A DNA stretch of 64,000 bases from Magallana gigas (GCF_963853765.1 NC_088853.1:20832001-20896000); one strand, 5' to 3'; positions 1 to 64,000 are shown, counted from the first letter of the stretch. The notes: a model not told the origin generated them from the letters alone. Translations and numbers: made by a program.

Positions 1-13975: not shown

Positions 13976-14709
13976 TTTGTTTTTTTTGTTCTTTTTTTTT
14001 TTTTTTAAATTTTTATTCTTTATTTACATTTGTTCTTAATACAATAGCAAAAGTACTTACTACATAATTTTTCAACATAGATGTATAGGATCTTTAAATA
14101 TAAGTAGATATGCACATTTTCATACAGAGTATTCGACATAGGTCTTATAAGTAAAAAAAAGATATTTGAAAAAAAAAAACATAAGAAAAAAAATGATTGA
14201 CAAAAAGGTAACGATAAAAGGTTTCAGAATTGTTCAAACATACATGTATATTTCACTTTTAGTACAGCAAGATATTGCCTATGCTAACATGAAGGGCCAC
14301 AATCTACTAACTACAAGTCTCTAATGCCCCATGTTAGCAAGACAGCGACCACACCTGGTATGTGGACCTGTTGGCACTTATTTGTATAACAAAACAGATA
14401 TAGAAAAGATATATAGATATATATAAAATAAAAATAAATTATGTATCCTATTATATGAATTATAAATTGCTTCTAATACGTTTTAAAAGGATTGCAAAAC
14501 TCCTTTGTGACAACGATTTGTAGACCTCAGAGAAAAAAGTTAGTACATATTTTATATGATTACATATTTCTTGAGGTTTTTCCTCTTTGTTTTCAATTCT
14601 ACAATACATTTTATACTTATATATCTTACAGGCAATCAAAGAAATCAAACTGTTAAGAAATAGTGTTTTCTCATTCTTTTCAAAATAAAAACCTATTACT
14701 ACTGTTTCG
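13976..14709 (-). mobile_element. 5'-truncated L1/Tx1-like non-LTR retrotransposon with poly(A) tail
   Basis: Plus-strand poly-T at about 13976-14006. The minus frame VIGFYFEKNEKTLFLNSLISLIACKIYKYKMYCRIENKEE...RSNL* resembles an L1/Tx1 ORF2 C-terminus. Direct repeat AGCTCCGAGAAGTT at 13962-13975 and 14710-14723 is the TSD. Confidence 0.72.
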
Positions 14710-16281
14710 AGCTCCGAGAAGTTGCGAATGCAGAAATATGTACATGTATCTCATAAAAACCAACGTTACGACCGGGACAAAAATATCCGGATTTTTTATT
14801 TTAACTTTCTATCTCTCGAACTTAACCATGGTCCCTTGAAGTTCGAGTTATCTAGATTCACCTGTATATACTTGTATATATGTATAATTAGTCCAACATT
14901 TCTTCAAGACCACATCCTGCATGTAAACTAATATATCAGTACAATGTACATATAATTTATTTTTAAGGGTAATAGAGGAGTTTTGACAGTTCTTTGCCTT
15001 CATATAATAACATTTGTACTGAAGTCCTGATTGATCATTTTGTTTTTGTATGAATTTTTTGGATCAAAATAAATGAAGATTACAAATATATGTTTTATTA
15101 AATTTGGTAAAATGGATCACAATTTTAAAATCACGATGATATACAATTGATTTATGCCCGAGAAATCAAAAGACCATACTATTTTTGCCTATGTGCAGGG
15201 AATAACACAATGTGTTCGATTGCCCGAGGCCAACGGCCGAGGGCAATATATGACACACATCGTACGATAACTACATGTACATTATGCGTAATCCGCGTAA
15301 ACATATGAATAAAACTTTTTTGAAGATCATAATTTTATTTTTTTATTCAGTCCACTTAACCATCAATATAATTTTCGAAACTCCACTGTTTCCGTGTACA
15401 TTTGTAATATTTTACTGGTCGAATAGGATCCCCATACGTTTATAAAATATTAAACCCAATTGAAGACATTCTTCTTCCACTAAAGTGATGGAAATTAAGA
15501 CGCTACGTATATTTTTATAGGGTGCTATACCAATTATCCTATTTAGAAGAAATAAACTTTTTCCTTTTCCTCTGAATTATTCAACAGCTATAGACAATAC
15601 CTCTGGGCCGTCAAGGGACCTGTAATTACCCCGTTCTCACGACGGATATTATCACACGTTTTACCGACAGCTGAGGAAACTGTTGAAAAGCACGGGTAAT
15701 TACAGTACCCCCAACACTCCTATAAGAGGTTTGGCTCTGGTCAAGCTTCGAAGTCCATTATTTGATTTTCGAATGTTTACACGTGTTTCTTTTTATTGTG
15801 TAACGTTTCGAAAGGGTTTTATTGTACTGGGATGCGTTCGAGTTCGTAGCAGCGCCTAGCCGCTAGGCCGTATATAGAGTTTAGCCAAAATAGGTGTCTG
15901 ATTTGAAATTTGTAATATTCAAATAAAGACTTATAATATCGACATAAATTATCAATCTCAAGTGGACGTTTGCTTACACTCAAAACAACTTACATGAACA
16001 AAAGATCACTAAATTGTTTATTATACAAAGTGGTAACAAAGGTAGTCATCTTGAATTTGATGCTTAGCAGTAAAAATTTAAGCAACGTAAATCTACATGT
16101 ACATGTACTTAGCGGCTAGCCTAGCTTGCGTTCAACAGCATAACTGCTGCGCAACACTACGTATCAGATACGATCTTAAACGCACTTCTGGTAATTTAAG
16201 GTCTTAGACCACTTGTTCTGTGGTTGGATTACCAAAAATTCTGCAAATAAAAAGGTTGAGCATCATAAACATGTATTTACT

Positions 16282-16284
<3 letters not shown>

Positions 16285-16328
<44 letters not shown>
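16285..16328. repeat. (GA)n microsatellite
   Basis: Direct reading. Confidence 0.97.
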
Positions 16329-16331
<3 letters not shown>

Positions 16332-17028
16332 TACGTAGATTAAGGCAACAATAATTAATATTACAATTACCAAAAGTATATTAACTAGTGAGGGTAAATG
16401 CATTCTAGAACACCGAAAACTACCAAATAATCAACCTCCTTAAAAAGTTGCATCAGATGTAAATTTGAATATTTTACCGAACAACAGAAACTTGGTTGGC
16501 GAATTTCTGGATGATTTCTACTTAAAAGTGCCGATACCTTACTACAGCTACATACTTTTGACCTATACGTAACATGGTTCATTTTTGTACGTCTGCATGG
16601 GATTTGATTTCTTGGCATTTTACGTCGCTTCAGTAGCTACATCAAACACGGAACGTGCCTTTTCTTCACTGGCGTTAAATATTCACGAGCAAGAGCTTCC
16701 GCTGAGAAGAAATATTCCCCGTAGAAATGACAAGATAACTGTTAAACATTAATGAGCCAGTGTGAATAGTTTTAATGCTATGTTTATGGTCCATACATCT
16801 TTTTTCTTTGTTTGTTGGTTTTTTATGGATTACCATTCAGAGGAAAATACATCTTCCGCTTTGGTGCTTGTCATGCTGACGTAACATTGATGAAAAATAA
16901 AACATGGTGGTGCGCTTTACAGTTTTATTAAGACGTGCTCAGAAAATACAGATGAAGACTATACGTAACGATGCATTTCAGAAACTGGTTACATGTTCAC
17001 AAAGAAAAGAAAACATGGTCAACACCGG

Positions 17029-17031
<3 letters not shown>

Positions 17032-17090
<59 letters not shown>
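17032..17090. repeat. (CT)n microsatellite
   Basis: Direct reading. Confidence 0.95.
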
Positions 17091-17092
<2 letters not shown>

Positions 17093-17399
17093 GTTTGTTA
17101 AGATCCATATATAAGAAACTATTTCATAAGTAAATTTTAAAATTTCTTGATCTACCAATCATGTCAATCATACCAAATCATACTTGAAATGGTTCCAACA
17201 ACATAGACTGGGAAGCTTTAATATGGTGTTCACTATACTAATGTCCTTTCCAAAAATTTAGATTATTGATAATCAAAATTTGTACATGACAACACAAAAG
17301 GAAACTAAGCTACTCCTGAAAAAGAGAAAAGGTCACGAAAAATCTACTAGTATGTTCAAAATTAAGAGTTCGACCAGAATAGAGACTGTTGAAAAGGTT

Positions 17400-17949
17400 G
17401 AAAGAAGATAAAGGTTAGCAGTACATATGTAGATAATGGTGAGAAATTCGACTTATTGCTTACATAGAGCTATCACAGATTACTCTACAGATGAAAAGTG
17501 TTGCAGTAACGTGTCTGGTCTCTTGTAAAGTTGTGTCATATATGTTGTACATTTTGTGACTTGATTTGAACATATTGTTCAACTTATTGTTTGATTGAAA
17601 ACAAAAAGAATTAGGCACACGTTCTGAAAACTTAGAATATCTTTTCCTATACAATGATAACACAAAGTAATGTTTAATATTAAACAAAAAAGTATCAAAT
17701 GTCAATATATACATTGTACTGGTTGAAATTATGACAGTAGATATACATATAAATTATTAAGAGACAACGTGATTCTAGCTTAATAAAGACAATAGACAAA
17801 AACCGCCCGGATCTATCACATTTTGTCTTTTTCAAGAAAATTTCAATGTAAATTTCGAATTGCACAAAAAAACCCACGATTAACTGGTCAATCATTTTAG
17901 AAACAGGAGGCAGAAGGTGGAAATATTTCCGCAACTCCGAAAATAATTG
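17400..17949 (-). mobile_element. Possible highly degenerate LINE reverse-transcriptase remnant next to the gap
   Basis: Minus-frame fragments LLPPVSKMIDQLI (cf. SLLPxxSKxxEKLI), TFDT (cf. AFD) and ATLFI (cf. SPxLFxxYIND) occur in RT order, but with stops and frameshifts. Confidence 0.3.
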
Positions 17950-18082
17950 NNNNNNNNNNNNNNNNNNNNNNNNNNNNNNNNNNNNNNNNNNNNNNNNNNN
18001 NNNNNNNNNNNNNNNNNNNNNNNNNNNNNNNNNNNNNNNNNNNNNNNNNNNNNNNNNNNNNNNNNNNNNNNNNNNNNNNNNN
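17950..18082. other. Assembly gap (133 N)
   Basis: Run of n characters. Confidence 1.
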
Positions 18083-19467
18083 TATAAACTTCTTCTGTGC
18101 ATACATACATATACACTATATTTTTCCTTCGTTCCTTGACTTTCGGCAATTCTCTTGTATCGATTGAGAAGAAAATCCAACAAAGGGGTACATTATAAAT
18201 TGAAAGTATGCATGTACGTAATGAGTTTTTGCCTTACATTATAAATTATCACCATGTTTACAGAGCAGAGTTTGTTTTCTGTCTGTATTGTTGGGGTAAC
18301 CCCATCAAATTGTTAAATCCTTTAGATGAGGTCGAATCATCCAAAGAACGTGTTTTTTCTCGTCAGAAAAGCCCAGTGTTATGAATGCGAATTTGAATGA
18401 TCCATTTCTAAAACGTTCCATTAGAATGAAGTTTATGAAAAATGTAGAGTTCTTGTCAGAACCGAATCAATATACGTCATTAAAGCTCCTTTAGAAAATA
18501 CCCCCCGACCCCAAAACACATTACGTTGCAAAAGAGTGTAGGTACTATATATATGAAATAATGTTTGTTCAGCGCAGAGTTCCCCTATGTCAACCGAATA
18601 GCCCGGGTTCAATAGAATTACGGGCATATTAATCATAGTTTATTTTATTTTCCTCCGAAATCCATTGAAACCTTTTAAACAGGTACTCTATGTAAAGATC
18701 TTGTTTGTTTTGTGGAATAATAGACGAGGAGAAAGCGTGCATTCAAGTTCACTGAGACGCTTCCCATTCTCCTGACTTTTCAGCGAACAACAAAACATTC
18801 ACCTAACTGTGACATCCAAATAAAATCGACACGAAATCGATATGGTCGGGGAGCGCGAGTTATATGGCGTATTTGTAATAAGGAAAAGAATAAAATAAAA
18901 AACTTGAAGAAACTTGTCTAATAACGTTAAATAAAACACGTTTAATCGCCAGAACGCATCGCTCCCATGGGAGACAGAGTTTCACATTTCGCAGATAGAA
19001 TTTTCATTTTCTCCAATATTGAATATATATTTGGCACCCGCCGGAAAATAAACTTCTAATATCCTCGGCGAACACTTCTCAATATATCCACTCCTTTTCT
19101 TTTTATGATATTGAATATATCTCTTGGAAAGGTTCCTGACTATAAATGATGGCTGTATGATCATTGCAATAAGTAAGGAAATTTGGCATTAGATGGATAT
19201 TATTATACAATGCAACAGACACTGCAAGATGGGAAGGGGATATATACGGCATTGACTCTCAAGATAGCAATTACATGTACATTTGTACCGAATATGTACA
19301 CTAGTACAGTTCACTTAAATTTAACGTAATGTAAAATAGGTATAAAAGTAATGTTATGAAATAAATGCCAAACAGTATGAAATCAGGTGGAATGTCCCTT
19401 ACAGAAATATAGTTTCTATTTAAAAATCAAAATAATGTGTATCTTAATTTTAAGTAATACATATGTC

Positions 19468-19469
<2 letters not shown>

Positions 19470-19523
<54 letters not shown>
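19470..19523. repeat. (GA)n microsatellite
   Basis: Direct reading. Confidence 0.97.
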
Positions 19524-19525
<2 letters not shown>

Positions 19526-20274
19526 TATATGGGTTAAATTGGCTAAACATTTTGATTAAATAAAAAACAGTTAATTTAGTGTTTTTAGTTTAATACTATA
19601 AATATAACACGGAATAAATGTTGCAGAATCAAAATATACTCTCTGACATTTGAATCTTTGAGTCTTTAGCACTTTCAATTTGGTTTTGTTCGCGAGACAC
19701 TCAGTATCTTTAGAGATTCACTCGTGCTTATAGAAATTCATTTTAGCATTTTAAAAATTCCAACAAGGGTTTGTGTTTAAAACCAAATATTTTTGTAAAT
19801 GCAATTACTCGCACTCAGATGGAACACAATGGAACAAAGGTATGGAAACTGCCACTTCTAAAAAACAAAACCCAAGAAACATTCATGAAATTTCTATTGT
19901 TATATCTTCCTATCTATTGCAATCTCCGTTAACTGATCGTATTTAGTCGCCACTTTCAGAATCCTTTAAGATCGTTAAGCGTTTTTTTGTCAAATTGGTT
20001 CTTATCGCTAATCAGCCACGTGCGGTGTCAACAGAAATCGTCCCCCGTCACCAAAAGCTATCTTTAACACCCGCGACCTCGCTAACAACTGAACGGGTGA
20101 TTAATCAACTATACAGCGGACGATAATCACTGATTTTTAAAGACCCGACGATTGTCAGAGATGTTTATCTAAATGGGGAAGAGTACCTTAAAACAAAGTC
20201 CCCGAATCAGCTTGTCGCCGGGACGGAATCGACTGAGAACGGTGACGACAGGTACATGTATTAATTACAGGTGT

Positions 20275-20279
<5 letters not shown>

Positions 20280-20357
<78 letters not shown>
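20280..20357. repeat. (GA)n microsatellite
   Basis: Direct reading. Confidence 0.97.
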
Positions 20358-20360
<3 letters not shown>

Positions 20361-22740
20361 CATATGCAATACAGATAGAAGGATATATAGGAGGTAGGGT
20401 ATCTCCCCTTCATAGGCTTCCCTGCCTTTTTTGGTCAAGATTTCTGATAAGTCTAGCCCCCCCCCCCCAACAAACACACACAAAAACAGACTTTCAATTT
20501 GCTTCCGACTCTACACGTAAGATTGCACAATTCCTTATATTCCAAAAAAGCTCAAATTTAAAAAAACCTAGATGTAAAAAATTAAGAATTGATAGCCAAC
20601 AGTGGCTACGGCAAAATTCCATGGGATAACGCGGGAAATCGTGTGGGTGGAATTCACGCCGGTTTTAATTCATATTCAATTATTAATTTATATGGTGAAA
20701 AGAATCTTCAACCAACTATCTCTTTTTCCCCACAGTGATTAGATTTGGTAAGCTTTACAGTTGTTTGGTTGAATTGATGTATTTGTTTTATTATTAATAG
20801 CATATTAAAGCTACCAGACAAATCCAATTATCCTGAACGTTACAAGGTCATGAATCTCTGCCATGCACAGAGGAATTGCATTTCAGGCTTTAAAAAAAAG
20901 ATTTCATTGAATTTTCTTTATTTCTATTGCATTTCTTTTCTTTTTATTAGTTTGTGGTTTTTGTGTTTGGTTTTATTTTGTTTATTTAATTGTCTGTTTG
21001 TTTTTTAGAGGGAGGGAACTGGTAGATATCATACAAATTTTACTTAAAATAAAATTACATGTACGTTAACAGTAATTCCACATATACGTATTTTTGCACA
21101 TGATGTAGTTTCATTCAAACTCGTGATGATTAATTTGTGTCAATTTCCTTAAAAAAAAAACCAATTGGTAGGAGGTCGATGTTTCGCCAACCCCTGCACC
21201 ACGTCATAACTTAAACGAAATGCTGTAATGCGCATCATAATTAAAAAAAAATATGCTATATAGATATACCAAATAAATACTTTTTAAAATGATTTGTTAG
21301 GCAATAAAAAATAATCGAGGAAGGACAAATTCCATAAATTTTAATTAAAAGTTTGAATGTTTTTCTATACAGAGCTTTTCATTTGAAGGAGATTTATAAA
21401 GTCTAAAATTGCAACGACCATACAGCCCACTTCACAACAAAATTTTTGATAGAAAAAATTCAACATTCACAACGTGCGACAATTTGTAACTTTTTTATCA
21501 ATGCCTTTTCCCCACATCTTCTTTAAAAAATAAGAAATTACCACGAAGCAACCAATTTTTCGCCACGTAACAACATATAAAATGATTTATAAATATCCCA
21601 AGGAAACTAATTTGAAGTATTGTCCATTCCTTATAACTTAATAAAATTGGCCCCAAAAATGCAAGTAGATGGTGAATGTCTATTATAAATTATTGCCCAC
21701 CCAAAGAATAGCTGTCAACATACAATAGGAGGTAGATGATTTATTCTACCTTCAATGCACAAAAGAGCTCTTCTTTAATTACACAAAATTACATCGCCAG
21801 ATAGTTACATAACAACATTTAATTTCTTATCACCCACCCCGAACTCGTTATTGCTTTATTTCATAGATCTTTTTTTTCCGAGAAGACAATTCCCTTGTTT
21901 GTTTATAAAAAATAAAGCGCCCTTGTGTGAACAAGAAATATTTTTAAAATTCACCGGATATAACTTGACATGTTGACAAGAGGCGAGTAACAGGTAACGT
22001 TTGTTTCAAGCTCTTGTGCTTACTTTAATTCATGGAAAAGTTTTAAAAATGGTACATGCAGCCCAACTGATACGAATCTTTTTATAGATTTTATCAATCG
22101 GAAGTAAATGCTACCCCCCCCCCCAAATAACGGAGTTATGCCGCTTTAAAGTGGCTATTTTACCTGTTTTAAAAATAAAATCAACAGAAAATAGCAAAAG
22201 AACATGCGTGTGCAAACTGAGGAAAAAAGTAAATATATTTTTGGGGGGTTTTTTGTGGTTATTTTACAAATATTCTTGTTTTTGTTTGTTTCTTTTTATA
22301 TTTTCCCCATAACTTTAATTAAGAACATCGGCTCTAAATGATCATACACATCAATTTAGATTCCAATCCAACCATCGAATATACATGTACCATACACATA
22401 AAAAAGTGAAAGCGTCGGGAAATCCGAAGCAAGTCTAAATAATGGACTGGCTGTCTGCTGGTGGTATGTATTAGAATATATCTTATGATAGCTTGACATG
22501 CAAAATTATTTCAGTTTAAGGTAGAATAACTGACAAGTACGTCGGAACTCATAGCTCTGAAAACAAAATATACTTACAGGACAAGGCAGCGTGGGATGAC
22601 ACAGAGTAAGAGCAACTTCTTTCCAGAACTCCATTTAATTAATATCTAATTCTAATTAGCTTTTTTAAATTGTACGATTTGTTATGGGTTTGAGTTCAAC
22701 TGTGTTACGCGAAGATTGTAGTCTTGTGAATATAATACAG

Positions 22741-24025
22741 AACTGTGATTTTCATCACGGATATTCGCTGAATACCAATTTTCAACGATTTCGTTGTTAA
22801 TGTTTTCCATAAATTTAAATGTTTAAGGGGACATGGTCACGATTTTGATCAAATTCTATTTTTCTTTTTTTATTGTTTACAATGCTTTAGGAATGTATTT
22901 CTAATAATCAAATTAAATTTGAGAGCCTGTCTTGAAGTTTTAAGCAAGATACAGAACTCACAGTTCTTTGTCATGTATAAACAAGGCGCATGCCCTGTTT
23001 TTGTTTACATATGTTCAATTTACAAATAAAAATATCTTTTTTAAGCTGATTTGTCTATCTTGTTATTCGTTTTAAGCATAGATAGATAGTTCCTTACGTT
23101 TAACACATTCATTTTAGGTCTGGAACTGAACTTTTCACTTCAACATTCAAAATGTAAACAAAAGCTTTGTTTACATAGCAAAGAATTGCAAGCTCTGCAA
23201 CTCGCTTATAACTCAACGAATGACACTCAAATATTGGATGCCTATTAAAAATACCTCACTGAAGCTTTCTAAACGTTAAAATCAGAAAAATAATTTTTGA
23301 CCAAAATCGTGACCATGTCCATTTAATGAATAACTAAAAGAATATCTCTACACCTAAATGATGATTTAGTAATCTATAATATTTTACAACATTGAACAGT
23401 ATTATTCCATATTTTAGCTCATCAATTTTATCTTAAGTTATATCTTATCAAAAATGCATAAAATTAAGTAAAGTAACTCACCAACTGAAAATTAAATACA
23501 TGTACTTAAAGGTAAAACATCAGTCCTCTTGACAGACTATGAAGATGTGCAACTTGCCTCTGTCTTGGGTTTTGCCGTGATAATTATTTTTGAATTGAAT
23601 AGCATGCCAAAACCAAGATATAATATGCCTTAACATGCGTACGTATTCACACAAACCAGAAAAACCAGTCTAACACCCACTTTCATATTCACCGATCCAC
23701 CCGCCATTCACAATCACGTTACCACTCGTACTACAACCATACTCTGAACAGATGGATCAATGAACGAATGAAAGAGTAATAGCAATTATAAAATGCAAAC
23801 AAATGAACACTGGAAAATGAAAATATGAGATGTTGAATATAAATGAATATGAAATGAGTTGTTATAAATATTATGATTATTATGTTCAATATTGTTAACT
23901 TATGATAATTTAATATCCTTGGACTTGATAGGGTCATACGCCATGAATTTCCGCGCTATTGAAACTAAATTTGTTTACTGTATCCACGAAAATTTATGCC
24001 AACGAGTATTAATGGAAACACAGTT
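22741..24025. mobile_element. Copy of the 30723 MITE family split by nested insertions
   Basis: The left half (22741-22822, gaataccaatttt...gatttcgttg) and right half (about 23925-24025, ttgatagggtcat...tatccacgaaaatt...aacacagtt) each align to the intact 30723-30933 copy. Confidence 0.7.
22827..23322. mobile_element. TTAA-flanked non-autonomous DNA transposon (Kolobok/piggyBac-type MITE)
   Basis: TTAA at 22823-22826 and 23323-23326. TIR GGGGACATGGTCACGATTTTG vs CAAAATCGTGACCATGTCCAT matches at 19 of 21 positions. Confidence 0.82.
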
Positions 24026-24036
24026 TATACAAAGGG

Positions 24037-24592
24037 CTATATATGATATGGGCCTAAAATGGTCCCTAAATTGAACATCATCACTTTACAGTCATTCTTT
24101 GTTTTCTTTGTACAGATATACATGTAACGTTTTTTCATAGTTTTCATTTTGATCCAGTTTAACATAATGTTAACCTTTTTCCGCCAATTTCGCATTTTTA
24201 ACTTAAAACGGCTTGCTCTTAAACAGTGTTTATTTCAAAAAATATTGGGAGATTGCTTTAACAAATACAATATTCAATCAAAGATGTATCTATTCAAGCC
24301 TAGTAAGTTACCAAAAAAATTTTCCTTGTTCAAACGGTCGCTCTACATTTCCAATTCGAAACAAAAGATATGAAAAATGTTCATTTTTGACTGATTTTGA
24401 TTAAGTCACAAAAAGGGTCACTACCGACGATATATACTTTAAGTAAGCGCAAATAAATCAAATACATGTAAATAGGTACAAAATGTATTTTACATCAACT
24501 CTTCTAAAAGTTTACAAAACAATTTAATGTACATGAAACACTTCGCAAAATGGCAAAATATGGGGGCCGAAATTGACCCATATCATATATAG
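24037..24592. mobile_element. MITE with 16-bp perfect inverted repeats
   Basis: CTATATATGATATGGG (24037-24052) and CCCATATCATATATAG (24577-24592). Confidence 0.65.
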
Positions 24593-25025
24593 TTCTCTTC
24601 AAAAGCCCAATACTTGCTTTTATTTAAAACAAATAGATTGCAATTGAAGCTTCAATCAAACGTTTATGTACATGATCGTGAACATATAACAAATGTACAA
24701 CATAAGCGGTTAATCCCGGTGAAAAGACAATGCACTGGCTAGCGACGTCAGTGGATATAATCAAGTACACGGTTGTCAAGTAGAGTTCCTATAAAACCGA
24801 AATAAATCAACGTGAACGGGGTAAATGTGTCGCTTTGATGAATATATTAAAAAAGTTTAAGAGCACAAAAACTGGCCGGGTCAGTGTAAGATTCGGTTAG
24901 AAGAAAGTTTTAATATACTAGTATATATATAATGTATTGATTAACACTTTACATGGTAACATCATATATAGTTTATGAAAAATATCAATGTTTTGATTCC
25001 TGCATAACTTTTATTCATAAATTTC

Positions 25026-25227
25026 GTCAAAGTTAAGATAACCGATCAAGGGGAATTACACGAAGAGCTTTTATTTAAAAGTTTTAAGGGACCATTATAA
25101 CATTTGGCACTGTTTAAGGATTCTTAGTCAAAGTTAAAATAACCGATCAAGGGAAAATACACGAAGAGCTTTTATTTAAAAGTTTAAGGGCTCATTATAA
25201 CATTTGGCACTGTTTTAGGATTCTTAG
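25026..25227. repeat. Direct tandem duplication, 2 x ~101 bp
   Basis: gtcaaagtta...accgatcaaggg...cacgaagagcttttatttaaaag...ggattcttag starts at 25026 and again at 25127. Confidence 0.88.
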
Positions 25228-28200
25228 AAGTAATATTTTTGTTTTTCTGAAACAGATTTCGAAAAAACAATGATAGTTTTGAAGGTGATAATGCGAAGAA
25301 GGTTTTTTTTGGGTGTTTTTTTGCTTTTGTTTTTGTTTTGTTTTTGTTTTGAAGGACCTTCATAGCATTTGGTTCCGTTCTTTATTATTAAAAAAATAAC
25401 TGCTTTCCTCTGAGACACATTTCAATTTCTGCAAAAATACCCCGGTAAGACCCATTTGAAGACACCATATAACATTTGATATTGTCTTAGGAAATTTTAG
25501 AAAAAAAAGATAGCTTTTATTTCGAAATCTGTGATAGTTAAAGGCCAAATATAAATAGCGTTTGGATCGTCAGTTCATCAATCGCATTTTTTTTTAGTAT
25601 ATGCCGTGAACCGAGAGTCCGGGGCCCAGGTTTCGGAGGAAGCGACCCCCCGTGGTAGTCCGCCATAGATCCGTCCGTACTGTCAAGAAGGCAGGCGAAA
25701 ATTGCATCAATATTTTACCGAGGCGGTCGTAAAATATATCATTTGGTTCAAAATAATGCGCGCTGTACGTTGATTAAATTACGCCGAGTGATAAAAAATT
25801 AATGACCACCGGGGTTTCCGCGGATAATTCTACAAGATACAGACGTAATTGGTTTCGATTTTTCTTCTTTCATTTTCTTTAGATTCGTGCGAAAAACAAT
25901 GCCCTCCTTTTGGTGTGCTGTTCTTGGCTGCTGGATTTGAACTTGGCTCTCTTTTTTGGATAGCTACATGTATATATGTAGGGTGGTTATTTTGACAACA
26001 CCATCTACAATAAAAGTGACTTGGTCAGATGATGGGGCTCGAATATATAACTGTTTAAAATATGTACAGGTTCGGGAGACTGAGAGGTCAACAGCAATAG
26101 ATTTATACCTCAAATAGTTACCTTAGATATGAAATTGTTAAGCTATAAAGTATTAATGGGTTAAGAAATATTATCCAAAAAGATATTTTTTAAGATGTCA
26201 TATTTATTTGCAGATTTTCGTGTACAGTATCGAATGTTTTGTCGATAGATGGCTGGTATCGTGCGCGATAGGCCAAAATCATATTTTGGATACACCAGAT
26301 TCGCGAGCTTAATTAATTTACGACCCCCCCCCCCCCCATCTCCGACAAAAAAAACAAATTTTGCTATGTTTAATGACAAATGTTCTGTTACGATTGTTCA
26401 TAACGTGTGCATTTTAATATTACCCCCCCCCCCCCCCACCAAAGAGAGGAAATAAAACAACCAAAACAAACAAACAAAAACCCCAAAAACCAATCTCCCC
26501 TAAAAAAAAAACCCCCAAATTTTATAAAAATACATTTTTCTATGTAAAAAAGCACTAAAATTGTGGGAAACCTATATGTACATATATTTAAAAATAAATA
26601 GCGTGCGAATGTTATAATGCGATTTACTTCTATTTATGATTTTTAATAATTTATCTAACCCACCCCCCCCCCCTTCCCTTCGGTTGTTTAAAAAGAAGAA
26701 ATTCGAGTTATATACATGTATGTATATATACAACTTTCTTCATATATCTCATATACGTGTTATGTGTGTCTTCCCTTTGAATTAATGATATTAAGTGAAG
26801 AATTAAAAAAAAGAAACCAAACAAATCAAAACCAAAACTGTGATTCAGGAAAAAAATAACGAAATGAAAGTCTGGCGTTGTCTTATTCTTTCCAATTTCT
26901 GGCGCACCTATACTACACGTGCACAGTTCTCAATTTCATACTTCGTAGGTAGCAGTGGCTCACACACACCATAAATGCACCATGCAAGTAACTATAAATT
27001 AATATATTAAAAAAAAAACAAATAAAAAAGCCCCGCCAAGTACTATGACGTCTTCTCGTGCTGGCAACAGTTCTTTACCGACAAGCGCATGCATGCTAGA
27101 ACGTGCGCACGTGTTTTCCATTTTTGACTTAAATTCAAATATTTATGTTACCATTATCAATATTTAAAAAAAAAACAACAACACCAAAATGTTTCCTAAT
27201 GAAAAAGTACAATGAAATAACTTTAAAAAATCTCTAGCTAGAGAAATGGTTGTTACATTCTGTCTATAACGATGCGAAAAGGTAACTCAAGAAAGATAAC
27301 TCCAAATCGAACGACATGTAACTGCATTGTCCGATATAAGACGGAAGTTCGTTTTAAAAAATATAAAATTAGGTAGACTGACAGTCATAAAACTATAAAA
27401 AAGAAAAGAAAACAGACGTCAAAAACTTTATAAAAAAATCCGTCTGTCCCCTTTTTATGTCTAAAAAAGAATACTTTTCTGTTGTCTCTTAAAATGGTAT
27501 ATAGACAGTTTCCTCACTCTCTCACCTTTTGCGGAGAAAATGTTTTGCCTATACATACTACATAGTCATTATACTGTGTATATATATACATCTATATCGT
27601 AATTATATACATAGCCCATCTCTACAAACTCTGAGAACCTTAATCTTCATTGCTCATCGATTGAGACAAACTCCGGAACATAAGGTAATATTTCCATGTA
27701 TCAAAAATGTTTTCGAAAATGTTTATTTCTACCACTGATTAGTTACCAGTGTCTAAAAACCATTCTGTGTTTTGAAAACCATTTCCATGTTTAAAAAATG
27801 TACTGTAAGTAAACCAACTTCCAATTTCACAATCAGCAAGTGTGTAATAATCCTTAACAAAATACTTGAGTTACCGTATACTCAGGGTTTTTTTTCGCGT
27901 GTCACAAAATTTGCGAAAATGGGGAAAATTTGTAGCATTTTTAATTTAGAAGACATGTACATGTATGTGTTACGTTTGGTCTGTATCTAAGAAAGATTGC
28001 TCTTGCATAATTTATAGCAACATAATTTACGATACACATTTAATTAAGTAAAACATAGTTTTCAGGTGCAAATAGTAGTACAAACATTTGTAAATACCTT
28101 AAAATTAACTTTTAGCAATACAGATTCTAACAATGACCATTTTACTCTCCATTAAAAGGAGATAGAATCGGCAGGTTTACAAAGCGATGTAAGCAAACAT

Positions 28201-28343
28201 GGGTGATCAGATATCTATAAAATAAAAAAAATGTTTATAGGTTTAAATTTCATAAAACAAAATAATACACTTTCCGAAAATTGAATTTTAGGATTATTTA
28301 GTATGGCTTATCTGATACGAAGTACTTTAGACTTGTGCACATG

Positions 28344-28563
28344 TACTGTAAACACCAAATTTTATTCGCGGCGACTTTATTTCGTGGTCTTCTTTCGATA
28401 AAGTGGTTTGCGAAGACTAATGTTCGCGACAAAGCCTTATCTGGAGCTGTGTTGTTATAACAACCATTTGTCATTGGTCCGCGGCGAGAAATATTCGCGA
28501 CAGCGAGGTTTTCGGTAACCACGCGAAAATTTCTCGCAAGCGAATTAAAGTTGGTTTACAGTG
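28344..28563. mobile_element. Tc1/mariner-type MITE
   Basis: Ends TACTGTAAAC-ACCAA and TTGG-TTTACAGTG; internal repeated TTCGCG/CGCGAA motifs. Confidence 0.7.
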
Positions 28564-29283
28564 GCAGCCAGATCTACCTTAACATTTCAGAGATAATTTC
28601 TTTTGCCATAAGCTATCTTTAGTGAAGAAAACCCCCCAAATATTTCATCTTTAACATTTGAATATATTCTATATGCTCTTTATTCTATATATCTTTTAAC
28701 GGTGCTCCACTTCTAAAGAAAATTGATATAGTTTTAAAATTGCAACTACTATCGATCTCTCTTAGGACTAGCAAGCATGGCCTATCTTTGACAATCTCTA
28801 TTAGAATGTCCTTTAACAATGCTACAATAAATATTTTTTTTATATATATAAAAGCAACATATTCCAACAATATGCAATAAATTCGTAACATTTTACAGTA
28901 CATCCTTTTTCAAAAGCTAAATTTTCTGTTACATTTGACATGGCGAAGCTACAGAAGTTTTCAGTATGTAAAGCCAAATGTGGACATGATGACTGATAAT
29001 TATCATCAAATTTAGTCCCTCAAATCCCTTTGAAACTCCAAAAGAAAAGAAAAAAAAATGTAACAAAATATAAAAATCATTATAAAAACCGATTACTTCA
29101 CATGAACTAGAAAAAAACCCCAATACTGTAGAGGGAAGATAAATAAATAAAAAAAAAAAAAAAAAAAAAAAAAAAATAAATATATAAAATAATATATGTG
29201 CACATTGAGACTGAAATCTCTTTCGCATTTCAGAATTTGGATAAAAAACGATAGCTCTTGGGGAAATCTGATGTTTACACATC

Positions 29284-30501
29284 ATGTCTCAAATGAGAGA
29301 TGATAATAACACTGATAATAAAGCGCTCGAGAAGTTGACAAACGTGGTCCTGAGTCTAGAAAAGGCCTACTACGATGGTGTTGGCGCTCTGAAGCTAGAA
29401 CACATGTACGGATATTGGGGTCTGCAGTACAATTTCCGATTTGGGTACTTCTTGTCCGCTTTACCTCCCGTTGTAACGATCATTATGTTCGTCATCTTCA
29501 AACGGAGAAAACTTCTAGGGGTGACACAGAAGTTCATTTTATGCATCATGGTTATGGATTTAGTCTACACCACGATCTCGAGCATCCGTGACATCCTGTT
29601 GAGGGCTTTCCAGATGCATTATGGGTTCATGGAATTTCGGGTGTGCTCGGAAATCATCGTCTCTTTTCGTGTACAACTGTTTCTCCACGTAACCTCTATC
29701 TGGCTGAAAACCTTGATGTCGCTACACCAGGCACTATTGATAGGATTCCCGTTCAAAGTAAAACAACATAATCTATCCGCTTACTTTTACACCTTTATTT
29801 TTGTCCACGGGATCTTGTGTGTGTCATTTTTCCTTTTTTTCAGCGCTCCAGTCTTCGAACCTGTTCCTCTGATTCAGGAATTCAGACCAGGCTATGCTCT
29901 CAAAAAGATCCTTGGCTGTAGATATTCTCACTCAAGAGTTGTCGCAGATATCAATATTTCGTTAGTAGGGTTGGTAATAACATATGCTCTTTATTTCTAC
30001 AACCAAGTCCTTCCGTTTACTCTTCATTGCATTATCATCGTTGTCCTCGTTGTCCTTTTGACCAAACAAATTCGGGTTCTTTCGGTTTTTTCTGGAAACA
30101 TCGCTATCGAACGAGTCACATACATATCGTTAATGAAGGTAAACATAGCTCTTGGATTGTCTTTCGTGCTTCAGGAACTTCCGGTGATTATATTCATAAT
30201 GTATCAGTTCCTTGTCAACTCCGATCGCCTAGATAGCGACAAGACTGGTATGCAATATCAAGGCTATGTCACTGTTATTATGTCAATTTCCTTCTGCATT
30301 GGTAAACCCATAGATCTACTAATCTACAGTAGCCTGAGTAAAGCTTTTAAGGAAGAGTTGAAACACCTGTTATGGAGTTTGTGTAAACCCTGCAGGAGAA
30401 ATGTAAAGACTGCAGATAACATTCGTAGTCGGCCCGGTGTCTTCCTTCCAAGAACCACCGAGGAGGTCAAAGGAACTGCTTCAAGTAAAGTGCAGGTGTG
30501 A
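29284..30501 (+). CDS. Class A 7TM GPCR, sex-peptide/MIP/FMRFamide-receptor-like, paralog 1 (405 aa, single coding exon)
   Basis: Seven hydrophobic segments; TM2 MDL; ECL1-TM3 Cys and ECL2 GC; TM3 LHVTSIWL similar to SPR FHTASIWL; TM6 FVLQELP; TM7/H8 KPIDLLIYSSLSKAFK similar to SPR YPINFAIYCGMSRQFR; N-terminal NNT sequon; C-tail cysteines; AATAAA near 30660. Confidence 0.92.
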   Translation: MSQMRDDNNTDNKALEKLTNVVLSLEKAYYDGVGALKLEHMYGYWGLQYNFRFGYFLSALPPVVTIIMFVIFKRRKLLGVTQKFILCIMVMDLVYTTISSIRDILLRAFQMHYGFMEFRVCSEIIVSFRVQLFLHVTSIWLKTLMSLHQALLIGFPFKVKQHNLSAYFYTFIFVHGILCVSFFLFFSAPVFEPVPLIQEFRPGYALKKILGCRYSHSRVVADINISLVGLVITYALYFYNQVLPFTLHCIIIVVLVVLLTKQIRVLSVFSGNIAIERVTYISLMKVNIALGLSFVLQELPVIIFIMYQFLVNSDRLDSDKTGMQYQGYVTVIMSISFCIGKPIDLLIYSSLSKAFKEELKHLLWSLCKPCRRNVKTADNIRSRPGVFLPRTTEEVKGTASSKVQV

Positions 30502-30722
30502 TATAAGGGCACTTTAAACCCGAAACACACGCACACGCGTACGTGCTTTAATGATGAGGAACTTAAAATAATTGTTTTTGCAATCTATATGTCTAGATCT
30601 GATTTACTGTGTCTGTACTGTCTTTGTGTTACGTGTTTGGAAATCACGTGATTCTTATCAATAAAAGTTGGCTCTTATTATACCTTTGTGATCTGTTAAC
30701 CAACATATTGTAGGGCAAATGT

Positions 30723-30933
30723 TACTGTGGTTTCATCAATATTCATTGAATACCAATTTTCGTGGATTTCGTTGTTTAGTTGATCCATGAAATTAAATGT
30801 TCATTGAAGTGCAATTTTTATTAACATTTTGTATTGATAGGGTCATTGGCCACAAATTTACGTATCCTTGAAACTGTGATTTTCACTTTATCCACGAAAA
30901 TTGATGCCCTTGAAAATTAATGAAACCACAGTA
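30723..30933. mobile_element. TA-flanked Tc1/mariner-type MITE between GPCR paralogs 1 and 2
   Basis: TA-CTGTGGTTTCAT ... ATGAAACCACAG-TA; internal TTTTCGTGGA / TCCACGAAAA inverted motif. Confidence 0.85.
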
Positions 30934-31701
30934 TCTAAAGTTATTGGTTCGTGAAAACCGGTCTAATTATTGACCTTCTTCTTTACGAGTGAATTGATAC
31001 TTATGTTTTTAAAATGACAGTATATAAATGTTTCAGGATGAAACACTCTTTGTTTTTAAACAATTCAAATCCTCATAGTGACATTACTAATTGATTTTAT
31101 TATAAAGAATTTGATAGATATTGTAACCAACCAGTCACCCTGATTTTAAAGTCATTAATTTTTTCCTTGACATTCATTTTATCTTATCTCATTATCCATG
31201 TTCAACTGATGAATGATGAATTATTTTTAGGTCAGTGTGATTAACGTTGTATATACAATATGCATACATTTTCACCTGCCACCTCCTAAAGTGGGGCAAC
31301 ATCTATAAAACGAGATTTATATTCATTTATTCACCTTAAAAAATAGTATTTATGATTAATTATAATTTTATACGTATTCTAAACAGTATTCCTATGTTTG
31401 AATGACATGTCAAGATTTTCTTGTCTCTGGTCAAAAGTAAATCAAGTAACTTTCTAAAATTGCCATCAAATATACATAATTGTCGCAAATTAAAAAAAGA
31501 ACCAAACCTAATGGTTTACTTGCAATTGCAAGTTTACGGAACTTACACCCCACCAAAAAACTGTAAACTTGTTATGGTTGAATAAGGTTGAATAAAACAC
31601 AAACATGCGTTATCAATAACAATGTATGTTTATTTGACTAATCTTTCTCTTGTTTTTGCAGAATTTAAAAAAAATCAACAAACTCAAACTTCTGTTTAAC
31701 G

Positions 31702-32856
31702 ATGTCTGAATCGCAAAGCATAAACAACACCGATGAAAAGGCGATTTCGGCTTTAAACAACGTTTATACGAGCTTGCAAAAAGCCCTGCACGATTCCGCA
31801 CGCGTTCTCAAGCTAGTAGATCTCTACGGAAGCTGGGGTTTGACCTACTCTTTTCAAGTTGGATTCCCTTTGTACATCTTGCCCTTCATAGCTACGATTC
31901 TCATGTTCGTCATCTTCAAACGACGGAAGCTCCTGGGAGTGACACAGAAATTCATTCTGTCCATCATGGTAATGGATCTATGCTACACGTCCACTTCTAG
32001 CATCCGAGACACCTTACTGAGACTGTTCCAGATGCATTATGGGTTCATGGAATACCGCGTCTGTGCGGAAATCATCGTTTCTTTTCGCGTACAAATGTTG
32101 TTTCATGCCACCTCTGTGTGGCTTAAAACCATGATGTCTCTTCATCAAGTGCTTATTGTAGGCTTTCCATTAAGAGTTAAACAGCACAACCTGTCTGCTT
32201 ACTTTTACTCTTTTATTCTCGTTCACATCGCCCTATGTTTGGCATATCTTGTGTTCCTTGCAACTCCAGTTTTTGAACCAGTGCCATTGATCCAGGAGTT
32301 TAGATCGGGATATCCTCTTCACAAAATCATCGGTTGCCAGTTTTCTCATTCGAGGTTTTTCCCAGATATCAACGATTCTCTGATTGGAACGGCGATAACT
32401 TTAATCATTTTTCTGTACAACCAAATCATTCCGTTTATTTTTCATTTTATTACCATTATGATGTTAGTATTCCTCTTGACAAAGCACATTCGAACACTCT
32501 CGTTACTGACTAATAACATCGCCGTGGAACGCGTCAAATACGTAGTGTTGATGAAGGTCAACATCGCTATGGGGGTCTCCTTTGTTCTGCAGGAACTCCC
32601 TGTCATTTTGTTTTTCGCGTACCAGATTTTATATAGCGGGAAAAATGTGGACAACTTGGCAATTTATGAACAATATCAAGGCTTTGCTACCTCAGTCATG
32701 TCAATTTCGTTTTGCATTGGAAAACCAATAGACCTTCTGATTTATTGCAGTCTCAGCAGATCATTCAAAGAAGAGTTAAAATATATCATAAGCCTTTGTT
32801 GTAGGCCGGGCAGGAAAAAGGTGAATAGTGAAAAAGGCAATGGTGCACTCAACTGA
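31702..32856 (+). CDS. Class A 7TM GPCR, SPR/MIP-receptor-like, paralog 2 (384 aa, single coding exon)
   Basis: Intact ORF colinear with paralog 1 along its length, with shared blocks FQMHYGFME, PVFEPVPLIQEFR and MSISFCIGKPIDLLIY. Confidence 0.92.
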   Translation: MSESQSINNTDEKAISALNNVYTSLQKALHDSARVLKLVDLYGSWGLTYSFQVGFPLYILPFIATILMFVIFKRRKLLGVTQKFILSIMVMDLCYTSTSSIRDTLLRLFQMHYGFMEYRVCAEIIVSFRVQMLFHATSVWLKTMMSLHQVLIVGFPLRVKQHNLSAYFYSFILVHIALCLAYLVFLATPVFEPVPLIQEFRSGYPLHKIIGCQFSHSRFFPDINDSLIGTAITLIIFLYNQIIPFIFHFITIMMLVFLLTKHIRTLSLLTNNIAVERVKYVVLMKVNIAMGVSFVLQELPVILFFAYQILYSGKNVDNLAIYEQYQGFATSVMSISFCIGKPIDLLIYCSLSRSFKEELKYIISLCCRPGRKKVNSEKGNGALN

Positions 32857-33602
32857 AAATATCAATTCCAAAACTCATGAAAAGCTTAAAAAAGATTAGA
32901 ATCGTTTTGTTTTTAAGATATAGAAATTTGAAAATATCTTATTTTTTGCTATCAAAGGGATTGTACATATGATTTTGATGCATACGAATCTTTAAGTTTA
33001 GGACTTAACTATGTTTAAGGAGTTTTAGTGCGTTAAAAAGTTAAACCATGTTTCGCTTTTAAAAAATAAAGGTATGATAAAGCCTGCAAATTGAAGATTT
33101 GTGAAATTGTGTTAACTAAATTAAATATTTAATAAAGCACTTAGATTTACTGAGAAAAGTATATTACCGCAATTCTCTTAGCTACTGCACTTATTGACTC
33201 TGCAAACAGAAAAAAATAAAAGGTCGTTAAATCTGTTTTACTTTAAGTCCATGCTCAATACATTAAATGTCTTTTTAATCATCAATAAATTAAGATGTAT
33301 AATTATTTGTCCACAAACGTAACATTTGGTATAATAAGCCATACAGATAGGCAAAATGCCTTTCCGAAAATTAAAGGAATTCATTGTTTTTTCTTATCTG
33401 ACAGACATTTTTTTAATGCTAAAAAATGCCAGTAATTTCAAATTAATATACGTTTCATGAGATTTAAGGAATCTATTTTTAATATTGTGATGAAGGCAAT
33501 TTGCTTATCTCTTACTTGTCTTTCTACGAAAAGGAAAGATCAAAATTTACGTCTATTTTTATCATCACTAATTAAATTATTATTCTGTCTGTATACATTT
33601 CC

Positions 33603-33639
<37 letters not shown>

Positions 33640-33850
33640 ATTCTGATCACATTTTGTCCGTCGTCCGTCTGTCTGTCCGTCTGTAAACTTTTTACATTTT
33701 GAACTTCTTCTCTAAAACCGCTTATCCAATGTCAACCAAATTTGGCACAAAGCATCCTTATGGGAGGACGAATATAAATTGCAGAAATGAAAGTCCGATC
33801 TGTTTTTAAAGCGGAGAAAACCTTGAAACTGTAGAAAAAGAGGGGTGCAT

Positions 33851-33882
<32 letters not shown>

Positions 33883-34010
33883 TCCAATTCAACGTAGTTT
33901 AGCATAAATTATCCTTATGGGAAGGAAAATATAAATTGCAAAAATTGAGGACTAATTCTGTTTCAAATCTGAGTTATTACGAAAATAATAATAAAGGAAA
34001 GGCGTGTTTC
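33603..34010. mobile_element. HINE/Helentron left end and start of internal repeats (opposite orientation to the 46.9-kb copy)
   Basis: tttttagctcacctgagctgaaagctcaagtgagct is almost exactly the reverse complement of 48730-48764. It is followed by a (GTCC/GTCT)n tract and two ~156-bp units (ccttatggga at about 33757 and 33913). Confidence 0.82.
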
Positions 34011-36521
34011 AATCATCAGTTTAATAGCTTCGGGTTCGGCATCCGGTAAAATGGGTAGGCAAGACTTGGCCTGGGCAAAAAAAAAAAGATTGGCAGTTGT
34101 TAATCTGCCAATCTCATTAAAATTTCAGGATATTTGATGGACCAGTGTATTCGTGTTCGCTGTAAATATTGCTGCAAAATAATGCGTATTTGAAATTGAC
34201 GATTGCCGATTTGCCCCGGCTTTTATTTTGCCACGGCCCGGGTTTGCATACCCATTTTACCAAGACTCGTATACTTCTAAAACGAGGTTCTTTGTTTAAA
34301 GCAGCCATGACATTGTACGAAAAAGGGTCGATCTGACTATGATGAATTTGCTTGTTGTGCAACAGTTTGCGTATGAAGGGGAATTTTTGAAACATGCAAA
34401 ATATATTGGTGCCGATTTTGTGAAGTAAATTGAGGCTAAATATTTCAATGCGTTGACAGTTTTCACACATGACGTTGGTGTTAGCTTGTTCTGATTTTCG
34501 TTTCGTTTTCATTATTTATCAATATGCTTTGTAACCTGGGAACTATCGTCTGTATTTCGTGATGTTTACGTATCAAATCAAACAGAGACTTCGGTAAATC
34601 AAACAGTTAACTGTTTACCTGCGCAAATTATGCAAAATCTGATGTATCAAAAAAGTACTGAAATACAATTCATTCTATCGGTAATTCGGCATTATCTTTT
34701 GCGTAATGGTAGATGAATGCAATAGGTTTTGTTGAGATGCTCGGCATTTTCTCGAGTTTATTCAGTTTAAATAAAGTTTGATATCGCTGACGGAAATATG
34801 TAGGTATATATATGTATATATATATATGATTCATTTCGAAAAAATAAATTGTGTTCTTTATTTGTTATAGTGCATGTTTCTTGCGTTTAATTGTTTACAA
34901 TTTCTATTTACTAACCATATTTGAGTATTAAGCTTCGAATTATAAGGAAGATACAGAGATTTGCTCACAATTCTATGTTTGTACACAGATCTTAAAAACT
35001 AAAGATTAAAAAAGTAAAAAATTTGTCAATTTTTATTAAGAAAATTTTCAAAGTCTGTTCTTCCAGAAACCAACTTTAACAACTTATTGTATTGTAAACT
35101 TAACCTTTTTTCTTCATTATTACGGGCCGCCAGAAGGCGGTCCGTTATTTGATATACATTTAGATATTGTAACTGCGTTTCTGCGGGATAGTTTTTTTTA
35201 TAGAATTAATATTATGCATATTTTTTAATGAATTAAAAGTAAATTTGCATGTAGACATATGTTATTCCTTTAAAAAATATTACACATTTTTTGTTTAACT
35301 TGTAAATGTATAGTAGGTCATAGACTTTCGTGTTAGGTGCGTTTTTATCGAAACTACAAACTATTCGGAGTTTTTCATTCTTTTCAAAACAATGTATCGG
35401 GATCGGTATACGGGACATACTAAAAGACCTCAAATACTAAAGACCTGAATGACATGAAATTTTATATTAATTATATATTTGAATCATGAAATGACATCCA
35501 TATCAATTATTTACGCAAAAAGATGAAAGACCCAAATATTTGAGATGACCTGATTTTTTAAAAATACTTTTGAGAACCCCATGCAATTAAATAAGCATGA
35601 TTATCTTCATAAACTGAAGTGTAGATATTCTACAATTCAATACAATGCAACAAAAAAAAATCAAAATAGTTTGAAATACATAATCTCCAAGAGAATAATG
35701 ATGACCACAGAGCTGAACTTTGATTTAGAATAATGTACAAATCAATGTGTTCTCCTTTACTTCATACTATGGCAATGATCAAACAATTACCGTTTGAAAT
35801 GCTTACAGTAAAGAACTCGATTCTTAATAATAATAATAGTAAAATGTGAAACTTCAAAACGTGTTGCTGAAAATATATTAAAATTTACCTTAAAAATTAG
35901 TAGAACCAACTCATTATTTTCTTCTTTGTGGTGTGTTTTTCTGTAAACAACCAATGATGATTCATACACATTTATGTTTTTTGTGGCCCATTTGACGCTT
36001 GCTCCTACTGTACATGTGATACTTGACTGTGTTTGTGTACATTTGTATAAACTGATTTTGAACCTCAAATACCAGTGAACTGGTCTTGAGTGAATAAAAG
36101 AATTGAAAATCTTAGGCCATTCTTTTTTTTTCCAGTTAAAGGGCATTGGCAACGTTCCTGGTTTCTTGACAATATTTTTCATAAATTCTTAAATGAATTT
36201 ATATGTGTCTATATAGACAACAACAGACACTAGAGACCCCTCTTTCAATCCTTGTTAAAAAATATTTCCAAAAATATTAATTTCGCATTCAACATTGATT
36301 TCAATGTAATTAAAGGAACAAATCGCAATAATTAATATTTGAAAGGAGCAATTTTCTGATGAGTGAGATATGTGATTATAAACTAAATGATACATATTAT
36401 TGAAAATCGATTTTATATGATATCCTACTGATAATGAAATATAGGGCGAATATTTTCAGAAAAGTGTGAACCTCAATTTGCTCTTTCCTATTCAAGAGTT
36501 ACCGTCCTTGATTTTGTCACC

Positions 36522-36654
36522 GTACTGTCATGTTGTAAATTTTGAATTTACCGGGTGGCAGTAAATACAAAATTTACAACATGACAAAGTTGTCATGTTG
36601 TAAATTTTGTATTTACTGCCACCCGGTAAATCAAAATTTACAACATGACAGTAC
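36522..36654. repeat. Foldback element with nested palindromes, copy 2
   Basis: Near-perfect 133-bp palindrome bounded by GTAC; each arm is itself an imperfect palindrome. Confidence 0.85.
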
Positions 36655-38398
36655 ACACACACAGTAAATAATAAGATCATTAACACTTATCTATACCGGT
36701 ACTTATCTTTGAGGTATCAAGAAAGAAGACGGTTCTAATATTTTTGAATTCCTAGTTAGACTTTAGGCGTGCTCTAAGAGAGCAAAAGTAACTCATTATT
36801 TATTGTCAGAAATGTCTCTTTTACAAATTAATAATTAAAATGTGAGTCATTGATAATTCTGACTTAGCAATGAGGTCAGTTTAATTTAGAAATGATCTCA
36901 TTGTCCACAAAATAAAGCAGCTATGAATAGTTTATGTGTATATAATTTCATGCATATACATGTATATGTGTGTATTGTACTATAATATCAAAACAATAGG
37001 TATGAAAATAAATGAATTTAGACTCTCGGTCTACTGTCTTTTGTTAAAGAGTATCGGAGTTAATCAATGTTTGGTTCACTTCTTTTTTTCTATTTTGCTC
37101 GTCAATATCTTCTGACCCCCCCCCCCCCCCCCCCAACCTTCCTCGGTCGTCTGTCAATAGTAGACAAGATAGATAGATAAGAAAACGAAAGGTCATTTAA
37201 AATCTCTCTCACAATTTTTGTCATATAGAAATTTGCTCCTCTCTTTTCTGAGGCCCATGTAACCTGCTTGTTGACGCAGAGCGATATATGAATATCGCTT
37301 CATCTATATACATGACATATTTTGTTTACCTCAGAAACACTGCTTTTTTACCATAATATTCAAAAAGATCTCATATAACGGGAGATAATTACTCCCAGTT
37401 GGAAAACAATTCAAGAGGGGTAATTCTAATTCATTGTATAAAATAGAAAATGCAGATGCGGATTTTTTTTTAAATCCGGAGCACTTCGTTGCCAATGCCC
37501 TTAAATGCTGAATAGGAAATACCAAGTTAAAAATCTTAAGCTGAATGTAATAAACTCATGTGAACAAAATATGACTCAAACCTAGGCGAACTGTGAGCTC
37601 TGTATCTTGCTTATAATTCTACGATTGACGCTGGAATTTTGGTTGAACATTAGAAATTCTCTATGAATTAGAGTATGTTAAATACTTGTACAAACAAAAT
37701 AAAAGAATGATATTCTGTACATACCTTCACTCTGGGGCCCCCTCTTTATACAATAAATAATGTGGAATCTAAATCAATTTTGATAGTTTTTCAGAAACGA
37801 GTAAATAAAAACGACATCTTTAAAACAGTTTCCATAGTTCTGACACATTTCTGTTGCGGGGATAAAGTAATTATCGCTATTCCTAAGAAAATATCACAGC
37901 GGAAAATTATCCTGGTTTGTGTGCGAGGTAAATAACAGACATTTAATTATTATAGAGAAGAAAAATTAAATTGTTAAATGTTTTTAATTTGAGGAACTGA
38001 GCTTTTTGAGGTACATTTTTCTTCTTCACATCAATACATGTAGGATTTTTAAAATAAAAACAATAACTATTATATATTTTTTTTAAATACAATAATTAGT
38101 AAGTTATAAGTGTAAAATTCGAATACTTTACAATTTTTATTTTTAAGGCGTCGAGCTAATGCTCGGCAGTCTTCTAGCGATCGTCTGGATTGGCAATAGT
38201 CCAAAAAATCATAAGTTCTTTAAATTGTTAAACGTATTGCAAGATTTTTATTCCATTTATTCAACTATATTGTGTACAAAAAACCCGATTTTGCCTCCCT
38301 GGTTATTGACAACTCATTGCATAAGTATAAATTTGCTTGATCAAGAAATGGCGGATGAATACAATAAGGTGAAAAAATTCAATAAATGTTTTTTTAAG

Positions 38399-38500
38399 TT
38401 TATCGCTTACATTTTAAGGGGAGATCGTGCCCGATAGAAATAAAATTTGTAATTTTATTTGTTATCGGGCACGGTCTCCAATATAAATGTAAGCGATAAA
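38399..38500. repeat. ~100-bp hairpin/foldback element
   Basis: tttatcgcttacattt...ggagatcgtgcccgata-gaaataaaatt-tgt-aattttattt-gt-tatcgggcacggtctcc...aaatgtaagcgataaa. Confidence 0.8.
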
Positions 38501-39063
38501 CATATCTAGTGATTTTGTTGCAATAAATAAACTGGGTAATGCAGTCGGTTTGGTCAAGCATTTAAGATAGCTCGTGTTGTGGATTTGTTTGTAAACAACC
38601 ATAGGTAATCTTGTTTCAAACGGGAATTTAAATATAAATAGAAGTATGTTTTATTATTATAATTAGGGGCACACTGTTGATGTATTCAAATTATGAACCT
38701 GTGAAAATTGTTCAAAGACTGTTTAAAGCAGAAAGAAAATAATTTATTTTTGAACTTTGAAATTTCTTTTTTGATTCTTGTAACCATGATGAGTTATTGT
38801 ATTATAAACGCATCACTACCTATTTTATAAGGAAATATACCGATTTTTTGTTTTTAAAGCAACACAAAATTGGCCATAATTCAGTTACTTTTTTTTATTC
38901 AAATATAATTTTATATACAACAATTAGTAAAAATTCTAATTATTGCAATTGATATCTTAATTTCTATATAAAAGAACATGTCAGCTTGACGCCTTTGTGG
39001 CCGTTCCGGCCTTTGATTTTTTTATTCTACCGAGGGACCATATGGCACAATATCTTTTGAACG

Positions 39064-39109
39064 CCCATTGTTGCTCAAGTGAGCGATGTGGCCCCATGGG
39101 CCTCTTGTT
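39064..39109. mobile_element. HINE/Helentron terminal segment, same orientation as the 33603 end
   Basis: cccattgttgctcaagtgagcgatgtggccccatgggcctcttgtt closely matches the reverse complement of the 46902 terminus. Confidence 0.75.
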
Positions 39110-39612
39110 AATTAAGTTATACACGAGATAAAAGACTAGTTGCTTAAGAGAGAATCTTTATCTTTCAATTCAAGTTTAATTTGTGAAAAAAATCATACTA
39201 AATTCTTTATCAAATAATAGTACCACAATTTTAGGATACCATGCTCGTCATTTGACCAAGCATTCATATAATATGCTTTCCAAAAACTTAAAAAAAAAGA
39301 TCATGTCAATGAGTCAACATTTTGGACTCGTATTTTACTGGTTCTAAAAATCGGAAGAAATATTTACAATAGAAATATATCACGCACATTTTCCTAGGGG
39401 TAGCTATTTCAGTTTTATTTTCACCCTATGTCCCAGATATCTACTGACACACCAATTATAATGCATTTTTGTTGATTTCTGTGTGGCTTTGAAAATGTGA
39501 TTTAATCTACAAAGGAAACACATAGACGATATAATTTACTTTTCAACTATTTTCCTAATCCTTTTCATAGTAGATAAAAACCACATTCGAGACAATTCTT
39601 GAATTGGAAAAC

Positions 39613-39615
<3 letters not shown>

Positions 39616-39667
<52 letters not shown>
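39616..39667. repeat. (CT)n microsatellite
   Basis: Direct reading. Confidence 0.97.
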
Positions 39668-39671
<4 letters not shown>

Positions 39672-42077
39672 TTTTAAAAAATGCCACGTTTTTACACTTT
39701 ATTATGAAAATGAAAATATCGCTGTTGCGCCATATGATTGCATTACTATTCGTAAGTACTTGTGTAGGACACTAAAAAAGAAACAACGTTATTAATATGG
39801 CCATGACCTTTAGCCTTGTAGGTAACCTCAATAGAGTTACAAAACGCCCTTTAGGTTATTGATAGGACTATTAGAGACCTCTTGATAAGAGCAATTCTGT
39901 TAATGTACTTGATTTTGAAAAAAGAAGTATATTAAAAAAATCAAATTTCACGGCTATTTAATCTAGGACAAACAAGGTACATACTCGCATCACAAAACCT
40001 TGATGATTTTTTAAAATCAAAATTTGCACACTGTTGTGTAAAAATGTAAATTTATAAAATCTAACATTTCTGTCATTTATAAATGTAAATGCCATCTTGA
40101 TAACATTTAGGCCATCAGTACAACATTTTGCTGCATAATATGTTTTACAAATTATGTGCACGTAAAATAAAATTTGAATTTTTATTTCTTGCAAGGTTTT
40201 TTTTTATTGAAATGTGGGTAAAGTGTTATACAAACTTGAAGAAAATGCTTTTGATAGTTCAAAAGTTCGACCTTTTAATCCAGACAGTCTTGATTTTTTT
40301 TTGGTGCAGTGTTTCTTCGTAAAGATAACATGAATTACTCAGTTCTGTCTGAAAACAAGAGTCTGTCACTTTAATTCAAAGACAGAATTTCATAAAAAGG
40401 TTTAACAGTGACAGCCATTTATAAGAAATGAAAAGAAATAAGAATCGTTACGCAAAAAAACCCCCATAAAATGGACGATATGTAAAACATCAGAGACGAC
40501 AGAAAATCCCTAGTCTTTGGTCTGCATACTTTACTTTTCCTTAGTCTGCATTGAAAGACTAAACAGGTGAGTGCTATTTGGAAACATTTTTAAATACAGA
40601 ATACGTCTATATGATATCAAGTAATTAATATTTTTGAAAACAATTAGCCTCGGTTTAGAGATGTTTTTTTCTTTCTCTTTAGGGAGGCAGCGCTTTTTTT
40701 CATTTTTAGGTATTTTAAAAACGTAAGTCTATATTTATTTGCATTTGCATTCAAACCAGTTTATTCCTAAATCTCAAGGTATATTACTTGGATAATTTCG
40801 AAGTTAGAATTTTGGACTTTTCTTTTCATAACATGCAAAATGAAATTGATTGCTCATGTATAAAATCATTGTTTATTGATTGTTGAAACTCTGTATCAAA
40901 TTTAGATATTATCACATAAAATAACATTTACCTTCAGGAATACTTAACGGAAATATTAACAAAAACTGGCAAACCACATTCGAAATAAAAATAATTTGTT
41001 GTAGTTGGTTTCAGGAACAAAACTGTCTCAATGCTATTATTCGTTAATTATCCTTTTAAGAACATATTTTACATTCGATTAATAAATTTATGTTTGTTAA
41101 ATACGAATGTTTATGAATGCTTAGGTTGACCAACTTTTTAATTTATCATCCTTTTCTATTCATAAAGAGAGGCCATTATTAACTACCAACGGTTAAGAAA
41201 CAACATCAATTTAAGAGAAATGAATAGCCATGACCGATTATTATGCTATTTAATCTCTTATATGAAAGAAAAAGAGCGTTGTAAAATGATAAAAGGAAAG
41301 GCGCAACTTTTGAGGAGTTATTGTATTGAATTTTACGTCATTATATAATAGTTTATAGCTCAAAATATCATTCAAAATTTAGATATAATTAATTTTACTT
41401 TTACTCTATTTTGATGTAATGTCAAGGGAAGTAACTCACAGTGACAACATATACTATCTTCTAAACAAATTGATTTGATAGTGGATTTGTTAACCACCTA
41501 GCCTCTAAGAGATCATGCATTGCATTACTTCCAAAATGATATTGAAATGATATTGGGGCGCATGACTGACGTTTTTCATACTAATTGTTAGACCATAATG
41601 ACCTAATTGTCAAAGGACATTTCCGGGTTTTTTCCCCGATTACGACAAAAAGCACAAGGCGGATGTGACCGGTCATCAGAGAATGCTCACTCCTCTTAGG
41701 CAGCTGATCCTGCCTCTATTTTTTTTAGCAGTCTGGTTTGAATTGTATTTCGTTTTAAGGATTTTTGTGATGGTTGACAGTTTGTAATTTTTCATTGATT
41801 AGATCATTGCGAGGTTCTTTATAACAAAGACCTTTCTCAAAAGTAAAACATTAGATACTATAAAAAGTGTATAAGTAAAGTAGTGAAAGTTTAATTGTAA
41901 AGGTTACCACCAATAGTTCGTAATATGGATGACTGATGTTAGCCATTGCAAGTCGGAGGAGATTTTGCTGGAAAATTTATCTTAGGTTTAAATCGATCGA
42001 CAAAATTATGAAATTTCACCAAAACTATTACATCAAAGATTGATCTCCCCTACCTGTCATTGCTATCTTCATAAGAA

Positions 42078-42299
42078 TACTGTGGAATCATTTAAATTCG
42101 TGGGGACCAATTTTCGTGGATTGTGCATGTTGTGCTTATTCTTGAGGATGTTAATACGTTGATGCGTCGGTTTTCAGTTTTAATAAGATAACTAACCTTT
42201 TAAAATTTGTTTTTGTTTTCGAGTGTGTAAATTCGAGGGGCAACCACTAATACCACGAAAGTTGATCCATCCACAACGAATTCTAATGATCCCGTAGTA
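42078..42299. mobile_element. Related TA-flanked MITE upstream of GPCR paralog 3
   Basis: TACTGTGGAATCATT ... AATGATCCCGTAGTA, with the internal CCAATTTTCGTGGATT shared with the 30723 copy. Confidence 0.72.
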
Positions 42300-43018
42300 A
42301 CTGACAATTGATTCGTTTAATATGTCGATTCATGAACGGGCTGGTGGACTTGTTTGGGTTTCAATGTTTGATTGGAAAATGAGAGAGCAAAATGTAATCC
42401 TTCTGAAAAGAGTAAAATTTGCTAGAGTTGTAAAACAAGTAAAGGACACACGAGACGTTCCTCAATTTTATTTAATTTTCCTTGGTGATTTGTTCCTTAT
42501 TTATTAACATTTAAACCTGTTAATTTCCAAATTCAGGGTACATTACTAGGCTCTTTTCGGAGCTCGAATATTTCGAATTTGTCTTTAAATAGCATGTAAT
42601 GGCATGCAAAATGCATTTGAATGCTGATAAATAAAGCCATACTATACATTTTCAATGGGGCACTAAATATCTTAATAAAAAAAGAGTCATATAACAAAAA
42701 TTAATTATAAAATTACGAAGTGGAAATCTTTACATTGTGGAGATAGGGAAAAAAAAAGAAGAAAAGTCTAACAAACAGGTTTTGAATCAGTTCAGAACTT
42801 GATCTTAGATTTTGTAGATTTCTTTCTTGTTAGTTTCTATATAGATTACAATCGAATTTCTTCTGAAATTGAGGAGAGATTGCTTGATGGATGGAAATAT
42901 TCTAACATGATGATAATCTAAGTACACAATTTGTAAACTATATATCAGTATTTTTTTTTGTATTCCAGAGTTTGGATCCAGAATTTTTTTTTTTTTAATC
43001 TGAAACTCAAGGTTCGAA

Positions 43019-44212
43019 ATGCAAGGTGTAAAAAGCACTGATAAAGGACTTGCAAAAATGAATGAACTTTTTGTTAGATTGAAGAAGTCCGAATACGATG
43101 CTTCTCGCGTACTCAAGCTAGAAAACATTTATGGAAGCTGGGGTATAGAATATGCCTTTCAATATGGATTCTTTTTAAACTTGTTACCTCCTGTCGTAAC
43201 GATTTTAATGTTCGTCATCTTTAAGCGGAAGAAACTCGTAGGGGTGACACAGAAATTCATTTTGTCCATCATGGTCATTGATCTATTTTACACGTCCACA
43301 TCAAGTATTCGAGACACCTTATTGAGGATGTTCCAGATGCATTATGGGTTCATGGAATACCGCGTCTGTTCAGAAATCATCATCTCCTTTCGTGTACAAA
43401 TGTTCTTTCATGCAACCTCAGTATGGCTAAAATCTTTGATGCTGTTACATCAAGTGTTACTGGTAGGGTTTCCGTTAAAAGTAAAGCAACACAATCTGTC
43501 CAGATATTTTTACGTTTTTTGTCTTGTTCACGTGATCCTGTGTATAATATTTTTAATGTTTCTTACCACTCCTGTTTTTGAACCAGTGCCCTTGATTCAG
43601 GAATTTAGACCTGGTTACCCTCTTCGAAAAATCATTGGGTGTCGATATTCTCATTCAAAAATATTAAAAAATGCTTCTCAATTCGGAATTGCGATGTCCA
43701 CCGTCATGTTAGTCTACAACCAAATCATCCCGTTTGCTTTTCATCTGATTACCATTGTGGTCCTCGTAATCTTCTTGACCAGGCACATTCGAACCCTCAC
43801 GCTCCTGACTAATAACATCGCCGTTGAACGGGTCAAATACATAGTGTTGATGAAGGTAAACATCGCTATGGGGGTCTCCTTTGTTCTGCAGGAAATGCCT
43901 TTGATAATTTCTCTAGTGTCACAGATTGGAATCACTCAAAATACCAAGGAATCGAATATCGAGGCGTCAGGTACACAGTTTCAAGGCTATACGACCGTTC
44001 TTATGTCAATTTCGTTCTGCATTGGAAAACCAATTGACCTTTTGATCTATTGCAGCCTTAGCAAAGCGTTTAAGGAAGAGTTGAAATACCTGCTGATGTT
44101 TTTTTGTAGGCTTTGCAGGAGAAAGATGAGTATTGAGGAAAGGCATTGTGGACAACAGAAAATACCAATTCCAACATCCATGAAAAGAGTTCTAGGAAGA
44201 GAAAAGTATTGA
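43019..44212 (+). CDS. Class A 7TM GPCR, SPR/MIP-receptor-like, paralog 3 (397 aa, single coding exon)
   Basis: Intact ORF colinear with paralogs 1 and 2 and carrying the same conserved blocks. Confidence 0.92.
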   Translation: MQGVKSTDKGLAKMNELFVRLKKSEYDASRVLKLENIYGSWGIEYAFQYGFFLNLLPPVVTILMFVIFKRKKLVGVTQKFILSIMVIDLFYTSTSSIRDTLLRMFQMHYGFMEYRVCSEIIISFRVQMFFHATSVWLKSLMLLHQVLLVGFPLKVKQHNLSRYFYVFCLVHVILCIIFLMFLTTPVFEPVPLIQEFRPGYPLRKIIGCRYSHSKILKNASQFGIAMSTVMLVYNQIIPFAFHLITIVVLVIFLTRHIRTLTLLTNNIAVERVKYIVLMKVNIAMGVSFVLQEMPLIISLVSQIGITQNTKESNIEASGTQFQGYTTVLMSISFCIGKPIDLLIYCSLSKAFKEELKYLLMFFCRLCRRKMSIEERHCGQQKIPIPTSMKRVLGREKY

Positions 44213-44287
44213 GGTTATGTCCTGTGCGCTTTTGGGTCATAATCCAAAAAGGCCAGATACACGGAAAACAAATTATCTTTTCTTTTA

Positions 44288-44322
<35 letters not shown>
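44288..44322. repeat. (CT)n microsatellite in the putative 3' UTR of GPCR paralog 3
   Basis: Direct reading. Confidence 0.9.
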
Positions 44323-45102
44323 GAGAACCAATACAGTATGAGTACAGTACGGATTTATAAAAGATTTCGAGGTTCAAATGTTTTTGTTACATGTACATAT
44401 TTTTCAATTCATTGATGTGGGTTTACTTTAGTTGGTTATAACAAGGTCCAAACTTACAAACGATTTCGTCCCGGGCTTGAATTTGCCCATATGCAAGTGT
44501 ATAAGGTATCATTTGTAAGAATGGAATTCACCTAGTCTAAAATTTGCACAAATTCACTCGAATTTTTTGTTTACATGAAATGTGCAGAAAAAATAGTATT
44601 GTTTCAATAAGCAGTTGAGGGCAAAGTGTTACTGCAAAGTATAGTATATGTATAAATGTATCTCTGCTGGTGGACAGTCTGTCCCCGAGGATACTTGTTG
44701 TTCGAAACTTCCTCTTTCATGAGCAGTACGACATATAACACTATGGGTTTTTGAGATGGTTGACTGGTATTGTCATTTTTTCACATACATTTAAAAATAT
44801 CCAAATATAATAGTTTATCTTAAGTTGTACATGTGATATAGGTATTTTGATGTTTAAGAAGTGTTTGATTTAATGTGTACATTTTATGTATTTTTATAAA
44901 AATATGTAATGCTGACCTTATATTAGAGAACATAGTATTCGAAATAAACGGTGAATCTTTATTCGTCTTTTAATTATTGCAGAAAAAGCAAGCAGAAAAG
45001 ATGTTGTAAGCAATATCTTTATGTTTTGCATAAAGAATGTACTTGTATTTCTAAGAAGCAGTTGGTTATTTTATTGATAATTCAATCACAAATACACATT
45101 TG

Positions 45103-45260
45103 CAATCTAATTAAAATTAGATCTTTGATCCGCTTCTATTAGATCGCTACACAAACTTTGTGTAGCGATCTGATAAGGAGCGGATAAAAAATCTAATTTC
45201 AATTAGATTGTGTGGCGATCTAATAAGGGGCGGATCAAAGATCTAATTTTAATTATATTG
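45103..45260. repeat. Three ~50-bp units arranged forward, inverted, inverted
   Basis: Unit X = caatctaattaaaattagatctttgatccgcttctattagatcgctacac (45103-45152); reverse-complement copies at about 45160-45210 and 45211-45260. Confidence 0.8.
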
Positions 45261-46901
45261 ACACATTTGTTAAGTATTGCAAGACGGTAACTTTTATGAA
45301 TATTTTAATGCTTCTTTTAAAATCTTGTTTTTTCCTTCAATCTTCATATCATAACAACAATTACAGTGCCAACTATTAACTGGAGTTCTGATACACGGGT
45401 CGGGATAAAAGGATAAAATTGAGAAAAATATTTTCATCTTAAAATTTGACAAATAAATGTGCTCTTAAAGGGCTCGATAGTCGTGGCCATTTTAAAACTA
45501 TTCTAATCTCCTAAGAAGAAGAGCTACATGTATATATAAAGGTTTAGGAAAATGGCCAGTTTCTAAGGATGAAAATATTTGAACTTTATTTTTATCAAAT
45601 GTGCTAGTTTATGGCACAACATATCAAACCTGAAAGTCTAGAGCATATTTGATGGTTAATTTGTTGACAATCCTGCCTTCTAATTTTCAAGATATTTAAT
45701 GAAATAACCTTTTTTCTCTATCTCAACTCCATAAAACTAATCCTCAATTGGAGAAATTCAGGTATTACACCGGTTTTGTGTTATAATCTTTAAATGTTTT
45801 CCTATGAGTTTAAAATTATATTACTATGATTTATGCATCCTGATTGGAAGAGCAAAAGAGTGCGCGTTGGTATAAATTGATTCCTTTATAGGAATTTTAT
45901 TATTATTCTTAAATAATTCTTATTCGACATGCATCTTGAATATTATCACCGTAAGTAATGTTTTCACTGGTCATCTAAGTTAACAAAAATACAGTCAATT
46001 AAATGCTGCTTTGTGTGGCATAAAAAATTGTTTACCGAGTTGATTTTAAATGGAGATTTTTCGAAATTTTTATATAGCATATAATTAAGGTGTATAACCT
46101 TTAACTCTTTTCGGTAAACATTTATTTTAGAACGTTTCTTTTATCTTTTAACAAACTATCAAATGACTACTCTCTGTATCTTTATTCGTTTATATCAACT
46201 CAGTGACTGATAAAGAAGTATGACCCCCTTCTCATACACATTTAAATATAGCTGCTGATTTTTATACCATTGAGTAATTACATTTGTTTAAAAAAAGCGG
46301 ATAAGGATAGCAATTATGTCAGTAAAAAAAGTCAATTGAACTAATCGTGAGTTAGTACAGTTTTGTTCATGGCAATCATTACATTGATAACTGATACCAA
46401 ATCTAAGAACGTCGGTAGATTGTTTCAATCATGTTTAGACTTATAAATGTAGATGTTTAAATTGAATTTTATGCATGATCAATTAAAAAATATGAGAAAG
46501 TGTGCGATAATTATTTACAGGCAAAGTTCTTCAAAGTTTACATCTCATGATGAAAAGCTCAGACAACAAAAATAATATTAGGTAAACTTTAATGATATAT
46601 TTTTTCCTGAAATTCATTTTCCTAACTTTATACACTTTAAAAACTTTTATCCGTTTTTTTCTCTTGAAATGTTTACCATACTTAAAATTATTAAACTCTA
46701 ATGTTTTTTTTTTTTTTAATTTAGAGTAATGATAATAATAAACAATAATGTTTAAAAAAAATTTGTTCTAATGCTTAAAAAATGATAGATTAGGTTTGTC
46801 TTACAAACCTTGTTAAATACAGAGTTGTTTTGTTAATGAATATATGAACAGAAAAAACCCCAATAAAGACTCCCTACTTTGTAGGATTCGATGGGAGAAA
46901 T

Positions 46902-48702
46902 AAACAAGAGGTCCAGGGCCACATCGCTCACCTGAGCAACAATTGCCTTAACTCTGATCAAATTAGCATTACAATATCAAAATCAAAATATCTTGACAAC
47001 TAAGTACAGTAGATCTTTCTAAAAAAAATTGAAAATCTGCCAATTTTTATCCACATCTTTTTTTGGTAAATACCAAGCCCCTTTTGTTGTTATACCTCTA
47101 AGAAGATTTTTCTCTAATCCTATATACCCCCCCCCCCCTTTTGTGGCCCCACTTTTCTCTAGAGAATCGTGGTTTCATCAAACTTAAATCTGCATTACCT
47201 GAGCTTTCACACAAAGTACTGAGTTTTGGACTGAAAACTTTCCAAGATTATATTTTTAAAGATTTTCTCTATATATTCCTAGGTAAAAATTCAATCCGCC
47301 ATTGCCGCCCTGCCCTACCCCCAGGGACTATGATTTTACAAACTTGAATTTACACTACCCGAGGATGCCTCTACACAAGTTTAAGCTTTTCTGGCCAAAT
47401 AGTTTTTAAAAAGAAGATTTTTAAAGATTTTTTTCTATTTTTCCTCTGTAAAAATTCATCCCCCATTGTGGCCTCACCGTATCCCGGGACTATGATTTAA
47501 ACAAACTTGAATCTATACGATCTGGGGATGCTTCCACTCAAGTTTCGGCTTTCCTGGCCTAATAGACTTCAGAAGAAAATTTTTAAAGATTTTCTCTATA
47601 TATAAAAAATTTATACCCCATTGTGGCCCCGTCCTACCCCCAGGGACCATGATTTGAACAAACTTGAATTTATACTATCTAAGGATGCTTACAAGCCAAT
47701 TTGAGCTTTCCTGGCCTAATAGTTTAAAAAAAATTTTAAAAGATTTTCTCTATACATGTATATTCCTTTATAAAAATTCATACCCCAATTGTGGCCCCAC
47801 CCTACACCTGGGGACCATGATTTGAACAAACTTGAATCTACACTATCTGAGGATGCTTCCAGTCAAATTTGAGCTTTTCTGGCCTTATAGTTTTGAGAAA
47901 AATATTTTTAATGATTTTCTCTATATATTCCTATGTAAAAATCCATTCCCCCATTGTGGCCCCGCCATACCCCCGGAGACCATGATTTGAACAAACTTGA
48001 ATCTTTACTATCGGAGGATGCTTCCACTGATATTTGAGCTTTCCTGGCCTAATAGTTTTTGGGAAAAAGATTTTTAAAGAGTTTCTCTATATATTCCTAT
48101 GTAAAACTTGATCCCCCTATTGTGGCCCCACCCTACCCATGGGAACCATGATTTGAAAACACTTGAACCTACACTATATATTCCTATGTAAAAATCCATT
48201 CCCCCATTTTGGCCCCGCCATACCCCAAGGGACTATGATTTGAACAAACTTGAATCTTCACTACCTCAGGATGTTTTCATTTTAATTTGAGCTTATCTGG
48301 CCTAATAGTTTTTGAAAAGAAGATTTTTAAAGAGTTTCTCTATATATTCCTATGTAAAACTTGATCCCCCTATTGTGGCCCCACCCTACCCATGGGGACC
48401 ATGATTTGAAAACACTTGAACCTACACTACCTGAGGATGCCTCCACATAAATTTAATCTTTTTTGGCCAAATAATTTTTGAGAAGAAGATTTTTGAAAAA
48501 TATTAACAAATGTTCAATAATTCTTAATTATCTCCCCTTTAAAGAGGGCGTGGCCCTTCATTTGAACAAACTTAAATCCCCTGCACCCAGTGATGCTTTG
48601 TGCCAAATTTGGTTGAAATCTGTCCAGGGGTTCTGGAGAAGAAGAAAATGTGAAAAGATTACAACGACAACGCCCCCGACGCCAACGCCGACGCCGACGA
48701 CA

Positions 48703-48764
<62 letters not shown>
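46902..48764. mobile_element. Full-length non-autonomous Helentron (Cg_HINE-like) carrying a central Cg170-like satellite array
   Basis: Left end aaacaagagg...ggccacatcgctcacctgag. Right end has a microsatellite-like (ACG/CCG/GACA) tract, then aagctcacttgagctttcagctcaggtgagctaaaaa. The sub-terminal gctcacctgag/ctcaggtgagc pair is inverted, with a tandem array in between. Confidence 0.88.
47130..48570. repeat. Tandem array of about 9 units of a ~160-166-bp satellite (Cg170/oyster HindIII-BamHI family-like)
   Basis: Recurrent a(a/c)actt(g/a)aa...ctacacta...gaggatgc...ttgtggcccc units at about 47179, 47340, 47502, 47660, 47828, 47993, 48159, 48246 and 48411. One unit is truncated to about 87 bp. 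Confidence 0.88.
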
Positions 48765-48765
<1 letters not shown>

Positions 48766-50034
48766 TAACATTTATAATTTACAAGTTATTGATAAGATTG
48801 AATACTCTCAGACGTGTAAGATTGATTTCAAAACTAACGAGCACCAGTTACATATATTTACTCTAGATGCAATAATTGTACCGCAGCAATTAAAGAATAT
48901 TTTTTTTTAAAAATCTATGTCCTCAGAGATTGAACAATAATTCTATCGTTGTGGTTTGTTAATTGTTGCCGATCTGGAAGTTGGATTGTCATCAGTCATT
49001 ACAGTCAGGTCTAACATATAACTGTAATTGTGAATTTTTTTTTTAAGCCATAAAATATAATTTAGTTAAGAAACATATTAAATATTTTGGATGAAAGTTT
49101 AAGGCTAAATTGAGGTATGCATGCAAACGTCGGTTAACCTACATTGTATAGAATTGCATTTATTGTTTATTAATTTAAAGCGTTTTATTGAACTTTAATG
49201 TTATCAGAACGTAGCAATTACATTTCATGTTCATATAGTTTTTGATTTCATTATATCATGTTTAATTGTGGCTGTTTTTCTTAACTAATGTAATGATGTA
49301 CATTAACAGTAAATTAGTTATTTTAACTTACTTTTTATAATCAGTTTACTTTTTTTGGTAAAAAAAAAGATGAAAAAAAACCCCATTAAAATGTTTTCTT
49401 TGAAGATTCATTCGGGTAATAAAAGTATCGATCATTGCAAAAAAATACATTGTTTAGCGTGTTATGAATTTTTTTTTAAAGTCTAATTGACTTTTATTTT
49501 CAATGGGTCTTGAACGTTTAAATTATATTTCAAATAAAAGTACATATTCATTTATTTAAGTAAAGCGTCACACTAACCTTGTCTTGCCTTTTGTTTCTTT
49601 TTTTCATCGACATGAAGGCTTTAATGTATCAAACAATTCTGGGCCATGTTCCTTTGATTTTTAATTTCAAAAAGCATCTGGCAAAGGTAAACGATCATAC
49701 TCATTACCATGTAAATCAATTGCTATTTTAACGCAGAAAAAACAGTGAAATATTTTTTCTCGTTTACATCTTGTCAATAACATACATTGTCGTCTAAGAA
49801 TTTTTACATTTTTAAACATCCATAATGAGCTCCTGCTGAGAAAATTCTTAGAAGGAATCACCATCAAAAATACATTACACGATGCTAATGAAAACACGTA
49901 AAAGGTTATTAGTGCATCGATGCATCGTTACGACAACTCATAGAAAATCCAAACCTTATATTCAGAATCTTCACTTTAAAACTTATTGCTGACGCATAAA
50001 GATAGATATAAGATTATAGCAAAATATCGGTGAT

Positions 50035-50332
50035 ATGTTCCAAGCGACATACATTGTACAAGTATTTCTGATCATAAATATTTTGTACAACAGGACGGCC
50101 AGTTGTTTCGAAAGTTTTTACGGCTTGAGAACAACTGACAATCCGAAAACTTCATGTCTCAAAATTGCAAATATAGAAACTGCTGGGAGATGTCTGGGAA
50201 CATGTGGGATCACAATGAAAACTATCGACATGATCAGCCACGACCAATCTACTAAAACCTGTATGTGTTGCAGCGATCTCACGGGGAGTGACATAACTGG
50301 TCACAACTGGAAGTCATTTGTCCTGCATACTT
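50035..50332 (+). CDS. PAN/apple-like + C-type lectin gene A, exon 1 (signal peptide and Cys-rich PAN-like domain)
   Basis: ATG, then a hydrophobic N-terminus, then C-x11-C-x3-C...CxCC. Phase-1 donor T|GTAAGT at 50333. Clearly paralogous to 59165-59450. Confidence 0.85.
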
Positions 50333-50345
50333 GTAAGTATTTCAC

Positions 50346-50707
50346 TTATTAGTCCCCTACCGGATTTCACCGGAGGGGACTATAGCTTTCCTCTGCGTCC
50401 GTCTGTCCGCCCGTCCGTCCGTCTGTCCGTCCGTCTGTCTGTCCCACTTCAGTTTTCCACACTTTTTTCTTTATGCATTTGAGGAATAATATGAAATTTG
50501 CTGATCAGCTTCAAAATGTCAAACTGCTGATCAAGTTTACATTTTTGTAGCGTCTGGTTGACATATTTTTGAGAAAATTAATTTTTTATATTCCAATTCT
50601 TAAATGTTCGGGTTCGATATTCTGCATAACAGTGCATTGTTTTCACAATTTCCACACACCGGTAGGGGATGTGTATTGCTTATGCAATACTCTCAGAATG
50701 CTTGTTT
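50346..50707. mobile_element. Short non-autonomous Helentron/DINE-like element in intron 1 of lectin gene A
   Basis: Sub-terminal IR tcccctaccgg / ccggtagggga, (GTCC/GTCT)n microsatellite, 3' hairpin gtattgc-tta-tgcaatac; inserted in T-rich sequence. Confidence 0.78.
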
Positions 50708-52602
50708 AAAAGAAGTTGACTTCTTATTGCAAAGTCTCCTGAAATAAAACAAGGGCTATTCTATATATTTTTACTCTCAATGAGTATAGTAGGAAAATAC
50801 AATTAATATTTTTTTTTAGTGAAACTTGTTAATGTGATAATGTTTGGATACTCCAAAGAAGGTCCACAAAAAGGTCACACCGCACAAAATCTGTAGAAAT
50901 ATACTATGTATATACAGACGAATATCAGTGGCTTAAGTGCAATATTTCAAAATATGTTTTCTTTTTCATTTCGAAATTTATTTTTATTATTAATTTAATA
51001 AACAAACATGATATAAATCTTCAGTTAATGTAAATGACAATTTACTTTCATTTAAAATAAAATGAAAATAGTTCTAATGTAATAAATTTTCGATGGCATC
51101 TTATTGTTGGAAAATTTTCAGACTATACATAAACTCGATTTGATATGTTTTATTTAGAAGAAGGAGAAATAATAAAGAGGAAAAAAGACAACAGAGACAT
51201 TTCATTGAACATAGGATACATATACTCTTTCAAACTTTTAAGTCCCGATAATTTTATAAGATATATACTTCTGTGTATCGCAAAAAGGCCTGATTGTAAT
51301 ATGAGGACAAACGAATTCTGTGAACCTTTGCTATTAACGTAATATGTCGATTTTTAATGATATAATTAAGAACAACGCTATTTTTTTAGTATTTGTTTGA
51401 TTTGGGCAATTTTTGTCACCGTATTATTTAATTCTGCCGGGTTAAAAAATGTCATTCTGTATTAAAATTCAATAAAATATCGTTATTATTTTTCATTTTA
51501 AGTCTGTAAATATTATTCATGCTTAAAAAAAAGATTCTTTCAAGAATCTCTTGCATGGGTAATATATTGTTTAAAAATCATTCTGATAAACTGACAAATT
51601 TCATAGAAAACAATGAATCGATCTTTTGATGTTGATATCAAAAATGTTTTATAAGAGGTTTACAACTATTTAAATTTGTTATTGGGGCTAATAAAAAAAG
51701 ATATTTTGGCAATTAGTTTTAATTTTTTTTTCAAAATTAGAAAATGTATCCGAATGCACAAATAAAAGTTTATTCAACTTCATTTTGACATATTATTATA
51801 TTTTCTATCTGCAGAAAAAAACATACTCAGAAGTATCTTACCTTAATTAGTTACAAATAGACAATGGGAGGTGTAATGTCTTTTTTTAAATTTATCTAAT
51901 CGCCTTCATATGTTAAGCTATGGCTTAACCCTACAATATGAAACTTTTCAAATATAGAGTAATAAGCATGTTCCTTAGGTAGATCTAAAAATGGTACCAG
52001 CGTCCTTAACTGATGTTTCAATAACAACACGGCTAATGTCTGTTTATCTGAATGGATTCAGTGGATATAAGCTTGTAACTATGCTCAGTATTTTTTTAAA
52101 TAAACATTTAAAATAAAGTTTGTCATAATAAATATAAAGTCCTGATATATCTGAGATGGTTTATGAATGAAACTGTTAATTACAGTGATATAAATAGGAG
52201 ATGTTTAAATTGAATCTGAAAAAAGATATATGTGCATTTTTAAGCAAAATGTAATAGATAACAACAATGTCTCTAATCTGGATGTTAATCTGAAATGCGC
52301 CCTAGAATAGATGTAAAGTTGCAAATTGCATGGATAGCGGCAGAGTATTTAAAAGGTACATTTAAAAATATCCCCTTTGTTTAAACTTAAACATATTTCC
52401 GGTCATGTGGGTTCATAGGTTTTGCTTAAAGGTCAAATTATGACGTAGCCAAGTTATATGACATGAAATTAAAGAACAATTAATAATGATTTAGATATTT
52501 TTATTCCTATGAACGGATTTTCGTAGAAAACCGGAGATCACACTCAACTTAATGATTGAAAAAAAAATACGGTTCTTATTTACTATGCCACTTATTTTTT
52601 AG

Positions 52603-52776
52603 TACCGTGCAAAGACGGGTACGTTGAATATAACTCTAATGGTACCCAGATCTGTCTGAAGTATGTTTCAACCCCCTCTACCTACCCGGAAGCTATGGAT
52701 TATTGTCAAGCAGATGGAGGGGACCTCATCAGACTCGATAGTAAACGGAAACATGATATACTTACGGAAATGTTAG
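52603..52776 (+). CDS. Gene A, exon 2 (N-terminal half of CTLD: LPCKDGYVEYNSNGTQICLKYVSTPSTYPEAMDYCQADGGDLIRLDSKRKHDILTEML)
   Basis: Acceptor ttttttAG at 52601-52602 and donor G|GTATGT at 52777; 174 nt, phase 1-1. C-L-K-Y...A..YC...GG.L is the typical CTLD N-terminal pattern. Not in the supplied ORF track; read by eye. Confidence 0.85.
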
Positions 52777-53464
52777 GTATGTGTTAAAGTTTCGAAGAGA
52801 TCTTTGAAGTGATTTTTAGTATTCTGGACACCTATCCTATGAAAAGATAATATTCCGTTTCTTCAGTGCGTCAATATGCCAGTAAAGTCATGAGTTTTCT
52901 TCTTTTTTTTTAATACAGAATAAACATTTTAACTTTGATATAAATTCAGCACTTAACAAAACATCTTAATGCAATGATTTTCTTTATTTAAGTAGTTTAG
53001 AGTCACATATTTAAAAAAGGTTGGTGTATATCTTTTTTTTTTAAATTTACAGTAACGTAACTAAGCATAAAATGTGTTAAACATTGCTAATTTTATATCT
53101 TTTCGTAAATCGCACCTAAGTTGAAACAGCATGATACAGCTGGTTATCAACATAGCCCCACACAAATGCACTGAAATAAGATAATGGGAAAACAGTGTAT
53201 ATGTTTAAGCTCAAAACTAATATACATCTAGACAGAGCAAATACACGATATGAATTTTAATGGTAAAACTGAAATAAATAAATCGGGTGAATGTTAAGAT
53301 ACAAAACGTTATGTAATTTTAGTGAGCTAAACTTTAAATTACTTATTGCCAGGGTCGATAGGAAACAAAAAAAAGACATCGATCATCAGTATTGATTAAT
53401 TAAAAATTAGAACCATCGTTGAACATGAAAATTGTATATTTATAAGTATTCTTTTGATAATTAG

Positions 53465-53715
53465 TTCCTATAGCCAATGGATTTACAATCGATGTGTGGA
53501 TCCAAGGAACAAAAGTGGAGGGCGAGTGGTTCTTCCATGACGGGTCCCAAATGTCGACCGATTTCAATGAGATCTGTCCTCTTGATTTGGACGGCACCGT
53601 AGGTGAAATAAATCTTCGAGCACACGGATCTACATCGTTTTTCTGCTGGGACATGATTCCAACTATGAACTACAGTTTTCTGTGCGAACATTACCGCCAT
53701 TTACCTTTAAATTGA
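53465..53715 (+). CDS. Gene A, exon 3 (C-terminal half of CTLD, WIQG...W.F.DG...FLCE); spliced product 240 aa
   Basis: AG at 53463-53464 gives VPIANGFTIDVWIQG, aligning with gene B VPIADGALLEVWIQG. Stop TGA at 53713-53715. 298+174+251 = 723 nt keeps frame. Confidence 0.85.
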
Positions 53716-56700
53716 TAAAGTATTCATCACAAACATAACTAATTGTTTCGTTTCGGAATTTTTTCAAATAATGGTGATTTTGTTTTCATTCTATACATAC
53801 TCTTACATGTATATAATTATATATTTACATTTCAAATGATATGTTCTGGAATCCTGATAAACTATACATTACTTAGCTGTATAATATATTTGTTTTAATC
53901 CAAACTGATGACTCTCTTGTAATAATGATAATCCAACACCAGTTATTACTTACATTGTTCCGTAATAGACAATATGTCACAAGTTGTTGCGATGACCACC
54001 TCCCCCTTTTCCACCGTTCAAATAAGGTGGAATGCTGATCTATTTTTGAATCATGATTACACAAGTTCACTGCATGGTAAACGTCTCTTTTACTTGAAAA
54101 CTTTTGCTCACTGTTGTTATTACATGCCATATAATATTTTCATCAATTGTGAATGTAAATGCTGACATTTTTAACATGCATCGGTTAATCTTTTTGTGAA
54201 ATATCATGACATTGCTTGTCCCCTTGTCTGCACTGTTTCGGAGAATGCAACTTTTAAACCTTAGATAGGCCTGACGTCATTACGTTAGGCAATAAAGGAA
54301 CACTTGTCAACACAATAAAGAATGTTCATGCAAAAAGCCTGCTCAAAAATGATAAAGGTGATCATATTTTGAGATTCCCGTATATTTTTGATTTAGAATA
54401 TACACAATTACACAATACGGCAAAGTATGGTGTGGTTTTTTAGTATTTAAATATTAAATCAATGCGTAAATCAGTTAATGTTCAGTTTGATTTAGAAATC
54501 TTCTCTGATCCAGTTTCATGCAAACGGACGACGTTAATTGAACACTTTCAATAAAGAGAATTGGCTATGTTTCATGTGCAATAGATTATTTTGATTTTGT
54601 AGAATTTTTCTCCTCAAGTTTTGACATGTACATTTTATTTTTCAATGATTTTCTTACGTATTTCGTACGTATTTTGCACGTGAAAGCTGATAAATTCCTG
54701 TTAAATTGGAAAATAAAGTAGATTGAACACTGAACATGTGTTTTGTTTCTACACAAATTATTACAATGCAGAAGCAGTCCAAAATGTCATCTGTAGTTGT
54801 CTAATAAGTAGAAACTTGTAAGAAAGCTACAAGTAACGTATTGGCCGGTTGCAGGGTAATAAGACAATTTCTGGACTCGGTTCAAAAAATGATGGCATCA
54901 CAAAAATCTTTCCTTGCCAAAAGAAGCACTTGTGCAGATCTGTTCTGTTGCTACTTTCATTATGGAAAAGTTATCTGCGTGCGCTCACCGTTTACCAATC
55001 GCCCACCACATTTCGTTAGGCGTATAGACAAAGTTCATTCACCGTTCTTATTGAAATATTTACATTTAAAGAATGAATTCAATATTTGTTTGTTTTATAC
55101 GATATAAAATGGTTTGGGGCAGTTTACGCTTTATAAACCCCGAAGCGGTTTGATCTTTAAACAAGGGAAATAAACGTACAAGGGAAATATAAAAGCAATT
55201 ATCATCTTTATTCTTTACACTTAACTACAAACATCGAAACATTTTTCAAACAGAAATTGAGAATTTTGGAATATTCTTCAAAATCAGTAAAAATAATGTT
55301 GAATAAGTTGAATATATATTTTTCTTATAAGAAGCATATCAGGTAATTGGTGTTGTCCTTAATTTTGCTGCGACCGATCAACATACTTGATTATTATTTG
55401 ATAAGGAACAATAATGATAAAAATGTTTGTTTAAACAAAAAAATTCTTTATCTGCTTTGTTTGTTATAACACATATGTCCACTGGAAACAAAAATGTAAT
55501 CGCTCACCTGTTGTTTTACGTAATTGTGTATACTCCGCGTACAATTTAATATTGCCGATGCACAGGGAATTAAATTACCCCGTTATACAGATTTTCGATT
55601 TTTTTGGTATTGAGTAGACATTAAAATATCATAAATACATCATTCAATTATTCGTTGATATAATCATTGTCTTAAATTTCGTTTTATTTAATTCATATTT
55701 AAATAAAAATGGATAAGGTGGAGCTTAAATGCAGACTATAGGCTATAGAATAGGGTAGAATTTGTTTGTCGTTCATCTTGCGTTCATAAAGCGTTCACAT
55801 GTCATTTACAGTGCCTTCACGTTTCTTTTGCGCTCCGTTTGCACTCTTTTGATCATCGTTCACTGTTCATCAGCACTCACCAAATTCCGTTTGGCGTGCG
55901 ATCACCGTTTGCCCAGCGTGTGCTCACCGTTCACTCACCATACAAGTAGATAAGAAGAACGTTCCAGGGACTGCATGGGTGTTGCAGACAAATTCATATG
56001 GCTTCAGCTCGCAGATGATGTCAACATTTATATTTGTCATATAAATAGAGAAATATCCACATCTAATGGTTTATCTTTATGAAACCAAGAGTTTTAAGCA
56101 TTTGTGTTGTAATATAGATATCTTGATTTTATCAAATGAACAGAGATGTGACAAATCACCTTTTTTTAAACTTAACCCCATAACACTAACGTTATACACG
56201 AGGAACAAAAACAATCCGACTGCCCATTATTTACATATCAATCTCATTAACTAATTATGTAATCATATGATTACAATGCAGAAATCTGTCTTAATGTATA
56301 AATAAAATGAAAGGTAATTAGTTTTAAATCTGTTTTATTCAATTTAGGTAAAATAATCAAAACATGCAAACATGCTCTTTGATCACAACATTATACATTG
56401 TATTCCTTCGGCTCCCATGAAAACCCTTTTAAATGCAATGTTTACAGTGCACGGTGTGTAGTTCATATAAAATAAGATATGCATGTTTAGCAAATTAACA
56501 AATAAGAATTCAAAACAATGTTTTATGTAGTAGAGTAAAATTTCATAGGTTTTTAATATTTCAATTTCAGAATATCGATTTCTTCATCATTATTGACATG
56601 TTCTAATCAATTTCAACGTTTCTTTTCAAGAATTTTACTATTGCAGACTTTGATTTATTTATTCACGTAATAAAAAATTTATTTTCATTTTAATTTTAAT

Positions 56701-57192
56701 TATATTGATTTATCATTGATGAAAAAATAAATTATTTAGTTGAATTTATTTATATTGATATTTTGTGTTTGTTCTGTTTTTTTACAATGGTTACTCCTCT
56801 TTAAAGTACATCTGCAGACTCTGTTTATAGCATTTATTTGAGTGGTCACTTAGATCTGATCATATGATTGGTTTATAGGGCTATTTGTATTCTCCATTCT
56901 TATTCCCGAATTTCATGCTAAGAGGCTAACCATGCGCTTCTAACTGCCATTGTGGTATTTTGAAGTTGCTTTACATATTGTATTCACATTTGAAGTATTT
57001 TTCACATAGAAGTTTTGCTATATACAGAAGTTCCACGACCTATACTGGTAGACGTTTCCATGACCTTCGCACTTCATGGGAGGGTCGGGACTTTAACTCT
57101 GTTATTCTAATGCTATGCAAAATAAAACCAACAAAATCATCACGAATGGAGTTCTTCCTGTGTTTTTCCACTCGGTTTCATGTAATGTAAGC

Positions 57193-58077
57193 CAGAGTTG
57201 GGACAATTACTTTAAAAAGTAATTAATTACTTTCAAATACATTGACAATTTTATCAATTACTTGCAATTGCAATTACATTGATTTTTAAAATGTAATTAA
57301 TTACTCTCAATTACTTTGATAAATGTAATTAATTACATTTCAAATACTTTAGTTTTATTTCTTTAAATCTTGAGAACATATACATATATTAACAGCATTA
57401 AGATATACAGAGCTTTATGTACGATTATGTTTTAAAAGGTTGTATAGTTCAGTTCGGATCAGATTTCTTGAAAATTTCTAGAAAAATTTTCTTTAACATT
57501 AAAGTCATTAAGTACCATTGAGTTCATTTTTGGTTATGAATAATATTTTGACTATAGTGAATTAATTTTTATTCACATATTAAAACTATGTTTATTCAGA
57601 AAGTACAACTTTCGGCAGTACAGCATATCAGTATATAAATTATAATTCACAAGAATGAGATATTTTGACTCCCTCAAGTCTAAAATCAATGGGGGTTCTT
57701 GTGTACTGGTATTAGAGGAGTTCACACCTCCACAAAATTAGATCTTTACCTATTGCCCTGGGCAGTGTGTTATGCTGTATTAACATATGAAACATTATGG
57801 GACATTTAATTATTGTATAAACAAAAGTCCATGCCAAACATGTATAAAATCTATGTATCATTATAAGACACCTTTTTTATATTTTAAACTTGGAAAAAAG
57901 TAATTGAGATGTAATTGAAAAGTATTTGAAAATACACAATATTTTTGGAATGTATTTAAATACATTCAATTACTTGTAATTGAAGACAGACTCAATTACA
58001 AATTACTTTCAATTACTTTGAAAAATGTAATTAATTACACTCAATTACAAATACTTTTTTCAATTACCCCATCCCTG
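57193..58077. mobile_element. Non-autonomous hAT-type DNA transposon (885 bp)
   Basis: Perfect 8-bp TSD ATGTAAGC at 57185-57192 and 58078-58085. Imperfect TIR CAGAGTTGGG / CCCATCCCTG. Sub-terminal arrays of (GT)AATTAC motifs in opposite orientations at the two ends. Confidence 0.88.
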
Positions 58078-58271
58078 ATGTAAGCATAGATCCAGCCAAT
58101 TTACTGATGAGCAAAAACATGCGCGTTTCGATACACTGGACTGAAAAGAGCAAATAGTTGAATAAAAACAAAACTAACACGAGATGTTCAGTATCTAAAT
58201 TTCCACTCTTGATGTTTTGAAGACCATGCATTATATGACAATCTTGATACATCGCTGTCATATGTTAGCAA

Positions 58272-58535
58272 TCAAAACAAGGCGAGTAAAAACGATCTAT
58301 CAATTATTATTTTAATGAATTTACACAGATTAATAAACATTTTTTTATTATTAGTAATAAAGAGTTGTTGATATTTGTAAACATTTGGTTGTTTGTAGAA
58401 GTATGAAGGAATGTATAAAACTCTCTTATCTTTAATTGCTATATCTGTACAATGAAATAAATAATGAAATTCATCTCCAATCTCAATACAGTTACAAATC
58501 GTACATATGGTTTTCACGAGATATATGAGATACAT
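58272..58535 (-). mobile_element. LINE (CR1/L2-like) ORF2 C-terminal remnant
   Basis: CTICNCIEIGDEFHYLFHC...YIPSYFYKQPNVYKYQQL is the CCHC-type C-terminal motif typical of molluscan CR1/L2-group elements. Confidence 0.8.
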
Positions 58536-59164
58536 CTTTCGAAAAAACCATCATTGTTTTTCTGTTTAAATGTCATTAAGTTTTGATGACTTTTGTAGGT
58601 CTGACGCTAGGCTATATTTGGATGTAAACAATAAGTTCTATTTAATGCAAGATAACCAGTGGTCGTATTTAAAAAAAATGCACTTGTAAGTTTCTAGTCC
58701 TACATTGAGTTTTTGTCAATTAATTAAGTTTAAAAAAAATTTGAACAAACGTTACAAAAAGAATACGTCAGTTAAAAATGATTTGCTTTTGTATAGAACC
58801 TTTCAAGACCATTCGTTTATTGTTGTTAATAAAGGGAAATGTATAGAAATGTACAGTGCAAGTAAACAATTCGTTTGCTTGTCGTTTCATTCAAATGCTA
58901 ATATTACTGCAGAAAACCCACAGATGCCATCTATTATTTACAAGTCATTAAAAAGATTCAATATTCTCATACACTTCAGAATGTTTACAATATCGAATCG
59001 ACTGCAATTATTGATAAACAGTGAAATAAAATCAATATATATTGTAACGATTACACAACGAAATATAAACGGACGTTTGTAAAATAGTTTCTTTACTTTA
59101 AAACATAACTGTTCTGTCACAGAGATACATGTAGATATAAGATTATACTAAAAGTACCATCGTT

Positions 59165-59450
59165 ATGTTACAAAGGACATACGTTATATTTCTAATCATG
59201 TATATTTTGTACAACAAGACGACCAGTTGTTTCGAAAGTTTTTACGGCGTGAAAACAAATGAATATCCAAAAACGTCGTGTCAAGAAATTGCAAATATTA
59301 AAACCGCCTTAAGATGTCTGGGAAGATGCGGGAGCACAATAGATAATATTGTCATGATCAGCCACAACGAGTCCACAGATATTTGTATGTGTTGTAATGA
59401 CATCACAGGAAGTGACATCATCGGTGCAAATTGGAACTCATTTGTTCTAG
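59165..59450 (+). CDS. PAN/apple-like + C-type lectin gene B, exon 1
   Basis: Paralog of gene A exon 1 (SCFESFYG, PKTSC, RCLG.C, MISH, CMCC.D.TGSDI.G.NW.SFVL). Phase-1 donor G|GTAAAA at 59451. Confidence 0.85.
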
Positions 59451-60234
59451 GTAAAAGTATTTTGGTCTATCTTACAAAAGTTGTAAATGCAAATTGATTG
59501 TACATTTCTGGTCCTGTGGTAACAGACTGGACTGTTATCTACACGCCCCTTTTATCGACACTGTAACCTAACTTTTCGACGTTTATAAGTGAATCATGTC
59601 AAGTTTATACTAATGATCTGACGCACTGTTAACAGCAGTAGCTTTAATTCATATTAATGACCCGGTGTCGACAGGCTCATCAGTGAACTTAAGTACACAT
59701 TTCTCCTTGAATGCAAACAATAATACGCTATTCATATAGCGAATGCCGTTAACCAATTTCTGTAGAATTTCCGTTAGAATAAATGAATGAAATATATACA
59801 AATAATTTATTTGATGATTCATGTGGGTTGTAAAAGTAGCAATCATTGCAGAAAAAAAAAATCATGACCCGCCTACTTAAATTAGAAAAATATAACAACT
59901 GGATTACTATTATTTTATGCATTTTGTTTATTAGTAATGTGGTTACTGCGTAGACGTAAGGAGATGCATTAATGACGTTGCGATGAGTTTTGCGATACTC
60001 CAGGTCACAAGTTTGTCAGCTAACTAGAAATTATCATATAATCTCATTAAACGGACAATTTTACATTAATAAACGGCATACCTTTTGGTGAAATTGTAAT
60101 GTTTTTCCCCAAAGGGAAAGTAACTGTCGTGATAATTTCCGAACATTAATTGTATCTAGCATATATCATAGTATAATAGTCTTATCTTTCAAAATATGGC
60201 CAATTTAAATAAACTTGATGCTCTTCAATTTTAG

Positions 60235-60408
60235 TTCCGTGGTCTACCGGCTGCACGACCTACACATTGACGTCCAACCAAATCTGTTTGATGTATTTCC
60301 CAGTTCCGGCAAGATACTCAACAGCTAAAACCCTTTGTCAAGCGGGAGGTGGGAATCTTTTTAAGATTGATTCCCAAGAAAAATTTGACTTATTCGAGGA
60401 TTATCATG
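60235..60408 (+). CDS. Gene B, exon 2 (VPWSTGCTTYTLTSNQICLMYFPVPARYSTAKTLCQAGGGNLFKIDSQEKFDLFEDYH)
   Basis: Acceptor ttttAG at 60233-60234 and donor G|GTATGC at 60409; 174 nt, the same length and phase as gene A exon 2. Confidence 0.85.
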
Positions 60409-60623
60409 GTATGCTTTCATAGTGTATCTGTGTTGTTTTGAATGAATTCACGATGACAACAATCAGAAACAATCATAATATACATGTATATGACAAGTCT
60501 GGTTAAAACGGTTGAAAAACAAACTAAAATCAATTTTATCTTGTCTTCAAGTTGCATAAGTTTTCTAATAATTATTACAATACCTAATTATATTGGTTAA
60601 AAATGAAGAAAAAATATATTTTC

Positions 60624-60968
60624 TAGGGATGTCAACGAGTACTCGACTATCGCTTGGTCACACCCGTCATCGGCTAAAATTATTTAGTCGATTACTCGCT
60701 AAAAAGTTTATTTAATTCAAAACATTTGTTTTCTCTACGCCGCAGTTTTTTTGGATACGAATGAAAACAACAGTTTTGTTTTCTTTGCATGATTGATCCA
60801 TAAGTTCCATTATTTCCATAGGTTTGCCTGGTGTATTTTTAAGCGGTTAATAATTAATTCCTTTGATATACATAGGCAGATATGTACTTGAGGAGAACAA
60901 TTTGTATTTTCTTCGACTAAAGCACCCAATTTATCGACTAAGCCAACCGGCTAAAATTTACATCCCTA
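60624..60968. mobile_element. Non-autonomous hAT-type MITE (345 bp) in intron 2 of lectin gene B
   Basis: TIR TAGGGATGT / ACATCCCTA. Perfect 8-bp TSD ATATTTTC at 60616-60623 and 60969-60976. Sub-terminal CGACTA motifs. Confidence 0.9.
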
Positions 60969-61255
60969 ATATTTTCAATTAGTTTTGCTCACTTCACAAA
61001 ATTGTACTGATTGATGTGTAATATATTTTTCTCAAGTATGTAATTACAAAGTGAAAAAAATAAGAAATCGTTTTTTTTTTAATCTTACATATGTACATGT
61101 ATTTTGAAATTACAATAATTGTCATTCCTAAACCAGAGAAACTTTTTATAAATCAATGTCCAAGTAATATGAATTCATATATGCATGCATACTGGTATGT
61201 CCATTTGGTATACAACAAACAAATATTAATCTAAACATTGTTGTTTTTATTTAAG

Positions 61256-61479
61256 TGCCGATTGCCGACGGTGCACTCCTTGAAGTGTGGATTCAAGGGG
61301 AGAAGACAGGGGGTCAGTGGAGGTTTGATGATGGCACTCTGATACCCCACGTGTGTCCCCTCGTCACGGAAAATAAACCAGCTGAGATACATCTCCGGGC
61401 TAGGGGCCGTACAGGTTTCGATTGCCGAGATGCTGAGGAGAGTGTTTTTTATCACTATACATGTGAATACCAGCGATGA
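61256..61479 (+). CDS. Gene B, exon 3 (C-terminal CTLD half); spliced product 227 aa
   Basis: Acceptor tttttatttaAG ending at 61255; WIQG...WRFDDG...YTCE; stop TGA at 61477-61479. 286+174+224 = 684 nt keeps frame. Confidence 0.85.
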
Positions 61480-63783
61480 AATTCACACTTATAAACCACA
61501 CAAATAATTATGTGAACTTTTAGTGTTGTTTGTTTCTTCTGGTATATTTTTGATACTAGTATTTGCTGCATACTTGACGCATATTGTTAATTTAAAAGTT
61601 TTGGAATAATCAGTTTAAATTGTATTAATGGTGTGTTTATTATGCATTTTCAAATAATAAATGGCCATCTTTAAGTTAAATGTGACTAAATGATGCTTAA
61701 ATGTGGATAAAAGAAAATCTTTACGCTATTTGTAAGCTTATATATATGCTTTAACGTAGCTTGAAGATGTTTTAATTAGAGCGAAAAGATGGATTAAAGC
61801 TCCTTAAATTCAGATAAAACATTCAGTGAGCAACCTTAAAGCTGACATGAGTTCGTAAAAGCATTTGGTCGCCATATTAGTTTCGAACGCTCCTCTAATG
61901 CCACTGGGGTTTATATACCGGTTGAGAAAGTGACGGTCGGTTGCTTTACGATCGAGGCATTAATCGCGTTGCACGGACTTCTAAATGCATGAACTACACA
62001 TTGTAGTGAAATGTAGTAATAGAGAATAAAGAAAACAACAATGAAATACAAAATATATTTATTCTTTGAAAGGATGTCCAAGGTATCCGTATTATTTTGC
62101 ACAGACAGTGCTGCCTTACTTCGAATGCACATCGAACACGTGTGTCGTTCATACAGAAGGCATAACGTCTTCATCTTCTTGAAAACCACGGCGACACTAC
62201 ATCCAACACAGTAGCTAAATGATAGTAAATCCAAGAAAGTAACAACGTTTCCATCCGTTCCTAAAAAAACCGCCCCATTTCTACAATCCATGCGATAATT
62301 GACATTGCTCGATCTGCCACAGTGTGTGGTTTACGCATGTGCGATGTTATAACATACACAGGAAAACGGTCTACTTTCGAAGTATCTGCTCCTGGATTTC
62401 AGTTTGTCTTGTTTCGTCGTTTATTGGATATTTCTTGCCAGTGAAGTGGTTTTCATTATTATCTTTGTTCAAAACGCGTTTTTACAAGTCTTTTCGGTCA
62501 AGGTAACGTGTTCGGGTGTATAAAATTCCCGAATGCGTTGAAGCATGAATAGTGCTCTCGGCTTTATATAGCGATAAGCAGAACAATAGAAATCGACAAC
62601 TAATATGGCGGTAGTCGGAGATAAAAGGGAAATAATGCGTATTTATGAATTCATGTCAGCTTTAAGTCCACATTTACGACAACGTATAGGTCCTTAATGT
62701 CGAATCTTCTATAAGCCACAGTCAAGTTTTTTTTCCAGATATTTTTCTTTGATAAAATTTTAGCTTACTTACCCAACAAACTGTTATTTTTTAAACAATT
62801 AAACCAAAATATATTTCTAATTTGTGTGCAAAGTTCTGTTCTAAAAAAGTGTATGGCCGTGCATATGGAAACAAGACTCACCTGTCGTGAATATTTTATA
62901 TATTCCGTCTAAGTTTCATTTATTTTAGGTAAATAATTTTCGGAATTCTTTATGCCACCTCCTATCCTTTTTCACACATCAATCGAACTGAAAAATTTGT
63001 TGAAAATTTTATTGATCAGATAAGAATATATTCTGATCAAAACATAAAAACTTAAAAAATTAAAACAATATGATTCCATATTTTCATGATCATTTAATAC
63101 AATTACATGCTACTTTTAGTGATATTTTAAGTCAATTTTTTCAAGTTGATTTTTTTTCTAAAAATTTAAAACAAAGTATGTAATAAATAAAAAAATACCC
63201 TTATTCTATATCACAGTTTTCGTTGATTGTTAGTATGTTGCTTATACGTAGGGATATAATTACGTGGATGCATCGGTTTTTAGTTTAAAAATACTTAACA
63301 ACATATTTACCAAATTAAATTAAATTATTTAATTAAATGATATTGTTTTGAAATAAAATAATGTTTGATTTTTAACGAAAAATTATATTTAAAAGAAATA
63401 GCGTCATCAATTACTGTTGACGTATGTGCTTCATGTGCCAGGTATTCGTTCTGTGCAAATATGTGCTACTCTTGGTCTTATTTCTGAAAAACAGTACATT
63501 ATTAAATCTGCATTTTGTACTCTCATATAATGTCTTTGATTCTTAAATAATTTAATGGATTGAAAACCCAGAGTGAAAAAATAATACATATTTGAAATAA
63601 ATTAAATATTAGTAAATCAATGGTTCAAATTTATTTAACGTTTACATAAATTAAAAGACTTGAAAGCCTTTAGAAATCCCGACGTGCACACGGACACAAG
63701 TCAAACCAGCAGTGTTGACAATCTTTTATGTTCTCTGTTAGTCTTGTTTTTTTTTTTCTAAAGTTGAACAAATAATAGACTCT

Positions 63784-64000
63784 AACTAGAGCCGAGCTCG
63801 TTGCAAAGCAACGAGTAGGTCTTCCGTCGCAACTTCGTGTCGCGAAAGGATTGTCCATCAGTCTGATTTAAACACCTTCTTCTCCTGACACTTGTCAGAG
63901 CCAGAACCTGTATTGATAAAATGTCATCTTTACACGACCATTTCTTCTTACCAATAAGAGCTTTAGAAAATTGATTGAAACTCTTCAAATGGAGACAAAA
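63784..64000. mobile_element. Probable terminus of a Helentron/HINE-like element running off the right edge
   Basis: aactagag followed by hairpin CTCGTTGC-AAA-GCAACGAG (63797-63815); the architecture resembles the aacaagag+hairpin termini elsewhere in the window. Confidence 0.45.

Follow-up and report, generated by a model that had tools for sequence, protein, structure and literature searches.

The window (the whole 64,000-nt stretch of oyster DNA that was analyzed) carries three seven-transmembrane receptor genes whose products, judged from their sequences, appear to constitute an undescribed class A GPCR subfamily that is highly derived. Our favored reading, to which we assign a probability of roughly 0.6, is that they belong to a working, derived class A branch that employs a buried salt-bridge switch, probably still engages an intracellular transducer, and consists of lineage-specific orphan receptors. 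An initial annotation of this DNA had spoken of an "undescribed system"; the adjective stands, but the genes represent a subfamily of a known receptor class, not a system.

All three genes are intronless, lie on the plus strand, and contain no internal stop codons: ORF1 (29284..30501; 405 aa, of the HQA / GKPIDLLIY type), ORF2 (31702..32856; 384 aa, the protein used for modeling), and ORF3 (43019..44212; 397 aa). Their pairwise identity is 59–66%, and tblastn found no additional copies or fragments of them in the 64,000-nt window. ORF1 and ORF3 each have a match without stops in the organism's own genome. Reading frames of 384–405 codons at 33% GC, with homologs at E-values down to 1e-247, are far beyond chance. 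TM3 of the three ORFs reads SIWLKTLMSLHQA, SVWLKTMMSLHQV and SVWLKSLMLLHQV, following the pattern WLK[TS]xMxLHQ[AV], and TM7 is IGKPIDLLIY, with GKPIDLLIY the same in all three. The ORF and alignment evidence thus bears out the three intact frames, with their TM3 and TM7 motifs, that had been annotated initially.

Ballesteros–Weinstein positions were checked in two ways: by a family-profile HMM alignment to human SSTR5 and by a MAFFT alignment to SPR-like proteins. In the former, H-Q/R-V aligned with D-R-Y, the TM3 Ser with S3.39, the TM3 Lys with L3.43, D92 with D2.50, QELP with CWLP, and D..LIY with NPVLY. The latter, which was ungapped and included ten SPR-like outgroup proteins, placed the two Lys residues opposite T3.43 and Y/F7.46, HQ opposite QR, and Asp opposite N7.49. 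Both alignments agree with the residue calls made earlier (Q for R3.50, H at 3.49, K for both T3.43 and Y7.46, and D for N7.49, D2.50 and S3.39 being retained). HMMER placed a one-residue insertion at K7.46 relative to SSTR5; this position is exact with respect to the SPR-like proteins and could be a bulge with respect to vertebrate receptors.

The core that emerges in ORF1–3 comprises D2.50, S3.39, K3.43, H3.49, Q3.50, E6.48, K7.46, P7.47, D7.49, and Y7.53, all encoded on the plus strand. D2.50 is D92 of ORF2, the last residue of IMVMD in TM2 (ORF2, 31963..31977; ORF1, 29545–29559; ORF3, 43268–43282). The TM3 stretch S138..V150 of ORF2 (32113..32151; equivalents at 29695–29733 in ORF1 and 43418–43456 in ORF3) supplies S3.39, W3.41, K3.43, H3.49, Q3.50, and V3.51; an E/DRY motif with R3.50 is absent from ORF1–3, all three having H-Q-V/A. 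Also absent from them in canonical form are CWxP and NPxxY. In TM6, LQELP (Q6.47, E6.48, P6.50; ORF2, 32587..32601; ORF1, 30169–30183; ORF3, 43886–43900) takes the place of CWxP with P6.50 kept, and in TM7, GKPIDLLIY (G7.45, K7.46, P7.47, D7.49, Y7.53; ORF2, 32719..32745; ORF1, 30301–30327; ORF3, 44024–44050) has D7.49 and L7.50, with P7.47 and Y7.53 kept. Throughout the family, charged residues (K3.43, K7.46, and Asp/Glu7.49) thereby occupy the sites that in class A receptors usually make up the hydrophobic lock and the Na+/water pocket, where Leu is the rule at 3.43 (Thr in SPR-like proteins), Ser, Tyr, or Phe at 7.46, and Asn at 7.49. The initial annotation overlooked E6.48, which is common to the SPR-like relatives and alters the charge count. 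The extracellular Cys of TM3 (C121 of ORF2, in RVCAE, 32056..32070, plus strand) and C212 of ECL2 (32326–32340, plus strand) show no variation across the family and fit the class A disulfide.

Across the 54 family rows, K7.46 does not change once (54/54), nor do S3.39 and Q6.47 (54/54 each); E6.48, which replaces the toggle-switch Trp, occurs in 51/54, K3.43 in 41/54, and an acidic residue at 7.49 in 42/54. K3.43 together with acidic 7.49 is ancestral to the family, and D2.50, S3.39, and E6.48 are an inheritance from SPR-like ancestors. Losses of K3.43 are always paired with the loss of exactly one Asp: the 2.50/3.43/7.49 triad then reads AND, NTD, or DNN as opposed to DKD, and its net charge is preserved across these states. 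This covariation amounts to only two to three independent events and is not significant, and the lineage of L004, P0014, and P0024 (N2.50, K3.43, N7.49) is an exception to it. K3.43 and K7.46 are presumably buried, given the known geometry of their positions and the conserved TM3 stripe 3.32/3.36/3.39/3.43/3.46; the computed conservation moment is weak.

The organism's own genome holds about 25 intact and 2 broken family loci. Because three different queries recovered these ~27 loci identically, in tandem clusters on C1, C4, C9, C3, and C8, we regard the family as a closed set; expansions are also present in other samples. In a library of 1.8 billion proteins, full-length members scored E ≤ 1e-59 and formed only ~10 clusters at 50% identity, the next full-length matches appearing only at ~1e-17. 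Ten of the latter were inspected, and all were of the QRY/N7.49 type; the four scanned with Pfam matched Srw and 7tm_1, and one was named "sex peptide receptor-like".

R3.50 is present in 21/54 rows, namely in the basal clade and in the C4/C9/C3 clade. The 18 own-genome paralogs on C4, C9, C3, and C8 that keep it (HRV/HRS) also have K3.43, K7.46, and D7.49. Its loss is confined to the chromosome-1 clade (HQ/HH), which holds ORF1–3, and to some lineages from other samples; Q or H is found at this position in P0037 and P0039 as well, and the P0035 group has Arg at 3.49. Because the Lys core coexists with R3.50 in 18 paralogs, the Lys network and the loss of Arg have to be counted as distinct events, and the chromosome-1 clade replaced R3.50 by Gln/His after the Lys core arose. 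The initial annotation had counted the Arg loss as part of a rewired core; the Lys/Asp core holds up, but it is separable from that loss. It had also proposed a selected, lineage-specific subfamily, for which the ~27 loci and a dN/dS of 0.2–0.45 argue, but the agreement among the three paralogs reflects shared ancestry, not independent events.

The AF2 model of the ORF2 product (pLDDT 80, pTM 0.76) has seven TM helices and helix 8, along with a confident N-terminal helix at residues 9–34. Foldseek matched this model with probability 1.00 to CXCR3, OX2R, AT1R, APJ, opioid, and NPY receptors, and with TM-scores (by target) of 0.6–0.69 to many class A peptide receptors. The product is thus predicted to adopt a class A seven-helix fold of the peptide-receptor type. 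Pfam 7tm_1 (PF00001) gave no match at E ≤ 1 for ORF1, ORF2, or ORF3; a precomputed PF00001 match is on record for two family members that are more distant. Srw (PF10324) was the only Pfam model to match the set, and the matches are borderline: against the curated cutoff of 22.2 bits, ORF2 scored 22.8 and ORF3 15.9, and ORF1 did not match. Like the nematode Srw chemoreceptors, to which it shows no sign of orthology, the window family is peptide-receptor-derived and arranged in tandem arrays, and its genes are intronless as well. In a protein-language-model search, the top-ranked clusters were nematode Srw / class A ones.

Among named proteins outside the family, the closest is a "sex peptide receptor-like" protein of Pecten maximus (XP_033731018.1; P0077), in keeping with the SPR/MIP-receptor-like relation that had been suggested for these genes. 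Such SPR-like proteins are the nearest outside relatives (profile E ~1e-15). With bivalve SPR-like/MIP-R proteins and Drosophila SPR, the family shares H3.36-x-x-S3.39-x-W3.41, D2.50, E6.48-x-P6.50, Pro at 7.47 rather than 7.50, Y7.53, and the helix-8 F-R/K. However, SPR-like proteins have T3.43, Q-R-Y/F at 3.49–3.51, Tyr/Phe at 7.46, mostly N7.49, and strong Srw and 7tm_1 matches, whereas the window family has K3.43, H3.49, Q/H/R3.50, Q6.47, K7.46, and D/E/N7.49. Orthology to SPR/MIP (AST-B) receptors was considered and rejected: in a tree of 54 family rows and 10 SPR-like outgroup rows (which may not include deorphanized MIP receptors), the family formed a distinct clade outside the outgroup with 100% SH-aLRT and a branch length of 1.42, and in place of the SPR signature (T3.43, Q-R-Y/F, Y/F7.46-P7.47-x-N7.49), ORF1–3 have K3.43, H-Q-V, and K7.46-P7.47-I-D7.49. 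Additional lineage-specific MIP-R subtypes are documented in bivalves (PMC8514136), and the family branch probably arose in bivalves from an SPR/MIP-receptor / FMRFamide-receptor / Srw-like group.

Ortholog dN/dS, which the initial annotation had singled out as a check, was 0.20–0.34 (NG86) and 0.29–0.45 (YN00), not near 1; for the ORF3 orthologs P0003 and P0005 it was 0.29–0.44. Synonymous codon turnover surrounds the fixed K, D, S, G, P, and Y residues. The least variable regions are ICL2 and ECL1, the entropy of ECL1 within the clade being 0.08; the first ECL2 strand is also highly conserved. Variation within the clade falls in ECL3, the N-terminus, TM4, and TM5, and the N-terminal helix is second only to the C-terminus in variability. 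Such strong conservation of ECL1 and the first half of ECL2 is unusual for fast-diversifying chemoreceptors. On the cytoplasmic face, P34.50-L/F34.51 of ICL2, Y7.53, the helix-8 F-K/R-x-E-L, and a Cys cluster past helix 8 are conserved; the C-terminal tails are not, and the ORF2 tail past helix 8 has a single Ser. A dN/dS of 0.2–0.45 and the conservation of ICL2, Y7.53, and helix 8 lead us to take ORF1–3 to be working, tandemly duplicated genes. Signs of expression are sparse: low-depth contigs cover the ORFs in three libraries, only one of them declared RNA; small contigs from run X1 lie over 29306–30169 (ORF1), X3 contigs span 31661–33087 (ORF2), and contigs from RNA library X14 cover 31822–32088 (ORF2). 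A 1% sample of one polyA RNA run contained no reads for the ORFs.

We propose that a buried salt-bridge network would replace both the Na+/water network and the hydrophobic lock between 3.43 and 6.40/6.41, serving as a switch that links the ligand pocket with the cytoplasmic face. The partner of K7.46 would be D2.50, E6.48, or both, and that of K3.43 would be D7.49, D2.50, or both. The ligand, probably a peptide to judge from the modeled fold and ECL2 β-hairpin, would upon binding rearrange these Lys–acid pairs, and TM7 and TM6 would move. Because the switch would carry the conformational coupling, R3.50 could be dispensable and hence lost more than once. Given the conserved cytoplasmic surface, the receptors have most likely kept their engagement with an intracellular transducer, although its efficiency or selectivity would have changed.

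Among 286 class A GPCRs, 96% have a hydrophobic residue at 3.43 (bioRxiv 10.1101/663153). This position forms the hydrophobic lock and, on activation, gains contacts with 7.49 and 7.53 (PMC6954041). In A2AR, L3.43A/R is activating; N7.49K and L2.46R lock D2.50 and abolish signaling (PMC6954041). The Arg introduced in S3.39R and in N7.49R is salt-bridged to D2.50 (PMC7055379). These engineered analogues disagree: a basic residue at 3.43 activates, and one at 7.49 or 3.39 acts as an inactive lock. S3.39R (M2), N7.49R (M4), N7.49K, L2.46R, L3.43A/R (A2AR), and L3.43Q (CysLTR2) resemble the family in that a residue beside D2.50 or at 3.43 is altered, a basic residue falling in the same layer as K7.46 and K3.43. 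However, the engineered positions differ (7.49 or 3.39 rather than 7.46), and these engineered and disease variants are single changes in canonical receptors, whereas the Lys pair, E6.48, and D7.49 of the family are natural, ancient, and co-conserved.

Could the odd microswitches simply be a product of relaxed constraint on recent tandem duplicates that are decaying or non-functional? The very low expression signal, the two broken loci, and a dN/dS above that of typical conserved neuropeptide receptors would agree with this, but ORF1–3 and their orthologs/alleles in other samples are intact, dN/dS is well under 1, and the odd residues are the most conserved ones (K7.46, S3.39, and Q6.47), with synonymous turnover around them; decay is largely refuted already, and we give it hardly any credence. 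A less remote, though still unlikely, explanation is that ORF1–3 are atypical receptors (decoy, scavenger, or arrestin-only) that bind ligand and, lacking R3.50, do not activate heterotrimeric G proteins, perhaps damping the signaling of R3.50-bearing paralogs. Gln replaces R3.50 in all three ORFs, and Gln/His does so throughout the chromosome-1 clade. C5aR2 (DLC) and ACKR1 likewise have a disrupted DRY Arg and do not couple to G proteins. C5aR2 (C5L2) and the atypical chemokine receptors resemble ORF1–3 in that R3.50 is lost or altered while the rest of the class A scaffold is intact and under selection, but they are not sequence relatives, they have ordinary Na+-pocket and NPxxY residues, and their non-coupling has been demonstrated experimentally. 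Purifying selection, which shows that some function is retained, also suits this explanation. Taste T2Rs and many nematode chemoreceptors, however, signal through G proteins without the DRY Arg. Moreover, no intracellular segment is better conserved than ICL2 with its P34.50 and L/F34.51, both Y7.53 and helix 8 remain intact, and the unconserved tails, with the single Ser in ORF2, argue weakly against a phospho-dependent arrestin code. A Lys beside D2.50 does recall the inactive locks N7.49K/R and S3.39R (PMC6954041, PMC7055379), but the same network accompanies an intact R3.50 in 18 paralogs and is hence no decoy mark in itself.

We consider it still more doubtful that the receptors are constitutively active, being ligand-independent or self-activated. 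K3.43 would then open the hydrophobic lock and bridge D7.49, imitating the active-state 3.43–7.49 contact, and the N-terminal helix and a YGxWG / ECL1 / ECL2 lid would fill the pocket. The activating effects of L3.43A/R (A2AR) and L3.43Q (CysLTR2, TSHR) and the contacts that 3.43 gains with 7.49 and 7.53 upon activation (PMC6954041; 10.1101/663153) are compatible with this, as are the unusual conservation of ECL1 and the first ECL2 strand and the confidently modeled helix. However, K7.46 beside D2.50 points the opposite way, to an inactive lock; a strongly constitutive output from about 25 paralogs would come at a cost; and that helix is the most variable part bar the C-terminus.

The salt-bridge-switched, transducer-engaging branch is our favored reading. 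Class A lineage-specific expansions (LSEs) are common in Ostreida (Nath et al. 2025, PMC11886862). Like the window family, those of Lophotrochozoa occur in tandem clusters, show little orthology across taxa, and have expanded in Ostreida. Apart from DRY and NPxxY, the survey reports no conserved motifs specific to a group (PMC11886862), whereas the window family is without canonical DRY/NPxxY and is defined by its conserved charged core. The family would fall within the Lophotrochozoa class A LSE category, and by analogy the ORF1–3 products would be lineage-specific orphan receptors of the kind read as candidate chemoreceptors.

Three tandem plus-strand genes occupy the window, each an uninterrupted reading frame: ORF1 (29284-30501, 405 aa), ORF2 (31702-32856, 384 aa) and ORF3 (43019-44212, 397 aa). 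Because the GC content across the window is only 30-39%, a chance origin of such long frames is excluded; their best homologs extend down to E=1e-247. The predicted proteins are 59-66% identical in pairwise comparisons, and all three read S-[IV]-W-L-K-[TS]-x-M-x-L-H-Q-[AV] in TM3 and G-K-P-I-D-L-L-I-Y in TM7. The initial annotation's account of three intact frames with shared TM3 and TM7 motifs was thus confirmed. A tblastn search over the full 64 kb found no copy or fragment beyond these three. A run of N at 17950-18082 is either an assembly gap or a masked stretch.

Are these genes maintained? Against the nearest relatives that are not identical to them (presumed orthologs, sharing 79-88% of amino acids), the dN/dS ratio was 0.20-0.34 (NG86) and 0.29-0.45 (YN00). 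The overall range of 0.20-0.45 is well under the neutral-type value near 1 that the annotation had named as refuting its proposal. Among the paralogs, synonymous codon differences surround fixed K, D, S, G, P and Y residues. In the nine-member clade that includes the window genes, the least variable elements are ECL1, ICL2, TM2 and TM3, and variation is greatest in ECL3, at both termini and in TM4 and TM5. Elements that contact the transducer are kept: P34.50-L/F34.51 after TM3, Y7.53, the helix-8 motif F-K/R-x-E-L and a Cys cluster after helix 8. On the dN/dS values and the conservation pattern, we rejected a pseudogene reading of the three ORFs.

The assignment of these proteins to a receptor class depends more on fold than on sequence profiles. 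The Pfam Srw 7TM model scored 22.8 bits for ORF2 (cutoff 22.2) and 15.9 for ORF3, with no match for ORF1, and Pfam 7tm_1 matched none of the three. A sequence search of solved structures gave marginal matches only (SSTR5, E=0.0055); that match served residue mapping alone, not family assignment. The AFDB clusters yielded only remote matches (E>=8.5e-9) of generic class A, Srw or FMRFamide-receptor type, and the ESM Atlas offered nothing more specific than clusters of the same types. An AlphaFold2 model of ORF2, built on the family alignment (n=27 sequences), had a pLDDT of 80 and a pTM of 0.76; besides the seven TM helices and helix 8, it has an N-terminal helix at residues 9-34 and a beta-hairpin in ECL2. 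In Foldseek, the model matched class A receptors for peptides and chemokines, e.g., CXCR3, OX2R, AT1R, APJ, opioid and NPY4, at a probability of 1.00. From these structural matches, combined with sequence matches that are borderline or generic, we infer a class A fold carried by a sequence unusually distant from the class A consensus. The family has the fold, the disulfide and D2.50 of class A; it departs from the class at the DRY, CWxP and NPxxY microswitches and in its response to the Pfam model. Membership tests for SPR/MIP-receptor orthology placed it outside that group. Since 7tm_1 is nearly blind to the family, repertoire surveys that rely on this profile may miss it.

Two extracellular segments of ORF2 also drew our attention. 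Residues 9-46 (window 31726-31839) form the confidently modeled N-terminal helix followed by a near-invariant Y-G-x-W-G atop TM1, and ECL1 (residues 109-117, window 32026-32052; M-H-Y-G-F-M-E-Y) is very strongly conserved. Together, these segments could act as a fixed extracellular lid or a self-ligand.

The core residues were numbered using two independent alignments: the family profile against human SSTR5 (HMMER), and a MAFFT alignment with an outgroup of ten SPR-like proteins. In the former, using ORF2 numbering, D92 corresponds to D2.50 and S138 to S3.39, K142 falls on L3.43, H148-Q/R149-V150 on D-R-Y, Q-E-L-P on C-W-L-P (making E298 position 6.48), and D344..Y348 on N7.49..Y7.53. The latter was gap-free over TM2, the TM3 motif (S3.39 to ICL2), TM6 and TM7, and aligned the family's K with T3.43, its H-Q with Q-R (3.49-3.50) and, in TM7, its K with Tyr/Phe7.46, its P with P7.47 and its D with N7.49. 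Both alignments agree with the assignment previously made by eye. K341 is a one-residue insertion relative to SSTR5 in the HMMER alignment; the label “7.46” is exact with respect to SPR-like receptors and may denote a bulge with respect to vertebrate receptors. An opsin-like reading of the TM7 lysine was ruled out, as it lies at 7.46 rather than 7.43 and other opsin features are absent. A feature that had been overlooked is the Glu replacing the Trp toggle at 6.48; because all ten outgroup proteins carry E6.48, it is inherited.

How large is the family? Three different queries of the oyster's own genome (564 Mb, 29 contigs) converged on one closed set of loci, arranged in tandem clusters: 25 intact or nearly intact intronless loci, one frameshifted locus and one fragment. 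Chromosome C1 harbors the three window genes, two loci at 17.77 Mb and two at 5.73 Mb, along with the frameshifted locus at 12.37 Mb and the fragment at 17.74 Mb; the remaining loci are on C4 (ten), C9 (two), C3 (five) and C8 (one). The frameshifted locus (L008/L026, G000:C1:12366858-12367921) is interrupted in this assembly by one frameshift, after “...FLVFLIT”, and a protein from another sample (P0016) reads through the site uninterrupted; either a null allele is segregating or the assembly is wrong at this point. The ten paralogs on C4 lie within ~260 kb (G000:C4:48288276-48550245) and several are 89-99% identical, a sign that the R3.50-bearing branch was duplicated very recently, in tandem or by segments.

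Beyond this genome, a profile search run exhaustively over 1.8 billion representatives retrieved only 209 proteins at E<=1e-3. Some ten full-length clusters (50% identity) were found at E<=1e-59, followed by a gap to ~1e-17, where ordinary Srw or 7tm_1-positive receptors start; the sole named proteins in that region are a hypothetical protein of Pinctada imbricata and a “sex peptide receptor-like” protein of Pecten maximus. All family members from outside this genome came from Logan, ENA or JGI records without labels. Several have no near-identical counterpart here, and one JGI group is an expansion of its own with at least seven paralogs. Thus, the family is present in other species.

A maximum-likelihood tree of 64 rows (54 family, 10 outgroup), rooted on the SPR-like outgroup, recovered the family as a clade with 100% support on a long branch. 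The outgroup has D2.50, S3.39, T3.43, Q-R-Y/F and E6.48; its TM7 has Y/F7.46 (one Cys), P7.47 in 6/10 and N7.49 in 7/10. K7.46 is present, unchanged, in all 54 family rows, across which Q6.47 and S3.39 are also invariant; E6.48 occurs in 51/54, K3.43 in 41/54 and an acidic residue at 7.49 in 42/54. R3.50 is distributed differently. The basal C8-type clade and every C4, C9 and C3 gene keep it, within H-R-V or H-R-S (18 genes in this genome; 21/54 rows). Gln or His stands at 3.50 throughout a 30-row clade that contains every chromosome-1 gene, the window trio included. The Arg is also replaced in two proteins from other samples, P0037 (HQV, nested within the Arg-bearing clade) and P0039 (T-H-T), and the P0035 group has an Arg at 3.49. 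This distribution separates two things that the initial annotation had joined in a single rewired core. The Lys/Asp core it described is real and, by the tree, ancestral and family-wide; the loss of the Arg is later, clade-specific and probably recurrent.

Five states of the 2.50/3.43/7.49 triad occur inside the Arg-less clade: DKD, AND, NTD, DNN and NKN. Loss of K3.43 is always paired with loss of exactly one Asp, such that the net charge of the triad is kept; the NKN lineage is the exception. This pattern fits a pairing of K3.43 with an Asp, although the two or three events, which provide only two independent contrasts, are too few for statistics.

What might such a core do? In canonical class A receptors, the Na+ pocket is built from positions 2.50, 3.39, 7.45 and 7.49, and a hydrophobic lock from 3.43, 6.40 and 6.41; upon activation, 3.43 acquires contacts with 7.49 and 7.53 (PMC6954041). 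Position 3.43 is hydrophobic in 96% of 286 class A receptors (10.1101/663153). Laboratory or disease substitutions there, namely L3.43A/R in A2AR and L3.43Q in CysLTR2 and TSHR, are constitutively activating (PMC6954041; 10.1101/663153), whereas N7.49K, L2.46R, S3.39R and N7.49R form a salt bridge to D2.50 that locks receptors inactive (PMC6954041; PMC7055379). Since these precedents are opposed, we assign no on or off bias to the resting state. The family places two natural lysines at these same layers, facing three carboxylates (D2.50, E6.48 and D7.49). Residue identity, position and conservation are observed; the mechanism is drawn from the literature. A conservation moment computed for helix facing was weak and is no substitute for Lys-to-carboxylate distances. 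The most economical reading of the charged core would be a buried ionic network that acts as the conformational switch in place of Na+/water and the hydrophobic lock. With such a network in place, the constraint on R3.50 may have weakened, which would account for its repeated loss. The conserved cytoplasmic face argues that some transducer is still engaged, and a purely arrestin-based role is weakly disfavored because the C-tails are poor and non-conserved, with one Ser in ORF2.

A bolder extension of this ionic-network reading is, in our estimation, improbable. Here, D2.50/K3.43/E6.48/K7.46/D7.49 together with H3.36, H3.49 and H/Q3.50 would make up a conserved, buried titratable network that is in itself what is new in function, a switch lacking the Na+ site, the Trp toggle, the NPxxY Asn and the DRY Arg. 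It might respond directly to protons or ionic strength (pH, salinity), in place of or besides a diffusible ligand. Both variables are relevant to an intertidal oyster. Were this so, the repeated loss of R3.50 would mark a family-wide, Arg-independent engagement of the transducer.

Evidence for transcription was sought in assembled contigs from three libraries of different studies. Run X1 covers ORF1, and runs X3 and X14 cover ORF2; only X14 is a declared RNA library. Contig depth over the ORFs is 2-16, and intergenic DNA has no contig coverage save for one contig 3' of ORF2 (33154-33323, X1). This restriction to the ORFs points weakly to transcripts, which fit it better than does DNA carry-over. 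Sampling ~1% of the reads of a polyA RNA run (X21) yielded none on the ORFs and hits only on a repeat, a sample too shallow to indicate absence. The repeat, an element of ~212 bp with terminal inverted repeats, sits between ORF1 and ORF2 (30723-30934) and has partial copies at 22742-22823, 23925-24024 and 42077-42121. Its depth in RNA-library contigs and polyA raw reads is very high, its flanks are many and varied, and it resembles an abundant MITE-like element. One X1 contig (depth 3.6) omits 86 nt with GT..AG ends inside ORF1 (29758-29843); this omission would break the frame, and its probable cause is a rare splicing error or an artefact of assembly. Two Logan contigs (L029 and L030), 99.8% identical to the ORF2 locus, diverge from the window at 32910 into a common tail of 24 nt not found in the window, and a contig of another run continues colinearly past that point to 33087. 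The break represents a structural variant or a chimeric contig end. As L029 and L030 are otherwise colinear with the genome and their tail is not poly(A), their ends were discarded as RNA evidence.

In bivalves, Ostreida included, it is well documented that class A GPCRs have expanded in tandem within single lineages, and such expansions are read as candidate chemoreceptors; a survey of lophotrochozoan expansions found no group-specific conserved motifs besides DRY and NPxxY (PMC11886862). Additional lineage-specific MIP-receptor subtypes are known from bivalves (PMC8514136). Our search of open-access literature text found no receptor group described with K3.43/K7.46/D7.49 or with HQ/HH for DRY. 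The family is a real, selected subfamily of a known receptor class, so far undescribed in that text. The initial annotation's interpretation is partly upheld: what it had put forward as an undescribed system is such a subfamily and not a new system. Orphan expansions of this kind are numerous in invertebrates, and this is one of them.

Class A activation is thought to pass along a near-universal chain made up of the Na+ pocket, the hydrophobic lock at 3.43/6.40/6.41, NPxxY and the DRY Arg. When laboratory or disease mutations place basic residues at these layers, receptors end up locked off or permanently on. The family is apparently a natural, long-standing case, with two lysines and two extra acidic residues at the same layers. 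Its charged-core positions rank among the most conserved of the proteins, and it was in this setting that the DRY Arg disappeared on more than one occasion. Matched paralogs that retain R3.50 or lack it occur side by side in one genome, a natural experiment on the microswitches of class A. Should the receptors signal, they would reveal to what extent the canonical chain tolerates rebuilding and would offer natural engineering templates; should they not, they would be decoy-type class A receptors in a mollusc.
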